Source: a virus (Duplodnaviria; Caudoviricetes). Taken from it: a stretch of 64,000 nucleotides of DNA. Shown one piece after another: positions 1-64,000 of this stretch; within the stretch, counting starts at the first letter, position 1, and the number at the start of each line of letters is the position of its first letter. The stretch spans positions 1 to 64,000 of IMG/VR virus record IMGVR_UViG_3300001528_000425. One strand, written 5' to 3'. Position numbers and translations under genes: made by a program. The notes below the pieces were generated by a model, which was not told the DNA's origin, made no database searches, and saw only the letters and a list, made by a program, of their open reading frames with translations.

Positions 1-336
1 TTCTTAACCTTCTCTATCTCTCTTCTTCTCCTTACTTTCTCTTCTCTTTATATATTACTATATTTAATATACTTTGAATAGGCCTAGCCCGGGGAAAAGG
101 CCGGGCAATCTCCCTTTCCGCATATGATGTAAATGACTCTGTAAAATTTTACAGGAAGAGGAAACACACAATTACACCATATATATTAAATATATTCAAA
201 CGTAAAGTAATCGTAAGGATAGAACACCAGACGGGGTCAGCATCCAGTGTTCTATAGCATAGTAGTTGATATGTAAAAGAATAAGACAGAGAGTAGGAGA
301 GGGAGTGATCCCTCTCCTACCTCTAATGATTAGTTG

Positions 337-1710
337 TTATTGTTCAAGACCTTCCAGGTTAGCACTGAGAGTGATATCAGCCTGACAGGTGAAGGTAGGT
401 ACTTGACGAGAGTCAGTCTGAGTGTAAGTGTAAACAACACGTTCACAAGAACACACGTCAGTCTCGAAGACTCCATTCTTCTCATAGTGAAAGTAGACAA
501 CTCGATTGGGTTTGAAGGTCCAAGGAACAGCCATATCCCATGAGAAGTTGATCTCAGTACCACGCATACGAACCAACTTGGAACAGATGGCAAATTCATT
601 TCCATGAGTAGGTTCATATTTCAAGTAGATGTTATCCTTACTCATACCATCCGGAGTAGGACCGTGGATAGTCTTGAAGTTGCTATCCAGTACATTGATT
701 TCATGATTGTCGTTAGCCATGTTGTGAGTGTTAAGCCATAGCTTATCGGCTATCTGCATCATGATGCCAGTGCAGTCATTCTCAGCCCCGATATCGTTAT
801 AATCAGTACTGGTGACTTCCGTATTGATCATGATACTGATACTCCCATCATCGCTCTTAATGTGGTTGGAAAGTTTCCCGGTAAGGAGGTTGTTGCCAAC
901 GGAGTAACAGTGGATCACAGCCCTCTTTTGAGGTTGAGCAAACCTGGGGTACACGTATAGCACTTCTTGGGTGTAATAATAACAAAATCCAAGGTTATAG
1001 ACGCCATTTCCAGGGCCTTTTTGAAGAAAGGTAAAAACGTCATCGATTCCCATGAAGGGAGGTAAGATGAAATTCTCATAGACTTTCTGGTTATCAGGTT
1101 GGATGATGGAGAGGTTGTTGATACCGAGCTGATAAGCAACGTATTTCAGCAACTTATCCATAGTGACATCACGTGCAATGAAATGCGTACTCTTCTTCCT
1201 GAGAGCATAGAGATCATCCGGTACCAACTCCATGACACAAGTGATTCGTTGAGCCTCCAGATCAGGTTGCTGTGTAGGCATGTTATTGGTGGCAGGAATC
1301 CTGCCACCAAGCAGAGTAGTGGATGAAGCCTGACGGAAGGGATCGATCTGTGTGAGGAACATCACACGATAGACTTTCTTGTGCAAGACATTCTTAAGGT
1401 CTAGTGTATTCTGCAACTGGATCTTGTAGATCGTGAGATCGCACAATAGATCCTTCCTCCATTGGCGGAGAGATTCGTATTCCGGAACTGTGAAGGCACA
1501 GGTGATACGAATCTTGTCAGAATAGAACTGAACATAGTCTTGAACGATCCTGAGTTCTTTGATGAACTTCGACACTACAACGGAGAAGTCGTTGTTGTTG
1601 GCGTTCTTGAATACAGCCTGGATGTTAGCCAACTGACTATCATTACTCGAAATGATAGGATCGATTTCTTTCTTGATCAGTGGATGTATGTTAAGACCGG
1701 TGATAGCCAT
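337..1710 (-). CDS. Putative virion structural protein (jumbo phage)
   Basis: 457-aa ORF with GGAG RBS; operon with 1713-2159 downstream of a late-type promoter motif; function inferred from context only. Confidence 0.5.
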   Translation of the reverse strand: MAITGLNIHPLIKKEIDPIISSNDSQLANIQAVFKNANNNDFSVVVSKFIKELRIVQDYVQFYSDKIRITCAFTVPEYESLRQWRKDLLCDLTIYKIQLQNTLDLKNVLHKKVYRVMFLTQIDPFRQASSTTLLGGRIPATNNMPTQQPDLEAQRITCVMELVPDDLYALRKKSTHFIARDVTMDKLLKYVAYQLGINNLSIIQPDNQKVYENFILPPFMGIDDVFTFLQKGPGNGVYNLGFCYYYTQEVLYVYPRFAQPQKRAVIHCYSVGNNLLTGKLSNHIKSDDGSISIMINTEVTSTDYNDIGAENDCTGIMMQIADKLWLNTHNMANDNHEINVLDSNFKTIHGPTPDGMSKDNIYLKYEPTHGNEFAICSKLVRMRGTEINFSWDMAVPWTFKPNRVVYFHYEKNGVFETDVCSCERVVYTYTQTDSRQVPTFTCQADITLSANLEGLEQ

Positions 1711-1712
1711 GA

Positions 1713-2159
1713 TTATCTCCTCCCAGCCAACGAAGCCAGTGCCTCAGCCATGGACATCGGTTCTTGTACTTCCTTAGCACGTTTTCGAACACTCACGCGA
1801 CGATGGAATGCATGATAGGTATTTCTTGCTCTATCGATGAAGAGTTTCGTGGCAGGATCGTTTAACGCTGCCTGATTCCCTGCGAACTCCATCAAGTACA
1901 TCTCCAGAAGTCGGTGTACTTCATACACGTCGTTCGAGTTGACGAACTGGAAATCGACTTTACTGTCGTACATGTCCACGATATAAGTGATCGGGTAATT
2001 CACCTGGACACGATCGTATTCATTCGGTACGTGGATCATCTCTGGTGCATCAGGCAACAGATAGATGGCTGGTAGATGAGGAACGTATCCTTCCGGTACG
2101 ATCAAGGGGAATAGTGCCTGCTTGATCGCAGATGTTATATCTTTGAAATATCTTGCCAT
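1713..2159 (-). CDS. Hypothetical phage protein (late operon)
   Basis: 148-aa ORF, AAGGAG RBS, preceded by CCATCGTATA motif. Confidence 0.6.
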   Translation of the reverse strand: MARYFKDITSAIKQALFPLIVPEGYVPHLPAIYLLPDAPEMIHVPNEYDRVQVNYPITYIVDMYDSKVDFQFVNSNDVYEVHRLLEMYLMEFAGNQAALNDPATKLFIDRARNTYHAFHRRVSVRKRAKEVQEPMSMAEALASLAGRR

Positions 2160-2233
2160 ATGGCTGCTCTCCTTATAGATAATAAGCTATACGATGGATG
2201 TAGGGCATAAAACCCTACATCCATCTGTACAGA

Positions 2234-3685
2234 TTAGATACGTATGCTTGGAGCACCCACGATACCGTGGATATTTTCGATACATTTCTTCGCTAAGAAG
2301 ATCAGTACCGGGAACTGATAGAACTGAGCTCCATCACTCATGGAGTACACCTGATCGAAAGCTGCGATCAACTTATCCGGAATGATCACTTGCCGTTCCA
2401 GATAGGTGTTGACTACAACAGCGAAAGGATCATCTTCCCCAGTACCTGACAAGATGAAGTCGGAAAGATATCCCTGAGGGGTATTTGGTGCAACCACACC
2501 GCCACCTTCTTCATCCAGATCCGTATCACCAGGTTCATTCAGATAGTAATCATTCGGAGGCCACCTATCCGGATACATGCACTTATGCTTGTGTTTGGAA
2601 GAGGTTCCGTAACCATCTTCCACCGAACCCCATGCCGAATCATCACCGGATACGATCAGCATCAGGTACGGTTGATTCAACAGAGCGTTGACACGAGTAC
2701 ACTTCGACCCGACTCGATAGTACTTGATCCTCCACCCTTTTGGTACCACCTGTTTCGGTACTACCGCAGGGTTGAGCAACCATCTCCACCAACTGATATC
2801 CATGCCAGGAGCATCGGATACGAACTGTTCCGGTAGTCCGTGCATCTCTTCATACGAACAGATCCTCCGCATGAAATCGATCACATAAGGATCAAACAGT
2901 TTGTCGGGACGCATGTAGGTGTTGTAGATCAGACGTTCGAAGAACTTGGAAGTGTAATAATTGATCATCTGTGTAGCAGCCGTTTTGGCTTTCTGCATGA
3001 GGATCACTTCTTCCTTGACCAAGAGAGCTCCTGGTTCGGTCAAGAACCGGAGTTTATCGAACCAACCTTCTTTCCTAACAGCCGCTTCGATCGGAGCCAT
3101 AAACTCGTCATCGATCCAGTCGGTCAAGATGAACGAGATGCGCCAGTAGGATTGAGCGCGGATGCTCATACGAACTGGTTGTTCGTTGAGTTCCAACATA
3201 CCAAACTTACCGGTGTCCAGTTCCATGATGAATCGGTCACCGATCTTGGGTTCAAACCCAGGATAGGTGAAGGCTTCACCGGATTGCTTAACTAACGCAC
3301 TGTCAGTCTGGTGTTCAAATTGGAAACTGGAACTTACCTTGATTTCAAAATTATGGATCTTAAGGTAAGCCGCATGAACACGGTGAAGATCGTCGTCGAT
3401 CGAGGTATTCGTTCCACGGATATTTCCGTCTTGATCGATCCTGTGATAGTAAGTAACTTTCGTTGGGGTACCATCACCGAACGCTCTCAGCATGTCTGCA
3501 ACATCGGTAAATCGACCTGTATTGATCGCGTTCTCGTTGTTGTACGTGTTGAGAACATATTCCCGTTTGGAGATCACTCCATCGGGACTCGGTATTTCGG
3601 CACCCTCAGTGATCGTTACGTCACTGTTCGTCCCTGTCGGTCCTAATGGTGACGCATGCGACCCAGAATACTCTGCGAGGCCCAT
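2234..3685 (-). CDS. Putative virion structural protein, phiKZ-like
   Basis: 483-aa ORF, AAGGAG RBS; motifs VTYYH and GEAFTYPGFEPKIGDRFI recall phiKZ-type virion proteins (recollection, not searched). Confidence 0.55.
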   Translation of the reverse strand: MGLAEYSGSHASPLGPTGTNSDVTITEGAEIPSPDGVISKREYVLNTYNNENAINTGRFTDVADMLRAFGDGTPTKVTYYHRIDQDGNIRGTNTSIDDDLHRVHAAYLKIHNFEIKVSSSFQFEHQTDSALVKQSGEAFTYPGFEPKIGDRFIMELDTGKFGMLELNEQPVRMSIRAQSYWRISFILTDWIDDEFMAPIEAAVRKEGWFDKLRFLTEPGALLVKEEVILMQKAKTAATQMINYYTSKFFERLIYNTYMRPDKLFDPYVIDFMRRICSYEEMHGLPEQFVSDAPGMDISWWRWLLNPAVVPKQVVPKGWRIKYYRVGSKCTRVNALLNQPYLMLIVSGDDSAWGSVEDGYGTSSKHKHKCMYPDRWPPNDYYLNEPGDTDLDEEGGGVVAPNTPQGYLSDFILSGTGEDDPFAVVVNTYLERQVIIPDKLIAAFDQVYSMSDGAQFYQFPVLIFLAKKCIENIHGIVGAPSIRI

Positions 3686-5033
3686 TGATTATCTCCTTAC
3701 GTTTAGACAGCACCAGTCGGTAGGTGCGGTCGATCCTTCTGTTCTTGATCGTGATCGTACTTCCGTCGAACTCCAGCATGCTGATATCAACTTGTAGATC
3801 ATCTGCGAATACTCCAATCGCATATTCGTCTTCATACTGAAGTGCTTTCTCCCCGAGTGCCCGGTACTTCTCCAGTACTTCAGGATTGATCTTACAGGAT
3901 GCTATCCCATCCGCGATGTTGATCTTGGTAACACCTTTGGGGTTGGTGATGTCATCCAGTGTAACCAAAGCACTGCAGAACATCGTGTATCCGCTTTTGT
4001 AAGCTTTGGATATCTGCGGTAAAGTGAAATCATCCCACCACGGATACTGATACGGAACAAATCCTTTGTTATCGGGATAGAGGTGATGCCAATACGCATC
4101 GGTTGCTTTATCTTTCCACTGAGAGGGAAGACTAGCTTTGAACCGATTCTCTTCGTGAAGTGGAACCAGACTGCGTGGTACAGGCCGATTCATGATACTG
4201 AGTGGATAGGAGAGGATCGTCTGGTTTGCCCTGGCGAATGCAACTGTGATGGTCATATTGACATCGTCGTACTCACCGGCATTGGTAGGACCTTCCTGAC
4301 CCATTTCGATCTGAAAGATCGTTCGACAGTGATTGCGATTCACCACCAACTCCTTCTCGCCTGTCATTTCACGATAAGAGTTCAAAGAGATCAGTCGATT
4401 GGATTTTTCCATCAGATAAGCAACGAACTGCCTGTCAGGCACGCCTCTCATGCGAGCCAACCCGAGCATCGTCTGCAGAGTGGCTTGACTGAGTGGATAA
4501 TCGTAGACCAGCTCAAGGTCAGCGATCATCTCTCCATTAGTGTATACGGATAAGATGCGAGACATCAACTCCGTCGCATTTACCATTTCAGTGATACGCC
4601 AGGTACATTCCAAAGTGAAAGCACACGGTATGGTGTCTTCCACCAGAGACACACCAGAATCCGCATCCCAGAAGATCGGATATTTGGCTGTATTGGCATG
4701 GGGATTGAAAGGAAGTCGATCATAGGCTTTATCGCCTCGTTTACTCAGGATCAAGTTATCCATGAGAGTAACGGATTGACCGGCATCCCATTTGTTGTTC
4801 ACGGGATTGACGATAGGGATCAGTCTCGCTTCAAGTCGATCGTGCGGCAGCGCCGGATTGCGATTCTTGTCGGTCGGACTTCCTTGTACCATTGTCTCAG
4901 CCGTGATGAAGATATTGTCCTCGATTTTATCAGCGAATCCCGTTTCATTGACGATCCGCTGCAAGACTTGTCTTGCACACGGAAGGTAGATGTGGATGTT
5001 CGCCTCGGGAACAGTATTGATTAACGTTAGCAT
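3621..5033 (-). CDS. Putative virion structural protein, phiKZ-like
   Basis: 470-aa ORF in a late operon, overlapping the next gene by 65 bp. Confidence 0.5.
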   Translation of the reverse strand: MLTLINTVPEANIHIYLPCARQVLQRIVNETGFADKIEDNIFITAETMVQGSPTDKNRNPALPHDRLEARLIPIVNPVNNKWDAGQSVTLMDNLILSKRGDKAYDRLPFNPHANTAKYPIFWDADSGVSLVEDTIPCAFTLECTWRITEMVNATELMSRILSVYTNGEMIADLELVYDYPLSQATLQTMLGLARMRGVPDRQFVAYLMEKSNRLISLNSYREMTGEKELVVNRNHCRTIFQIEMGQEGPTNAGEYDDVNMTITVAFARANQTILSYPLSIMNRPVPRSLVPLHEENRFKASLPSQWKDKATDAYWHHLYPDNKGFVPYQYPWWDDFTLPQISKAYKSGYTMFCSALVTLDDITNPKGVTKINIADGIASCKINPEVLEKYRALGEKALQYEDEYAIGVFADDLQVDISMLEFDGSTITIKNRRIDRTYRLVLSKRKEIINGPRRVFWVACVTIRTDRDEQ

Positions 5034-5067
5034 AGCGTTAACTCCACCTGTGAGGTTATTTAAATTC

Positions 5068-5077
5068 TATACGATGG
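5068..5077 (-). promoter_or_regulatory. Putative late promoter CCATCnTAT(A/G) (representative)
   Basis: Recurs upstream of structural genes at 2188, 15752, 47910, 51544, 56853 (minus) and as variants at 5830 and 9000 (plus); contains the phiKZ late TATG-like core. Confidence 0.65.
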
Positions 5078-5152
5078 TTCCTGTCTGAAGACAAAAAATA
5101 AGAGATCAGCACGGGGTGGGAGGAGCAATTATGCTCCTCCCACCCCAGATGC

Positions 5153-5569
5153 CTACTCTGTCGGACCGTCGTATTTCGTGGTTGCGAACGCATCGGTCAA
5201 CGCGTGGATTAACACGTCACCGCCAACCTTTCGTCTCTTTACGTTATCCAAACGCTCGTACTCGCCGGTCTTGATAATGTCTATCATGACAGGAAGAGGG
5301 AGGTAGTATGCCGTGTAGACAATATCGCGAGTACGATTTAACACAGCAATAAACGAAAGGTACTTGTGGTTGTCATAGAATCCGCCAAGGGCTGCATAAG
5401 TATCCTGGAATTTTACATCCATGATCATCAGATGCATCCGCATGAGAGAGGTCGCGGATTGTTGCCACAGGTGCTTGTAGAAGTGATCGTTGCTAAGTTC
5501 GTATACGACCCGATCGGACAGGTCCATGCTGACGACATAGTCGTCGAATGATTTGAATTTACCAATCAT
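5153..5569 (-). CDS. Hypothetical early protein
   Basis: 138-aa ORF, GAGG RBS, downstream of TATATTAC promoter at 5779-5786. Confidence 0.6.
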   Translation of the reverse strand: MIGKFKSFDDYVVSMDLSDRVVYELSNDHFYKHLWQQSATSLMRMHLMIMDVKFQDTYAALGGFYDNHKYLSFIAVLNRTRDIVYTAYYLPLPVMIDIIKTGEYERLDNVKRRKVGGDVLIHALTDAFATTKYDGPTE

Positions 5570-5778
5570 GTTAATTCCTCGTTAATGAACGCTTGATTAT
5601 TGTTTTACGAAACTCATGGGGTGTACATTCCATGAGCGCGACTCCAATAACTACCGGTAGCCTTCATTTCAGAAGAATAGGAAAGTGTTATCCAGAAATA
5701 AAACTTAAGTGAATGTTATTGTGTTCCTTTCTTGGTTAAATAGATTAAAGGTTGAATACGACACACACATTCACTTAA

Positions 5779-5786
5779 GTAATATA
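5779..5786 (-). promoter_or_regulatory. Early promoter motif TATATTAC (representative)
   Basis: Same motif on minus strand upstream of gene arrays at 8954, 19429, 32994, 35206, 40449, 41945; TACATTAC variants at 48574, 49320, 52135; matches the established phiKZ early consensus. Confidence 0.85.
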
Positions 5787-5886
5787 TACATGAAATCAGG
5801 ATGAACGCCATTATTAAAATACGATCTAACCATATCGTATAAACTGAGAAATCATCATCTGATCTTAACACAGGAGAAGAAGTATC

Positions 5887-7305
5887 ATGGTAGATTTATT
5901 CGCAGACATGCCTGTCAAAGTGGCACCACCTTCTGTCTGTTTCAACACGGACAGTATGTTCGACTTGCAAGTTGGTAATGCCCTTCGTGGACACGATGGG
6001 ATGTGGTACATCAACGGCGGATGGGGACAGGCGATCGCTGGTGTACACAGCTTCGGTGGGATGTATAAAAGCACCTGGTCGGGAAGCCTCTTGCTGAGAA
6101 CAACTTCACTCTATCAAACCCAAGCTGTTATCGGTGACAGTGAGGATGCGATCAGCCGTGATCGTGAACGCCTGATCCGCATGTCTGGAGATCATCCGAT
6201 TGCACTGGAAGAAACCACTGGTAAGAATCAAGTGGTTTGTCTCGACTGTAAGGTTGAGTATGACATCGATGGGTTGTTTAAGTTCCTGAGAGAACTGGGA
6301 GAGAACAAACTCAAGCATCGGAAAGAGATGACAATCACCACACCTTTCCTTGATCCTGCAACTGGTAAGAGGATATCAGCGTGGCAACCAACCCCTATCT
6401 TCATCGACTCTCTGACAGAGATGCACAGCAACGATGAATTGACTCAAATCGAAGTGGGTATCGACGATAAGAAGACTAAGACCGTATACATGATCGATGC
6501 CAACAAGAAGACTCTTCTTCTTCGGTGGCTGAGTAAGATGTGTATGGAGTACGGATTCATCGCTTGCTGTACCGCACATTACGGAGCAGAACTCAATCTC
6601 GATTCCTACGGTCCGACACCGAAACAACTTCAATACATGAAGCAAGGCTACAAGACCAAGGGAGTGGGAAGTAAGTTCACTTTCCTCACCTCCCCACAGT
6701 GTCAGATCGTGTCAGCGAAAGTGTTGGACGATGACAAGCATGAAGCTTGGTACAAATACGGCAATACGTCGCCTACCGATATCAATGAAATCGGTGTGCA
6801 GATCCAACGTTGCAAGAATAACGTGTCCGGGAGTGTATTCACCTACATTGTATCCCAGTCCAATGGATTGCTTCCGGATATTTCGGATTATCATTACCTT
6901 CGTACCAACAAACTGTTCGGTATGAATGGCAATCCTCAGAATCATCAGCTTCAGTTGTATCCTGACAAGAACTTGTCCAGGAACACGGTCCGACAGGCTT
7001 CTGATGAAGATCCGAAGCTGAGACGTGCTCTGCAACTGACAGCGCAGTTGCTGTACGTTCAACAGCATTGGAACACCGATACCATTCCCTTCGAGGTAAG
7101 GGTGGAACCAGGCGCACTTCTGGATGCACTGAATTCCGATCATAACAAACTGTCTATGGATCGGATACTGAACAGTCGTGGGTACTGGCTTCCTGACGAA
7201 ATCAAGTGTGATCAAGAATACATGAGTGTTTTCGATATCCTCGAATTCGTCGATAAATGCAAGCTTATACCTAAGAAAAACACTGTCATCGTAGCCAAAA
7301 AATAA
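5887..7305 (+). CDS. uvsX: UvsX/RecA-like recombinase
   Basis: 472 aa; Walker A-like GGMYKST, DSE, Walker B IFIDSL, RCKNN segment; size typical of phiKZ-like RecA. Confidence 0.8.
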   Translation: MVDLFADMPVKVAPPSVCFNTDSMFDLQVGNALRGHDGMWYINGGWGQAIAGVHSFGGMYKSTWSGSLLLRTTSLYQTQAVIGDSEDAISRDRERLIRMSGDHPIALEETTGKNQVVCLDCKVEYDIDGLFKFLRELGENKLKHRKEMTITTPFLDPATGKRISAWQPTPIFIDSLTEMHSNDELTQIEVGIDDKKTKTVYMIDANKKTLLLRWLSKMCMEYGFIACCTAHYGAELNLDSYGPTPKQLQYMKQGYKTKGVGSKFTFLTSPQCQIVSAKVLDDDKHEAWYKYGNTSPTDINEIGVQIQRCKNNVSGSVFTYIVSQSNGLLPDISDYHYLRTNKLFGMNGNPQNHQLQLYPDKNLSRNTVRQASDEDPKLRRALQLTAQLLYVQQHWNTDTIPFEVRVEPGALLDALNSDHNKLSMDRILNSRGYWLPDEIKCDQEYMSVFDILEFVDKCKLIPKKNTVIVAKK

Positions 7306-7367
7306 GGATCAAGTACACTACCCAGAGGGAGCATTTAAGCTCCCTCTGGGTAGTGGTTTACCTTATT

Positions 7368-8126
7368 TTATTTGTCGGTTTCTTTGGAGACAAGCCGCAG
7401 AGTGTATTTGATGCACTTTCTATGGACGTTGTCGTCTTCATCGACATATGCCTGCTCCGTTTTATCGTATACCAACTCAAGGTTCTTGTTGATATAAGGC
7501 AGGTATTGAGCATTGATTTCAGCGATAGCCGCCTCCTCATCGATGACGTCACATTCCCTGACATCAAACTCCCATGACCAGCCTTCTTTGATCATGGAGA
7601 TGTACGCAGACTTTCATTTCAACTCGATGAATTGAATCACGTGAGGGAGCTGACGCAGGAGGAGATCGATCAGTTGATTCACGAGATGAACGGCGCTATC
7701 ATGAATTCATCTCCGAAAGATGCTAAGTTCGTGGTGCAGATCGGGTTCACGCCGATGTTGTCGTGCATACCCGCTCCCGGCAATATCTTCGGACCACTCC
7801 CTCCGTTCTATATCGAGCTCTTCCCAATCAACGAGGCGCGTATTCGGCAGCATATCCGTAAATCGAAACGCATCCGGACGAACACAATCTTCAATCAGAT
7901 CATGCACGGCTGCAACCAGTTCGATGGCACTGCAAAGTCTGCGTACATCAGGACGTTCCCGTATCGTATGAAGTAATCGTCCGGAATAGAAGTTGACGTA
8001 TTCCACCAGGCAAGTACCGAGGGCGAGGTAATGTTTACAATGCTTGGCATCAGCTGATTCGCTAGCGTTCATCCCAGCTTCATTGAGCAGGGCGTAGACT
8101 TCGACGTTGGGTTCGAAATGATTCAT
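7368..8126 (-). CDS. Hypothetical protein interrupted by an internal inversion (252 aa if 7599-7949 is flipped; 139-aa product 7707-8126 as assembled)
   Basis: ATG at 8126 with AAAGGAG RBS; ORF pieces 7707-8126(-), 7599-7949(+) and 7368-7598(-) join in frame on inversion. Confidence 0.75.
7599..7949. repeat. Perfect 16-bp inverted repeat bounding a 351-bp candidate invertible segment
   Basis: GATGTACGCAGACTTT at 7599-7614 and AAAGTCTGCGTACATC at 7934-7949. Confidence 0.9.
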
Positions 8127-8151
8127 GTTTTTACTCCTTTTAATTAGGTTG

Positions 8152-8517
8152 TTATAAGGACCACCGAATTGTGGTACCATAGGTTTCATTGAATTTGCAG
8201 TACATGGCGAATCCGATTCTCTTACTTACTCCATTTGGAGAAGTCTCGAAGAGATCGGTTACTGGGAGTACGACTGTCCCGACTGTCCCTAGTGTGTCGT
8301 GACAATGTTCAGAGAATAACTCTCTTCCCACTTCGACTGTGGTATCGGAAGATAGAAGAACCTTGAGAGAATCCTTCATCGTTCGATCGTTGAACGTAGC
8401 TTGAAGGCCTCTTGTAGCCAAGAAGAACTTCAGTCGTTTTGTTCCCATACATAGATGTATCGAGATGGTTGTTCCTAAGTCCTTCAGGAACTCTTTGATG
8501 TTTTGTAGTGGTGTCAT
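8152..8517 (-). CDS. Hypothetical early protein
   Basis: 121-aa ORF, GGAGGGAG RBS. Confidence 0.6.
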   Translation of the reverse strand: MTPLQNIKEFLKDLGTTISIHLCMGTKRLKFFLATRGLQATFNDRTMKDSLKVLLSSDTTVEVGRELFSEHCHDTLGTVGTVVLPVTDLFETSPNGVSKRIGFAMYCKFNETYGTTIRWSL

Positions 8518-8526
8518 TCTCCCTCC

Positions 8527-8913
8527 TTAGACGATGATAGTGAAACGAATCGGTTTCAGATAGGTGGATTCGATGGTGCACTTAAATCCACATACGATTC
8601 GAGCATTGGTCTGTGCCAATATCGTTCTGGACACCGTGACGAAAGACACACTATCCGACACACCAGCGAAGATCTGTCCGACGATAGATTTCGGTATCGA
8701 GATACACCAGATCTCTGCACTGGCGTAATATCGATCGTGGATATACTGCCGTATCGCCGTACGGATGATGAGCTCTTCGTCCTCCGATGGTGGAGTGGAA
8801 GGGAAATGTTTCACTCTCAATGCCAGTACATCTTTCACGGCACCTTGTTTCAGATACCGCTTAAGCTTGTGGACGAACCATCGAACTTTAAACCACGTAA
8901 TAATCGATTTCAT
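8527..8913 (-). CDS. Hypothetical early protein
   Basis: 128-aa ORF, AAGGAGG RBS, first gene after promoter at 8954-8961. Confidence 0.65.
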   Translation of the reverse strand: MKSIITWFKVRWFVHKLKRYLKQGAVKDVLALRVKHFPSTPPSEDEELIIRTAIRQYIHDRYYASAEIWCISIPKSIVGQIFAGVSDSVSFVTVSRTILAQTNARIVCGFKCTIESTYLKPIRFTIIV

Positions 8914-9056
8914 GATACTACCTCCTTGATTGGTTGACTGTTAGATCAATAAGGTAATATATGCCTGAAATCAATTGATAGTCTAGATGAGCTGTCCCGC
9001 CATATCTATGTAAATTTAGCATTGACAAACCCTATTTACTATTAAGGGAGTTCCTT

Positions 9057-10886
9057 ATGAATAATGAAATTCCAAGAACACCTTTGGTCGAAAGGATCTC
9101 CGATGAGATCGCTCAGGCTGTTGATCCGACTGGCGCGCTTACCTTGGATTCCAAGAAGCGTACTGTCATGTCTGCAGCAGCTATCGCCAACGTGTTCACG
9201 GGTGCCACCATCCCGAATGGAACGAATCTTAACACCTGGAAAAAGCCTGGTGTCTATCGGTTCGATCAGTCGGTGGTGAATGGCCCGCCCACAAGCGCTG
9301 AAAATATGATCGGATATCTGGTAGTTGTTGCCGGACATCGCGATCCTCTGACTGGGGAAGAAGATGTGGATCGGGTACGGCAAGTTGCCTATCCCGATAC
9401 TGTGGTTGAACCAACTCCTTATACTCGTGTATGTGAGGGAGGACAGAACTGGTCACCATGGAACACCTTGGGTGGTAACCTCCGTCGGGTCCGACTGACC
9501 AAGAATCTTACTGGTCAGATCAATGTGATGTACTACTCATTCGAGAACTGGACTCTCACACTCCCTCCGGCTTCCAGCTACCCTCTCGGTACTCGTATCG
9601 GATTGGAACAGTACGCTGGAGCTGGTAAGGTCATCAACGATACCGATGAGATCCAGACTGGTCCCGACTTCGATATCGATGAAGATGGGAATCCAACTTC
9701 GGATATCATTGGAGCACTGATCTATCTCTTCGAGATCTGTGAGATGGAAGATGGAACCAAAGCTTGGGTTCAGGATACGGATAACAACATCGACCGAGTG
9801 ATCGATTCGATCCAGCAGATGTTCACGGATCATATCACCGATCCCGATCCTCACCAGATGTACATCATGAAGACCAGTATCTCCCATGAGTACACTCATA
9901 CCACAGCAGATGCCACGAAAGCGATGGGACAGGTGTTGTCCCGTTATGGATCGAATGCATTCTACAACCTGGTGGTGAAGTACTCAGAGTTAGCAGCTCG
10001 CGGACTTTACCCGAATGCTCACAGTGTCAGCAATGGCAATTTCAACACGATGATCACTCAAGGTCTGTATTTCACTATAGGGGCATCTGTTACTAACGGT
10101 CCCTCTGATGTGGACGGACAAGGTCATGTGTTCGTGATTGCTGTTGGTACTTGGGTGGCGCAGATCTATCTGCACTTCTCAAGTGGAGATATGTATTACC
10201 GTGTCTCCACGAACACCGGTACCTCCTGGACGACTTGGAAGAGGACGATCAACCAAGCGGAGCTGAGAGCTCGTGGTATCTATCCGACTGCTGTTGCGAT
10301 GCACAGTGGAAGTGCCAACTTACTACTTCTACACGGTATGTACAATATCGAGATCGATGCGGCCAATGCGTCCAGTTCTCCGACAGGAGCTGCTTGGACT
10401 GGAACGATCCATGTGATCAGAAGCATCCTTGCTGCAACTCAGATCGCTGTCAGTCGAGAAGCGAACGGTGGAATGTGGATACGATACACGGATGATGCCA
10501 CGGTGTCCACTGCTTGGAAGCCGTGGACTCAGATGGCTACGGTGGCTTTGGTGAATACCAAAGAACCTGGCAGAAATAAGTCGATCTACTCCACCTCCAC
10601 TACTGTAGCAGCTGCTACCCTGTTGACTACGCTGAACACTCGGATGTGGCCACATCTCTACTTCACTGCAGGAGCATTCTCTTCTACAGTGACGTTACCG
10701 GCTCCACCTGCTCACGGTGATAAGATCTTCGTGAAGATCGAAGCGAACCACAGTGTTCGGCTTATCTTCGGATCGTACGATCAGACGTTCAGACATACAA
10801 AGTCGGATCAGATCATGGAACTGGAGTTCGAAGCAAGTAATGGCAAGTGGTACCTCCTCACCGTCGGTGATCTGACTCTTGCATAA
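9057..10886 (+). CDS. Tail fibre protein with repeated knob-like domains
   Basis: 609 aa; three repeats of a (N)LN...G(V/L/M)Y...P...G.L.V....Q......Y.R......W..W unit typical of pyocin-knob/tail-fibre domains; DPHQMY motif. Confidence 0.75.
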   Translation: MNNEIPRTPLVERISDEIAQAVDPTGALTLDSKKRTVMSAAAIANVFTGATIPNGTNLNTWKKPGVYRFDQSVVNGPPTSAENMIGYLVVVAGHRDPLTGEEDVDRVRQVAYPDTVVEPTPYTRVCEGGQNWSPWNTLGGNLRRVRLTKNLTGQINVMYYSFENWTLTLPPASSYPLGTRIGLEQYAGAGKVINDTDEIQTGPDFDIDEDGNPTSDIIGALIYLFEICEMEDGTKAWVQDTDNNIDRVIDSIQQMFTDHITDPDPHQMYIMKTSISHEYTHTTADATKAMGQVLSRYGSNAFYNLVVKYSELAARGLYPNAHSVSNGNFNTMITQGLYFTIGASVTNGPSDVDGQGHVFVIAVGTWVAQIYLHFSSGDMYYRVSTNTGTSWTTWKRTINQAELRARGIYPTAVAMHSGSANLLLLHGMYNIEIDAANASSSPTGAAWTGTIHVIRSILAATQIAVSREANGGMWIRYTDDATVSTAWKPWTQMATVALVNTKEPGRNKSIYSTSTTVAAATLLTTLNTRMWPHLYFTAGAFSSTVTLPAPPAHGDKIFVKIEANHSVRLIFGSYDQTFRHTKSDQIMELEFEASNGKWYLLTVGDLTLA

Positions 10887-10906
10887 CCCAATAAAGGTAA
10901 CCTCTC

Positions 10907-13783
10907 ATGGCAGACCCAATCAGACGCAAACGTCTACCGGGGAGTCGGAACTCGTCCTACGAATTGAAGGACCATTTGGTGATGACTCTCCCCGGAGGCG
11001 GAAATGCAAATCCTCACCCTCAGTATCTGCTGAAGGATGACTATATCGCCAGCGAAGGTGATAATAACCTTGCTGCTCACAAACTCGACCCGAATGCTCA
11101 CATCAATTTCTATGTGAGATTGGTTCAGATCAGTACAACGAATGTGAATGATCCGGACAAGATCCCTGCTTCTTCACTGTTCTTCACAACAGTGTCGAAT
11201 CTGCAAACGCAGATCGATGGCAGAGCTTTGATCGATCATACGCACACCCCCGAATCTATCGGCGCAGCAGATCGTATTCACAACCACGATACGCTGTATT
11301 CCAAGCTCGATCACAATCACGATGATCGTTATTCCAAATTGGATCACACCCACACTCCTGTGGAGATTGGTGCAGCCGATCGTATTCACAACCACGATGA
11401 TCTGTACATCAAGATCTCTGACATTTCGACCACGTTCGAAACAAGTGACACGAAGGTTCCTTCTATCAGTTTGGTGACTGATTTGAACACGAGATTTGTG
11501 AACCATGATCACGATGACAGGTATTCCCTTATCACACATATTCACCCGTATGTGTTGATTTCTGATCTGGAGGATTCTGGTATCTATCCGGAACTGGTTG
11601 TAATCCAGAATACGGAAGGAACAGACGATGAAGGACAGCCTGTCGTCACCACGGAAGATCTTAACACCTATCAGACGATCGGCAATTATTTCGTTCTGAA
11701 TGGCGTGCTTAATGCGCCAGAAGCCGGCAATGGCTGGTTGACGGTAGAACCCGTGGAACTCGAAGAAGCACAAACCGACGATGATGATCGTTACACTGGC
11801 CCTGGCGTGGCTTATGTCATGCAGCGATTCCTTTCGGAATCTACCGGTACCCTCTATTATCGTAAAGGAACGCGAGTTATCGTTGAAACTCCAAGTGAAG
11901 ACCCGGAAGATCCGGATATTCAGACACTGACCTACAACTGGGCTGGATGGGAATCTCTGTCCGGAGGAGGTGGTGGCAAGGTTCCATTTGAAATCTTTCA
12001 TACGCTTTCCACGCAAACTCCACCTGGAGCATTTCCTCTGTGGACTGGTGAATGGATCGAGAACTGCAGAACCAAATACCCCTCCTTCTGGAACAAAGCT
12101 CTGGAACTGAGAGATGCGGATACGGGAGCTTTTGTCTATGCCGACATGACTCCGGTTGCTATGCCTTTCTTGAAAGGAACGAATAACACTACCACAACCG
12201 CCGATGGAACCTGGACCGGCGAAGCTTCTGACGGAACGAATGATTGGCAAGTATTTGGTGATCTTGGTGTCGGAGGTAATGTCGATATCACGAAGCTCTC
12301 GACAACTCCGTTTTGGATGTCGTTGGCTACATCAGGAGATCCGATCAGCGTCGTTTCCTATGAAGTACAAGCAACGAACAATTCCGAGAAGGATATATTG
12401 ACAACTCCAACTGCATGGAAACTGGAAGGTACCGTCGATGGATCTTCCTGGGATCTTATCGATACCCAAACAGGTATCACTTGGAGTGCTATCAACGAAC
12501 GGAAACGGTTCACCGTCACCCCATCGGAAGCAGCTTTCCATACGGCAGCACAAGTAACAGCCGCTGAAGCTATTTTGGCATTGGCGGAATACGAACAAAC
12601 GATCTATGATCCGAATCAAGAAGAAGGATCTGAGCCAGGAGTTCGCACTTACAATGTTGGATCTACCAACTCGAGTTACAACTCATTGGATCTGATCTCC
12701 ATTGAGTTCCAATCGGCCGATGGTTGGGTTGTGGTCGATGATGTTGAAATCACCAATGCTGGTGGTATCTATTCAGTTGACCTGTCCACAGCCTCCGAAG
12801 GCGCTGGCGCCTACCGGTGGCACTACACTGGTAAAACAGTTGCCCAACAGCAGTTGGATGCCTGGAATAAGACTGGTGCACAGAAACGCCCAATAACTCC
12901 AACTACCTACAAGAAACTCAAGATCACTTTCACGGAGTGTTCAACAAAGCCCAACTCCAACTCTACGATGGGACGTGTTAACTTCATGATGGAGAAAGTC
13001 GGCCAGCCTGGACGGCAGATCGGTAACATCAACGTCATGGATGCGACCACCTACGAGTATTTCCTTGAGAAGTATGGAGAAGTTGGTGGTTTTGTAATCG
13101 ATGAAGCCAACGGTAAGATCCGTCTTCCTCTGATCAATCGATTCCTTCGTACGATCGAAGACATCAACGATCTCGGTACAGTTCAAGCTGATGAGTTCAG
13201 ACGACATGAGCATAGTTCGGTCGTCGGACCTTTGTATGTACGACCATCCGTCCATGCACCTGGCGCCGATGGTGACCATTGGCACCACAACGATGCTAAC
13301 CCGACTGGAAGTGTAGGCGGTTCCGAGACCAGGCCAAAGAACGTAGCAGTTGCTACTTATATCCAAGTGTCTGGTTCAGTCGGTTCCGGTGACACAACGA
13401 AGAGTGCATCGGATGTTACAGCACTGGCTACGCAGGTGGAACAACTCACCAATAAGGTTGACGCGTTGGAGTATCTTGCCGATTTGATCCACATCAGTGG
13501 CAGCTCGGCAGAACCTAACGGTTATGTAACCCTGTCCAATGGCCTCACCATTCAATGGGGACATCTCACTGTGGATGCGGATGTTAATTCACCACAACAT
13601 GTGACATTCCCGAAGGAGTTCGCATCAGAAACATTAGCTGCAGTTGCTTCGAGCAATGGCAATAATCATGCTGTGGTACAGGTTCGCAACTTCACTACCT
13701 CTGGTATGGACATTGCTGCCAACGACCCTGGCAATGGCGCTAAAGTTGTCACTGATGCGAGTTGGATCGCTATCGGCAAGTAA
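10907..13783 (+). CDS. Long tail fibre / receptor-binding protein
   Basis: 958 aa; NPHPQY, many HxH repeats, knob domain, tail-collar-like segments (TPPGAFPLWTG ... KIRLP ... ETRPKNVA), discoidin-like insert (PTAWKLEG...SWDLID), C-terminal GYVTLSNGLTIQWG. Confidence 0.85.
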   Translation: MADPIRRKRLPGSRNSSYELKDHLVMTLPGGGNANPHPQYLLKDDYIASEGDNNLAAHKLDPNAHINFYVRLVQISTTNVNDPDKIPASSLFFTTVSNLQTQIDGRALIDHTHTPESIGAADRIHNHDTLYSKLDHNHDDRYSKLDHTHTPVEIGAADRIHNHDDLYIKISDISTTFETSDTKVPSISLVTDLNTRFVNHDHDDRYSLITHIHPYVLISDLEDSGIYPELVVIQNTEGTDDEGQPVVTTEDLNTYQTIGNYFVLNGVLNAPEAGNGWLTVEPVELEEAQTDDDDRYTGPGVAYVMQRFLSESTGTLYYRKGTRVIVETPSEDPEDPDIQTLTYNWAGWESLSGGGGGKVPFEIFHTLSTQTPPGAFPLWTGEWIENCRTKYPSFWNKALELRDADTGAFVYADMTPVAMPFLKGTNNTTTTADGTWTGEASDGTNDWQVFGDLGVGGNVDITKLSTTPFWMSLATSGDPISVVSYEVQATNNSEKDILTTPTAWKLEGTVDGSSWDLIDTQTGITWSAINERKRFTVTPSEAAFHTAAQVTAAEAILALAEYEQTIYDPNQEEGSEPGVRTYNVGSTNSSYNSLDLISIEFQSADGWVVVDDVEITNAGGIYSVDLSTASEGAGAYRWHYTGKTVAQQQLDAWNKTGAQKRPITPTTYKKLKITFTECSTKPNSNSTMGRVNFMMEKVGQPGRQIGNINVMDATTYEYFLEKYGEVGGFVIDEANGKIRLPLINRFLRTIEDINDLGTVQADEFRRHEHSSVVGPLYVRPSVHAPGADGDHWHHNDANPTGSVGGSETRPKNVAVATYIQVSGSVGSGDTTKSASDVTALATQVEQLTNKVDALEYLADLIHISGSSAEPNGYVTLSNGLTIQWGHLTVDADVNSPQHVTFPKEFASETLAAVASSNGNNHAVVQVRNFTTSGMDIAANDPGNGAKVVTDASWIAIGK

Positions 13784-13812
13784 CTACCAAATCAAATAAG
13801 GAGCATGCCAAT

Positions 13813-14124
13813 ATGGCTGGAAATTTTGATTACAAGAAGAAGCCGGAGGAACGGCCGAAGGCAACTCACGGTATGATGCAGGTAATCGACTGCCTGTTCC
13901 CTGGGGTCAAAGAGGTTCACATCGTCGAACCGTTCGAGGAACTGACTGAGGGTGGTGTCACCTACATCCGGTTCAATGACGGAGACGATGTTGTACAGCT
14001 GCTGCGGAAGACCGTGGTAGAAGGTGGATCAACCAAACGCTATAAAGCGATGGCCGCCTGGAACGATCGTGAATCCGCTGAATGGATTCCGATTAACCAA
14101 TCGTTCCCTGTCCAGGACAAATAA
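13813..14124 (+). CDS. Small protein co-transcribed with tail fibres
   Basis: ATG at 13813 with AAGGAG RBS; 103 aa. Confidence 0.6.
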   Translation: MAGNFDYKKKPEERPKATHGMMQVIDCLFPGVKEVHIVEPFEELTEGGVTYIRFNDGDDVVQLLRKTVVEGGSTKRYKAMAAWNDRESAEWIPINQSFPVQDK

Positions 14125-14190
14125 CAAAAGTAAGATGCAGCAGATGGAGTACACCTTCCGGTGTACTCCATCTGACTGTTCTTTTTGATT

Positions 14191-14745
14191 TTAATGTGCT
14201 GGGGGTTTTGGTTCCGAGCACAAGGCAACGAGGAACTCGAGGATACGTCTGACCACATCGACATTGGATAAAACGAATCCGACGACGGCCGCACCTATGG
14301 AAATATAGACACCAAGCTTCCAAAGGAATTTACCGTGTGTTTCCGTTTTCTTCTTGAGGACTTTAATATCTCCATTCATCTGGTTGTTTTTCTCGAGGAA
14401 CGCATTGTATTCGACTTGGTGTACTGCCACCTTTGTTTCGATTTGTTGTTGACGTTTCTCTAGATTGGACACGATGTTAGCAAGTGAAGCCCATTGTTTG
14501 GAAGAAAGACGGAGAAGATCGCTCAATTCCTTCAATGCAGATTCTGTGGTAGCTTTGTGTTTTCGGTGCGAATTTTCTACATTGCTCAAACGTGAGAGAG
14601 CCTTTTCCAGTCTCTCGATTTCTTTATCAAGCAATTCTTTGTTCGCTTGACAAGTTGCTCCCAGCGTTGCCAGTTCTCTCTGACTCATGCAGATATGTCC
14701 CGGCCAGGGACTTCCCTGCATGTTCATGTGTTGTTCGTCTGGCAT
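14191..14745 (-). CDS. Coiled-coil protein with C-terminal transmembrane helix (possible holin-like)
   Basis: Heptad-rich body, then LWKLGVYISIGAAVVGFVL; holin role is inference. Confidence 0.5.
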   Translation of the reverse strand: MPDEQHMNMQGSPWPGHICMSQRELATLGATCQANKELLDKEIERLEKALSRLSNVENSHRKHKATTESALKELSDLLRLSSKQWASLANIVSNLEKRQQQIETKVAVHQVEYNAFLEKNNQMNGDIKVLKKKTETHGKFLWKLGVYISIGAAVVGFVLSNVDVVRRILEFLVALCSEPKPPAH

Positions 14746-14789
14746 CTACTGTAACTCTCCCCTCTTCAGTTAATTGAGGTAGATAGGAT

Positions 14790-15698
14790 TTACTTCTTGG
14801 CGTAGGCTTGGTTGATGAGAAGGATGAAGTTATGCTCGAGAGCCATGTGACGAAATGCCGTCTGACTGTAGGCTTCCAGCAGCTGTGCAGTAACAGTTGC
14901 CGCTTTCGCCAACGATTCAACGAACGTTCTGTCCACCGTATCTTCATTCTTGGTGATCAGTTCCACCGTACCATCGAGGGCACTGCTGATCGTTTCCATT
15001 TCACGATTGAGTTTGCCGCCCTGCTGGAGATAGACGTCAAGACTGAGCATACGCTCACGGGTCTTCTTCATGTCAGCCATAGACGGAAAGAGTTTCGTGA
15101 ACTTCACGACAGTGGTGTTCTTCCCTGAGAAATCTTTGTCAGAGGCGGAGATCAACGGCCCGCACTCTTTCATCTTGTTCTCCAGCATCTTCAAAAGGTT
15201 ACTGATCTGCTGGTTGGCGCGAGTGTCTCCTCTTGAGAAACTCTTGAAAACATTCGTGAAGGCAATTTGAGCCATATTTACCAAGGCTACGGCTGTCAAA
15301 TTGTCGTAGATAGCGCCGATATGACCGACCGCTGTGGGATAGTCCACGATCATACCGGAAGGTACCGGAAACGTCTTCGCCATCAGTTGATCGTACGACA
15401 CACTTTCGATCGAACTGACTTTGAGCATATTGGAATCGCAGAACTCTTGGAGTTCCGAACGCTTCAGGTCTTTGTTGAATCTGGTAAGGTTGGTAGTGAA
15501 TGTGTTGACGAGCCCCATGACCGTATCGGTGATTCCGATCACGATACGACCGAGACTACTGTCCATCATACCTTCCATCGCAACACCGTCGAGTGCCGCG
15601 AGTTCATCATTCCAATATTGGAGGCGAGCATGTACCGCTTCGAACGAGGCAAGCTCACGGTCGCTGATTTCAGCGTTCATTCCGTTGCGAAACTTCAT
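14790..15698 (-). CDS. Putative internal head protein
   Basis: 302 aa, late-type promoter upstream, N-terminal S-F-E and A-M-E motifs matching the (S/A/G)-X-E cleavage rule of the phiKZ head protease. Confidence 0.6.
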   Translation of the reverse strand: MKFRNGMNAEISDRELASFEAVHARLQYWNDELAALDGVAMEGMMDSSLGRIVIGITDTVMGLVNTFTTNLTRFNKDLKRSELQEFCDSNMLKVSSIESVSYDQLMAKTFPVPSGMIVDYPTAVGHIGAIYDNLTAVALVNMAQIAFTNVFKSFSRGDTRANQQISNLLKMLENKMKECGPLISASDKDFSGKNTTVVKFTKLFPSMADMKKTRERMLSLDVYLQQGGKLNREMETISSALDGTVELITKNEDTVDRTFVESLAKAATVTAQLLEAYSQTAFRHMALEHNFILLINQAYAKK

Positions 15699-15832
15699 GT
15701 TGATTACCTTTATGTTAAATCAGAGTATTTCTGTAGCTATTTGCTTGTTTGTATAGGATGGTAAAAAATAAATGGAATAGACCGTAGGAGGATAGGGTCA
15801 TTAGACCCTATCCTCCTACGTGTTGTTGTTAC

Positions 15833-16483
15833 TTATCGATTAGCGTAGTGAAAAGTAAATCTTCCGCAGCCACGCATACCGGGATTGAAATACGCTGTGG
15901 CGTAGAGGAATCCGGTGCTATCAGGGCCGCTGTCGACCAGTTGGATCACCTCGTCGAGATGCTTCGGATAGCATACAATTGCCCGACAGGCTCTTGGTAC
16001 CACAATGATGTACTCATCGTCCAAGATCGATAGTGCGTCCTTGAAGGTGGCGAAGTTCATCAGCGTAGCGCGATCTCGGCCAGGGAGTTGACCATAATAG
16101 ATCGGGTCTTTGGAGGCTCTTTGGATGCATTCGATTTGCATGGTATCCCTGGCAGCCATCAACAGATCACAGAGAGATGCTCTGAGTTCATCCGTGAGAT
16201 CTTGTTTCAGGTCGAGATAGTTCCCCTGGATCAACCCCAGGTTATGGGATGATACATCCGAGAAGATCAGTTGTTCTTCTGTCACCCCTGAGTAGAACTC
16301 ATCCTGGATCGGCTGAAGATGGATCAACCTGAGTTTGTCCTTTTCAACCATACAAAGGGCTGAATTAGGTATCCACATGTCGTCGTTGATATGAACCTTA
16401 CCTTCGGGGGCGAAAATAAGAGTAGCTTGTTCAGCGGACATGTAGAAGCGCTTACGATAGTATGTAATGTAGTTAGCTTGCAT
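15833..16483 (-). CDS. Hypothetical protein
   Basis: 216-aa ORF, AAGGAG RBS; start could alternatively be 16441. Confidence 0.6.
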   Translation of the reverse strand: MQANYITYYRKRFYMSAEQATLIFAPEGKVHINDDMWIPNSALCMVEKDKLRLIHLQPIQDEFYSGVTEEQLIFSDVSSHNLGLIQGNYLDLKQDLTDELRASLCDLLMAARDTMQIECIQRASKDPIYYGQLPGRDRATLMNFATFKDALSILDDEYIIVVPRACRAIVCYPKHLDEVIQLVDSGPDSTGFLYATAYFNPGMRGCGRFTFHYANR

Positions 16484-17195
16484 ATGTGGAATTCTCCTTT
16501 AACATAACACAGATGTTATGTGATTTGAGTTGACGTAATGTCTTCCCGTATATTCCAGTTTCGAGATCAACTGGTGAATTAGGGATAGACAGCCTTACGT
16601 TGATGGTATCCATGTCCTTGAGTTCTATGCATCTGCGATTGAATTCACTGGTTCTAACTGACATGGTGGTAGGGTCAGAACATAGGAAAGGCAAAGCCAT
16701 CAGATGTAGTAGGTGGTCCAAATCGGTGTGGTAGCATAGTTTCATTGCGTAATCGACGCTTGTGCGAGAGAGGAATATTTCCGTCTCCGTGGTCGCACTT
16801 GAAAACAGGTTCTTGACCGTATAGTCCTGATAGAGAAACTCGATGCTATCCTGAAGTCTCAGTTTAAATTGAGACGATAATTTGTTCGGGTCGGCGTATG
16901 TAGAAGGGGTCAAATCGATCAAGTCGATATACGTATCTAAGCCGATAACGATCTTGGTACCTGAACGAAGTTGTATCCGTTCAGCGAAGGATGCCAGAAC
17001 GTATGCGAGCAACTTAGGAACCAAAGTAGATCCAATTTCCATCATGGATCGTAGTGTGCTACATTCATCGTCTATGTTAGACCACGTTCTAGCGATGTTG
17101 AGTAGCGAAGATTCGACGGGTTCCGGTTGCCGCTTAATGGTGTCACAAACCAAGGAATCCAAATATCCTGGAGGAATGTGGATAGTAGTTTTCAT
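16473..17195 (-). CDS. Hypothetical protein
   Basis: 240-aa ORF, AAGGAG RBS. Confidence 0.6.
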   Translation of the reverse strand: MKTTIHIPPGYLDSLVCDTIKRQPEPVESSLLNIARTWSNIDDECSTLRSMMEIGSTLVPKLLAYVLASFAERIQLRSGTKIVIGLDTYIDLIDLTPSTYADPNKLSSQFKLRLQDSIEFLYQDYTVKNLFSSATTETEIFLSRTSVDYAMKLCYHTDLDHLLHLMALPFLCSDPTTMSVRTSEFNRRCIELKDMDTINVRLSIPNSPVDLETGIYGKTLRQLKSHNICVMLKENSTYAS

Positions 17196-17349
17196 GATGA
17201 AGTAGCTCCTTCTGTTCGCTGACTTGCATCATATGGATAAGAACTGTGAAATTTTAAGCCATATAAACTCCTTTCGTTGAATAGGTAACAGGTAGTAGCG
17301 CACACGCGCTACTACCTGTTACCTTGGATGATACGGATGTTAGTAATGA

Positions 17350-18327
17350 TTATTCGATGATGGTTCTCTGCATGTAGTCGTGCCAAGTGGGCCACATACG
17401 TTTGAACTTGCTCATGCCCTTGCGATTCAGATTGTTCGAATTTTCGAACTCATCCTGCATGACGTAATTCCACTCGTAGAACTGCTTACGGGGTTTCAGC
17501 AGAACATTGCGCTCACATTCGGTTTCGCAACGTTCAAATGTGAGTGTCATGAGCCACGGCTTCAGTGCCGGAGTCCGGACCAACCGATACTGGTGACCGT
17601 TCCACCACAATTTGGTGTGGAGTCCACAGCCGTACTGGAAGAGTTTTCCCAGGATTGCCTCTGCCAGCTCACGCCGTATCTGTCCGGCCAATACCAGAGA
17701 TTCTGCTGTTATGGGACGATCCTGATCGTCCATTCCTTCGAAGGGAGCAATGGTCATGATGGTCTTTTTGGAATAGATCTCCGGGTCGTACGTGACCGTG
17801 ATCAGTTCCTTCTTCTCATCGAATGTGACAACGCTTCCCTCGGCGAAATCCTTCTGCCAATTCTCGTACTTAAAGTCGAAGAAGGGGAGGTACTCCGCAT
17901 CCCATGATTGCATCGTCGCGAATCCGATCTTCAGATCAAGCCCCTCACGTGCAGTGTTCGGCATATAGTACACCTTGGTGTTACCGACCGCAATGACGAT
18001 GGCGCGACATCTGTCGTATCCGACGTACTCGTCACCGAAGATCGTTTTCATTCCGTGGATCGCGGAAAGTCTGCACCACGCTTTGTACCAGGTCGTAGCT
18101 TCCGCGTACTTGATCGCTGATTTGAACTCTTGATCGATGTGCGGACAGAGGATGGTTGTTTCCACATGTTGTGGCACGTAGAAGACGTCCTCGCTACGCT
18201 CTTGCACGATGAGACTCGTGACAGTGACTTTCCTCCGGGCCAGAGTGGCATGCAGGAGATCTATCGCTTTGTCTCTCCTTGCAATGATTTGACCCATCAG
18301 TTCCGACTTTGCTTTGTTGGTGCTCAT
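17350..18327 (-). CDS. Hypothetical early protein (possible paralogue family)
   Basis: Start reassigned to MSTNKAK at 18327 (AAGGAG RBS). Confidence 0.65.
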   Translation of the reverse strand: MSTNKAKSELMGQIIARRDKAIDLLHATLARRKVTVTSLIVQERSEDVFYVPQHVETTILCPHIDQEFKSAIKYAEATTWYKAWCRLSAIHGMKTIFGDEYVGYDRCRAIVIAVGNTKVYYMPNTAREGLDLKIGFATMQSWDAEYLPFFDFKYENWQKDFAEGSVVTFDEKKELITVTYDPEIYSKKTIMTIAPFEGMDDQDRPITAESLVLAGQIRRELAEAILGKLFQYGCGLHTKLWWNGHQYRLVRTPALKPWLMTLTFERCETECERNVLLKPRKQFYEWNYVMQDEFENSNNLNRKGMSKFKRMWPTWHDYMQRTIIE

Positions 18328-18400
18328 CCTAATACTCCTTGTGGTTGGATGATTACTTATTATGCCCGTTAAACCACATTGGTTGTTACGGGCGACGGAA

Positions 18401-19336
18401 TTACAAACGCATACCTCTATGCACGATACTGGAATAGGTTGTGTAATCAGAAAGAAATCCGAGACGATCTTCACGCCAACCGATCAGTTTCGCTGTGAAT
18501 TTATGGTTCTTACCAATACTGAGAGCAGCGCCGTAGTTAGCACCGTACTTCAAGCAATGCGAAAAGATTGCTTTCTGATACAGCTGGTAGAATTCGGTAA
18601 CCAGGACAAGAGACGTGTACGAGATATCTTCTTCGACATGATGCACTGTCGGGATACTCGCACGACGAGGATTATCCCGTCCCACTGTAGCATATGCTTC
18701 CACAAGCGAACGCATGCAAAGATGGAGTGATCGTTTCCCTGCCCACGACGCTCTTATCCGAACAGTAGCCGATCGATGATTGAAATCAATGGATTCAATC
18801 ACTTCATCGAGCAATATCTGACGCCAGGTCTCGACAGGATATTCGAGAATAGGCGTATGCGTGATGCTCCGGTCGTTGTTTCCGGAGAGAGTTACGTATT
18901 GCTGAAGCAGCTCGTTATCCAACGAATGAAATTGTTTATAACGGATCGAATATCCGATACCATAATCTCGCATCGCAAAGTTCAATAAGGTGATATCTAC
19001 TTTGTGTGATCTCTCCGCTACCTCCTTCACAACAACTCCCAGCATAAAATGAAAGAGATCTAGTAAATTATTACTGAGTGGAAGGGATTCCTCATATGAG
19101 AAGAATCCATCGTCATGGAGAAGAAATGGTTTCCGCTTAAGCAGTGCCATGCACCATTTGTGAGCCTGACTGATATCTGCTGTGAATTGTATCGTCGGTG
19201 CTGATGTCGATTTAATCACATGATCTTTTAAGAAACTTGGAGAATTGACGACTTTGTCGTCTATGAGTTTCAGGATGTTGTGAGTTGCCGTTACCACATC
19301 GTAACTGAGTGAACGATTCTGGTGTTGGTTGTTCAT
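18401..19336 (-). CDS. Hypothetical early protein (possible paralogue family)
   Basis: 311 aa, AAGGAG RBS, promoter at 19429-19436. Confidence 0.65.
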   Translation of the reverse strand: MNNQHQNRSLSYDVVTATHNILKLIDDKVVNSPSFLKDHVIKSTSAPTIQFTADISQAHKWCMALLKRKPFLLHDDGFFSYEESLPLSNNLLDLFHFMLGVVVKEVAERSHKVDITLLNFAMRDYGIGYSIRYKQFHSLDNELLQQYVTLSGNNDRSITHTPILEYPVETWRQILLDEVIESIDFNHRSATVRIRASWAGKRSLHLCMRSLVEAYATVGRDNPRRASIPTVHHVEEDISYTSLVLVTEFYQLYQKAIFSHCLKYGANYGAALSIGKNHKFTAKLIGWREDRLGFLSDYTTYSSIVHRGMRL

Positions 19337-19455
19337 CTGTAGTACTCCTTGTAGTTAAGATGAAAAAGAAAGAACAGATCGGTAGCTAGGAAGATAACAA
19401 TGTTATCTTCCTAGCTACCTTCACTTAAGTAATATATACATGAAATCGTCCTGAA

Positions 19456-20274
19456 TCATGCTCCTTCATTGTAGGAGATCATTCTGATCGCAGGAGTAAT
19501 TTCTTTCCAGGAAATCTCCGTAGTGTCCTCATTGATATCAAGACAGAACGTATCCCGACAAACATGGAGATATTGCTTGGATGTAAATCCAATCTGGAAT
19601 GCTAGAAGTTTGGCGTCCATCTCCAGAAGCCGATAGAACGTGCATATCAGTGCAAGGAATTCCATCGGGAGATAAATGCCTTCCAACTGCGGGAAAGGAG
19701 AAGTCAAGCCGGAGAGACTCAGCTCTTCCACTTCGAACCATTCCCGATCCAGTTCGATGATGAGATTCCCGTCATCTTCTGGTTTGATGGACTTGAGTGC
19801 TCTGGAGAAGAACGATTCCGGACTGAAAGAGGTCGATTCATTCAGCCAGTCCTTATCGGTCCAATGGTTCTTTTCGAACCAAGCACGATACGGACTGTCC
19901 TTGTGAACAGCTCCGATCGGAATATCGTTCATGAAGAACGCATAAGAACCGTCGCATTCGAGATGCATAGCAGATGCTAAGCGTCTGGCAGCATGATCTT
20001 GATAAGCGAAGAGTCTCAGATTCTCCAACACACTCTGCCACATATGACCGAAGTTGAGAACGATGTCCTTATGGAACAAGCGATCACAGCCTGTCGCCAA
20101 CGTAGGATATACCTGTCGAATTACATCGATAGTGGCTTCAACCAAGTGATCTTCATCGATCAAATAGTCGCCACTATCGATACGTTTCATCCAACGATGA
20201 AGATGCAGTTTCTTCGTATAATCGAGTAAGAACTGCATCTTATCCTTAAGAGTAAATAACTGAGGTGTTGTCAT
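19456..20274 (-). CDS. Hypothetical protein (possible paralogue family)
   Basis: 272-aa ORF with ATGA overlap. Confidence 0.65.
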   Translation of the reverse strand: MTTPQLFTLKDKMQFLLDYTKKLHLHRWMKRIDSGDYLIDEDHLVEATIDVIRQVYPTLATGCDRLFHKDIVLNFGHMWQSVLENLRLFAYQDHAARRLASAMHLECDGSYAFFMNDIPIGAVHKDSPYRAWFEKNHWTDKDWLNESTSFSPESFFSRALKSIKPEDDGNLIIELDREWFEVEELSLSGLTSPFPQLEGIYLPMEFLALICTFYRLLEMDAKLLAFQIGFTSKQYLHVCRDTFCLDINEDTTEISWKEITPAIRMISYNEGA

Positions 20275-20507
20275 GTTGTCTTCTTTGATTCACGTGGTTT
20301 GTAGTAGTCAGTAGGTATCAACCAACTGATGATGGTTCGAATGAAGATATCCGTTAGAGCTACACAGACACAGAACCACCAGATCCAAGGACGCATTTCA
20401 TCGCTGTATTGGAGAAGGGTAAGTATCCATGTCACTCGTAACAGATTCTCGTACTGCCAATTGAGGAAGTCTCCGTTAGGATAACGAAGAAGGATCTTGA
20501 TCTTCAT
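20271..20507 (-). CDS. Small membrane protein
   Basis: 78 aa with hydrophobic segments; translationally coupled to the next gene. Confidence 0.5.
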   Translation of the reverse strand: MKIKILLRYPNGDFLNWQYENLLRVTWILTLLQYSDEMRPWIWWFCVCVALTDIFIRTIISWLIPTDYYKPRESKKTT

Positions 20508-20521
20508 CTTCTTTCAGATCC

Positions 20522-21361
20522 TCATTTCTCAGATTCCGTAGGAAGACTTCCCGTACATGCGGTACCCGGTAATGTACGGATGTATGACTCATACGGTTTC
20601 CAGAAATAAAGATCTCTGCATTCACTGTGTTCGAGTGTATATGAGGTACCAGGTATCACCAAAGTATCACCGCGCTTGGCACCTTTCTCGAATGCCATGT
20701 GCTGACACATCGTTGTCAGATTGGAGATCAGATACGCGAAATCATGCACCAGTCGCAGAGGAATCTTCATGCCATTGAACAGCGTGAGGCTCACTCTTTC
20801 GAATCGTTGTGCGTTCAATTGATAAACCACACTACTCTGGTATTTGATAGCATCGACTCGTTTGACGGACTCGATCAAAGGTTCAATGGTATTGACCAAT
20901 TCCGCATCGTCTTTAAGTACGATCCAGTCTTCCGGTCCACCAGCATTCTTCATCCTCTCCCGACGGTACCACCAAGCTGATTCCGAGAATCCCGTTATTG
21001 TCGGTTTCAGGCAAATACCGAGATTACATCCTCGTAGATTGATCACGTGCGTCCAACGATCTTCATCTCCAGTCTTGATAAGATTATACTTGCGGACGAT
21101 CTCGCAGAATGATCTCCAGATCCGATCACAGTTGACGGCGTACGGTAGCAGCATGAAATCGGCACCACGGTGACGTGTTCCGAAGATTTTGTAATCGTAC
21201 TGCATGAGTACGTCGTAATACCGGAGATCGTACACTCGGTAAGTTGTGTTATTACCGATCAGATTAGGTAAGATCTCGATAGGAAGCCACTTCTCTCGAT
21301 CGAGTTCCCTCCTGCTATCGGTTATGAGGTGAATCGCTTGTTCTACTTTTAGCTTAGCCAT
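20522..21361 (-). CDS. Hypothetical protein (possible paralogue family)
   Basis: Start reassigned to MAKLKVEQ at 21361 (AAGGAG RBS). Confidence 0.65.
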   Translation of the reverse strand: MAKLKVEQAIHLITDSRRELDREKWLPIEILPNLIGNNTTYRVYDLRYYDVLMQYDYKIFGTRHRGADFMLLPYAVNCDRIWRSFCEIVRKYNLIKTGDEDRWTHVINLRGCNLGICLKPTITGFSESAWWYRRERMKNAGGPEDWIVLKDDAELVNTIEPLIESVKRVDAIKYQSSVVYQLNAQRFERVSLTLFNGMKIPLRLVHDFAYLISNLTTMCQHMAFEKGAKRGDTLVIPGTSYTLEHSECRDLYFWKPYESYIRTLPGTACTGSLPTESEK

Positions 21362-21437
21362 CTTGTGCTCCTTTGGGTTAGATGGTTTATAAAGGAGGAG
21401 AAGACATTTCTCCTCGTTCATTACAGTGATCTATATT

Positions 21438-22985
21438 TCAGAACAGATCGATTACTCGAGTCGCCTTTGCTGATTCCATGTCTTCCGGAGCATCGTCAGT
21501 AAAGATATCAGGTACCGACATGTCCTTACCATTGATGTCGTCCAAGATACCGAACTTCGTGAACCGATAGGCACAATACTTGTCTTCCGGTGATACGATG
21601 TAGTATCGCATCTTGTTCGATACATCTGTCAAGTAAGGTATACCGAGATGGTTGGTCTCGATCTCTTGGAACCAGAGACAATCTAGTTCTCGTTTCATTC
21701 CTTTACAGTCAGCCAGATGTGCTTCACCGAATCGCTTCACGATGTTGGTGCAACCACTAGTGGCCAACTTGGCAGCTTCTGTCTCCAACTGCAGACCCGT
21801 GTAAATGTAAGTATCCCGATGGTTGCCCCAGTTGTGGAATCGTTCGCCCAACATCTGGATTTGTTTGGCATCGACATAGTTCTTGTCTTCGGGACATCTC
21901 TTGCACAGGGTGATATAGTCCAATCCGAGAGCCACTACTTTCGCATTGTGGGCTTGTTCGTATTGCTCCACATACTCTACCGTTTCCCGATATCCGAAGT
22001 CTTCTCCCATCCGTCGAAGTACGACCAACTGGAATCCTTTCTTACCGAATTCCTTGTAGACGTATTCCACGATCTCCGTATCCGATAATCCATCCGGATC
22101 TCTCTGGTAGATGTTACAATACGCCGTCTTGAACCACATCATCAGATTCTCATGGATCTCGTTCTCCAGTGATACAAACATGACAACCGGAGTTCTCCCT
22201 CCAGTATCCGGAGGAGTATTGTGACAACAGATCCATCTGGTGATATCCACCAGGATACCGGATTTGTAATGATGTGATCTTGCTGCGATTGCATGGAAGG
22301 TTCCATAGGGAACGCCTCTCTGCGGACCGAACATTCGATTCTGTCCTTGTAAGCCGAACTTAATGATCGCACAATCGCGTTTCTTACGGTTGGCTTGCAA
22401 CGCCTTCATGATCGAATCTTTGTCGCTGAAATCGATACAATCGATCGGAGCTCCTTCACGATCTTCAAAGTCCGACGTATCCGATACTTCATTCGAAGTT
22501 GCCTTGATACCATCGATCAACTCTTGGATGACGATCTCTCTGGTAACTTCATCAGCGGTAGCCGCCTTCATGCTGATCCCGAGTAACTTCCTGATCTTGG
22601 AATTGCACCGTGCCCAGATCACATGGTTCTTGATGTTCTTCCAGAGAGTGTCGATACGTCGTTTACTCACACTCTCTTCTGATGTAAGCAATCTCGTGAT
22701 CTCCGGAAGTAACGACTTGTCAGCTTTCACTGCAGGTTCGTTGGCGAACTTCAGTAACATGGCAGCCAATTCACTCTTGTTCGATAAGTCGATATCTCCG
22801 GACAAGATATCTTTCAGAAGTTTTACGTAGAACACATTCAACGGAGTGATGATAGCTTTATCATCTTTCGAGATCTCCGTGAACATCTTGACGACTGCTT
22901 CCATCAGTCTTCGTGTCTCTTTCCCTGGAGCATAAGCTGCCAGACAAAGTGTATTCAGATAAACATCCCCAGATTTTACGATCAT
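21438..22985 (-). CDS. dnaB: DnaB-like replicative helicase
   Basis: 515 aa; ARSHHYKSG Walker A variant, FVSLEN, LDYI, TGLQL, KRELD; divergent from the capsid operon as in phiKZ. Confidence 0.85.
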   Translation of the reverse strand: MIVKSGDVYLNTLCLAAYAPGKETRRLMEAVVKMFTEISKDDKAIITPLNVFYVKLLKDILSGDIDLSNKSELAAMLLKFANEPAVKADKSLLPEITRLLTSEESVSKRRIDTLWKNIKNHVIWARCNSKIRKLLGISMKAATADEVTREIVIQELIDGIKATSNEVSDTSDFEDREGAPIDCIDFSDKDSIMKALQANRKKRDCAIIKFGLQGQNRMFGPQRGVPYGTFHAIAARSHHYKSGILVDITRWICCHNTPPDTGGRTPVVMFVSLENEIHENLMMWFKTAYCNIYQRDPDGLSDTEIVEYVYKEFGKKGFQLVVLRRMGEDFGYRETVEYVEQYEQAHNAKVVALGLDYITLCKRCPEDKNYVDAKQIQMLGERFHNWGNHRDTYIYTGLQLETEAAKLATSGCTNIVKRFGEAHLADCKGMKRELDCLWFQEIETNHLGIPYLTDVSNKMRYYIVSPEDKYCAYRFTKFGILDDINGKDMSVPDIFTDDAPEDMESAKATRVIDLF

Positions 22986-23004
22986 AAATCCACGTGTCCT
23001 TTGT

Positions 23005-24693
23005 ATGCCTTTGGTTTCTTTCCATCATTATATGGAAGATTTCTGTAATTATTTAACATCTCCAACAGGAGCTACATCGATGATCTCGTTTATCAAATAC
23101 ATCACCACCCGTCGTTTTGACTCCTGGGACGAAGATCCCCGGAGCGCTTATGACGCTCTCACACTTCCCCAACGTGCTGAATTCCTGTTGGGCCAAGCGT
23201 GTATCATCAATTACCTCGACCGCATGTACGGCATCGATCCGAATCCGTTCCTGACCTACTATCGCAATTACGTCCGTCTTCTGGCCAAACTCTTGTACCA
23301 GGATGCGAAAGCGTTGCGGTCGGATATCGGGGAGGATATTATGTACTCGGTGGACAACGCCGAAACGCTGCTCAATCCGCTCCCCGGAGAATATGGTGCT
23401 CCGTTGGCCGACAAGGTTGACCAAGCCCACATCGTCGAAACGTTGTTCGGTCAGGACGCTTCCAAAGAGATCCCCATGCCGGTGGTTCCGGCATTCCTGA
23501 TTCCTTATTTGCACTTCATCAACTGCCAAGTACGTCGGCGCCTCGATGATTCCACTTATGTATTGGAGTCCTATCGGTTCGCTTACGGAGAACCGGCTCT
23601 TTTGCCTGCGATCCAGATGAATGGCCAATTGCTCCGTGTCGAGTACAACTGTGGCGCCAACCGCGTCTTGACCTTCGAACTCGATCCGGGTGTGCTGAAT
23701 AACCAGCTGTACCGGCCTTATCCGATCCTGCAATGGTTCGGATGTTTCCGCTGGAATGGTTGGAGCATCGCTGAGATCCTCGGCTGTCTCGCTGCCATGA
23801 ATATCAGTGGAGATGAAGCCGATACGAAATCCCCATGTTCTCAACTATTATATGCACTCTACTGTCGTGTATTTGGTTGGAAACCGGCATTTACGACGGA
23901 AGTCGTACTCAATCATATGATGCGCAATGCGATCAAAGGGTTCATCCTTGAACTCTACAATCGTGATGGCATCTCGATGAGCGATCGGTCTATCCTTGCC
24001 AACATACTCGGCTGTGGAACTGATGAAGAACGCAAGCTCGCAGCATACTTCGCTTCGGCCGATGCCACGGTCATAAGTCAGGAAGCTTACCAGGCTTTCA
24101 AGACTTCGGAGTGGAAGGATGTGAAAGAATTAGATATTACGTTCCAAAACACCGCCGCTGAGGAGGATACTGATCCCGATACTACTAAGGATCAGACATC
24201 GGAAGAAGGGGATACAGATCCCAACCAAGATGAAATCTCTCAGACCGAAGAAGGAACTGGCGAAGAAGGAGAAGAGGACCCCAACGAGGATATCGGTCGC
24301 GCCGAAGGAATCAATGGGGATACCACTACTCCGGAACTGCCAGGCGATGATGAGACCACCGAAGGAACCGGAGAACCGGGGACGGGCGAAAACGACACAC
24401 GCACACAAACCCTCCCGCCCCCTGTCACCGACGACAAACGTGGTATCAAACTCGCATTCGCTTCTTTGGATGACGAGACGCCAGATTCGATCATGTTCCG
24501 TCTTGAGATGGAAGCTCTGATCGACTCGATTCTGACGAATCCTCCGAAGAACATGACACCGCAACGTGTACAGCTGCTGTCAATGATTAAGAGTCGATTG
24601 TTGTATCTGTTGCATATATCGTCTCTTCGCGACGTAGTGGCAATTGCCACGAAACTACCGGTAGCCTTCAAAAAATTCAAATCATTGGAGTAA
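23005..24693 (+). CDS. Virion-associated protein upstream of major capsid, with long acidic linker
   Basis: 562 aa; D/E/T-rich low-complexity region; position between helicase and capsid gene. Confidence 0.6.
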   Translation: MPLVSFHHYMEDFCNYLTSPTGATSMISFIKYITTRRFDSWDEDPRSAYDALTLPQRAEFLLGQACIINYLDRMYGIDPNPFLTYYRNYVRLLAKLLYQDAKALRSDIGEDIMYSVDNAETLLNPLPGEYGAPLADKVDQAHIVETLFGQDASKEIPMPVVPAFLIPYLHFINCQVRRRLDDSTYVLESYRFAYGEPALLPAIQMNGQLLRVEYNCGANRVLTFELDPGVLNNQLYRPYPILQWFGCFRWNGWSIAEILGCLAAMNISGDEADTKSPCSQLLYALYCRVFGWKPAFTTEVVLNHMMRNAIKGFILELYNRDGISMSDRSILANILGCGTDEERKLAAYFASADATVISQEAYQAFKTSEWKDVKELDITFQNTAAEEDTDPDTTKDQTSEEGDTDPNQDEISQTEEGTGEEGEEDPNEDIGRAEGINGDTTTPELPGDDETTEGTGEPGTGENDTRTQTLPPPVTDDKRGIKLAFASLDDETPDSIMFRLEMEALIDSILTNPPKNMTPQRVQLLSMIKSRLLYLLHISSLRDVVAIATKLPVAFKKFKSLE

Positions 24694-24698
24694 TGTAA

Positions 24699-26912
24699 AT
24701 GTCCAAAGCAAATCAAAAAGACGTCCTGGCGACTTGGATGAGCAATGTCGATCGGCATGCTCTCAGCCAGAACAATGACCCGATGCCTGAAGACATCGTT
24801 GGTGCGGCCCGTTGGGTCGGTCAGAAGGTGGAAGACTTCCTCCGCAACGCCGGTCTGGTCAACATCCGTCGGGATGAAGAGAAAGACCTTACCATCTGCG
24901 CTGCGAACGAAAATTTCCAGGTCTCCGCGATGAACGAAGTCGTCGGCATGGACGGCGTGTTCAGCCTTATCGAATCCGTCGGCGTTGCCGCTCCCTATCG
25001 CACCTCCTGTGCGAAGCGCATCGGTGCCATCATGCGTGCTCAGCTCGGTCAGGGCAGCAATGAAGGCGTCTGGAGCAACTACAACAAGGCCGGCTCTGCC
25101 GACAGCAATCGCAGCACCATTCCGCTGGAACAGATTTATCCCTCCGCCATTCTCGGCGACATCCGCAACACTGCGCAGGACGTGACCGCCGCTCAGGAAG
25201 CGTTCGGTATCAGCATGGACAAGATCCAGCCCGACATGAAGCTTTCGATGACCGTCACTCTGATGCAGTACATCACCAGCTTCACCCCGCGGGTGGTTCC
25301 GATCGTCTCGACTTCGCAGCCGGACGTGACCATCGAACGCGAAGTGAACTCGGTCCTCGACATGAGCGATCCGAAATCGCGCCACGTCCGCATGATCGAA
25401 CTCTACCGCAAGCCGGCCATGGTCAGCTCGGTGCTGAAGCGCATCCATCCGCTGACTGAGAACGACGCTGACGGCGTCTATCTGGTCGACGACGACATCA
25501 TCAAGTTCGGCGTCTCCGCGCATCTGCAGGAACTCGCCCTGATCGAAGGCAAGCCGGGTTGGGACCGTTTCAACCACACCGACATCGTCGCTGACCAGGT
25601 CGAATTCGATGAAGTGATCCTCCAGCTGAGCAAGGCCGCCGGCACTGATCCCGGCACGGAACCCGCTGTCAACGAGCAGTTCCGTATCCGCATCCCGCGC
25701 AGCCGTGCCCGTTTCGTACGGAACAGCAACAGCAAGTCTTCGGATCGTTTCGCGCATACCGAATACAGCGTCGTGCTCGACAAGAACACCAAGATGATCC
25801 CGGCCGCTTCCGGCGGCAGCGAGACCTCCACCATCCTCGCCGGCCTGGCCTCCGAGAATGACGGTATCGCCGTTGACATCATCATCTCCGGTCACATCAA
25901 TCTGGAAACTTCCGTCATCGACGCCCAGCCGCAGATCACTCTCCGCGGCATCACTCGCGTTGCCGGCGCCGAAGTTGCGACGACCACGACTGAACTGGTC
26001 AAGGCTCTGGAAGGCTCGGAACTCGTCGGTTACACCGTCGATGCCCAGTACAGCGAGGAAAACCTCCGCAAGACCACTCTGCGCAGCAGCCTGGATCGCA
26101 GCTCCCTGAACTACACCCTGCCGACCGGTCGTGCGATCGTGATCGACTGGGCGTATGGTCAGGATGCGGCGTCCAATGCGGCGGCGCGTCTGGCGCAGAT
26201 CGAGCACATCGGCCGCGACATCAAGAACCTCGAAATCATCGACCGCGTCTCCGACCACGTCAATGACGAGCTCAAGATGATCGACAACAACCCCGGCGCT
26301 TTCGAGAACACGCTCGGCGCGCAGTATGCGGCTGGCGATCTGGTCAACCCGTTCGTCTTCGTCGACACCATCGACTTCTCGAAGGTGCTCGCGGTGCGTT
26401 CGGCTGACAGCAGCGGCGACATCAAGCAGTATGTCCGCACCAAGCTGAACGCGGTCACCTCGCTGATGCTCTCCCGTTCGCTGTACAACACCCAGCTCGC
26501 GAACGGCGCCAAGCCGGTGTTCCGCTGCCTGACCTCCGAATACGTCAAGGGCAATGCTCTGATGTGCCGGCAGATCCACGCGCATCTGGACGTCGTCCCG
26601 ACGGCCGGCTCCGGTGTGGAATACGTCATGGACCTCGACAACGGCGTCCGCCTCGAGATCGTCACCACGACCTTCGAATCGATGGACAACCGCATGCTCA
26701 TCATGCCGTTCGTTGCGAACAGCAACTCCGTCCTCAACTGGGGTCTGAACTACGACCAGGGCACCATGATCGGCAACTACACGTCTTCGCACGACGGTCT
26801 CCATCAGCGGGTCTTCGCGACCACTCGCGAAATGCTGATCCCGACCGACGTTCTGATCGCGAAGCTCGACGTTGTCGGTCTGGACACGGTCACCAATCTG
26901 TACAGCAACTAA
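24699..26912 (+). CDS. Major capsid protein
   Basis: 737 aa, extreme codon bias consistent with very high expression, A-N-E and A-Q-E propeptide cleavage motifs, size and synteny like phiKZ gp120. Confidence 0.8.
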   Translation: MSKANQKDVLATWMSNVDRHALSQNNDPMPEDIVGAARWVGQKVEDFLRNAGLVNIRRDEEKDLTICAANENFQVSAMNEVVGMDGVFSLIESVGVAAPYRTSCAKRIGAIMRAQLGQGSNEGVWSNYNKAGSADSNRSTIPLEQIYPSAILGDIRNTAQDVTAAQEAFGISMDKIQPDMKLSMTVTLMQYITSFTPRVVPIVSTSQPDVTIEREVNSVLDMSDPKSRHVRMIELYRKPAMVSSVLKRIHPLTENDADGVYLVDDDIIKFGVSAHLQELALIEGKPGWDRFNHTDIVADQVEFDEVILQLSKAAGTDPGTEPAVNEQFRIRIPRSRARFVRNSNSKSSDRFAHTEYSVVLDKNTKMIPAASGGSETSTILAGLASENDGIAVDIIISGHINLETSVIDAQPQITLRGITRVAGAEVATTTTELVKALEGSELVGYTVDAQYSEENLRKTTLRSSLDRSSLNYTLPTGRAIVIDWAYGQDAASNAAARLAQIEHIGRDIKNLEIIDRVSDHVNDELKMIDNNPGAFENTLGAQYAAGDLVNPFVFVDTIDFSKVLAVRSADSSGDIKQYVRTKLNAVTSLMLSRSLYNTQLANGAKPVFRCLTSEYVKGNALMCRQIHAHLDVVPTAGSGVEYVMDLDNGVRLEIVTTTFESMDNRMLIMPFVANSNSVLNWGLNYDQGTMIGNYTSSHDGLHQRVFATTREMLIPTDVLIAKLDVVGLDTVTNLYSN

Positions 26913-27055
26913 GCTGTGCATGAGGTGTTGAGCAATTGACACCTCTTAGACGTGATGCAAGTAACGTACTGGGTGGTGGTGGCAACACCCCACCCAGTAC
27001 GTGCTTTTATTCATATCTCGGTATCTATACAACATCAACTAAGGAGAAGGTCCAA

Positions 27056-27328
27056 ATGGAAGCTGAAGCGAACACCAAGAAGACTCCGAAACAGAAACTC
27101 TTCGCCGTCATTCGTTACATCCTCGCGATCGCTGCTGGCGCCGCCATCGGCATCGGTGCCGAGAAACTCGGTGTCGAAGACAAGGAAGCTGTCGAACAGG
27201 TCAAGGTCGTTGTCACCGAAACCATCAAGGGCAATGAAGTGACCGAAGAGCAGAAAGAAGCCGCCAAAGAAGCGGCGAAAGAAGTGGTCAAGGAAGCCGT
27301 CAAGAAACAGGTCGAAGAGAAGAAATAA
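27056..27328 (+). CDS. Small membrane-anchored protein
   Basis: ATG 27056 with AAGGAG RBS; TM helix ILAIAAGAAIGIGA followed by K/E-rich helix. Confidence 0.65.
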   Translation: MEAEANTKKTPKQKLFAVIRYILAIAAGAAIGIGAEKLGVEDKEAVEQVKVVVTETIKGNEVTEEQKEAAKEAAKEVVKEAVKKQVEEKK

Positions 27329-27419
27329 CCACCTGTCCGGTTACCTTGAACAAAAAATAAACGATACGAAGTACTCCAGAGAGTAGGGAATTCCCTACTC
27401 TCTGGAGGCTTATTTTGCT

Positions 27420-28106
27420 TCAGTTGTGATCGTATTTACTTTCCCAGATGATCGTCTCTTCTTGAGAGATATGACTGTAAGGTTTGGTCGTATAGATGCG
27501 CATTAACTGCAATGATTCATTGGGATCGGATTTGTCTTCATCCGGTTCCACAAATTCGATCAGATCTCGGACTAATCCAGACCATGCGCTGTCCTTCAGA
27601 TTGCATCGCGCGGATCGACACACGATATCATTTAAGGCATTCGATCTCAAGTAATGAACGAACCCTTTGGTGTACAACTCGAGATGTACAAGTGGAGAGA
27701 AGTCCGGATGCATCATACTCCCACCGCCATCGTTGAATTGGCCAAGTCGCAGCTTCAGGTAAATGTTCCTACTCTTATCCTCCGACATGTATTTCATGAC
27801 AATACATTCATCAGAGTCCATTAAGAACGACAAGATGCGTTCTTCTCTGGAAAGAGAGGAAGGTTTACCGTTATCTTCGATAGCAAACCAATAGTGCAAA
27901 AGTGCACGCTTGAAATCTTTGATATTCGCAACCGGACAAAGATTGTAATTCTCTGCATGTAACATACATCTTAGATGAAGCAAGATCTTGCCCAACGTTG
28001 CTGCTTCCGGAGAATCCGGTTGAATATAGGGTACGCGGATGACGTTGTATTTAGATATCATAAGGAGATTCCTTTCACTGTAAAGATCTCGTTGTTTCGT
28101 TTTCAA
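27420..28106 (-). CDS. Hypothetical protein
   Basis: ORF up to 228 aa; start uncertain. Confidence 0.55.
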   Translation of the reverse strand: MKTKQRDLYSERNLLMISKYNVIRVPYIQPDSPEAATLGKILLHLRCMLHAENYNLCPVANIKDFKRALLHYWFAIEDNGKPSSLSREERILSFLMDSDECIVMKYMSEDKSRNIYLKLRLGQFNDGGGSMMHPDFSPLVHLELYTKGFVHYLRSNALNDIVCRSARCNLKDSAWSGLVRDLIEFVEPDEDKSDPNESLQLMRIYTTKPYSHISQEETIIWESKYDHN

Positions 28107-28428
28107 GACGTTCGATAATGATCTCGAAGTCGTGTTCTCTGATCCTATAAACTCCTTCCGGTTCCACCTTATCCTCGAAACTCAGAAGCGGTACTTCACG
28201 TCGAATGACAGCAATGTACAGCATTTCTTCCGGTGTATAGTCAATATCAGAACCGATGCAATCCGGAAGTGGAATCGAATCGATCGGTTCCCACTTGAGT
28301 AAGATGATATTTAATACCTTATCACCTTTCTCCATTTTGGTATCGCGTTTTAGCAATCGCCAACCTTCGGGAACCTTGACGTACTTATCTTTCGGTCCGT
28401 ATTTGATGATAGTCATGACGACCTCCAT
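28075..28428 (-). CDS. Hypothetical protein (N-terminus similar to 28579-28929)
   Basis: VPEGWRLLKRDTKMEKGDKV. Confidence 0.6.
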   Translation of the reverse strand: MEVVMTIIKYGPKDKYVKVPEGWRLLKRDTKMEKGDKVLNIILLKWEPIDSIPLPDCIGSDIDYTPEEMLYIAVIRREVPLLSFEDKVEPEGVYRIREHDFEIIIERLENETTRSLQ

Positions 28429-28578
28429 AAATGTATAAAGGAGGGGAGGGAGTCTGCAGACTCCCTCCCCTGTAGGTTATGATGGTTCCGTTAGCAAGAA
28501 ACATGAGCTTAAGGAATCATGGACTGTGACCATGTGTCTCAGTTTCCGCTGACCGCACGGTTTCCTGGCGGATAGGGA

Positions 28579-28929
28579 TCATCCCATCTTGACGATATGA
28601 CCATCTTCAAGCTTGTATTCGCCACAACCGAGCATGCTGTTTTGATAATCGGTCATCTCTTCGATCCAGTCGGGATTGATTCGTACATCTCCGTCCACAA
28701 TCACATCCTGTGGATGCTCCGCGTTAGGTTTGTGGATCGGTCTGATGATCACCTTCGACTTGAGATCGAGAGGAGTTTTACCGATCTGGTCATCCGGAAG
28801 CACGTAGCACGAATCATCCTTGAATCCAACAACTCTATCGGACGGAAGGATCTCTACATCTTCTTTCAGAATCTGATATCCTTCCGGTAGGACAACCATT
28901 CTGTTTTTATGATGAACGATACTTCTCAT
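28579..28929 (-). CDS. Hypothetical protein (N-terminus similar to 28075-28428)
   Basis: LPEGYQILKEDVEILPSDRV. Confidence 0.6.
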   Translation of the reverse strand: MRSIVHHKNRMVVLPEGYQILKEDVEILPSDRVVGFKDDSCYVLPDDQIGKTPLDLKSKVIIRPIHKPNAEHPQDVIVDGDVRINPDWIEEMTDYQNSMLGCGEYKLEDGHIVKMG

Positions 28930-29708
28930 ATGACAACAGAACCTCCTTCCGGGATCTGGTGAAATAGACGCTCTTCTTCAACACCCTTGGAAGACACGTT
29001 GACCTCCTGGCAGATATGATGAGTCGTCTCAAGGAAGACGAGTTTGTCGCGATCAGATGATTCATCCGTATACGGCCACACCGTAACCTGGTACATCACC
29101 GAAGGCAGGCTGTAATCAGCCGTCACGCCAGTGATTTTGACGCGCCAGTATTTGGTCTGATCGAACCTGGACTGCAGATAGGCGAACTCGCCGATCGCAT
29201 ACTTCACAGATTTCTGATTCAGTACGATCGGATAGAACTCGGTGAACACTCCCGTGCGGGCATTCTGCACCAGTGATTTGTTGTTTTCCATCACGGCCAG
29301 CCGTACATTCAGAGAAGCTCCCAGAGGCAGCGGAGTCGACACGTGCTGTGTCACGACAACGAGGAACTCGCACTGCTTATTACCGAGATGGTTCCCGTAG
29401 AAGGAGAACCAGGAACGAAGGTAGCCGAATACTTCCTGAGATTGGAGAATGACATTCGAAGGCAGTGCTTCGAATTCCATCTTCACATTCTCGATCGTTC
29501 CGGTACCGTCCATGAACTCCCGGACGGAAGCCCGGAAGATGCCGGGTATCTCAACGATAGCGGCGAGTTGTTTGAGGGTCAGTTTGGATTCTTTGCTCAG
29601 GGTCATAACTCTGTCAACATCCGAGCCCGGGTAGTCCTTATGGATAAGGTGCATCTCCGGGTCGTTGATGATCATTTCGAGCTTCTCGGATTCATTGTAT
29701 TGGTTCAT
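28926..29708 (-). CDS. Hypothetical protein
   Basis: 260-aa ORF in a tightly packed minus-strand array. Confidence 0.65.
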   Translation of the reverse strand: MNQYNESEKLEMIINDPEMHLIHKDYPGSDVDRVMTLSKESKLTLKQLAAIVEIPGIFRASVREFMDGTGTIENVKMEFEALPSNVILQSQEVFGYLRSWFSFYGNHLGNKQCEFLVVVTQHVSTPLPLGASLNVRLAVMENNKSLVQNARTGVFTEFYPIVLNQKSVKYAIGEFAYLQSRFDQTKYWRVKITGVTADYSLPSVMYQVTVWPYTDESSDRDKLVFLETTHHICQEVNVSSKGVEEERLFHQIPEGGSVVI

Positions 29709-30222
29709 TTGTCATTTCTCCTTGATTTAACAGTGAATGGTGATAGTGGTAACTGATAGCGCGTTCTGCACGAGCATACCATTCGGGATGCTCATCTTCA
29801 ACGTCGATCACACTCCAAGGGATGTCTCCAGCGATAAACGCTGGGACGCACTTGTCGTTGTCCGACATAGATCCGATATCATGATAGAACGCGTATCTGA
29901 TACCGGAGACAGCGTCGCCGTATTGGATCGTTTCCATACGATAGATGCGATCCTCTGGATTCTTTAACAAGTTCGTATTGAACTCGTGCAGCATCGCCAT
30001 GAAGTGTTTGACCGGAACGAGTTGCTCCGGCATCGGCGTTGCCCCAAATGCAACGTATCCATCGACAGTGGATGCTGGACCATCCAGATCCATCGCAGCG
30101 AATTTGATGGTCTTGCCGTTATCTTCGAACTCGATGCCCTTCTTGTGGAAGACCGATTCAATTGTTTGACACAGTCTTTCAGCTCCAAGAGCAGAGGACC
30201 ACACGCGAATGATGATTTCCAT
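29692..30222 (-). CDS. Hypothetical protein
   Basis: 176 aa, AAGGAGG RBS. Confidence 0.65.
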   Translation of the reverse strand: MEIIIRVWSSALGAERLCQTIESVFHKKGIEFEDNGKTIKFAAMDLDGPASTVDGYVAFGATPMPEQLVPVKHFMAMLHEFNTNLLKNPEDRIYRMETIQYGDAVSGIRYAFYHDIGSMSDNDKCVPAFIAGDIPWSVIDVEDEHPEWYARAERAISYHYHHSLLNQGEMTNEPIQ

Positions 30223-30237
30223 AGAGGATACCTCCTT

Positions 30238-30672
30238 TCAGTCTCTATCAATCTTGAACTTCTTCTGCCTACATTGTTCTAAGACCGAGCGAAAGGAAGT
30301 CGGCATATCATCGAACAGTTCTTCTCCTCGGGTCATCCCGTAAGGATACTGCAGACCGAACAGTTTGCTGATCCACTCTTCATTCTCCAGGCTGAGCCCA
30401 CGACCGATTTCTCCACGGTATACGTTGTTCAGAACCAGTAGATGATCGATCATACGGACGAGAATATCGTAATCACTGACGTTCTCACAAAGCTCGTCCA
30501 TAATGGCAAGCAGGATCAATTGATCGTTGACTCCGTAATACCAGAGCGGATCGCCCTTGGCTTTCTTATCAAGCGCCTTCTCCCTGAGCCTTAACTTCAA
30601 CTCATTAGCCCATGAACGGAATATAGAAACAATCCGTTCCTCTTTGTCCAATTCTTTGTTTTCTTTTTCCAT
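30238..30672 (-). CDS. Hypothetical protein
   Basis: 144 aa, AAGGAGAGG RBS. Confidence 0.65.
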   Translation of the reverse strand: MEKENKELDKEERIVSIFRSWANELKLRLREKALDKKAKGDPLWYYGVNDQLILLAIMDELCENVSDYDILVRMIDHLLVLNNVYRGEIGRGLSLENEEWISKLFGLQYPYGMTRGEELFDDMPTSFRSVLEQCRQKKFKIDRD

Positions 30673-30749
30673 AATAACCTCTCCTTATATGGAATAGATA
30701 GTTGATAATACCATAAGGGAGGAGAGTGTAACTCTCCTCCCTCTACTGA

Positions 30750-31250
30750 TCAGTAGATCCAGAGTTTCGTGCCTTTGACACTCAGACGGAAACCGAACAT
30801 CTTACCGATGTGTTTCCAACGGCGCAGCATGGACTCCGGAATGGACGTCCAATCGAGCAGCTTGTAGTAGTCGCATTCGATCGAGATGTTGACTTTGAGT
30901 TTGTCCACCAACACCTTCGGCATCGTGGAACGTTTGATTGCAACGTTCATGAACCGATTGATACCACGACGTACATGCTTGTGATAATCCTGATCGGTCT
31001 TGGTGGGAGTTTCGACTCCTCTACCGATGAAGTAGAAGAACGCGAGATACGATTCCGTCTGCTGAAGGATCTCGTCCTTCCAGTGAGACGGGAGATCCAG
31101 ATACTCGTCCGAAGTGAGATCGAGTATCTCTGACGGGCAGATATTCCCATATCCGCATTCTGCGGGGAACTTCTGCAATTTCGCTTCCATGAAAGCTTTG
31201 AGTTTGGGCCAGACGATATCGTCCAGTTTGACCGGGTTAGTTCTTGCCAT
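30750..31250 (-). CDS. Hypothetical protein
   Basis: 166 aa, AGGAGG RBS. Confidence 0.65.
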   Translation of the reverse strand: MARTNPVKLDDIVWPKLKAFMEAKLQKFPAECGYGNICPSEILDLTSDEYLDLPSHWKDEILQQTESYLAFFYFIGRGVETPTKTDQDYHKHVRRGINRFMNVAIKRSTMPKVLVDKLKVNISIECDYYKLLDWTSIPESMLRRWKHIGKMFGFRLSVKGTKLWIY

Positions 31251-31301
31251 GATGAGTCCCTCCTATGGCTTGATTAGGTTGATATGGTAAATGACCGGGT
31301 T

Positions 31302-32138
31302 TTATTTATGTCGACGTGCAGGACGAGTACACGTTCTCATATCGGTGAACAATCCATTGTAATCGAATTTTACTTCCGGATGTCTCTGCCTGAATCGATA
31401 GATGTCAAGAGGTGCAATACCGAATTCTTTCTTGGCTTGTTGTTTGGTGTAAGATCCTGCTTGAAGCTTACCAATAATGCAAAGATAATTCTCCTTCGTT
31501 TTCATCTTTCTGATATCACACGCTTGTCGACTTTCGGGATTTGTTCTGTGCCACTGATAATTTCCACAATGGGTGAGCCAGTTGTGCTCCTTTAAGATAC
31601 GCAGTACGCTGTACAAACTTCCCATAGTTCCTCCTCCGATAAGCTCGAGGATCTCTTTCGACGAGAAGGAGTCTTTCGGACAGAACTCGAACAACAGAGT
31701 CACTCGTTCACGTGTAGAGTAACTCTTATCTCGTACGGCCGCGTCGATGCGTGCTTTGAGTTCATTCATTCTAGTTATTCTCGAATCTTCCTTCGTGCTA
31801 TCCGCGAATAACCGAACTCGGAACATGGTGGCATCAGAATCCACTGTACCGAAGAGATCGAAGAATTCCAGTTCCAGATCGAAGTTGTCCCGACTCTTCT
31901 CTCTGACTAAAACGATGTACCGAGTGTATTCCTTCCTGAGAGCGGAGATGTAATCCACCAACTCTGCATAGAACTGGAAGAAGAGTTTCTGGGAAGGAGG
32001 AAAAGCTTGACACATCTTCTCGATCTCTTCACAGTGGTGTTTCACTTTCTTGTGAAAGATATTGAAGTCTTGTTCATAAAGTTCCATAGCATAACCTACT
32101 TTCTTTAAAAGTTGACGATCAGGTACAGATAGGGTCAT
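31302..32138 (-). CDS. Hypothetical protein, possible C-terminal HTH-like DNA-binding region
   Basis: Up to 278 aa; basic C-terminus with YTKQQAKKEFGIAPLDIYRF; start uncertain. Confidence 0.5.
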   Translation of the reverse strand: MTLSVPDRQLLKKVGYAMELYEQDFNIFHKKVKHHCEEIEKMCQAFPPSQKLFFQFYAELVDYISALRKEYTRYIVLVREKSRDNFDLELEFFDLFGTVDSDATMFRVRLFADSTKEDSRITRMNELKARIDAAVRDKSYSTRERVTLLFEFCPKDSFSSKEILELIGGGTMGSLYSVLRILKEHNWLTHCGNYQWHRTNPESRQACDIRKMKTKENYLCIIGKLQAGSYTKQQAKKEFGIAPLDIYRFRQRHPEVKFDYNGLFTDMRTCTRPARRHK

Positions 32139-32150
32139 CCCTATCTGTAC

Positions 32151-32477
32151 CTACGACTTAATTCGTTTACGTTTGATGAGATCGAATGTGTTCTTACTGA
32201 AATCGATCCGATATCCCCATTCCTTACCTGAGGATAGATCCGTAAGAACATGTTCGAATACGGTGAGTTGATTGTTGTCTTTGTTGTAAGAAATTGTCAT
32301 TTCACTTCCTTCCGGAGGGAGAGTAAAACCTAATCCATGACGTATGATAAACGTCGAGAATCGGTTATAACTCTTGATGATCTCCGGATGGAGGATAAGT
32401 ACACGTTCGAACAACTCCTTAACGTGATTCATCTCCTGTACAGAGGAATCACATTGCAACACGAGTTGTTCTTCCAT
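32151..32477 (-). CDS. Hypothetical protein
   Basis: 108 aa, AGGAG RBS. Confidence 0.6.
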   Translation of the reverse strand: MEEQLVLQCDSSVQEMNHVKELFERVLILHPEIIKSYNRFSTFIIRHGLGFTLPPEGSEMTISYNKDNNQLTVFEHVLTDLSSGKEWGYRIDFSKNTFDLIKRKRIKS

Positions 32478-32478
32478 A

Positions 32479-32934
32479 TTACTTCTCCTGGTTGGCTTTG
32501 TCTGACGAATGGAAGATATCGTTGACGAGCTTTCCGATATTCTGTCTGCTCACGAACTTCTCGTTCGGCTCCGGGTTATCCACTTCCAGCGCATGGAAAG
32601 AGTTGGTCTTGAAATTGGCATCCCAGCCAACCGCTTTCATTTGATCAGAAGCAGTCCAGAGGATACGAATCTTGACCGGCACATCCTGTTCATCGACTTG
32701 AATATCGATGTGACACGTTGCAATTTCCTGTCGCAACTGAGCAGTACCGACCACATCGTTGATCCACACCTTGTTACGTTTGTGTCGGCGATTGGCGGCA
32801 GCGAGTTTCACCAGTTTCTTCGATGCTTTGAACGCCACATTGCACTCAAAGACTTTCGCCTGCATTGCGGCCATTTCTTCGTCATTGGTAATATCCTTGC
32901 CGTTGTAGACATACCGAGCATTGATTTGAGCCAT
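32479..32934 (-). CDS. Hypothetical early protein
   Basis: 151 aa, AAGGAGG RBS, first gene after promoter at 32994-33001. Confidence 0.7.
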   Translation of the reverse strand: MAQINARYVYNGKDITNDEEMAAMQAKVFECNVAFKASKKLVKLAAANRRHKRNKVWINDVVGTAQLRQEIATCHIDIQVDEQDVPVKIRILWTASDQMKAVGWDANFKTNSFHALEVDNPEPNEKFVSRQNIGKLVNDIFHSSDKANQEK

Positions 32935-33334
32935 AATAGAAACCTCCTTATTTATGTTAAATGATTTGTTTTGATGCTACGAACATCATAATGGTAATAT
33001 ATAAGCAAAAAATAACGATCGACAGGATGGAAGGGATTAACCTTCCATCCTGTTATCGCAGCTTATTTCTCCAGCTTGGCTTTCTTCTTCCAATCCGCAT
33101 CATTGCTCTGAATAGAAGCAACATGGTTCTTGTCGACACATTTCTTTTCGATAAGTTTCCGAAGAAGAAACGCAACGACCTCGATGATTGTAGGTGGTTT
33201 ATGTTCTCGTACCATTTTCACTCCTTTTCTTATCAAGTTGTAAATAGGTGATTTTCACCAGGGAATTTCCATGGAAAAGTAAATCATTTGGCATCAAAAT
33301 CAGACGCTCAGTCCGACTACCTTGCTAAGGTGTT

Positions 33335-35161
33335 TTAACGCTGTTTGACTAGCTTTAACCATTCATCGACGGTTGTCACGAATACGTTGTATTTCATCGC
33401 TTGACGAACCTTATTACTCTGGTGTCCTTGCTCACTTACTACAAGGTAGTTCAACCCTCTGGTAACCTTATCAACAGGTCTCCAGTTATTGAGTCTCGCT
33501 ATCTTTTCATAGTAGTGACGTTCATGCGGCATCTTGCCAGTGAAACACACTGTCAGTAGATGCTCTTCATCTTCTTGTTGAGAAGGAATGATCCTTACTA
33601 CTCGCATCAAAGCGAGTAGCTCGTCTTTCTTCTCATCCAATCCTCGTACCAAGGCGTATGCTTTCTCGATGCCGATGCCTTGGATATCCATAAGATCGTC
33701 TTCCGAACACTCGAAGAGTTGTTCGATCGTCTTGTGACGACATAGCAACTTTGCGGTATTGATTCCCATGTGCTGGATGTTCATGGCAGCCAATACCCGA
33801 TAGTCGGCTACACCGCTAGCGATCCTTCTTAACTCTTGATAGAGATTGGTTGCAGACTTCACTTGAAATCCATCCAGCAGCATGATCTCTTCTTTGGTAA
33901 GTTGGAAGAAATCGATCAGGTGTGATACCTTCAGTCTTCGCATCATTTCTTGGATCGTTTTCTCTCCAAGACCTTGGATATCCATGATCTGAACTCCACA
34001 GAGCAATTGTCGCAGCAATAGTTCCTGACAGGACTTGTTGACACAATAAAGCTCTGGTCCTATCCTGGCAACTGGTTTACCACAGTAAGGACATTTCTTC
34101 AGAACGATGGGAGTTCGCTGCTCTCCAGGTTCGTTATCCACGACATACGGGATCACATCGCCAGAACGTTCAACAGTAAGAGTATCTCCTATCTGGATAT
34201 CGTTATCCTCGATGTTCTTGATGTTGTGCAAAGTAGCTCTGGAGATCGTTACCGAATCCAATCGGATCGGTTCCAAGATAGCTACAGGAGTCAAGACTCG
34301 TTTACCGAGTCCCCACTCTACACCGATGAGTTTGGTGGGGTATCGGATCGCTTCGAACTTGAATGCGATGGCACCACGTGGATGATGCGCTGTGGAACCT
34401 AGAGACTTCGCATAAGTCTCGTCTTCTAACTTTATCACGATACCATCCATGGGATAAGGCAAAGCTTCTATGTCTTTAACAACGTCCGACCAATTCGCTC
34501 GCAACTGCTTCAAAGTTACTTTGAATTGTATTCGATCATATGCCACCAACGTAAGCTTTACCCGATGCTGAAGGAATTCCCCAATATCCTTAGCGCCAAC
34601 GATACCAGCTATTGCGTTTCGTGGATTCTTATAGGGAGTCCCATCTTTCTTGGTGATACCAGGAAATACAGTCTCGAAGATATCCTTACGAATTAGAAGT
34701 TCCCCTAGAACTGGGAACTTCAATCGACCAGTATAGGTCTTGGTTTCTACTTCAATGAGAGGGAGTTTATCCGTGATGTTATCCCCGACATATCCATCAC
34801 CACGTGTGGCAAGTATGTTGTCTCGATACGATGCGGTCATGCCGTCGTATTTGGGTTCGATCACGAAGATCTCATCCTCCGATCTCTGCACTTTGTCAGC
34901 CCAGTCGATAACTTCCTCTAAAGTAAAAGCCTTGGCCAATGACAGTAGGGGAGTAACATGGGTGACCTTACCGAGACTATGTACTTCCGGTGCTTGTACA
35001 CTTGTCAGTAGGGGATGACTGGGATGACGTCTCCGGAGTTCCTGTTCCAGCTCACCGAATTCAGTATCCGTCAGTTCTGGATTATTATGCTTCCAGTAAG
35101 CAGCATTGTGATATGCAAATTGATCGATGAGTTCTTCATCGGTCATAGATTTCGTGTCCAT
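33335..35161 (-). CDS. ligA: NAD-dependent DNA ligase
   Basis: EPKYDG adenylation motif, TRGDG, MDGIVIK, HHPRGAIAFK, ATLHN, Cys4 zinc finger (CPYC...C...C), HhH repeats, BRCT (VCFTG). Confidence 0.97.
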   Translation of the reverse strand: MDTKSMTDEELIDQFAYHNAAYWKHNNPELTDTEFGELEQELRRRHPSHPLLTSVQAPEVHSLGKVTHVTPLLSLAKAFTLEEVIDWADKVQRSEDEIFVIEPKYDGMTASYRDNILATRGDGYVGDNITDKLPLIEVETKTYTGRLKFPVLGELLIRKDIFETVFPGITKKDGTPYKNPRNAIAGIVGAKDIGEFLQHRVKLTLVAYDRIQFKVTLKQLRANWSDVVKDIEALPYPMDGIVIKLEDETYAKSLGSTAHHPRGAIAFKFEAIRYPTKLIGVEWGLGKRVLTPVAILEPIRLDSVTISRATLHNIKNIEDNDIQIGDTLTVERSGDVIPYVVDNEPGEQRTPIVLKKCPYCGKPVARIGPELYCVNKSCQELLLRQLLCGVQIMDIQGLGEKTIQEMMRRLKVSHLIDFFQLTKEEIMLLDGFQVKSATNLYQELRRIASGVADYRVLAAMNIQHMGINTAKLLCRHKTIEQLFECSEDDLMDIQGIGIEKAYALVRGLDEKKDELLALMRVVRIIPSQQEDEEHLLTVCFTGKMPHERHYYEKIARLNNWRPVDKVTRGLNYLVVSEQGHQSNKVRQAMKYNVFVTTVDEWLKLVKQR

Positions 35162-35281
35162 ATTCAGTGCTCCTAGTTGACTTATTGCGATTGCTCTTCA
35201 TAATAGTAATATATACTTCTGATACATTACAAAAAATAAACAGAGAGGTGGATCACCACCTCTCTGTTCTAGGAGTATCGC

Positions 35282-35616
35282 TTACGCTACGATCACTTGG
35301 TTGTCCACTCGAATTCTACCTTCAGCGATCAGTCGTTCACGGATCAAATCTTCCATCTGTCCGTAATCCGGAAGACCGAAGTATTGATTCTCCACGTAAA
35401 CAGCATTCTCGAATGCATAGATCGCGTTGACGAAGAACTCTTCCACTTCATAGGATCGAAACGATGTGGTAGGCATGCCAGTTTCGTCAAGGTGTCCGGT
35501 CTTGACTTCCTCGCATCTAATCGGTCCAACACGTCCACTATCGTCGATGGAGAGAGCTGTGGATAGTTTGGTTTCCTTACTACAGTTCAGCATCTGCATG
35601 AGTGAGGGGTACATTG
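35282..35616 (-). CDS. Split family-B DNA polymerase exonuclease-bearing subunit, exon 2
   Basis: Begins CA|ATG TAC CCC TCA; after splicing completes motif A D-V-R-S-M-Y-P-S, then LNCSKET. Confidence 0.85.
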
Positions 35617-35973
35617 CTTAAGAGAATACATTCTCTTCTTTGACTATATCTTCACCATCGATCTCGCGATCGGTCAGGTGTCTCTTGTTTGGGCTTGCGC
35701 CTACTCCCGTGTCCGGGATAGTCGATGAACCCGATCCTCCTTACGAAGGACCTCGGCTGCTGATTACACATTGTCACATGACCCTTAGCACCTGTTACCA
35801 GGCTTTTATTGCAGCATAGGTCGAGCTTTATGTTTCTTTCTGTCTTTCAACAACATTCACGCTTGCCGTTACCAGCTACGTTGTAGTACATTAAGCTACT
35901 AGTGTTTCCCAGCAATTAAAGAGATTTCGACTCATGGTTTCCCATGAGAAGAGGCCAATGTCTATTTTGACTA
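35617..35973 (-). ncRNA. Group I intron (357 nt, no homing endonuclease)
   Basis: On minus strand: P AATTGCTGGGAAA, Q AATCAGCAG, R GTTCATCGACTA, S AAGATATAGTC; 5' exon ends in U paired to G in P1 (AGGT/TA with TGGCCT); intron ends in G; removal restores the frame. Confidence 0.93.
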
Positions 35974-37399
35974 ACCTAACATCCTCATCACACACGATCT
36001 TCTGCACGGAGGACAATTTATCGGACTCCTTTAGGATCGGTACACCCGTACCTCTGGCGTTCAACGGATCGAGTACCGCACCACCTTGGTTGATGATGTA
36101 CTGATCGGTATCCTTCACCAACGGTTCACCGATACTTGCCGGAACCTTACCTTGAGGCAACAACCATTCATAGAAGGTATTCTTCAGCTGAACGGTTTGT
36201 TTGGAGAAGTCTTCCAACCTGGAAGGTCCGATCAAGTTCATCAAGTTCCTGACGTCATTGTTCTTCCAATTCATCAGGTACAAGATGGCATTGTCAACGA
36301 TGTTGTATACGGTATAACCAACGAAGTCCTTCGTTTGCATATCGTAGTGGGTGCGGTTCTGACCGAAGTCTAGCTTACCTGCTCCTAGTTCCTTGGCTCC
36401 AATATAATCCAACTTGTAGTTGACATCTCTACCTTTCGCCTTACGGAGACGTCCGTATAACTGCATGGCGTCGATGAACTGCGTATAGCCAGATAACTGG
36501 AACCAATCCCAATGGTCGGTGATATGATCTCCTGGTTTCCCTTTATCCTTGTTGTACTTGCAGATCCTGAGTCTTTTTGGTACTTCAGGATGACACATCA
36601 CATCAGCGGGATCTTCTCCTAAGAAGGTGAGTCTCTCGATGATGCGCGGAATATCGTAGCCCATGTTCCAGATGACTACGAAGTCTGGTTTGCATTGATG
36701 GATCTGTTGAAAGATCCACTTGATCACTTCGACTTCATGATCTGACTCGAAGTAATGGATGTTCAGGGGATGATGATCGTAGAGTTCCTGGATCTTCGGT
36801 TTTAAGGCATCTCTGAATTGTTTGTTGACTCGAGTTTCGAATTTCTTCTTAACTGCTTCAATTCCCTCCCCTTCTCGGAAGAACGGTTTGAAGATCGAGC
36901 AATAACAATTCCCATCTCCATTGATGAACGAGATCAGAATGATCTCGTTGTTTCCAACAACCGAAGACTCAATGTCAAGGGTTCCTACGTTGTATCCAGG
37001 AGGGTTCCTCGGATTCATTTTACGGAACATGCCTTTGATACGAACACCGATATCGATATCCGCACCATAGACATAAGGAGAAGTCATCAGCTTACGCTGA
37101 TTGAAATACCCATTGCCATAACCGACATTCTGTCCAAGTGCTTTCGCCAGGGTACGACCGATCTCACAGTACTTCGTGTTGAACATGTCGAGCTCGTCCA
37201 TGGGAGCATACTCTTTCTTTTCAGAATAGTTACGCCTCCCAGGTTTGGTTACCCATACCTTGACAGTAGGATCTTCCACGATCATTAACTCGGATACACC
37301 CGTGTCTACATTTTTGATATTCGCCACATATGCATCGTGGTCTCTACCAAGAGGAACGTAGACACCGTGAACGAATTGATGTGTCTGATACACACTCAT
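35974..37399 (-). CDS. Split family-B DNA polymerase exonuclease-bearing subunit (phiKZ gp82-like), exon 1; 586 aa spliced
   Basis: ExoI LDIES, ExoII WNMGYD, ExoIII YNIVD, GGAVLDP before motif A. Confidence 0.88.
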
Positions 37400-37542
37400 T
37401 TGTTGTTCCTTCTTGTTGCTAAATTCAATTGTATAAGATCTTTCCCTTTCGTATTAAAAGATAAGTGCGGTAGAGCAAGGAGGGATATCCCTCCTTGCTC
37501 TACCCATTCAGGAAGCCATCCATTAAGAGGAGGGTCGTTGCC

Positions 37543-38202
37543 TTACTGCTGGAGCACTGCTCGCAACAGTTCTGTTGAAGGCGAACCAAGCGGATCTCCA
37601 TTGGTGACATGACCGAAGCGATCCACGAACATCGGAACGAAGTTCTCAGGATCACTCAAGCGAACGGACGAATGAAGTCGTCCACCCTGAAGGATCTCGT
37701 ATAACCCTTCATCCGTCAACACCGGAGGTAACTTGTGGATGATAACCTGCCCCACGTCAAGCTTCTTGGAGATGATCCACTGCTGAGGACGATCGAATTC
37801 GATCGGCTGTCCGTGCTCATCTCGCTTGACGATCTTACGGGGCTGATAGTCAGGATCGATCCATTCGCGGACGAAGTCGTTGAATGTCACGATCTTTTTC
37901 CAGCCCGATCGCTCCATGGCGTTCAGGCACCAACCGGAGATCAGACTCTCGGCGGTATCAGAACGCAACGCTCTGTCTTCGTGGATACGATCGATCCTGG
38001 AGATGGAAACACTGTGATATCCGTTGAACTTCTTGCAGATCGAATACAGGTAGCCAAGTTGAGTATTCTCATCTTTGAGAGCCTCTTGGATGGCCAGCTC
38101 GTGTTTCACGAGTGCTTCTTTCAGTTCAAGATCTTGATCCGACATCGGAAGAGGATCTCCGGGTTTGTAATCAACAGCTGCTTCTTTTAGTAATTCTTCC
38201 AT
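37543..38202 (-). CDS. Hypothetical phage protein downstream of ruvC
   Basis: Probable start MEELLK at 38202 (AGGA RBS). Confidence 0.65.
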   Translation of the reverse strand: MEELLKEAAVDYKPGDPLPMSDQDLELKEALVKHELAIQEALKDENTQLGYLYSICKKFNGYHSVSISRIDRIHEDRALRSDTAESLISGWCLNAMERSGWKKIVTFNDFVREWIDPDYQPRKIVKRDEHGQPIEFDRPQQWIISKKLDVGQVIIHKLPPVLTDEGLYEILQGGRLHSSVRLSDPENFVPMFVDRFGHVTNGDPLGSPSTELLRAVLQQ

Positions 38203-38225
38203 AGTTGAGTCCTGTGTATGTTTTA

Positions 38226-38843
38226 TCACGCCACCTTAAGCACCACGATCGTGTCGTTGGTCTGTGCCGCTGCCAGCAAAGTCGGAAGATACGTCTGAAC
38301 GAACGCATATCCGATCGCGACACTGTCCGCACAGTGCTCGTTGAGCATGGGGATCAGTTTGTCGCTCTTGAAGGTGATCTTCGGGTTCTCAAGGATCGCT
38401 TGTTGGACATTGAGTTTCTTACTGTCACCTCTGCCAGAGATGGCCAGCTTCGCCGCTTTCGGTGCGATGGCTGTAATGGTTTTACCGTAATGGTCGTACA
38501 CGGTCAGCTTAGCAGTGCATTGCCACATGCACAGCGCTGCGTGCGCTTGTGGACGAGACGGATTGAAGAAGATATCTTCCATAACGATGTAATCCGGTTT
38601 AAACTCGTCTAAGAGTTGGATGATTGCAGCACGGAGTACCACTAAGGATATCACACGTTTGCTGAATTTCTCCACGTCCTCCCTACGATCCGCTCTTGAT
38701 GCGACAGCAGCCGGTTGAATGTTGCCGAGCCTGATCACTTGAAGTACGCCGCTCTCCAAGTCAAGTTCAGTAACAGACCAACCCGTCATCGTCAGTCCCG
38801 GGTCGAAGTTCAGGGTTCTGATCTTCTTGGGATGATTGCTCAT
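38226..38843 (-). CDS. ruvC: Holliday junction resolvase RuvC
   Basis: FDPGLTMTGW, IVMEDIF, PKAAK, G.G...K..V, EHCADSVAI acidic catalytic set. Confidence 0.92.
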   Translation of the reverse strand: MSNHPKKIRTLNFDPGLTMTGWSVTELDLESGVLQVIRLGNIQPAAVASRADRREDVEKFSKRVISLVVLRAAIIQLLDEFKPDYIVMEDIFFNPSRPQAHAALCMWQCTAKLTVYDHYGKTITAIAPKAAKLAISGRGDSKKLNVQQAILENPKITFKSDKLIPMLNEHCADSVAIGYAFVQTYLPTLLAAAQTNDTIVVLKVA

Positions 38844-38929
38844 TGCCTCTCCAGTTCAAATGAATGTATCTGAAGAGTAGGTGAGACTGGGGTTATTTAT
38901 AACATAGAGGTAATTGTTAAATTTTAAAG

Positions 38930-39275
38930 ACACAATTCAGTCCCAACATGATCACATAAGAGTGTAGAAAGTTTCACCATGATAACCACCATATAGGTTA
39001 ACAAGGATGACTTATCTAGATACTCTTACGTGTTTGATTTCGGTGGAACCAAAGTTCCGATGGGTTTGTGGAATCTGCCGAGCCAGAGCAGGAGCGTGTA
39101 CTCCATAAACTGGCGTCAAGCGTCTTACAAGTAAGTCAAATGTCGAAAGCTTCATAGTGAAGTCCTCCTAACCAACTCAGGGAACAGTAGGTGCTGGCGG
39201 CACCTACTGTTCCCGTCTATTAGTTTATTTGAAATACGAAGGTAATTGATGATTGTGCGACCGACTGAATTGTGT
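38930..39275. ncRNA. Unrecognised structured element, copy A (candidate large ncRNA)
   Basis: 13-bp terminal inverted repeat, long bulged hairpin, conserved core shared with 48617-49037; no ORF. Confidence 0.7.
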
Positions 39276-39286
39276 AGAACATCAAT

Positions 39287-39796
39287 TCATTTCAAATCCT
39301 CTCCGAAATACTTCTGATAGAACTCATCGACAGAAGGTCTCCCAATGGTATCTGGTAAGGAATCAAATGCTCCCGGGAATCTGGATACTTTCAACGGTAC
39401 GACGGGTTTAGGAGGCTTAATTCTATGATGCATGTGAACCGACGTCGGCTTCCGCTGTATCGGCTTCATCTCATATTTTTGGATAGCTTCCGAGACGCAG
39501 TAATCGTTCTTATGGTTGTTGAGTTTCATCCAGTCCTCTGGACTGATAGAACTTTCCATCATGAACGTTACCACCGTCTTACGTACTTTGTCGTAGATAA
39601 CAGGATACCAGATTCCCTTGAAGTATACGAATTTCTGAATCACACGTAGAGACTGACGTTCTACAACAACACTTAATACAGCACTCTGACAGTGTTTGGA
39701 TATCACTTCCAGATCCCTGGTTGTCAGTGCAAGTCCGTAACGCTCCAGTGCTCTACGTTTAGCATGATGAATTTCAGATTTCTTCTTTGAAGCCAT
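39287..39796 (-). CDS. Hypothetical protein with HAxxRxxER motif
   Basis: 169 aa; HHAKRRALERYG resembles RelE-like/DUF4258-type phage proteins (weak inference). Confidence 0.55.
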   Translation of the reverse strand: MASKKKSEIHHAKRRALERYGLALTTRDLEVISKHCQSAVLSVVVERQSLRVIQKFVYFKGIWYPVIYDKVRKTVVTFMMESSISPEDWMKLNNHKNDYCVSEAIQKYEMKPIQRKPTSVHMHHRIKPPKPVVPLKVSRFPGAFDSLPDTIGRPSVDEFYQKYFGEDLK

Positions 39797-39841
39797 CTTC
39801 GCGTCTCCAGTTCATACATAACCTCTCTTCCTTGTTAGATG

Positions 39842-39891
39842 AAAAAATAAAAGAAGAATCCGGGAGGGAGAGGGATATCCCTCTCCCTCCC
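39842..39891 (-). terminator. Perfect hairpin plus offset TTATTTTTT terminator (representative)
   Basis: GGGAGGGAGAGGGATATCCCTCTCCCTCCC; similar hairpins near 293, 2193, 5113, 7318, 14140, 15783, 17283, 19381, 27375, 28442, 30716, 32121, 33022, 35240, 37470, 44619, 46553, 47958, 49350, 51582, 52184, 56866. Confidence 0.75.
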
Positions 39892-39917
39892 TAGAGATTC
39901 ACTGAGCCGTTGGCGGA

Positions 39918-40376
39918 TTATTTCTTCTTGAATGCCGCTTCGATCTCAGCAGCGCACTGAGCCAGCAGGCCGCCTTCTTTCCGCAGTTCGCGGTTGAAGT
40001 TGCGGTTGATCGTGATGGAGGTCTGGCCGTACTTCACGCTGCGGTACTCTTTGCCGGTGCCGGGAGTCTTGCCTTCGCTGATCACTTCGCCCTTCATCTT
40101 GATTTCGGCGGAATCATTACCCTGGCCGAGCTTGGCGAGCTGCGGGACTTTGGTCTCGATGACTTTGTCTTTCATCAGCGGAAGGACCGCTGCGGAGACA
40201 GTGTCGACGGCGTCGATGACGACTTTGCGGACTTCTTTGGTGGCGCCGAGTTCGGCGAGCGCTTCGTCGTAGTCATTGCGAGACATGGTGAACTGGTTCT
40301 TGGCCGGATCATAAATGACCGGCTTTCCGAGAACGGTGAACTCCTGGGTTGCGACGGTTTCTTTGTCTTTGCTCAT
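39918..40376 (-). CDS. Highly expressed early protein, possibly DNA-binding
   Basis: Own TATATTAC promoter and terminator, strong GC3 bias, GKTPGTGKEY resembles the HU/IHF arm. Confidence 0.6.
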   Translation of the reverse strand: MSKDKETVATQEFTVLGKPVIYDPAKNQFTMSRNDYDEALAELGATKEVRKVVIDAVDTVSAAVLPLMKDKVIETKVPQLAKLGQGNDSAEIKMKGEVISEGKTPGTGKEYRSVKYGQTSITINRNFNRELRKEGGLLAQCAAEIEAAFKKK

Positions 40377-40491
40377 TTTGGAACTCCTTTTGGTTTATTG
40401 GTGAGCGGACGAAAAAGTTAACCATTTCTTTCTTCGTCTTTCAATTTAGTAATATATGCACGGAAGCTCTATGAGATTTTCCGTGTACGTA

Positions 40492-41055
40492 TTATTTTAC
40501 AAGGGTCGGATCTTTGGTTTCCACCACAGTTCCGTTAGCGTAGATCACTTCACGGAACGACCATCCGTGCGAGTAGTCTGTCTCAAACGGAGGAATGTCT
40601 TCCTCTCGTGTGGTAAGTATGAAGGTATCCAGGGCGTCGATGAACTCCAAGAAGAATTTATCGTAGATACATGTAGACGCATCCTCAGATTGATCCACTT
40701 CGAACAGATAACGCCAGATCAATTTCTCGCCAATCTGTTGGTCGTACTGACTGGTAAGTAGATCTACTTTCTCACCGTGAAGATAAACGGTTGGTTTTCC
40801 ATTTTCCCTGGCGAGCACACCATGGATCGTCTGATTTTCTGGAATGACCTGTACGGAGATAATCTCTGATCCGAATTTCTTACCGAAGAAATATAATGGG
40901 ATCAGGTGAGAGAAGAAACCACCATGCAGTACGATCGCTTCACCAATGATCAGTTCTCCGAATCTCACGAGAACCAATCTCGCGTTCTTGAAATGATATC
41001 GATCAATGAAGGTAATCTGAACGTCTGTAAGTCTTCCTAATTTATCGGTTGTCAT
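40492..41055 (-). CDS. Hypothetical protein
   Basis: 187 aa, AAGGAGG RBS. Confidence 0.65.
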   Translation of the reverse strand: MTTDKLGRLTDVQITFIDRYHFKNARLVLVRFGELIIGEAIVLHGGFFSHLIPLYFFGKKFGSEIISVQVIPENQTIHGVLARENGKPTVYLHGEKVDLLTSQYDQQIGEKLIWRYLFEVDQSEDASTCIYDKFFLEFIDALDTFILTTREEDIPPFETDYSHGWSFREVIYANGTVVETKDPTLVK

Positions 41056-41087
41056 TGGTTATCCTCCTTTCCTAGGAAAGGGCGTTG

Positions 41088-41726
41088 CTACTTACCTCCA
41101 GGTGTCCCTTGATAAGTAAGTTTGTTGTTTTTACGATTGAGATGGAACTTGCGTTCCGTTTTGTCGATGCGCCAGAAGCGTCGTTCATTCGCTGGCTTCG
41201 CATCGATTTCGGCTTGTCTGGCTTCGAGGTTGATCGGGTCGAGAATCAGTTCGAAGGCATCCCTACTGATCGTAAGGATCGGACGTCTGGATTCAGTCAA
41301 TTTCCCAGCCATATCCTTGTAGATTTTCCACAAGTACCATAACTTCTTAGAAACCCTTCTTCCGGGTCTTCCGTGATTTTGGAAATCTCTGACTAGCATA
41401 TCTGTCATGTATCCAGAGCAGATCATCGTTCCAGAGCGGAGATCCAAAGAAGCCCAATAGGCATCTGCACCTTTGGGATCTTTCAGGATCGCATGGATGG
41501 ACAAGAAGATCTTGTTATCATCCATCCCGATCGTCTGGGCGATCTCTTCCGGATTGGGAAGAAGATTTGCCAGTTGTACGGATGATGCCAAGAACTGCTC
41601 CCAGATGGCAAATGCCAGCCACCGAAGATCCTTCGGTACAACGTGCGCCACCCAAGAAGGAAATAACTGGATCAGTTGCTCCAGAGAAGGATGGAGCTCT
41701 TCAACATGTTCGTTGGTTTCACTCAT
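41088..41726 (-). CDS. Hypothetical protein
   Basis: 212 aa, AAGGAG RBS. Confidence 0.65.
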   Translation of the reverse strand: MSETNEHVEELHPSLEQLIQLFPSWVAHVVPKDLRWLAFAIWEQFLASSVQLANLLPNPEEIAQTIGMDDNKIFLSIHAILKDPKGADAYWASLDLRSGTMICSGYMTDMLVRDFQNHGRPGRRVSKKLWYLWKIYKDMAGKLTESRRPILTISRDAFELILDPINLEARQAEIDAKPANERRFWRIDKTERKFHLNRKNNKLTYQGTPGGK

Positions 41727-42031
41727 GTAGGTTCTCCTTATACTGCCTTTACATTGGTATGATATATTCTACTTCTGTAAAGAATAACTTGATTTTACTG
41801 AAGTTCTGGGAGTATGGAACGATACTCCTCGACATTCTTCAGGGTTTGTCCAACGGAAGCATTCAGATCAATGATCGTCACATCCGAATGTTCATGATTC
41901 ATTCCTCCTTGAATTAAGTTAACATTTAGCTTGGGTTCATAGTTGTAATATATGTGTTATTAAGTGTAGAAATTTAAGGATCAGTGGTATGATATGAGTT
42001 TAAAATACGAACAACTATCAAGGATACTAGC

Positions 42032-44611
42032 ATGCGATTCTTATCACTTGAACTGAAAGGTTATTTGCCTCTCAGTCATTGTGGGACTCATCATCTCACG
42101 GCAGGATTTGAAGATATTTGCACAGCATTCCTCGGGAACAATGGAACCGGGAAATCTTCTATCTTGAGGACATTGACTCCCTATCCGGAGACTAGAACAG
42201 ATTATTCCAAGAACGGATACTGTAAGAAAGTCATCGAGCACGAAGGTCATACCTACGAGTTGATCTCAGACTTCAAGAATGCCACCAAAGCTCATTCCTT
42301 CATCAAGGACGGAATAGAGCAGAACATATCCGGAGCCACTGAAACGCAAACAGAATTGTGTAACGAAGCATTTGGGTTCAGTCAGATGATCGAGACACTC
42401 ACATCTGGCGGGTACGATATGTGCAATATGAAGAGAGCAGAGCGGAAAGAGCTGTTGATGTCAACATATCCTTCCGATCTTTCATTCATTCTGGAATATC
42501 ACAGGAAAGTTCGATCCCAGATCAACATGCACAACAATAACCTGAAGATGCTACGGGAACGAGAGCACACCTTGAAAGGTAAGTTGTTGGACAACGATCA
42601 GTTACAGGATCTTTATAAGTTCCAGAAGGATCTTAACGTATTAGCGAACGACATCGATCGTTTTATTCTACTCATGGAGCAGGATAAGAAGAGATTTGAA
42701 TCCGACCCACAGTATTCTGAAGCTCTCAGAAAGTTCAGAAATGGAGAACTGATCGATGTGGATGATCTCGTCCGACAGTGCTACGATGTCCGGAATCGTG
42801 CTTGGGCTTGTCGCAGAGAGCATCCGGATATCTTTACCGATGCGGATTTCTTCACGGAATATCGAGTAAAAGCCCAGGAGACAACTCGTCTGGAGCAGGA
42901 TATCGCTGAGAATGAACAGAGTATCCACAAAACCAGAGAGGAACTGGAGGAGTACGAGAAATACAAAGATCTCAACATCGAACAAGAATTAGCCACTCTA
43001 ACCAACCGACAGGAGTGGTTACATAACGAAATCAATAAACTTCACGTCGACGAGAGTTGTCCGAAATGGTCCAGAGAAACCCTGGAACGTGCTGAAGTCG
43101 AGTTCCCTGTATTAAGGGATCTTTGCATCGAAATCCACGGGATGAACTGTACCGTCTGGAGTAGAGAAAAGCTTCATGAAGCGCAGACCGATATCCAGGT
43201 AAAAACCAGACAGATCCAAAACATCCGGCAAAATCTCGTGGCAGCAGAAACCAATCTGAGGAATCTCAAAGCCAGACAGCAGAATGAAAACAACTATACG
43301 ATTCCTCGTGGTTGTGTGATGACCTGTCAGCTGAAGAATTCTGTTCTTAAGATGCAACAGAGGACGCAGTCTGAACTCGACAAATGGTCGTCTGAAGTCA
43401 GTGATTTAACAGACGCAATTACATCTCTTGAATCTTCGTTAGAGGAGTCAAAACAGGCTATCCAAATGCCCAGCCTTGCTATGCCTAAAATCGAGATGAT
43501 TCAAGGTATTATACAAGGCTATAACGGGGGTAAAACGGTCTTAAATGATCTCGATGTAATCGACGTGTTAAATGAAGATCCGTTCAGTATCTCCAATAAC
43601 TTCCTTAAACTGATCAACGGCAATAAGGTGATGATCACTCGTCAGGAATATGAGAAAGAACTCATGATGACCCAGACGAAGATCAGCGCCTTAAAGACCG
43701 CACAATCAGCCGCTAAGGAGTTACAACTGATCTCCAAAACCATCTACGAGAAACAAACAGCGTTATCATTGTTGATCCAACAGTACGATGGACAGGTAAA
43801 ACATCTTGAAGTGATGAAGACGAAATGTCAAAAGCTGAAAGAGATGAGCGAACTTGTCGAGCGTATCACGATGCTAACCAAGAATTACCAGGAGTTCTCG
43901 AAGGCGAGTTGGGTTATCGCTCGTATTGATTTTGATAATGAGATCATTCGGGAGTATACTGCTATTAAGCAAGTGGTCTACGAGAAACTAAGAGAGATTG
44001 ATACAACCATTCAAGAACAGGAGAATTGGTTAACTCGTCTGAACGATGAGATCATGCCGAATATTCGTTCCATTGAAGCAGAAGTGAAAGACTGGATTGC
44101 CATTGAATCTGGTCTGTCTCCAAACTCAGGTATTCCTCACGTCTACATGGTTCGTTATATCAACCGATTGATCACTCGTGTGAACGAGTTTATCAAAGCT
44201 GTTTGGTACTACGACATGGAGTTGGTGTATCTGGATGAAGACAAACCTTTGGATTATGGTATCCAAGTCATGATCAACAAGAACAGCATCGTCAAAGATC
44301 TAAGTATCTTGTCATCCGGTCAGAAGGCAATGGTATCGCTAGCATTCACATTAGCGATCTGCATGGACCGAGGCTACGCTACCAAATATCCGATGAAGAT
44401 GGATGAAGTTGATCCGGCTCTCACTGAAAATCACCGAATTCGGCTAACGAATCTGATTTCTGATTGGATACAGAACAAACAGATCACGCAACTGTTCCTG
44501 GTAAATCACTTTGTGATCCATACAGGTATGACAGATTGTGGAGTGATTTGTTTATCTACGGAAGGAATCGTGGTTCCAGCTGAATACAACAAACATGTTA
44601 CAATCAAATAA
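42032..44611 (+). CDS. sbcC: SbcC/Rad50-like SMC ATPase
   Basis: GNNGTGKS Walker A, long coiled coil with central CxxxC, LSSGQ signature, MDEVD Walker B, VNH. Confidence 0.92.
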   Translation: MRFLSLELKGYLPLSHCGTHHLTAGFEDICTAFLGNNGTGKSSILRTLTPYPETRTDYSKNGYCKKVIEHEGHTYELISDFKNATKAHSFIKDGIEQNISGATETQTELCNEAFGFSQMIETLTSGGYDMCNMKRAERKELLMSTYPSDLSFILEYHRKVRSQINMHNNNLKMLREREHTLKGKLLDNDQLQDLYKFQKDLNVLANDIDRFILLMEQDKKRFESDPQYSEALRKFRNGELIDVDDLVRQCYDVRNRAWACRREHPDIFTDADFFTEYRVKAQETTRLEQDIAENEQSIHKTREELEEYEKYKDLNIEQELATLTNRQEWLHNEINKLHVDESCPKWSRETLERAEVEFPVLRDLCIEIHGMNCTVWSREKLHEAQTDIQVKTRQIQNIRQNLVAAETNLRNLKARQQNENNYTIPRGCVMTCQLKNSVLKMQQRTQSELDKWSSEVSDLTDAITSLESSLEESKQAIQMPSLAMPKIEMIQGIIQGYNGGKTVLNDLDVIDVLNEDPFSISNNFLKLINGNKVMITRQEYEKELMMTQTKISALKTAQSAAKELQLISKTIYEKQTALSLLIQQYDGQVKHLEVMKTKCQKLKEMSELVERITMLTKNYQEFSKASWVIARIDFDNEIIREYTAIKQVVYEKLREIDTTIQEQENWLTRLNDEIMPNIRSIEAEVKDWIAIESGLSPNSGIPHVYMVRYINRLITRVNEFIKAVWYYDMELVYLDEDKPLDYGIQVMINKNSIVKDLSILSSGQKAMVSLAFTLAICMDRGYATKYPMKMDEVDPALTENHRIRLTNLISDWIQNKQITQLFLVNHFVIHTGMTDCGVICLSTEGIVVPAEYNKHVTIK

Positions 44612-44661
44612 ATAACGCTAACTAAGGTAGGGATCATCCGATCCCTACCTTAGTTAGTTCT

Positions 44662-45594
44662 TTATATGGAAAATGTGACGGAGTTCTTGTCGTACTGGTA
44701 AGCAACCGTACGACGTTTACCGTCTTTCGTGAATATCAATCCGTTCTCTCCGTATTGATCAACTTGAACAAATTCCGGAGTAGTGCTGTTTGAGTATCTC
44801 GGAGATTTCACGATATCGTACCGGTATCCCTCCATACTCATCGGGAGAGTAACCAGGAATCGAAACCCTCCTTGTTCATTGCGATTACCGCCACTTACTT
44901 CAATGACGCCAGTGCCGGTTTTTCGTATGCAGACGATTCGCATGCAATCGTTGATTTTAAATACAGCCAGTGCACATTGCTGGTCACTGAGGAAAATAAG
45001 TTTGGAGCAAACTAACTCCGAGTCGGTTTGCCCATCGATCACACCGGTAGGTTCGGTTGCAGCAAGGTACAGTGCGATCAGAGTGTCGATGCGTTCGGAC
45101 GTCGGCAATTCACCGATGGTTTCGAAGTTGCGATCGTGAACACATAGACCAACGAAATCGATCATAAAACGTCCTTGTTCCAGTGCAGAAAGAGTGACAA
45201 CAGAAAGATGTCGCAGATCTCCTCCTCGCATCACAGAACACAGTACTCTGTTTCGACCACACAAATGGAATACATATTCATTGGGGTCTGTTTCTGATAT
45301 CGGACCAGCGTACATACCAGATACCTGCGGCCGTAATCGATATTCGGTTTCTCCAAGATCAGAACCGATCTTGATCCGTGTGGCATTGGTATCGAGCCCT
45401 ATCTGCTCATTCGGTGTATAGAACTTCATAACGAAGTTTCGATCTTTGATCTTGAAATTGAAACACTGTTCGGCGTCTGTAATACGCTCTCGTGTTTCTT
45501 CCAATTCGAATTTGAGATGACCTGATTTGTCGAGCGCGCGGGATGCATGGCATCCCAACGCTACACCAGCGTAAAGCATAAGACGGTTGAACAT
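44662..45594 (-). CDS. Hypothetical protein, possible lipoprotein
   Basis: 310 aa; N-terminus MFNRLMLYAGVALGC has a lipobox-like ending. Confidence 0.55.
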   Translation of the reverse strand: MFNRLMLYAGVALGCHASRALDKSGHLKFELEETRERITDAEQCFNFKIKDRNFVMKFYTPNEQIGLDTNATRIKIGSDLGETEYRLRPQVSGMYAGPISETDPNEYVFHLCGRNRVLCSVMRGGDLRHLSVVTLSALEQGRFMIDFVGLCVHDRNFETIGELPTSERIDTLIALYLAATEPTGVIDGQTDSELVCSKLIFLSDQQCALAVFKINDCMRIVCIRKTGTGVIEVSGGNRNEQGGFRFLVTLPMSMEGYRYDIVKSPRYSNSTTPEFVQVDQYGENGLIFTKDGKRRTVAYQYDKNSVTFSI

Positions 45595-45716
45595 AATGAT
45601 CCCCTATGTAAGTTGTTGGAATAACCTCGAATAAGCAGACAAGATGCAATACTGCGGAAATTGCCTAGCATAATATGTTAAATTATTAAAGAATAACCAT
45701 GTGAAGGAGCCGAACC

Positions 45717-46532
45717 ATGCATTCAACATTAACTAACATTCTGGCTCGTGTAACTCACACGATTCACCCTGAACTTCTCAATCTGGGTATGCGGATAGCC
45801 CAACGTTATGGAGATCCTGTCAATAACACCACTGAGTTCGTTCTGAAGAAGATCCTCCGTGAACGAGTTCTTTTGGACTGTAACATCTCCGGAGGTCCTA
45901 TCAAATACATTGTTCTCAGACTGAAATGGAAAGAGAACGTGTTTCCGGAACTTACTCCATATGCCATGGATGATGGTGGATTCGATTTGTATCGTATTCC
46001 TCCGGAAGCCAGAGATAACCTGCCACTGACCCAAGTGATTCGGGTTTCTTATCCATACAGCACAGTCGGAGACGTTGCGACCGTATATGCCAACGAAGGA
46101 CAGTATAGCGTTTTGGCAGCAGCCAATAGCATGCTGGATTCGTTCACTCTTGCATCGGAAGCGAACCCTCCTCTCTGTTCTCTGCTGTCAGGCGATATCG
46201 TTAAGATATTCCCCAGTCAAAATTCCCATATCGATTGGGTGCTGACCTGTCGTACTTCTTATGATGAGAATTTCTCCAACTTGGATGTCAGTGCTGTACG
46301 CACCATCTGCAAATTGACTGAGCTGGCAGTCAAAGCCTACATCCATACGAATCTGTATATCTCGATCGATCGAGCTGCTCAGGAGTTTGGTGTGGACGTT
46401 AGCACGATCCGTCAGGCAGTGGAAGACTGTCGCGATGCCAACCAGATGTATGATGAGCAACTGAACCAATGGCAAGGAACTGCTCTCATGGACCCGGAAG
46501 CACGAGCGATCTACACCATGTTCAATCTGTAA
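45717..46532 (+). CDS. Conserved phiKZ-like virion structural protein
   Basis: 271 aa; YRIPPEAR and AVKAYIHTNL recall the conserved gene next to sbcC in phiKZ-like phages (recollection). Confidence 0.6.
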   Translation: MHSTLTNILARVTHTIHPELLNLGMRIAQRYGDPVNNTTEFVLKKILRERVLLDCNISGGPIKYIVLRLKWKENVFPELTPYAMDDGGFDLYRIPPEARDNLPLTQVIRVSYPYSTVGDVATVYANEGQYSVLAAANSMLDSFTLASEANPPLCSLLSGDIVKIFPSQNSHIDWVLTCRTSYDENFSNLDVSAVRTICKLTELAVKAYIHTNLYISIDRAAQEFGVDVSTIRQAVEDCRDANQMYDEQLNQWQGTALMDPEARAIYTMFNL

Positions 46533-46607
46533 CAGAATTATGTACAAAATAACAGTTAGGGTGTTGGGACTTAGTCCCAACACCCTAACTGCCCTATAGG
46601 AAGGTCT

Positions 46608-47867
46608 TTAGTTGTTGTAATCAAAACTCAGCAAGATGATGTAGAGGATAAATGCGATCTTCAAAGACGCTTTCGTCGCAGGTCTTTCTGATACTTTCAA
46701 GGTCTCCACGAAATTGGCAACACTCTCCTTTACCAGCAGAACACCAGGATCGGTGATGCGGGAACTCCGATACAGATCTTTTGCTTTGTTGAGGATAGCG
46801 ATTCTTACTTTCATGTCCACTGTACCGGAGAGGATACACGCACGATATGTCTTCTGGATGATCGCATCGATCATAGCGGCATACCCGATGATGATCTTGC
46901 CATCTTTACTCATATCATTCTGCTTATGTTTCTGGTATTGAACCAGAGCCATAGAACTGAACCCGAGGAGTACTGTTCTCATTGCATCCGGACGAACATT
47001 CGGTACCATCTTGGTGATCATATTGATCAGAGTGTGCTTGACGAACTCGTTGGCGTTGAGAGATTTATTTGTGATATTGGAGATCATGACATCATACGTT
47101 GCCACGAGATCTTTCACAGTTTTCTCTTCTCCACGAGTATCGATCAATGTGGAGGTACCGATACGATTGTTCTTCTGTAGATTGTCGTAGTACTCATTGA
47201 TCACCAACCGGAGTTTGGTGCGGATACGAGTCTGGGCATCTGTAATGATGTAGAGAACTTTTTGATCCGGAGCGAAGGTGAACAAGCTGTTGTAATGGAT
47301 ACTCTGCTTATCGAAGATATCCTTACTACGCGCTTCGATGATCAGTTTCCAAGTATTCGTCTCAGGTTTGATGATGTCGAATTTCTTGGACATCTGATCG
47401 ATAGTAGCTTGCATGACTTCTAAGTTAGCTCCATACTTCAATCTGTGGTTCACGACTGAAGTAAAGAACTTGTAATGCATCATCTTGAAGAGGACCATCA
47501 AGATCTGTTGTTGCTGAGGAACACTTACTTTTACGGAGTGTAAAGTGCAATAAGCTGCCCATACTGTGAGTAAATTGTACAAGTCGGAGATAACCTTAAA
47601 GTCCTGGTTCACCGACTTGCACTGTTTGATCGTTTTGCTGAACTCATCTTTGTCCACTCCAAGGATATCGAACAAAGCATTAACGTCTTTGTTCAAGAAG
47701 TGAACCGGATGGATACCGATCAAAGGACTGTTGAAAGCTTCCGGGTTGTTGTCCCGGACTTCATAGGAAATACACCACTTAACCAGTGCGTCGTGAACAC
47801 GTTTGTTGATATCAAGATTGCACCGGCTAAGCAGCAATTCTTTCAGAGAAAGATTGACTGATGCCAT
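46608..47867 (-). CDS. Conserved jumbo-phage protein of unknown function
   Basis: 419 aa; YKFFTS, ITDAQTRIR, YRSSR; late-type promoter upstream. Confidence 0.65.
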   Translation of the reverse strand: MASVNLSLKELLLSRCNLDINKRVHDALVKWCISYEVRDNNPEAFNSPLIGIHPVHFLNKDVNALFDILGVDKDEFSKTIKQCKSVNQDFKVISDLYNLLTVWAAYCTLHSVKVSVPQQQQILMVLFKMMHYKFFTSVVNHRLKYGANLEVMQATIDQMSKKFDIIKPETNTWKLIIEARSKDIFDKQSIHYNSLFTFAPDQKVLYIITDAQTRIRTKLRLVINEYYDNLQKNNRIGTSTLIDTRGEEKTVKDLVATYDVMISNITNKSLNANEFVKHTLINMITKMVPNVRPDAMRTVLLGFSSMALVQYQKHKQNDMSKDGKIIIGYAAMIDAIIQKTYRACILSGTVDMKVRIAILNKAKDLYRSSRITDPGVLLVKESVANFVETLKVSERPATKASLKIAFILYIILLSFDYNN

Positions 47868-48001
47868 AATGATAAATCCCTGTTGGAATAGTTGTTATAC
47901 GCTATAAGACATAGGATGGTTCCACTACCGTAGAATGAACAAAAAATAAAAGAGGACGAGGGAGGGAGAGGAGCATATGCTCCTCTCCCTCCCTGTATCG
48001 A

Positions 48002-48313
48002 TTACTCGATCACGTCGGCGACTTCATCGGGGATCGCCGGAACTTCCGGGACACTGGTGTCGCCGCTCTGGCATTTCTTCACGATGAGTGCGATGGTTCC
48101 GACCACGGCAACGGCGCCGAGAGTCCACAGTCCGATCTTGACGAATTTGTTCATGGGTTTCTTCTCCTTGGGTTCGACCTGAATTTCCGGAACATCGACG
48201 ACGATTTCCGGTTTCTCTTCGGTGACGGTCTGCGCTTTGGCTTCCTGTTCCTTGACCGCAGCTTCGATGTCGATGCCCTGTCCGAATTCTTTCTTCTCTT
48301 CGTTCATTTTCAT
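48002..48313 (-). CDS. Small acidic membrane protein
   Basis: 103 aa, TM IGLWTLGAVAVVGTIALIV, strong codon bias. Confidence 0.7.
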   Translation of the reverse strand: MKMNEEKKEFGQGIDIEAAVKEQEAKAQTVTEEKPEIVVDVPEIQVEPKEKKPMNKFVKIGLWTLGAVAVVGTIALIVKKCQSGDTSVPEVPAIPDEVADVIE

Positions 48314-48372
48314 TTCTCCTAGGTTTGGTGATGGTAAATTGTTGTTTGGTTGTTATTGGTTAATTGTTGAAA

Positions 48373-48510
48373 TTACTCAGCGTCTTCAGTCCCTTCCGGA
48401 CCGTTGAAGTTGTAAGACGTATCGATCCTGTGCGTCTCGTTGCCAGCAAGAGTACCGGCAACCAGAAGACCAAGACCGAGTCCGACCATGAAGTAGCAAA
48501 GCTTTTCCAT
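48373..48510 (-). CDS. 45-aa membrane peptide (not in ORF track)
   Basis: MEKLCYFMVGLGLGLLVAGTLAG..., AAGGA RBS, after promoter at 48574-48581. Confidence 0.6.
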   Translation of the reverse strand: MEKLCYFMVGLGLGLLVAGTLAGNETHRIDTSYNFNGPEGTEDAE

Positions 48511-48616
48511 AATAAACAATGTCCTTTCGATTCGATTGTTGTTTTAAGTTTCTTTTTGGTTAACTTCACGAATGTAATGTATACGTGAGTTTAGTTGATT
48601 GACACTAATGTTGTAA

Positions 48617-49037
48617 TACGAGTTCGATCCGAATAGATGTGAGGTAAGTTATATCCGGATGAGAGTTAGAGCAGACGGTACGATCGTGAACTTACCTCTA
48701 CACGATCACCGAGTTCATTTTACTGTAAGTAAATAATTACATCCTCCTAGCCATTGTATAGGCTAAGATAGGAATGATCACTTACTTACAGTTACATGAA
48801 CTACTTTGTTGCAAGCAAAATTCTGCTCTGTGAGTAAGATCTGCCTTGCCACGGCAGGAGCGAAAGATCCGTACCGTGGTGTAAGCTGTCTTACAAGTTG
48901 ATTGAATGTGGAAACATGCATTGGCATTCTCCTATCTAGCTTAGATCCTCCTAGGGTGCCGCTAGCACCCTAGGAGGATCGCACTATTTACATTTAATCA
49001 TAGGTAATTGCTTTCAGGGCGACTGATCGAACTCGTA
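48617..49037. ncRNA. Unrecognised structured element, copy B (candidate large ncRNA)
   Basis: 13-bp terminal inverted repeat, long bulged hairpin, extra 10-bp loop pairing, core shared with 38930-39275. Confidence 0.7.
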
Positions 49038-49044
49038 GTGATTC

Positions 49045-49191
49045 TTAGTTCAGGTAAGCTTTCTTACCACGTTCGATTAATTTCTCAGCCTTGCGATAGG
49101 CAACGATGGTCACTCCTGCAACAACGATGACACCTACAAGACCAACCTTGAAGAGTGTCTTCGCATCTACTAGTATAGCCATGCCTGTCAT
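49045..49191 (-). CDS. 48-aa membrane peptide (not in ORF track)
   Basis: MTGMAILVDAKTLFKVGLVGVIVVAGVTIVAYRK..., AGGAAGG RBS, after promoter at 49320-49327. Confidence 0.6.
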   Translation of the reverse strand: MTGMAILVDAKTLFKVGLVGVIVVAGVTIVAYRKAEKLIERGKKAYLN

Positions 49192-49386
49192 AGTCACACC
49201 TCCTTTGAATAAAGAAAGAGGTCATGATTCATGTGAACCTAACCAGAGGTACGCCAATACCCGGAAAACGTACACGATGAATCATGACCAAAATTAATTA
49301 TTGTACTAACTTCACCTAAGTAATGTATACTCGAAAAGAAATGAATGACATCTAGACGGAGGGTATCCCTCCGTCTAGATGCTTGA

Positions 49387-51489
49387 TTAAATGACAGACA
49401 TGAGATGATGCGGTTCGTAAGTTCTCATTGCTCTGGCTTCTCCTATGATAGAAGCTTGAACTTGTTCGATACCCTGAACCTTATTCTCATCATCGGTGAT
49501 ATCCTCATCCAGATAAGCTTTGATTTGACTGAGCTCTCTCTGATAAGCATTTCTGACGATAGCATTTTGCGCATGTGCGATCATCTTAAGCAACTCCTTG
49601 CCACGAGCCCGCATCTTGGCCATGCGATGCTTCGTCTCGATATCCGTAGCTTCACCTGTATCGGTGATGTTACACATGAACTCATCTGGTCGAATACCGT
49701 ACATGTGGTGGTTACGACCGAAGAGGACGAACCAGCAACACATCAGGTAGGAGATCAACAAGTCATCGTGACCTTCTACAGTGTGGTCAATACGACCATT
49801 GCGTTTAGTCAATCCCTTGAATTCATTCACCAGATCGATATCGTACAGACGATCTGCATTCAGCTGCAATGCCGTTGTCAATACGTTGCTGTACAGGGTA
49901 TCACGCGTGTTCGCTCCAGTGGTAAAACCGAAGTGTTTTCTAACCGTACCGCTTGCTAAATCAAGCGTTCTGAAGTCTGGTGTACTTGCATCGTGTTCCT
50001 GACAATACGTGTTGAAGATACGAGTGAATGGATTGAAGTTGCGATCTGCCGCCAACATCACGATCAAGAAGTCGAGCATCATAGCTCCGTTCTTGTTACG
50101 TTCCGGAATGAAGATGGATCTCGGAAAATCACTCAAGAACTTCTTGATGCATTTCGTCACGAATGCCATGTTGGTGGAGTTGCACCGGAACGTGCATACT
50201 ACAGACAGATCGAATGGATCGATCATAATGAATGTCGTATAATCGCGACCTACGTTATCTGATGTATCGGATGCCATCAGGTAAGGCTTGTTAACCAGAG
50301 ATGGATCTGCCATGATCTGCTTGGGATCTTGATACCAACGGATCATCAGTGATTCGTAGAACGTGCTGGTAACAGGTTCCTTAACTGAATGCACGGCACG
50401 TTCTATCAGTTCCTTCGGGAACAAGTTACTACCAGATCCATGCAGCCATTGATTGAGATAGTCTTTAGCGATCTTCTTGGGATCTTTACCCGCAGTCTTT
50501 TCTTCGAACCACTCTTGAGTCTTACCCAACTGCAAATGACTGTATTCCAGGTAGAATAGACGATTGTCGGAGTTGGTACGAAGTAAGTTGTTTACCTCAT
50601 CCACATTCTTGAGATCGTAGATCTTTTCATGGAATCGAATAGCATCGCATACCATCTGGAACGCATAACGACCACGCGGATCGTCAATATCTCCAGCCGT
50701 GGACGTAATCAAGATCGCAGCAGGACATCCAGATGCGATACACTGACCTTTCGCGGCATCCATAGCCGAGGTTGCCGTAGGATACGAACGATCCACGTTA
50801 TCATAGTAGCAGATTTCGTCCCAGTGCTCCCAGGAGATACTCTGACCACGACCTTGGTCTTCAGCCGCGGCTTTATCTTTTTGTGCAGTAAAGGTAAGAT
50901 ACTTGGTTGCCAATGCAGTATAAGAGATACCCTCTTTGTTATTCTCATCCGAAATAGACAATTCCAGTAGATAAGGAGGAAGGTTGTCTCGCATATCCTT
51001 AAGACGAGCCACGTTTTCGTGGACAAGCTTAGCACCTTTGGCGAACAGAGCAAATGTGATGTGATTCCCTGCAAAGAAGATTACCCAGGAAGCAAGACCG
51101 ACTGATCCGATGGTTTTACCGATCTGTCGAGGCATCGTCAGGAAGGTATTCAAACAGTTGAACGCACACCAAGCCTGTGCCAAGTTGGCACGATTCAGAA
51201 TATACGGAATACCACCAGAACCTGCAGAGCCAACCCTCACTACTTCTCTTAAGTAATACCAAGGATTGATCTTGCATTCCAATCCGATCCTGAGTTGGAG
51301 TTCTGGTGATAAGTTCTTGCTATGGGGATCTACCCCTTTCAGTTCGGGTTGCGTAAGCGCTAAGAAGAACATATTGTTCTCCACACCCATACGCTTCAAC
51401 AGAACTGCCATTTTGATGAAGCTCATGTTCCGAGTATCATAATCAACGATGGCACGTTGTGTTGCAAAGTCTTCTTGAAACAATATCAT
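49387..51489 (-). CDS. terL: Terminase large subunit (phiKZ gp25-like)
   Basis: MILFQEDF start, NPWYYLRE, PRQIGKT Walker A, GRG, WDE Walker B, TSTAG, DTS nuclease motif, PERN, IDH...HDD. Confidence 0.93.
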   Translation of the reverse strand: MILFQEDFATQRAIVDYDTRNMSFIKMAVLLKRMGVENNMFFLALTQPELKGVDPHSKNLSPELQLRIGLECKINPWYYLREVVRVGSAGSGGIPYILNRANLAQAWCAFNCLNTFLTMPRQIGKTIGSVGLASWVIFFAGNHITFALFAKGAKLVHENVARLKDMRDNLPPYLLELSISDENNKEGISYTALATKYLTFTAQKDKAAAEDQGRGQSISWEHWDEICYYDNVDRSYPTATSAMDAAKGQCIASGCPAAILITSTAGDIDDPRGRYAFQMVCDAIRFHEKIYDLKNVDEVNNLLRTNSDNRLFYLEYSHLQLGKTQEWFEEKTAGKDPKKIAKDYLNQWLHGSGSNLFPKELIERAVHSVKEPVTSTFYESLMIRWYQDPKQIMADPSLVNKPYLMASDTSDNVGRDYTTFIMIDPFDLSVVCTFRCNSTNMAFVTKCIKKFLSDFPRSIFIPERNKNGAMMLDFLIVMLAADRNFNPFTRIFNTYCQEHDASTPDFRTLDLASGTVRKHFGFTTGANTRDTLYSNVLTTALQLNADRLYDIDLVNEFKGLTKRNGRIDHTVEGHDDLLISYLMCCWFVLFGRNHHMYGIRPDEFMCNITDTGEATDIETKHRMAKMRARGKELLKMIAHAQNAIVRNAYQRELSQIKAYLDEDITDDENKVQGIEQVQASIIGEARAMRTYEPHHLMSVI

Positions 51490-51619
51490 ACGTACACCTT
51501 GTGTGGTTATAGTTGTTAGACTACTTGACGAGCTAGTCAACAGCATAAGATGATAACGATGACAAAAAATAAACCAGAGAACGGGGAGAGGGTGGTAGCC
51601 ACCCTCTCCCCGTGTTCGA

Positions 51620-51856
51620 TCATGCTGTGTGCATCTTCAGTTCAGCTTGTGTACTTTTCACACGCTCAAGCAACGTGTGTAGTCCAAGCGTACTCTTGAT
51701 GAGTTCTCGCTCGGAGGCGAGCGCCAGAAGAGTGTTGTCGATCATTTCGAGCTCCGCATCGGTGTTGTGCGGATTGGCACGCATTTCAATGAGACGCAAC
51801 GCTGCTTCTTTGTTCCATGTCAGCATGTCGAGAAGTTGGTCGGTATTAGCGTTCAT
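51620..51856 (-). CDS. Hypothetical early protein
   Basis: 78 aa, AGGAGG RBS. Confidence 0.6.
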   Translation of the reverse strand: MNANTDQLLDMLTWNKEAALRLIEMRANPHNTDAELEMIDNTLLALASERELIKSTLGLHTLLERVKSTQAELKMHTA

Positions 51857-51869
51857 AAGGAACCTCCTA

Positions 51870-52085
51870 TCAGTTGTTCTTGTATTTTTGCATGAGACGA
51901 TCCGTCTTGTATCTGTCTATCGTAGACATGATAGCAAGAGTAAGGATGAAGAGAGCCGGAGGAAGACCAGTAATGATCCACCAACGACTTCCACCTTCAT
52001 CCAGCATATACCTTCCGAAGATCGGTAGAAAGACAAAGACAGCAAAGAACAGGATGATACGAACAGAAGCGGTGAAGTATTTCAT
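51870..52085 (-). CDS. Small two-TM early membrane protein
   Basis: 71 aa, AAGGAG RBS, after promoter at 52135-52142. Confidence 0.65.
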   Translation of the reverse strand: MKYFTASVRIILFFAVFVFLPIFGRYMLDEGGSRWWIITGLPPALFILTLAIMSTIDRYKTDRLMQKYKNN

Positions 52086-52228
52086 AATTAAATCTCCTTA
52101 AGGTTAAATTGTTTTATGTACTAACTTCACCTAAGTAATGTATACATGAAATACCTCGATCGACATAAATAAAGAAAAGAAGATAGGTACTCCAGGGGGA
52201 ACGCCACCCCTGGAGTACCTAGTCTTAA

Positions 52229-52984
52229 TTAGTTGGAGATAGAAGCTTGGTTGATCTGTTCAACTTTCGTTTGCAGATCTTTACCGAACAACGTCAGAAT
52301 AGAACGGTGCGTGTACATACCATCCATTTCTTCTGCTGTGAACAATCCACGACTCACGATGTAGTCGCGGAATTCACTCCAAGTTGTTTTCGCTTCATTG
52401 AGCGCGTTTTCGATATCGGCGGTGTTGCCGATGGCTCCAGAACAGAGTTGTTCGAGTCTGATCCATCCGATCTTCGAAATGGTAACTCGATCTCCCGTAA
52501 GCCACAAAGCCACGCGCGGCATGGAGCAAAGACTTCCAGCGTACGTTGTCAGGTGTGCTTTACACCGACAGCATGCGGAGAGAAGAGCCCGGTACGGAGT
52601 TGCTTGTACACCGATCGCCGTTTCAGCGTCGATCGTGATATGCACTGCATCCCGTTCCGTTGCAGCATCGAGGACTGCCACATATTTCGGGGTATGGATC
52701 ACGAACTGTCCAGTCAGGATGATCCTGATCAGGGAACTGCCGTCACTCCTGATATCTCGAGACATATAGCACGGACACGGCTGCTGTGGCTGTTGCTGGT
52801 TACCAGGATCGTTGTTGGAAGGGGTGCCGCCCATCTCAACTGATCCCCAGAACGCTTCCATAGCAGCAAGAGATGCATCAGCATCTCCTTGCAAGTCCGT
52901 TACATCCGTCAGTGCTGACAGCTCTCCACCGAAGAGGTCGATGTTCATCCCCTCTTCTTGGTTTTGTTTCTGTACATCACTCAC
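52229..52984 (-). CDS. Degenerate ClpP-like protein (probably non-catalytic)
   Basis: Aligns by eye to the adjacent ClpP (GSLCSM, LWLTGDRVTI, SGAIGNTADI), but the His position reads IRLEQ and the TPGG loop is absent. Confidence 0.6.
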   Translation of the reverse strand: MSDVQKQNQEEGMNIDLFGGELSALTDVTDLQGDADASLAAMEAFWGSVEMGGTPSNNDPGNQQQPQQPCPCYMSRDIRSDGSSLIRIILTGQFVIHTPKYVAVLDAATERDAVHITIDAETAIGVQATPYRALLSACCRCKAHLTTYAGSLCSMPRVALWLTGDRVTISKIGWIRLEQLCSGAIGNTADIENALNEAKTTWSEFRDYIVSRGLFTAEEMDGMYTHRSILTLFGKDLQTKVEQINQASISN

Positions 52985-52993
52985 GATTGTACC

Positions 52994-53998
52994 TCACTTC
53001 TTGGGCATGCATTCGAACTCAAGTTCGTTCGGATCGCAGCACCCTTCTTCTTCCTCGCGATAATATTCCTCTTCATCGGGGATGTCGAGATCGTCGTCAT
53101 CGTCATCCTCGTGATCATCATCGTCCGATTCGTTGGACGGATTCTGGATGGTTTTGATCTCCTTGCCGTTGTCCAACTTGGTGGTCTCGTCATCCTGGGT
53201 CGTACCGATCTTGGTTTGATCATCCGCGGCTTTCTCGGGTTCCGGTTTCGGAGCCTGCGGAGAATCCGCCGGGATCACAGGTTCGGCATTCGGTTTCACC
53301 GGAACTTCCTTGGTAGCCGGCTCCGTCGGAGTAGCTTCCGGTTCCGGGCAAGGAACGACTTCCGTGCCAGCTTCGTTGTAAACGTGGAAACCTTCAGTTG
53401 CTGCAACCACGCCCACGATACGCATACGCATCTGTTCGGCGGTGATGTAGCAGTCTTCTTTGTTGTCGGTGATCTGCTTGTATTCGGCATCGGTAAGGAT
53501 ACCGGCGGTCACCATTTCACTGAGTAATTGTTTCATGTATTCCACCATGTAAGTTGCTTCTTCTTTGATTCGATCACTGTTGCCTTGAGAACCATGAGAG
53601 GTTCCATGGAACATGAACTTGCCCCATTTACCGATACGACGTTCGTGTCCATGATACCAGAGGATCGTGCCAGCGCTTGCGCACATGCCAACTGCATCCG
53701 TGATAACATGACCTTGACAACGATCCATCGCATCGACGAGAAGCATAGCCGTAAAGACCATGCCACCGGGAGTATCGAGAGCCATCTCGATGACATCTCC
53801 TTTGCGAGCATAGAACAGTTCAGACAACAGTTCGATATAGCAGGAAAGAGGTCCGATGGGACCTGCGATCTGCACCGTCACGTGACGATGGTATTCTCCT
53901 TCTTTCTCACCAGGGATCTGCTTGACCGTAATCAAGGGACCTTTGGTGGGCCAAGGAGGAGCCATCCTCTCCGGTTTGGTTGTATCGAGATATGCCAT
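52994..53998 (-). CDS. ClpP-like serine protease with Pro-rich/acidic tail
   Basis: LDTPGG, GMCASAG (Ser), FMFHG (His), EDCYITAE (Asp). Confidence 0.85.
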   Translation of the reverse strand: MAYLDTTKPERMAPPWPTKGPLITVKQIPGEKEGEYHRHVTVQIAGPIGPLSCYIELLSELFYARKGDVIEMALDTPGGMVFTAMLLVDAMDRCQGHVITDAVGMCASAGTILWYHGHERRIGKWGKFMFHGTSHGSQGNSDRIKEEATYMVEYMKQLLSEMVTAGILTDAEYKQITDNKEDCYITAEQMRMRIVGVVAATEGFHVYNEAGTEVVPCPEPEATPTEPATKEVPVKPNAEPVIPADSPQAPKPEPEKAADDQTKIGTTQDDETTKLDNGKEIKTIQNPSNESDDDDHEDDDDDDLDIPDEEEYYREEEEGCCDPNELEFECMPKK

Positions 53999-54009
53999 AG
54001 ATGAACTCC

Positions 54010-54831
54010 TTACTTGTTTCCGAAGCAAGAAGCGAACACCGATACCGGGCCCTGCGGTGTGATCAGAGCTTTGGTCTTGGGATCGTAGACTCCGTTGATC
54101 GTCTCTCGGATCTTGACGGAATTGGCTTGGAAGATATCCAGGATCTGCTGATCTCGCACAACCGATTCCATGCCAACTGATGCCATGTGTTCAAAGGCAG
54201 AACGGACATCCGCCTCATCGACAGATATGCTCATGCTCTCGGTTGCTGCTGATACAGAAGGATCGGCGTAGCGAGCATTGGTTTCTCGGTAACCAGGAGT
54301 TCCTTCAGCGTCGAACGTAACCACAGCAAGCATGGATTTATAGGTAATCGGGCCATCGGTACCAGTCACTCTGGCTGCCGAACGAATGGAGAACGAGACG
54401 TCACGTTTCGGATCTTCAAATCCTTCTTCCAAATACTTACCGTAAGGACCAAACGGCACGACATCTCCATAGATGATGATAAAGTCACCACTTGCAGATT
54501 TCTTACCGTAGATACCGCAGATGTAATGAGAGATCCTGGTTCTGTCGATGTACAGAAGACGTGCAATGTCTTCTTTTTTGGTGATGAGGGGATGTCCCCA
54601 CTCACCTTCCATGTTACCTTCCGCAACACCATTTCTGAATCGACCGGATACATTGGTGATGCACCGAATGACAGACTCCTGATCGTAAGAGATGTTGTTG
54701 CGTGAGGTAATGCCGAGCACGTTCAACGGAACTCCACGGAAAACACCGTTCTTGTCCGGTTTCATGCTGCGGAGTTCTCTTCCTTCCAGCTCAGGCTGAG
54801 TGGTGATGGAGAACAGAACGTTACTGTCCAT
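54010..54831 (-). CDS. Prohead (head maturation) protease, phiKZ gp175-like
   Basis: GEWGHP (His), VPFGPYG, FSIRS (Ser), TFD..TPG; C-terminal A-T-E and G-M-E self-cleavage-type motifs. Confidence 0.88.
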   Translation of the reverse strand: MDSNVLFSITTQPELEGRELRSMKPDKNGVFRGVPLNVLGITSRNNISYDQESVIRCITNVSGRFRNGVAEGNMEGEWGHPLITKKEDIARLLYIDRTRISHYICGIYGKKSASGDFIIIYGDVVPFGPYGKYLEEGFEDPKRDVSFSIRSAARVTGTDGPITYKSMLAVVTFDAEGTPGYRETNARYADPSVSAATESMSISVDEADVRSAFEHMASVGMESVVRDQQILDIFQANSVKIRETINGVYDPKTKALITPQGPVSVFASCFGNK

Positions 54832-54855
54832 ATCAACTCCTTGCAGTTGCAAATG

Positions 54856-55545
54856 TTATTGTCTCAAGATATCCTCGATGGAGCTCGGAGCGAGGTTGTG
54901 GTTGTTCGCAGCCGCGTTCACACCATCCGTGTAGTACGCTCCGATTACACGACTGGTCGTTGAAGTAGCAGCGTGTGGAACGTCAGTGAGCGGAACTTGT
55001 TGGTAATCTCCCTTCATATCGGTATTCCGGAAAGGAGTCATGATGTCGTCAGCCTTGCGAGCAAGGTGAGCGAAGATCATTTCGTAGATCGCATGATCAA
55101 CTGGAAACTTAATTCCACCGAACTTCATGATGCGGTCGAACAAGAATGATAATTCTTCGTAAGGAATCGCCTTCAAGGTCCTACCCGATTTTACGTATTC
55201 CGTATAAACCGGGAAAGTGATGAGTTGGTTCTTAACAACTTCAGTTGTCTTCAGGAGTAAGTCATTCTTCTTCAGGTGCAGTTTTACATAAGGCTCCGCA
55301 TCGATCGTGACGTTCTCGATAGAAGAAGGAACGATTTCGACATGATTAGGTGCAAACATGCCAGAGATCATTCCATCCACTTCCATGTCGAATACGCCAA
55401 GCGTTTTAACCGTAGCCTGGATCGTAAGTGCTCCATAGGATTCGTACTTCCTCGGGATGAAGATATCACAAGACTCTCCAATGAAAACAACGGGACCATT
55501 CGGCGGAGTCACACGAAACTTTTGCAATATTTCAGGGTGAAGCAT
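54856..55545 (-). CDS. Conserved jumbo-phage protein beside the head protease
   Basis: 229 aa; C-terminal GAYYTDG...SSIEDILR. Confidence 0.6.
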   Translation of the reverse strand: MLHPEILQKFRVTPPNGPVVFIGESCDIFIPRKYESYGALTIQATVKTLGVFDMEVDGMISGMFAPNHVEIVPSSIENVTIDAEPYVKLHLKKNDLLLKTTEVVKNQLITFPVYTEYVKSGRTLKAIPYEELSFLFDRIMKFGGIKFPVDHAIYEMIFAHLARKADDIMTPFRNTDMKGDYQQVPLTDVPHAATSTTSRVIGAYYTDGVNAAANNHNLAPSSIEDILRQ

Positions 55546-55559
55546 AATCCGTCCTTGGT

Positions 55560-56828
55560 TTAGGTAACAGACCCGACCAAATCCAACAATACGAATTCAG
55601 GTAAATTACTGTAATTATACCCGTCGTACAGTTTCCAGATATGGTAAGTGAGACCGTAGTTTTGCATAAGATTGTCTGTCTCTTGGTGAAGTGGAGTCTT
55701 GATGGTAGCCAGATCAGGGAACCAAGCTACCATGTGGTTGGTATACTCCACTCTGGAATAATCCAGGAATGATCGAGTTGCACGTTCCAACAAAAGACCA
55801 CCTGCTCTTTTAGGGAATTTCAACTGTCCCTTTGAGATTCGGTAGTAAGGTGGAATCAAGCTCATCCTCATTCCTGGATCATTGATCAGGATAAAGAAGT
55901 TGTTACCAGTCTTCAAGCTGGTTGCTCTATTGTGAACTGCTGTATCCACGATAGAGGTGGTGTTCCTGTGGTATTCGTATTTCGAGAGTTTTCGGTCAAG
56001 ATACTGAAGCTCGCTTGGATATCTGGTCAGATCGATACCGGCTTTCCTGTTGTTGATCAGATAGAATTCACCTGGAAGATACCATCTCCCTTCGATGACC
56101 ATAATCACGAACTTTCCGGTAAATGATTTACCAGTAGGTAGTGTAATGTCACTGAATGAAGAACCAGTACATTCCTTGAAGTGAACGAACTCTGCCCCAC
56201 CCACAGTACTGAAATCGATCAGAAGATGACCTCTCCCTGTATCGTTGCGGTTCCGCGTAAGTGTAGCCGCGTCCAACGCATAGAGCCTGTTATCCTGGAT
56301 CAAAGGAAAGCAAGTGATACCATGCACGATAGGAAGTGTATTAGACAGATTGATATCCGTCTTAGACACATCGTAGATGACGTCTTTGGCGATCCGTCTG
56401 GTAGGATAGATGTTCTCGATATACAATTTCGAGTGATCACCGTAGTTGACTTTGATCCGACTTTCGTGATCTGCCGAGATAATATCGGGAGCAGCCAATC
56501 CTTTACTTCGGATAGGAGAATCCACCAAAGTGGTACCATCTGACATAAATCTTGGAACTGCCAGATACTTCATCCGGTATTTGTCAGTCATCTCCTCAGT
56601 CAATTTAGCGGTGATTTGGTCCCACGTTTTGGCTGCACTGAAGCCCTTTTCACGTGCTAAAATAGCAGTGAAGTCCACTGGCCTTATGTCACCTTCACTC
56701 TCGAGATCCACAAGAAGATAGAGCTGTGAAGGAGATGCGTTGCGCATCCACTGCACTGGAGTTTTATAACTCAAGGTGTAGCACCCTGAATAAACTCCTC
56801 GATGTTCTACAATAGCTTTAATCTTCAT
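55560..56828 (-). CDS. Putative virion structural protein
   Basis: Probable start MKIKAIV at 56828 (AAGGA RBS, late motif at 56853-56862). Confidence 0.55.
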   Translation of the reverse strand: MKIKAIVEHRGVYSGCYTLSYKTPVQWMRNASPSQLYLLVDLESEGDIRPVDFTAILAREKGFSAAKTWDQITAKLTEEMTDKYRMKYLAVPRFMSDGTTLVDSPIRSKGLAAPDIISADHESRIKVNYGDHSKLYIENIYPTRRIAKDVIYDVSKTDINLSNTLPIVHGITCFPLIQDNRLYALDAATLTRNRNDTGRGHLLIDFSTVGGAEFVHFKECTGSSFSDITLPTGKSFTGKFVIMVIEGRWYLPGEFYLINNRKAGIDLTRYPSELQYLDRKLSKYEYHRNTTSIVDTAVHNRATSLKTGNNFFILINDPGMRMSLIPPYYRISKGQLKFPKRAGGLLLERATRSFLDYSRVEYTNHMVAWFPDLATIKTPLHQETDNLMQNYGLTYHIWKLYDGYNYSNLPEFVLLDLVGSVT

Positions 56829-56903
56829 GGATAGATCCTTATTAGTTTTAAGCATAAGATGGTTCGGTGGTATGGGATTACCCATACCACCGAACGCATG
56901 ATA

Positions 56904-57359
56904 TCACATCTTTCTTCCAATAAATCCGAGATATCCAGCGATGTTGTCACCGGAATACGCATTCAGGATGCGATCAACACACTGTGTGGTTTTCTTCCGA
57001 TCATAAGGAACATTGGTCAAGAAGTCACGAGCTGCTGCTCTACGAAATTCTTCCTTCTCTTCAGGGAACAACCTCCTCTCACGTGGCATCATGGGCCAGT
57101 TGCCCGAATAGGCTTTATCGTGAACAGCAACGAACGCACCTTTCCAGGTGTAGTATTGCTCATACGAGAAGTTCTCCGAGATATATCGGATCTCAATTAA
57201 CCCCACGTATGCTGAACGTTCGAAGTCGTTCGAGAACATAGGGATCTGTACATTCTCATCCGTGACGTAAGTATAACCCTGACTGCCATTGGAACACCCA
57301 CTCCCGCAAAGCAGAACCAACATCGCGATACCGATCAGCAGTGTAACGACATGTTTCAT
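56904..57359 (-). CDS. Putative lipoprotein
   Basis: Signal peptide MKHVVTLLIGIAMLVLLCGSGC. Confidence 0.6.
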   Translation of the reverse strand: MKHVVTLLIGIAMLVLLCGSGCSNGSQGYTYVTDENVQIPMFSNDFERSAYVGLIEIRYISENFSYEQYYTWKGAFVAVHDKAYSGNWPMMPRERRLFPEEKEEFRRAAARDFLTNVPYDRKKTTQCVDRILNAYSGDNIAGYLGFIGRKM

Positions 57360-57362
57360 GAG

Positions 57363-58394
57363 TTACTCCAGTTCTTTTGCAATCTTGTAAGTTTCTTTGT
57401 GGAACAGTTTGTACAGAGCACGCATGACCGTGAATAGGGTCTGGGCATTGAAAACGATGCTGTCGATGTATTGATTGAACCCGTAAGACGGATCGCTGTT
57501 CATCCAGTGGTATAAGGTATCCGGCCCTGATTTGATTTCTTTTACCACCATATCTCGATTCTTCTCCCAGACGGAAATACCAGCACGCAGAATATCGACA
57601 ATGGAATCCGTTTTGAAACCGAGTTCTGACAACGATCGATCTTCTTCTTGTTTGTAGAACCCATCGATTCTCAGTTTGTTGAAACTGATGCGATAAGTGC
57701 TTTCATTGAAAGTCAGTCCCATGGTGTCGAGATGATAATCTCGAGCGAGTATTCTCATCCGGCGGAAAGCTTCGGACGCCATGTCTCTGAGTTGAGCTTT
57801 CTGTTCTTCGGTTTGTTTGCTCTGGAACATCCATACTTCGAGTTTGATCCCGGCAGTGAGTTGTCCGATCTTAACCGAAAGTTGACCGAGCCGAGTGTAG
57901 TTCGAAATGAACTGTTTGTAGCTGGCAGCATTCATGTACCAGCCCTTGAGAACTTTGGTGTCAAGTTTCTCTTGAGAGATCACGATGGGCTGCTGGATGA
58001 TGCGTTCACAAATAGCCAGCTTGTCGGATTTGAACACATCGGTGATGTTGTTCTTGAACCGAACAACACGGTCTTTCAGATCAGTCAACCAGCTCTCAAG
58101 CGCAGCGTTGTAATCAGGTGTCAGTTCTCTGGTGAATTCCTTGATCAACATCAATCTCGTGGTATCATTCAACTCTTCAAAATGATCCAATTCATTCTTG
58201 TGATGTACTTCGAGTTTCTTGAAACAAGGTTCAGCTCTGAGTGTATTCACCAGAGTGAGAGCTTGTTCACCCGTGGTAACTGCTTCAAGTGCAGTGACAA
58301 CCCCGTAAACAGCCATAAGCTGTTCTACAGGTATCTGTGAATCAGTGGAATCAATAGGTTCCACCAATAAACTTTCCATGGTGTCAATGTCCAT
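57363..58394 (-). CDS. Putative internal head protein
   Basis: 343 aa; N-terminal region with T-M-E-S, A-L-E-A and A-L-E-S cleavage-like motifs. Confidence 0.55.
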   Translation of the reverse strand: MDIDTMESLLVEPIDSTDSQIPVEQLMAVYGVVTALEAVTTGEQALTLVNTLRAEPCFKKLEVHHKNELDHFEELNDTTRLMLIKEFTRELTPDYNAALESWLTDLKDRVVRFKNNITDVFKSDKLAICERIIQQPIVISQEKLDTKVLKGWYMNAASYKQFISNYTRLGQLSVKIGQLTAGIKLEVWMFQSKQTEEQKAQLRDMASEAFRRMRILARDYHLDTMGLTFNESTYRISFNKLRIDGFYKQEEDRSLSELGFKTDSIVDILRAGISVWEKNRDMVVKEIKSGPDTLYHWMNSDPSYGFNQYIDSIVFNAQTLFTVMRALYKLFHKETYKIAKELE

Positions 58395-58549
58395 AACGTC
58401 TCCTTTGACAAAAAAGAAAGGGAATTCTCAACTTATAAGAACCCACTTTAACGTAGACACAAACGTTTCACATTTGTGATATATAGCCAAAAATGTGATG
58501 AGCATAGAGACCTGTTAAGTACTCTATGCTCATCCGTTCGTATCGATAC

Positions 58550-60892
58550 TTATGCGCCACGGATCTCGACCGGAACACCATACAGGACAGAATAAACACC
58601 AGAGTTCTCCTGGAGGAATTCCATCAGCATGGTCCGTCCCACCCATTCATCCGGAGATACAACATACGAGATGTTGAACGGATCTTGGAAGGACAGAACA
58701 TCGATCAGCGTGTTGCCGTCCAACGATTCCTTCTTGTGGATCAAGATCGGAACCGTCATGTTCGTTCCTGTAGACACACTTCGCAGCACGAAATGCGTAG
58801 GAACCGGAGCTTCTGCATCCACAGCCGAGGTTCCAACCTGATACATCGGGGGCTGAGCGGCCGTGTAGAAATTCAACATGAACTTCTCAAGGGTATCAAA
58901 GATACTCTTATCGATGTAGTATTGCTGATTTGCAGCATTATACTTGATCATGGGACGCCGATAGGGTTCGGAGTTACTTCCGAACACCAAAACATCTCCG
59001 ACCTGAGTAGAAATCAACCACGGCTCTTTATTCGCATAATTGGCGTAGTTATTGAGCTGCATGGTGATCGTCTGCTTGAATTCTTCCGTATATCCGTCAG
59101 GTGTAGTCACCATCGTCGAAACCACGAACAGTTGATTCTGTCCGAACTTAGACGATCCTCCGGTGAAACTGTTCAGAACGATCTGAACGGCAGCATCTGG
59201 CAATACCGTACTCGGACGATGGTCCTTGGTGTACGGATAATACTGGAGCTTGTAAGCACCACTGGCGGAATCCCATACGGGAACAGGAGAAAGTTTTACC
59301 AAGTTGTGGTTGACGGCTGGGATGATCTTGACCGTCTTGGTACAGCTGAGCATTCCTTTGTCCGTGCGATTTCGAAGATCTGGGAAGAGGGTTTTGTTCC
59401 TCGCAGGGAAATACTTGAACAAGAGGTTGAACTCCATACCAACATGTTCCGTGAAGATCTCGTCGAATCCGTAGCAGAAGCAACAGATGTCATCGATTGA
59501 AACATACTGGACTGTTCCATCCTCATACACCAGTTTCGGTGTCATGGATAGGGTTTTCGGGTCCTGTCCTCTACGTAAGACCCAATCTTCCGGTTTGGTT
59601 ATCTGACCGTTCAAGTCAACTTCCAATCCAACGATCGCTACTGAGGAAATGTCGTTCTGCTGGATTGTGGTAGCTTCTCTGGCAAGAAGAGTGATCGTCA
59701 TTGTTTCGATGATACGAGGAGTGTTGAGATTGTCCAACATCTCTTCGAATACAATCATGCGGATGGTTTCCCCATCCGTAAGCTGCACATCATCGACAGC
59801 AATGCAATCTTCACCCTTTAAGACTACAGGAGAAGTCAATCCAAGTGAAACCCACATATCCGAATACGGTGCTTCCCACACTTGACGTTCCAGTGTCCTG
59901 TCAGTCAACGTGAAAGCAGTGATATTCAAATCACCTTCCGTAAATGGTACGGCGAATCCCGCTTGCCACATGCTCGCATAACCTGCATCAACCGTTGAGT
60001 TGATAACGCGGACTCCGTTCAGATAAGCCATGATACGATCATCGAATTTGGCAAATCGAATGGTGGTATCCTTGCCGATGTAGTCATCGCCCGGAATAGT
60101 CCAAGTGATATAGGCTGTACCACGGTTGATCCAGATGATGATCTGGTTGACCGTGCGATCGTAATAGACGCCGAAACGTCCGTTACGATCAGCACTGTGG
60201 AAGATCGCCGATGTAGTGGACGATGGTTCCGCGGTATTGATGTTGCTCTTCAAGTTGAACGAGATCGTGCTTTCCCAATCCCTATCACCGATACCCAGAG
60301 CTTGCTCCACAAATACGTTCCAATCCTTACGGATCGAAAACGTTTTCATGATATCTCTGTCCTTAGGATCGATGGGCATGATGGGAATAGCTGTTCCGAT
60401 CGTGTGATCTGTGCTGTTCTGTCTCCGACAGATGACGAATTCGTTGCCATTGGCATCTGTCTTCACCAGTCGATAGTAGGACATCCTGGTTCCGTAGAAC
60501 ACAAGCTTCCGATCGAGCTGCAGATAGATCGTTCCATCTTCTCGGATGTCGTAGAACAACATGTAAGTATCATTCCCGTATCCGACGATTCGATTCGGAG
60601 CATCGTCGTCTGTCATCACGAATTGAGGACGAACGAGATGGGTCTTCTTGCGCTCGTCCACATAATCTACGATCCAGAGTGTGTACAGACCTTCACCGAC
60701 CTTCTCTACCACCACAGATCTGGCTGCAGGGATGATCTTGCCTTTGGCATCCGGATTAAGTCCGTCTGTATCGGGATCGTAGATCTTTTCCATCGCGACA
60801 ACATCCGGAGCCAAGTCACCGAATACGACGAGTTTCTTCAACTCGTCGATATCCGTTGCTTTGAACAAAAGTCCGTTGCTGTTATCACTCAT
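58550..60892 (-). CDS. Large virion structural protein (probable baseplate/tail)
   Basis: About 780 aa beta-rich ORF coupled to 60885-63518; PVPTHF motif; function from context. Confidence 0.55.
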   Translation of the reverse strand: MSDNSNGLLFKATDIDELKKLVVFGDLAPDVVAMEKIYDPDTDGLNPDAKGKIIPAARSVVVEKVGEGLYTLWIVDYVDERKKTHLVRPQFVMTDDDAPNRIVGYGNDTYMLFYDIREDGTIYLQLDRKLVFYGTRMSYYRLVKTDANGNEFVICRRQNSTDHTIGTAIPIMPIDPKDRDIMKTFSIRKDWNVFVEQALGIGDRDWESTISFNLKSNINTAEPSSTTSAIFHSADRNGRFGVYYDRTVNQIIIWINRGTAYITWTIPGDDYIGKDTTIRFAKFDDRIMAYLNGVRVINSTVDAGYASMWQAGFAVPFTEGDLNITAFTLTDRTLERQVWEAPYSDMWVSLGLTSPVVLKGEDCIAVDDVQLTDGETIRMIVFEEMLDNLNTPRIIETMTITLLAREATTIQQNDISSVAIVGLEVDLNGQITKPEDWVLRRGQDPKTLSMTPKLVYEDGTVQYVSIDDICCFCYGFDEIFTEHVGMEFNLLFKYFPARNKTLFPDLRNRTDKGMLSCTKTVKIIPAVNHNLVKLSPVPVWDSASGAYKLQYYPYTKDHRPSTVLPDAAVQIVLNSFTGGSSKFGQNQLFVVSTMVTTPDGYTEEFKQTITMQLNNYANYANKEPWLISTQVGDVLVFGSNSEPYRRPMIKYNAANQQYYIDKSIFDTLEKFMLNFYTAAQPPMYQVGTSAVDAEAPVPTHFVLRSVSTGTNMTVPILIHKKESLDGNTLIDVLSFQDPFNISYVVSPDEWVGRTMLMEFLQENSGVYSVLYGVPVEIRGA

Positions 60893-63518
60893 AGACTGTA
60901 TCCCTATATTGCGCACCGTCTTTCGGTAATGCTGCCTTCATGAGGTGCTCCATGATGAGGTAGATGGATTTGTCGTCCACAGTAGTCCTGTGGAACATCG
61001 GGTAAATGTCCACATAGTCGAGATCGATGTCACCATAAGCAGTATCGTAACGTTTCAGCCAGGTGTATCCGTTAAACTGTTCCATGAAGATTTCGTCGTT
61101 AGGATTATCAGTCGCAACTAACGTCCCCTTCAGGATATCTCGGATGATCGAGTTCGTAAAGATAGAGAAGATCCGATGGGAGAACGGAATAACATCCAAA
61201 CCGCCAACGGGCGGCGTTTTCTCAACGAAGTAATCTCTCAACCGCAGGAGTCGTTCGGTATCGATGTCGTTCCGATATTTGTCCATAGCTGCGATAGCTC
61301 CAGCTGAAACCAGAGTTCTCATCAAATACGGAGAACCGTTACGATGACCAACAGAGCGAACAAAGATCTGTCCGAATACGCTTTCCAGTTGGACGATGGA
61401 TCGTCCATCCACGAACAGCATACTCAAGTTGTCGAACCAGAAAGGAGCCTCACCTGGTGCGGTGACTTCCCCTCCACTCACCCAACCAGTTGCAAGTCCC
61501 CTCATTTCCCCACGAACTCCGTAGATCTCGAGGTGGTTATCGGATTCTTGTAACCAACTGATATCTTGCAACACGATCTCTGTGAAGATCTCATTGTTGC
61601 CGACCTTGTTGACAACAACCTTGTAACCAAGATCCTTCGTCAACGCATGACCGTTGAAATACACGAGATACTCGATCTGTCCTGCAAGATTGATATCGTG
61701 TGGGATATCGACTTTCAGTGGACCACTCGTGATCAGTTCAAAATCTTCGAACGTCACATCAAAGGTTTTATCCACAAGCTTGTACATGCCGTTACCAGCA
61801 GTGATAGCTACCGGATGCGTGTATAACTCGGGACTCAACGTTAACGTCCACAACCCAGTCGTTTCATTCTGAATCAAATCGCCGAATTCAGTTACTCGTT
61901 CAGAGGCATACGTCTGGATCTGATTGCCGTTGATGTCTCTGACGTATCCGCTGTTGGTTTTCTTCCAGACGAAGATGTCGTCTGTAGACAGAGTCATGGT
62001 TGCATTCGCTTCCGTCACCTCATCGATGATGATATCGAACTTGGACGGATTCTCGAACAACTCAATGACGTATTCATCGCCTTTCTCACAGACGATGACT
62101 TCACCATTATCATCAACTACCTGGATATAGGCAGTCAATTCTGAGTTCATCACAATCTGGACATATTTGTCATTCACCTTCAATCCATTGCGATACACGA
62201 TAGCACGCAACGGAGCATCCAGAAACAACAAAGGAACGGAAACGTTCCAACACACACGCTGGTTATACCGATTGATGACAAATCGTTTCGTTCTGTCACA
62301 GATCAGTGCCAATGTGTTGTTATATCCAAGAACGTCGATGTAGTATCCGAGATCCTTAGGTCTGTAGATATCAGGAACATCGTACATCGCTTGTCCGTAC
62401 ACACTATCTTCCAGGTGATCTGCTGTCCAGAACTCGAAGTTAGCAGGTCCTTTTCCTTGGAAGAATTTGATGATAGTATCATCATCGTGCAGGTAGAGCA
62501 AGTCGATATAGTTGATATCTCGCACCACTCGATTGTTCTTGTTGTGAGAACGAATCAGAATGGTAATAGCCAAACCCGTATCACCGAAATATTCTCGGTA
62601 AGTATCGTAAATACGACTATCGATAGCGAAGTCGCTATGAGTTAATTGTTGGTATACCCACTTACGATCGAGTTTATGCATGAACATGCCAAGGTTATTG
62701 GCATTCGTGATATTCTTGGGTCTCACCAGAACATCGCATGTATTCCAGGTTATGAATTCCCCTTCAGGGTTCATTGCCTTGGGAATATGCACGATTGTTT
62801 TAGTGATATTCTCTTCTGTGGACAAGTACGTATGATGCATGTCCGGGTTGTCAAGGTCGATCAGGATCTTCCCCATCACGTTACCGTCACGAATCACCTC
62901 TACATAATCCCCGATCTTCAACTCCGTAGCAGCCGTGGGCTGTGCCCATCGTCCGTTCACAAAGATCGTAGTAGCGTTGGCGAATGATTCAAATGCAGTG
63001 TAACGTTGTGCTCCCGTGGTGATGTGGAAATATTTGGCAGACAGATCTTTGATTAAGTCGCTATCGTAATACTTCGTAACGAACATCTCCTTGAACTTGT
63101 CTGCCGATCCAACACACTTCAGAAGCATGGGACGACTGACAGCGATGAGGAACGAATTCCTCACAGCTCCTTGCCGGATGTATACACCTTCTCTCCAGAG
63201 CCAAATACCACGATAATCATAGATCTGGAAGTCAAGTAAGTGCTTGGCATTCCAATCTGAGAATTTCACCCAATCCGGACAATCGATGTTAAACGATGCG
63301 GTTTGCTCCAATGGCATTGAGTAAACGATAAATGGCTCTGTTGAATTCGGTAACGGGATCACATCGTAACGAGCACGATATGTCCCGGTTACCGCACGAG
63401 ACGTTTGAAGTCTCAGTCGAACGTTGGTTCGAAATTCACGGAAAGGTTCGTTCCAGATGTTCTGGAACAAGTACTGATTCAGAAATCCACAGATGCGTTG
63501 CTCTGTAGAAACACTCAT
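60885..63518 (-). CDS. Large virion structural protein (probable baseplate/tail)
   Basis: 877 aa; NIWNEP, QLTHSDFAI and WTADHLEDSVY recall a conserved phiKZ-like virion protein. Confidence 0.6.
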   Translation of the reverse strand: MSVSTEQRICGFLNQYLFQNIWNEPFREFRTNVRLRLQTSRAVTGTYRARYDVIPLPNSTEPFIVYSMPLEQTASFNIDCPDWVKFSDWNAKHLLDFQIYDYRGIWLWREGVYIRQGAVRNSFLIAVSRPMLLKCVGSADKFKEMFVTKYYDSDLIKDLSAKYFHITTGAQRYTAFESFANATTIFVNGRWAQPTAATELKIGDYVEVIRDGNVMGKILIDLDNPDMHHTYLSTEENITKTIVHIPKAMNPEGEFITWNTCDVLVRPKNITNANNLGMFMHKLDRKWVYQQLTHSDFAIDSRIYDTYREYFGDTGLAITILIRSHNKNNRVVRDINYIDLLYLHDDDTIIKFFQGKGPANFEFWTADHLEDSVYGQAMYDVPDIYRPKDLGYYIDVLGYNNTLALICDRTKRFVINRYNQRVCWNVSVPLLFLDAPLRAIVYRNGLKVNDKYVQIVMNSELTAYIQVVDDNGEVIVCEKGDEYVIELFENPSKFDIIIDEVTEANATMTLSTDDIFVWKKTNSGYVRDINGNQIQTYASERVTEFGDLIQNETTGLWTLTLSPELYTHPVAITAGNGMYKLVDKTFDVTFEDFELITSGPLKVDIPHDINLAGQIEYLVYFNGHALTKDLGYKVVVNKVGNNEIFTEIVLQDISWLQESDNHLEIYGVRGEMRGLATGWVSGGEVTAPGEAPFWFDNLSMLFVDGRSIVQLESVFGQIFVRSVGHRNGSPYLMRTLVSAGAIAAMDKYRNDIDTERLLRLRDYFVEKTPPVGGLDVIPFSHRIFSIFTNSIIRDILKGTLVATDNPNDEIFMEQFNGYTWLKRYDTAYGDIDLDYVDIYPMFHRTTVDDKSIYLIMEHLMKAALPKDGAQYRDTVYE

Positions 63519-64000
63519 TACCTTATCACCTTATTAATAAAGAGGCGGCTGGAAGCAAGATCGGTGCCGAATGCAATGATCTCGCGTTTCATGTCCGAGT
63601 TCTTGATCATATTGGCGAACATGGGATTCTTAGATCCCTGCAAACTGATCAGGATCTGATACACCCAATACGGTGGATAATCCAGAGCGATCAGCATGTT
63701 CTGACTATCACCAGGAGTCCTCGACATCGGAGTATAGATCTTGTCAGCATCGAGGGTCTTCATGCGAGCCGGACCAGCTTCTGCCAACATCTTGCAGCAA
63801 GTAGGAATCGAAAGGGCATCCGTACCGATCTTGTCACGCACTTCATCGAAGATCGCCAGACGATTGTTGATGTCGTTGAAATTCCCAAGGAAAGTACAAC
63901 GATTCAGAAGAGGCGGTACTCTCATCGGCGCATCGGCAGAACCGAGCAGTTGTGCGAAGTAAGCCGCGAACACCGTCTGTACCAACTTGTACTCATCCAG
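63518..64000 (-). CDS. C-terminal part of a conserved phage protein (truncated by window edge)
   Basis: Open frame running off the end; IALDYPPYW. Confidence 0.55.
   Translation of the reverse strand: MDEYKLVQTVFAAYFAQLLGSADAPMRVPPLLNRCTFLGNFNDINNRLAIFDEVRDKIGTDALSIPTCCKMLAEAGPARMKTLDADKIYTPMSRTPGDSQNMLIALDYPPYWVYQILISLQGSKNPMFANMIKNSDMKREIIAFGTDLASSRLFINKVIR

Follow-up and report, generated by a model that had tools for sequence, protein, structure and literature searches.

A 351-nt segment of this viral genome (positions 7599–7949), bounded by a perfect 16-nt inverted repeat, is very probably inverted relative to an ancestral continuous gene, as indicated by tests of the repeat, the reading frame, the translation signals and the codon usage taken together. 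The explanation that we favour, and regard as probable if by no means certain, is a recent spontaneous inversion at a 16-bp inverted repeat present by chance, which would have disrupted a dispensable accessory gene and become dominant in the sampled populations.

Genomic setting and reading frames

The window, that is, the whole 64-kb stretch of DNA analysed here, is the first part of a 235,559-bp viral contig that has direct terminal repeats and is rated complete. The segment lies in the third and last gene of an operon on the minus strand; this operon, made up of three small genes, is located downstream of a UvsX-like gene and convergent with it (5887–7305; phrog_97, E = 1e-19); this is the adjacent UvsX reported in the initial annotation. 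The UvsX-like protein shares at most ~30% identity with its counterparts in phiKZ-like jumbo phages that have been cultured (from Pseudomonas, Ralstonia, Erwinia and Bacillus), and 69% with that of one other uncultivated contig of 238 kb, named L003. The three small genes of the operon match no known family in Pfam and PHROGs scans. The features of the locus are as follows.

8913, minus strand: ATG of the first gene of the operon (128 aa), with an 8-nt Shine-Dalgarno match
8517, minus strand: ATG of the second gene (121 aa), with an 8-nt Shine-Dalgarno match
8126, minus strand: ATG of the third and last gene, which contains the segment, with an AAGGAG Shine-Dalgarno motif
8134–8139, minus strand: this AAGGAG motif, 7 nt upstream of ATG 8126
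7950–8126, minus strand: N-terminal coding part, 59 codons, left unchanged by the flip; codon-usage score 0.18
7934–7949: right arm, perfect 16-nt inverted repeat, AAAGTCTGCGTACATC; the breakpoint lies inside the arm
7599–7949, plus strand: segment taken to be inverted, 351 nt or 117 codons with both arms; plus-strand frame open
7707–7709, minus strand: premature stop, which ends the 139-aa product as assembled
7599–7614: left arm of the 16-nt inverted repeat, GATGTACGCAGACTTT
7368–7598, minus strand: C-terminal coding part, 76 codons and the stop at 7368–7370; codon-usage score 0.42
7316–7355: hairpin with a perfect 17-bp stem and a loop of 6 nt, lying where the UvsX-like gene and the gene containing the segment converge

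The two arms are exact reverse complements of each other (100% complementary) and stand 319 nt apart. Their complementarity ends abruptly, with 0 extra bases outward or inward at either arm, and the 16-mer has neither self-complementarity nor internal dyad symmetry nor an imperfect extension; no second copy of it was found in the genome. When positions 7599–7949 are flipped in silico, the plus-strand frame of the segment joins both flanks and a single uninterrupted frame of 252 aa runs from ATG 8126 to the stop at 7368–7370. The flip is exact and reciprocal: both junctions are present, no base is gained or lost and there is no indel. The position and exactness of the repeats, the rebuilt 252-aa frame and the in-frame residues at both junctions all agree with the initial annotation.

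As assembled, the frame that starts at ATG 8126 crosses the right arm and continues for 75 more codons up to the stop at 7707–7709, giving 139 aa in total. The product is indeed a different protein whose C-terminus is read from the antisense strand, as had been claimed. In its minus frame, the segment carries stops at segment codons 80 and 111, while its plus frame carries none. The C-terminal part, in the present orientation, is left as a stranded 75-aa ORF that starts at ATG 7595 without a ribosome-binding site, and a gap of 111 nt separates the premature stop from ATG 7595, where the other gaps of the operon measure 9 and 25 nt. In the restored arrangement, the end of the 252-aa gene is followed after 13 nt by the hairpin at 7316–7355, which is likely to be a bidirectional terminator closing the minus-strand operon.

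A Shine-Dalgarno match of at least 4 nt precedes 79% of the ORFs of at least 150 aa in this genome versus 33% of random positions, and a 6-nt match such as that of ATG 8126 is found at 1.4% of random positions. No Shine-Dalgarno match was found at ATG 7595, the start of the 75-aa ORF, or at TTG 7632, the start of the plus-strand ORF, which bears out the earlier remark that the latter has no credible ribosome-binding site and sits inside a minus-strand operon.

Two side observations concern hairpins in this region. In a genome search, a weaker copy of the sequence of the hairpin at 7316–7355 matched itself on the opposite strand. Upstream of the UvsX-like gene, between divergent genes, lies a perfect inverted repeat with 14-nt arms and a spacer of 50 nt (window 5703–5780), possibly a regulatory or terminator hairpin.

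Chance expectations, codon usage and RNA structure

The 16-nt repeat is the only perfect inverted repeat of at least 16 nt with a spacer of 50–2000 nt in the whole 235.6-kb genome, and hence its longest spaced inverted repeat; in 40 first-order Markov shuffles, such repeats averaged 0.125 per genome. We defined a frame-restoring flip as one that creates a new open frame, absent before the flip, extending at least 50 codons past both junctions. Among 20,000 random segments, 0.57% gave such a flip. Of the 1,367 repeat pairs other than this one, seven did so, all with arms of 9–10 nt, in keeping with the chance rate. Since the longest inverted repeat of the genome is also frame-restoring, against a background of ~0.5%, a chance origin of the arrangement is unlikely: a unique 16-nt repeat (0.125) and frame restoration (0.005) have a joint chance below 1e-3. 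The central claim of the initial annotation, an inversion of the segment with respect to an intact 252-aa gene, is thus well supported by these geometry statistics and by the layout of ribosome-binding site and terminator.

Codon usage points the same way, if weakly. The segment scores 0.265 in its plus frame, compared with 0.30 ± 0.12 for real genes, and 0.169 in its minus frame, compared with a mean of 0.137 ± 0.12 for the codon-aligned antisense frames of the phage, which in a frame-matched comparison corresponds to a likelihood ratio of ~3 in favour of plus-strand coding. The highest score among the three pieces of the gene is that of the C-terminal part (0.42). The plus-strand ORF had been described as good-looking; it is open, but this proves to be weaker evidence than it seemed, with a likelihood ratio of only ~3 and with 31% of the codon-aligned antisense windows of 117 codons in this phage free of stops, so that an open antisense ORF is unremarkable in itself.

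These last two values also speak for the reading that no inversion took place, in which case the locus would natively consist of a 139-aa gene, a 111-nt spacer, a separate 75-aa gene and perhaps an antisense 114-aa gene, the repeat being a coincidence or an RNA stem. The gene callers did split the locus in this manner, accepting both the 139-aa and the 75-aa ORFs, and the genome contains perfect 13–14-nt repeats with similar spans (346–421 nt) at 38930–39275 and 48617–49037 (modules A and B), as well as a third at 98194–98607 that is counted here from its repeat and span alone and was not found similar to module A (E = 0.17). We nevertheless consider this reading highly improbable, given the joint chance of less than 1e-3 for the unique repeat together with frame restoration, the lack of a ribosome-binding site at the 75-aa and plus-strand ORFs, and the 111-nt gap unlike those of 9 and 25 nt.

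A variant of the same reading takes the segment as a structured RNA module closed by the repeat stem. Compared with shuffled sequences, and with the closing stem included, the segment folds at z = −0.9 on the plus strand and −1.1 on the minus strand, while the modules at 38930–39275 and 48617–49037 reach z = −6.7 and −11.1. Modules A and B share a core, and the segment shows no nucleotide or translated similarity to either of them. With chance-level folding and no similarity to the modules, the structured RNA variant was rejected.

Shorter repeats are themselves in excess in this genome, which has 19 perfect spaced inverted repeats of at least 13 nt versus 7.2 in Markov shuffles (~2.6 times commoner), an excess that derives in part from the stem-closed modules at 38930–39275, 48617–49037 and, probably, 98194–98607. 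Outside the window, at genome positions 87897–88545, perfect inverted repeats abut one another in a nested pair spanning ~600 nt, and the same flip test applied to them restored no frame. The pair consists of the following arms.

87897–87911 and 88476–88490: 15-nt repeat
87911–87924 and 88532–88545: 14-nt repeat

Assemblies, relatives and the origin of the probable inversion

The exact 139-aa product is recorded on two contigs, the one that contains the window and a 17,392-bp contig of JGI 3300001525 (chfec4_10001081). As this product exists in the flipped orientation only, its record denotes that orientation. The second contig is collinear with the window over the 10,420 nt compared, with one mismatch at window position 12854, and it has the same orientation of the segment, without a difference at either junction. 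When the flanking genes (121 aa, UvsX and 75 aa) were looked up by exact identity, a test independent of the orientation of the segment, these two contigs alone were matched; the two possibly come from related samples or overlapping read sets. From the coordinates, the JGI contig is expected to extend ~3.5 kb beyond the first position of the 235.6-kb record, as would suit a genome with circular permutation or terminal redundancy and assembly break points that differ between the two contigs.

The second contig bears directly on an artefact, in which the real phage would carry the intact 252-aa gene and the inversion would have been made by the assembler or by chimeric molecules such as those formed during MDA. 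A random misassembly is unlikely because a separately assembled contig, distinguished by one SNP, shares both the orientation and the junctions, and a 16-nt repeat is shorter than assembler k-mers and should not confuse the assembly graph. The source record is, admittedly, a metagenome assembly, and the 16-nt homology at the junctions fits the priming of MDA chimeras, which are mostly inverted joins primed at 2–21 nt of complementarity (PMC1855051). These chimeras typically have single junctions with intervening deletions (PMC1855051), whereas here both reciprocal junctions are present and the number of bases is unchanged. The chimera offered in the initial annotation as one possible explanation is thereby weakened, since the same orientation and identical junctions recur on a contig with different ends and one SNP, and we consider an artefact of either kind very unlikely. 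Searches with 25–32-mers spanning the junctions gave no match in viral_contigs or metagenome_contigs, two collections that omit near-identical records, including the junction-bearing JGI contig, so that these empty results carry no weight.

The intact form was sought among known proteins and genomes. Megablast and tblastn searches with all three pieces against 50,697 phage records gave no match, and Pfam and PHROGs scans of the three pieces, as well as scans of viral_contigs with the middle and C-terminal pieces, were empty. Among 5.8 billion clustered proteins, none of at least 206 residues carries the middle piece and none of at least 134 residues carries the C-terminal piece; as no longer protein is present in this collection, the intact 252-aa form has not been assembled anywhere. 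On these searches, the 252-aa gene is an ORFan. Modelled by AlphaFold2 as single sequences, the 139-aa product and the middle piece reached mean pLDDT values of 41.6 and 42.5, respectively, and the models were unusable.

When the middle piece was compared exhaustively by phmmer with 1.84 billion representatives, the one match (E = 5e-4) was to a helical motif that recurs in a 794-aa surface protein of repetitive sequence. We judged this match spurious, compositional rather than homologous. The weak resemblance involves three stretches within window positions 7644–7796, residues 16–66 of the plus-strand translation of 7599–7949.

The initial annotation had proposed to look for conservation of the gene and of the repeats in related phages. 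The only relative, L003, has neither: none of the pieces is matched across its 238 kb, nor are the repeats conserved there. The slot flanked by the UvsX-like and fibre-like genes holds the three small ORFan genes here (window 7306–9056) and two unrelated small genes of 113 and 135 aa in L003 (6384–7495). The flanking fibre-like gene encodes 609 aa here and 722 aa in L003. This difference in gene content indicates that the slot is variable and probably dispensable, and, judged from gene content, it appears to be a hypervariable accessory island flanked by conserved genes.

Under the spontaneous inversion that we favour, two 16-bp inverted repeats would already have been present inside the coding sequence of a small accessory gene, and the central 351 bp would have been inverted between them by a non-programmed event. 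Being the longest inverted repeat of the genome, this pair is where a spontaneous inversion is most likely to occur. The route may have been short-homology recombination, a UvsX-type recombinase being encoded by the phage, or else a template switch from one arm to the other, between molecules, during replication; 16 bp is, however, short for efficient recombination of the UvsX/RecA type. The inverted form would be the dominant or only one in the two sampled populations. Its effect would be the loss of the 252-aa protein, translation from ATG 8126 running into antisense sequence and stopping after 139 residues, while the last 76 codons would be left without a ribosome-binding site. That all three pieces have stayed open and can be joined in frame would make the event a recent one.

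Several points temper this reading. None of the pieces has a homologue that would give external proof that a 252-aa form ever existed, codon usage discriminates weakly between the frames, and the two supporting contigs may not be independent. The spacers of documented template switches measure a few bases, compared with 319 nt here. Moreover, three perfectly open pieces mean that the event was very recent or that selection still acts on the intact orientation, so their preservation would equally fit a segment that still flips and is selected when intact. We nevertheless infer that the 252-aa form was ancestral and that its inversion was spontaneous rather than programmed. Of the possibilities listed in the initial annotation, the fixed one-off inversion is the closest to the reading favoured here, a single orientation being seen in two assemblies.

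If the favoured explanation holds, the locus offers a clean natural case of an inversion at a short inverted repeat that breaks a gene of a giant phage, exactly at the longest inverted repeat of its genome. For annotation, the 139-aa and 75-aa ORFs called as genes would then be artefacts of rearrangement.

Possible programmed switching and known inversion systems

A reversible intragenic inverton, in which the segment would flip within the population between the 252-aa protein and the recoded, truncated 139-aa form, is unlikely. Its catalyst would be a host invertase, an unrecognised phage enzyme or the phage recombination machinery acting on the 16-bp arms. The anatomy of the locus matches the 'premature stop' class of bacterial intragenic invertons, and the intactness of the three ORF pieces is as expected if the intact orientation were still under selection. 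In addition, the perfect arms persist after the flip, so that reversal is mechanistically possible; spacer inversions between inverted repeats have been reversed over short evolutionary times, with spacers of a few bases (PMC8604942).

Enzyme and site both speak against such a switch. The initial annotation had noted that no invertase is encoded in the window, and this absence extends to the complete 235,559-bp genome for four families: neither PF00239 (Resolvase) and PF07508 (large serine Recombinase) nor PF00589 (Phage_integrase) and PF01548 (IS110/Piv-type DEDD) were detected, while control genomes were positive. The phage thus has no serine, large-serine, tyrosine or IS110/Piv-type recombinase among these families, although a host enzyme could still act. 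The arms are exactly 16 nt long, with mismatches immediately outside and inside, which falls short of the at least ~26 bp with dyad symmetry of a serine-invertase site; the repeat has neither the extension nor the internal dyad of hix and gix sites, and it is the sole site of its kind in the genome. Both known assemblies have one orientation, no 252-aa form occurs among the 5.8 billion clustered proteins, and the gene and repeats are absent from the one relative, L003. With no invertase, no site-like substructure, no second copy and no relative carrying the gene or the repeats, the phase-variable interpretation suggested in the initial annotation gained no positive support.

A truly reversible inverton, made of a 351-bp in-frame cassette and driven by the phage's own recombination or replication machinery or by a host enzyme, is quite unlikely in this lytic phiKZ-like jumbo phage, in which no invertase is recognisable, and the argument for this more exciting reading is a geometric one throughout. 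If true, the inverton would toggle an accessory protein between 252-aa and 139-aa forms, which could serve, for example, as bet-hedging if a host defence were to sense that protein. Coexisting orientations would matter much more than a single inversion, as the intragenic invertons described to date are those of bacteria rich in invertases, while this one would be found in a virulent jumbo phage without any.

Within this phage, the segment resembles the stem-closed modules in that a perfect inverted repeat of 13–16 nt brackets ~350–420 nt. The modules are, however, intergenic, strongly structured and share a core, whereas the segment is unstructured, unrelated to them and located inside a reading frame.

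Among classical switches, the G segment of phage Mu (Gin), the C segment of P1 (Cin) and the Hin system of Salmonella have an adjacent serine invertase gene, an enhancer and kilobase-sized segments. Their crossover sites are ~26–34 bp long with internal dyad symmetry, and Gin, Cin and Hin are associated with two alternative functional tail-fibre ends. What our locus has in common with these systems is a stretch between inverted repeats whose orientation alters the C-terminal part of a phage protein. Unlike in them, there is no serine invertase, no long dyad site, no enhancer, no kilobase-sized segment and no alternative fibre end.

Bacterial intragenic invertons are closer in scale, with short repeats (e.g. 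11 nt) located entirely within one gene (Chanin et al., PMC10028968). They are defined by reads in both orientations and presumed to be driven by invertases, of which their hosts encode dozens (PMC10028968). Our locus shares with them a repeat pair wholly inside one gene, the alternative between a full-length (252 aa) and a truncated product, and the split ORF. It differs in being known in one orientation, from assemblies only, and in belonging to a phiKZ-like jumbo phage without a recognisable invertase.

The remaining comparison is with yeast, where template switching between the arms of inverted repeats reversibly inverts the spacer in coding genes (Abraham and Hazkani-Covo 2021, PMC8604942). 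In that study, the arms were longer than 9 nt, the screened spacers measured up to 70 bp and the inverted spacers changed 2–5 bases (PMC8604942). The present case departs from these by its spacer of 319 nt, by its premature stop instead of the replacement of 1–2 amino acids, and by an ancestral state that, with no gene-bearing relatives, is not demonstrable. It agrees with the yeast inversions in its perfect short arms (16 nt here) inside a coding sequence, in the inversion of exactly the spacer, in a route for which no recombinase is needed and in the survival of the arms, which makes the change reversible in principle.

What the first reader, a model, noticed from the sequence alone, without database searches (positions are those of the whole stretch)
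38930..49037. Two covarying copies of an unrecognised 346/421-nt structured element: candidate new jumbo-phage large ncRNA family
Seen: the ORF-free intervals A (38930-39275) and B (48617-49037) share one architecture in the same order (plus strand). (i) A perfect 13-bp closing stem whose sequence differs completely between copies (ACACAATTCAGTC/GACTGAATTGTGT vs TACGAGTTCGATC/GATCGAACTCGTA). (ii) An 80-90-nt bulged hairpin capped by TAACC-accatata-GGTTA vs TAGCC-attgtata-GGCTA (compensatory pair, 8-nt loop ending TATA). (iii) A small hairpin. (iv) A conserved core ATCTGCC..GCCA..GCAGGAGCG..TCC.TA..TGG.GT..AAGC.GTCTTACAAGT..AATGT.GAAA..CTCCTA, with stems GCCAG/CTGGC vs CCACGG/CCGTGG. (v) A perfect 15/16-bp hairpin with GGTGC-N5-GCACC apex. 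(vi) AGGTAATTG, then GCGAC one base before the closing arm. Each element ends within about 10 nt of the stop codon of a minus-strand gene. Inference: pairing conserved while sequence diverges points to selection on a nucleic-acid fold. I find no hallmarks of tRNA, tmRNA, RNase P, SRP, or group I/II introns. Terminal repeats around a core plus long hairpin loosely recall retron msr-msd, but no reverse transcriptase is in the window. Strand is unresolved because G-U evidence is mixed.
Basis: partly seen in the sequence, partly recalled or inferred. Interest (0 to 1): 0.9.

Follow-up and report, generated by a model that had tools for sequence, protein, structure and literature searches.

The report
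Structured micro-gene cassettes in jumbo phage
The two "non-coding RNA" copies are real, covarying structured elements, but their conserved core is a 47-residue protein gene on the opposite strand, so they are members of a small family of tightly folded micro-gene transcripts found so far in one clade of uncultivated jumbo phages, with function still unknown.

Summary
The stems, hairpins and motifs are at the stated coordinates and far exceed chance. The interpretation needs three corrections.

1. The intervals are not ORF-free. The "conserved core" is a 47-49 aa ORF with a Shine-Dalgarno site on the minus strand. It shows coding periodicity (differences at codon positions 1/2/3 = 914/681/1595) and pN/pS of 0.16-0.6.
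2. The RNA strand is the minus strand. It folds better in 11 of 11 copies, and the closing stem has 12 G.U pairs against 1 A.C.
3. There are more than two copies. This 235.6-kb phage has four; the two outside the window had already been noted on the minus strand by other first readers of this scan. A related 238-kb phage has four matching copies, and there are a few metagenomic variants.

No Rfam, Pfam, PHROG, PDB or defence-family match was found. Neither genome has a reverse transcriptase.

The shared layout is: early-type promoter or upstream stop codon; 5' arm of an 11-17 bp closing stem; conserved leader; perfect 14-16 bp hairpin; SD/AUG hairpin; micro-ORF; long hairpin over the stop codon; 3' arm.

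My best reading is a paralogous family of end-sealed, highly structured early mRNAs for a basic micro-protein. The predicted SD accessibility is ordinary, so hok-like translational silencing is not supported. This is a new variant of a known kind, of moderate interest.

The parts
38930..39275 (-). Cassette A, whole element (346 nt), read on the minus strand
   Evidence: Minus-strand MFE is -127.8 kcal/mol, z = -8.8.
39263..39275 (-). A: 5' arm of closing stem P1. It begins 11 nt after the stop codon of the upstream 169-aa gene (39287-39796, minus strand).
39215..39262 (-). A: leader with the conserved GTCG...CAATTACC segment.
39180..39214 (-). A: P2, a perfect 15-bp hairpin with a 5-nt loop
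39163..39168 (-). A: Shine-Dalgarno GGAGGA, 7 nt before the ATG, inside the small SD/AUG hairpin P3
39012..39155 (-). A: micro-ORF of 47 aa plus stop.
38950..39032 (-). A: P4, a long bulged hairpin pairing the last codons and stop codon with the 3' UTR. The apex holds the conserved CTATA (38992-38996). Limits are approximate, taken from the MFE.
38930..38942 (-). A: 3' arm of closing stem P1
48617..49037 (-). Cassette B, whole element (421 nt), read on the minus strand
   Evidence: Minus-strand MFE is -169.5 kcal/mol, z = -13.7.
49025..49037 (-). B: 5' arm of P1. It begins 7 nt after the stop codon of a small membrane-protein gene (49045-49191, minus strand). That gene is itself driven by an early-type promoter motif at about 49320-49329.
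48944..48980 (-). B: P2, a perfect 16-bp hairpin with a 5-nt loop
48778..48927 (-). B: micro-ORF. It is 49 aa from the first ATG. It is 47 aa from the second ATG at 48921, which has the better SD spacing (SD 48927-48932) and matches the other copies.
48713..48801 (-). B: P4, a long hairpin over the last codons and stop codon, with CTATA at the apex (48757-48761)
48630..48712 (-). B: extra 3' domain of additional hairpins. It is absent from A and present in variable form in copies C and D and in most copies of the related phage.
48617..48629 (-). B: 3' arm of P1. The next early-type promoter motif follows at about 48574-48583.

Best explanation
A and B are two of four ancient paralogous cassettes in a phiKZ-like jumbo phage. 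Each is transcribed on the window's minus strand, either from an early-type promoter (TATA[T/C]ATTAC-N4-5-TGA) or as the tail of a short early operon. Each encodes a conserved, basic 47-49 aa protein of unknown fold.

The transcript folds into a compact, conserved architecture:
- a closing stem P1 of 11-17 bp that pairs its 5' and 3' ends;
- a conserved single-stranded leader motif;
- a perfect 14-16 bp hairpin P2;
- a small hairpin P3 carrying the SD and AUG;
- a long hairpin P4 pairing the last codons and stop codon with the 3' UTR, tipped by a conserved CUAUA.

Shown here: the ORF is a real gene, the RNA strand is the minus strand, P1 and P2 are kept by compensatory evolution, and the family is old, since each copy here has a best-matching partner copy in a relative whose terminase is 63% identical.

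Inferred: the sealed ends and stable hairpins make a discrete, nuclease-resistant, long-lived message, possibly released from the operon transcript at P1, so the micro-protein is produced through infection. The RNA fold may also have a role of its own. The biochemical function of the micro-protein is not known.
For: Coding:
- A minus-strand ORF with an SD is present in all four genomic copies.
- 18 residues are invariant among the four paralogs.
- Differences by codon position are 914/681/1595. pS is near saturation (0.54-0.9) while pN is 0.14-0.43. Close pairs give pN/pS of 0.17-0.21.

Strand:
- The ORF strand folds 5-30 kcal/mol better in 11 of 11 copies, and z-scores are better on the minus strand (against 14, 15).
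- P1 has 12 G.U cells against 1 A.C.

Structure:
- RNAalifold recovers P1 and P2, with 24 of 29 pairs showing changes on both sides.
- In a register-corrected count, P1 has compensatory changes at 11 of 11 positions and P2 at 13 of 14, with 167 of 168 cells Watson-Crick.
- P3 and P4 appear in every individual fold.

Family:
- There are four copies in this genome and four in a 238-kb relative, plus Logan and metagenome variants.
- Copy pairs match by sequence as A~122k, B~141k, C~194k and D~2k. Three pairs are reciprocal best matches. 194k is marginally closer to its own genome's 141k copy (0.67 against 0.65 to C).
- C and D are syntenic with their partners.

Promoter:
- The motif occurs 25 times on the minus strand and never on the plus strand.
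- It lies directly upstream of copy C and, in full or variant form, of the related phage's copies.
- In that phage, 3-4 T follow the 3' arm. This fits a discrete RNA with paired ends.
Against:
- The predicted SD/AUG accessibility of the cassettes (mean unpaired probability 0.40) equals that of 60 ordinary genes of the phage (0.40, p = 0.65). The fold therefore does not obviously gate translation, and 'stability' is a default explanation rather than a demonstrated one.
- P2 has no G.U pair in 168 cells, and its loop is exactly reverse-complemented between near-identical relatives in two of four lineages. Perfect palindromes of 13-18 bp are also this phage's general terminator style. P2 may therefore be a DNA-level or terminator-type feature rather than a family-specific RNA domain.
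- The micro-protein has no detectable relatives or confident fold.
Confidence: 0.6

Rival explanations
1. Bifunctional RNA. The end-sealed, roughly 350-430 nt transcript acts as a structured RNA in its own right, for example as a decoy, sponge or scaffold, or in a complex with its own micro-protein. It also serves as the message for that protein, in the manner of known dual-function RNAs.
For: - The RNA architecture is specific to this gene family. No other gene of the 235-kb genome has such closing stems.
- Single-stranded motifs are conserved beyond what helices need. These are the leader GTCG...CAATTACC and the CTATA at the P4 apex, which is kept even where its structural role differs.
- The fold does not lower SD accessibility, so it seems to serve something other than translational control.
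- The four paralogs have been kept over a long time.
Against: There is no partner, target or activity to point to. All conserved non-coding parts can also be read as stability or processing signals. The best-conserved stretch is the CDS.
Confidence: 0.15
2. Type I toxin-antitoxin-like module (hok/Sok or aapA/IsoA style). The micro-protein would be a toxic or host-shutoff peptide. Its mRNA would be kept inert by a 5'-3' long-distance interaction until processed, with a cis-antisense RNA as antidote.
For: - The architecture resembles the type I systems described in PMC6733600: a small ORF under 50 aa, an mRNA of about 350-430 nt, a 5'-3' long-distance stem, several module-specific copies per genome, and a hairpin at the SD.
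- In the 194k copy of the relative, the 3' end is also complementary to the SD over 11 bp.
- On the plus strand, P2 is followed by T-rich tails like this phage's terminators. It could therefore end an antisense RNA.
Against: - The peptide is basic and has no transmembrane-length hydrophobic stretch (sequences).
- The SD is not predicted to be more occluded than in ordinary genes.
- No sigma-70-like promoter and no phage early promoter lies on the plus strand inside the cassettes.
- The anti-SD feature is present in only one or two lineages.
Confidence: 0.1
3. Translocatable DNA module, or a DNA-level element. The inverted repeats and perfect palindrome would act in DNA, for example in recombination or modular shuffling, cruciform formation, or as an origin- or pac-like site. 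The ORF would be a passenger.
For: - Two of the four cassettes sit at different places in the two phages. B lies downstream of the terminase operon, while its closest match lies upstream of it. A and its partner have unrelated neighbours.
- B is bracketed by copies of the early promoter, two of them identical over about 28 nt. This recalls the promoter/stem-loop cassettes of T4-type phages (PMC2839356).
- The P2 loop flips are DNA-level events.
Against: - The terminal repeats differ completely between copies, so no transposase-type recognition is possible.
- They contain G.U but almost no A.C pairs, so selection is on one RNA strand.
- Partner copies share the inner part of the arms and differ by compensatory changes.
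- The copy number has stayed at four in both lineages.
- The ORF is under purifying selection.
Confidence: 0.08
4. One reading: a large non-coding structured RNA on the plus strand, a new ornate ncRNA class.
For: The plus strand also folds well (z = -7.0 and -10.6), because perfect helices are strand-symmetric. There is no Rfam match.
Against: - The minus strand folds better in 11 of 11 copies.
- Wobble pairs are on the minus strand.
- The core is a conserved minus-strand ORF with an SD and codon periodicity.
- Promoter motifs are all on the minus strand.
Confidence: 0.03

Closest known systems
Type I toxin mRNAs with a 5'-3' long-distance interaction (hok/Sok of plasmid R1; aapA/IsoA of Helicobacter pylori; PMC6733600)
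   Same: Small ORF of about 30-50 aa. Highly folded mRNA of a few hundred nt whose two ends pair. Local hairpins at the ribosome-binding site. Several sequence-specific copies per genome.
   Different: The peptide here is basic and not hydrophobic. The predicted SD accessibility is ordinary. No antisense RNA gene was found. The host is a lytic-type jumbo phage rather than a chromosome or plasmid. Membership is not established.
Dual-function RNAs that are both regulators and messages, such as Staphylococcus RNAIII/delta-haemolysin, SgrS/SgrT and SR1/SR1P
   Same: A structured RNA of several hundred nt, with long-range helices, that encloses a very small ORF.
   Different: Those RNAs have known base-pairing targets and conserved unpaired seed regions. 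Here no target is known, and the strongest conservation is in the ORF.
PeSL promoter/stem-loop cassettes of T4-type phages (PMC2839356, PMC4122927)
   Same: Small early genes of unknown function bracketed by early promoters and stem-loops. Their position changes between related phages.
   Different: PeSLs are direct repeats of one shared motif that recombine. Here each cassette has its own unique inverted repeat, which pairs within the RNA, and the cassette content is one conserved gene family.
Large ornate bacterial and phage ncRNAs (GOLLD, ROOL, OLE, HEARO/omega RNA) and retron msr-msd
   Same: Size class, many helices, terminal pairing and occurrence in phage genomes.
   Different: No covariance-model match. 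The element is protein-coding. Neither genome has a reverse transcriptase.

Membership tests
Any Rfam family (4227 models, including group I/II introns, GOLLD, ROOL, HEARO, 6S, tmRNA, RNase P) | Covariance-model score at or near the gathering threshold | tested here: not met
   Only chance-level hits (under 24 bits) fall in the two intervals. The scan did find the true group I intron at 35620-35990, which serves as a positive control.
Type I toxin-antitoxin | Small ORF (under about 60 aa) in a structured mRNA with a 5'-3' long-distance interaction | tested here: met
   ORF of 47-49 aa. P1 is present in all 12 copies and variants examined.
Type I toxin-antitoxin | Hydrophobic, membrane-active toxin peptide | tested here: not met
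   The sequences are basic, with no hydrophobic run of transmembrane length.
Type I toxin-antitoxin | Ribosome-binding site sequestered in the full-length RNA | tested here: not met
   The unpaired probability of positions -14 to +3 is 0.17-0.48 (mean 0.40), the same as in 60 control genes (0.40, p = 0.65). This is a prediction, not a measurement.
Type I toxin-antitoxin | Cis- or trans-encoded antisense RNA antitoxin | tested here: inconclusive
   No promoter-like site lies on the plus strand. Middle and late promoters of this phage are unknown, and no RNA data could be obtained.
Retron msr-msd | Adjacent or genome-encoded reverse transcriptase | tested here: not met
   PF00078 is absent from both phage genomes, and the control genomes were detected.
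Group I / group II intron | Interrupts a gene, with a catalytic core recognisable by a covariance model | tested here: not met
   Searches give no match. The flanking genes are complete, with their own SD and start or stop. RuvC Pfam coverage begins at residue 12.
MITE or TIR transposon | Terminal inverted repeats shared among copies (a transposase recognition site) | tested here: not met
   The arms are unrelated between paralogs and evolve by compensatory change.
PeSL-type shuffling cassette | The same promoter/stem-loop motif as a direct repeat on both sides of the gene | tested here: inconclusive
   B is bracketed by early-promoter copies, but A and D are not. No circular or recombinant forms could be tested.
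Ribbon-helix-helix or other small DNA-binding fold (a lead from the sequence pattern only) | Profile or structural match to the fold | tested here: inconclusive
   No Pfam, NCBIfam or PDB profile hit. AlphaFold2 gives a single helix over residues 5-35 (pLDDT 83) from a shallow alignment, which is not informative.

The most novel reading that the evidence does not exclude
The cassettes would be a jumbo-phage-specific class of bifunctional RNAs. On this reading they are discrete early transcripts with base-paired ends. Their conserved fold would have its own activity, for example as a decoy, sponge or scaffold, perhaps as a ribonucleoprotein with the micro-protein they encode. Four module-specific versions would have been maintained over long evolutionary time.
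Probability: 0.15. Interest if true: 0.75.

Novelty: new variant of a known kind. Interest (0 to 1): 0.45.

Why it matters
This is a clean example of a "structured ncRNA" call that turns out to be a micro-gene on the other strand. ORF length cut-offs hide such genes.

What remains is still unusual. A family of four paralogous transcripts each has its own unique end-to-end closing stem and a conserved multi-helix fold around a 47-residue ORF. The family is conserved between jumbo phages whose terminases are only 63% identical, and it has no relatives among 1.84 billion representative proteins.

If the fold proves to control RNA life-time, processing or a second RNA-level activity, it would add a new kind of post-transcriptional module to phiKZ-like phage early gene expression. 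That field has few known cis-RNA elements. It would also give a defined, compact test object of about 350 nt.

Tried and rejected
- **Rfam.** Scans at the gathering threshold and at E <= 10 gave nothing for the intervals. No tRNA or tmRNA was found.
- **Phage DNA similarity.** A megablast of the 11.5-kb region found no match.
- **Split-gene or intron idea.** Rejected, because the flanking genes are complete.
- **Retron.** No reverse transcriptase in either genome.
- **Phage-encoded RNase III or Rnl2 RNA ligase**, which might have explained end pairing by processing or ligation. Neither was found.
- **Micro-protein annotation.** No hit in Pfam, PHROGs, PADLOC, NCBIfam or a PDB profile search. 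The ESM Atlas gave no usable hit.
- **AlphaFold2 monomer.** A single long helix, not informative for fold search.
- **Homodimer prediction (collected).** No verdict. It is not used as evidence either way.
- **Wider family search.** Two scans of viral contigs and one of metagenome contigs with the protein alignments, plus two large protein searches, found only the one related phage lineage and its variants. The five next-closest jumbo phages, with terminase identity of 36-54%, gave no match to the micro-protein.
- **Other long-range inverted repeats** in this genome and two relatives, at 7599, 87897 and 134700 here and several in the relatives. They lie in coding sequence, or in an ordinary gene plus terminator, and are not further cassette families.
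- **P4 apex as a promoter.** CTATA (TATAGG on the plus strand) shows no genome-wide promoter-like enrichment. The hexamer is under-represented.
- **MAFFT/RNAalifold on the P3 and P4 sub-regions.** This failed because of indels, so P3 and P4 rest on the individual folds.
- **MAFFT alignment of P2.** It was out of register by one column for one row, so pair counts were made with a register-corrected script.

Full report
**Setting.** The window is the first 64 kb of a 235,559-bp IMG/VR virus record with direct terminal repeats and 47% G+C. The large terminase is only about 33% identical to those of cultured phiKZ-like jumbo phages. The neighbourhood holds a family-B DNA polymerase interrupted by a true group I intron, a RuvC-like resolvase and the terminase. 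Almost all genes here are on the minus strand.

**Checking the observation.**
- the perfect 13-bp terminal inverted repeats of unrelated sequence;
- the perfect 15/16-bp hairpin;
- the long bulged hairpin whose 8-nt loop ends TATA on the plus strand;
- the AGGTAATTG motif and the shared core.

Both intervals fold far better than dinucleotide shuffles. A genome-wide count found six perfect inverted repeats of 13 bp or more with a 340-450 nt span, where about 0.4 is expected. Four of them have the same internal anatomy: A and B in the window, C at 98194-98607 and D at 150833-151227. Notes from other first readers of this scan had already flagged C and D as a minus-strand structured RNA with an embedded micro-protein. 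That lead prompted the next test. No Rfam family matches either interval, even at E <= 10.

**The core is a gene on the other strand.**
- All four copies carry a minus-strand ORF of 47-49 codons preceded by a Shine-Dalgarno sequence. The four products share 18 invariant residues.
- Across 11 sequences, differences fall 914/681/1595 on codon positions 1/2/3. Synonymous sites are near saturation (pS 0.54-0.9), while non-synonymous divergence is 0.14-0.43. The closest pairs give pN/pS of about 0.2.
- This is the signature of a translated gene under purifying selection. Some of the small "core stems" are simply complementary Gly (GGN) and Pro (CCN) codons and are not kept in the other copies.
- In B, the second ATG (48921) has the proper SD spacing and gives a 47-aa product like the others.
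- The intervals looked "ORF-free" only because the ORFs are under 50 codons.

**Strand.**
- The ORF strand folds 5-30 kcal/mol more stably than its complement in 11 of 11 copies.
- In the closing stem, 12 cells are G.U on the ORF strand against a single A.C.
- An over-represented motif, TATA[T/C]ATTAC followed 4-5 nt later by TGA, occurs 25 times on the minus strand and never on the plus strand. It fits the roughly 10-nt AT-rich early-promoter type described for jumbo phages with virion RNA polymerases (PMC7598289).
- The motif lies directly upstream of copy C and, in full or variant form, of the relative's copies.
- A, B and D instead begin 7-11 nt after the stop codon of a small upstream gene that has such a promoter further upstream.

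**Family and age.**
- Searching with the micro-protein alignment found one related 238-kb phage with four copies, one of them carrying a deletion.
- It also found a handful of near relatives in Logan and metagenome assemblies.
- Nothing else turned up among 1.84 billion representative proteins.
- Five more distant jumbo phages, with terminase identity of 36-54%, gave no match to the micro-protein.
- Whole-cassette similarity pairs the copies as A~122k, B~141k, C~194k and D~2k. Three pairs are reciprocal best matches. The 194k copy is marginally closer to its own genome's 141k copy (0.67) than to C (0.65).
- C and D are syntenic with their partners. B and its partner both lie next to the terminase operon but on opposite sides. 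A and its partner have unrelated neighbours.
- The four paralogs therefore probably predate the split of two lineages whose terminases are 63% identical, and two of them have since changed place.

**Architecture, read 5' to 3' on the minus strand.**
- *P1, the closing stem.* It is 11-17 bp, present in all 12 sequences, and of unrelated sequence between paralogs. All 11 aligned positions show changes on both sides, and partner copies share the inner bases and differ by compensatory or wobble changes.
- *Leader.* It carries a conserved, apparently unpaired motif.
- *P2.* This is a perfect 14-16 bp G+C-rich hairpin in which 13 of 14 positions covary. It has no G.U pair in 168 cells, and its loop is exactly reverse-complemented between near-identical relatives in two lineages.
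- *P3.* A small hairpin holds the SD and AUG.
- *Leader-CDS pairing.* A pairing between the leader and codons 5-8 is seen in most individual folds.
- *P4.* A hairpin of about 30-45 bp pairs the last ten or so codons and the stop codon with the 3' UTR. It is tipped by a conserved CUAUA.
- *3' domain and end.* A variable 3' domain precedes the 3' arm of P1. In the related phage, 3-4 T follow the arm directly.

**What it probably does.**
- The layout resembles type I toxin messages such as hok and aapA, whose two ends pair to keep the RNA inert (PMC6733600). Three of that family's defining features were tested and not met or not found. The peptide is basic rather than hydrophobic. The predicted accessibility of the SD/AUG equals that of 60 ordinary genes of this phage (0.40 against 0.40). 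No promoter-like site for an antisense RNA was found.
- The retron idea fails for lack of a reverse transcriptase. The phage encodes no RNase III or Rnl2 ligase of its own.
- The reading that fits all the evidence is a family of discrete, end-sealed, highly folded early messages for a micro-protein. The fold would protect the RNA or guide its processing. This step is inferred, not shown.
- The fold is unique to this gene family in the genome and includes conserved unpaired motifs. A second, RNA-level function therefore remains a live possibility, at about 15%.
- P2 should be read with caution. Perfect 13-18 bp palindromes are this phage's ordinary terminator style, and the loop flips show that DNA-level processes keep such palindromes perfect.

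**Limits.**
- No expression data could be obtained.
- The micro-protein has no recognisable fold or relatives.
- P3 and P4 rest on individual folds, because indels defeat simple alignment.
- Only about eight independent sequences exist.

**Verdict.** The "non-coding, plus-strand" interpretation is wrong. The element is a new, narrow family of structured micro-gene cassettes: a new variant of a known kind and of moderate interest.

Noticed in passing
window 35620-35990 (-): A group I intron (Rfam RF00028, 57.2 bits, E = 7e-12) interrupts the family-B DNA polymerase gene. The 502-aa ORF at 35891-37399 carries the exonuclease domain.
   Followed up: partly
whole genome; in the window at e.g. 5779, 19429, 32994, 35206, 40449, 41945, 48574, 49320, 52135 (minus strand): The early-promoter-like motif TATA[T/C]ATTAC-N4-5-TGA occurs 25 times on the minus strand and never on the plus strand. 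The same bias is seen in two related jumbo phages (13:0 and 14:0). The copies at about 52142 and 49327 are identical over about 28 nt.
   Followed up: partly
L019:1663-1700 vs L021:2942-2979; L013:1662-1701 vs L025:2331-2370: The 6-nt loop of the perfect hairpin P2 is exactly reverse-complemented between near-identical relatives, while the 14-15 bp arms are unchanged. This is a small palindrome-mediated inversion, seen in two of four lineages.
   Followed up: partly
whole genome, e.g. window 49349-49381, 51581-51613, 52184-52221: Terminator-like hairpins of this phage are nearly all perfect palindromes of 13-18 bp (one of 26 bp), followed by moderately T-rich tails. Dozens occur per genome in this phage and in two relatives.
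   Followed up: no
window 7599-7949: A 16-bp perfect inverted repeat bounds a 351-bp segment inside coding sequence (G+C 0.50). It has no similarity to the cassette family. I confirmed only the repeat.
   Followed up: partly
L017 (related phage, copy at about 2.5 kb) vs L026 and L027: One cassette copy in the 238-kb relative has a deletion of about 126 nt. It removes the last codons, the stop codon and hairpin P4 but leaves both P1 arms. Intact versions of the same copy exist in two other assemblies.
   Followed up: partly
window 49045-49191 (-) and 48360-48533 (-): Cassette B is flanked by two very small genes that appear to encode single-pass membrane proteins. Small membrane or signal-peptide proteins also follow the cassettes in the related phage.
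   Followed up: no
window 38908-38916 (+): A third copy of the leader motif (AGGTAATTG on the plus strand) lies just outside cassette A, in the 5' untranslated region of the RuvC-like gene. It may be a remnant of a cassette leader or a shared 5'-UTR signal.
   Followed up: no
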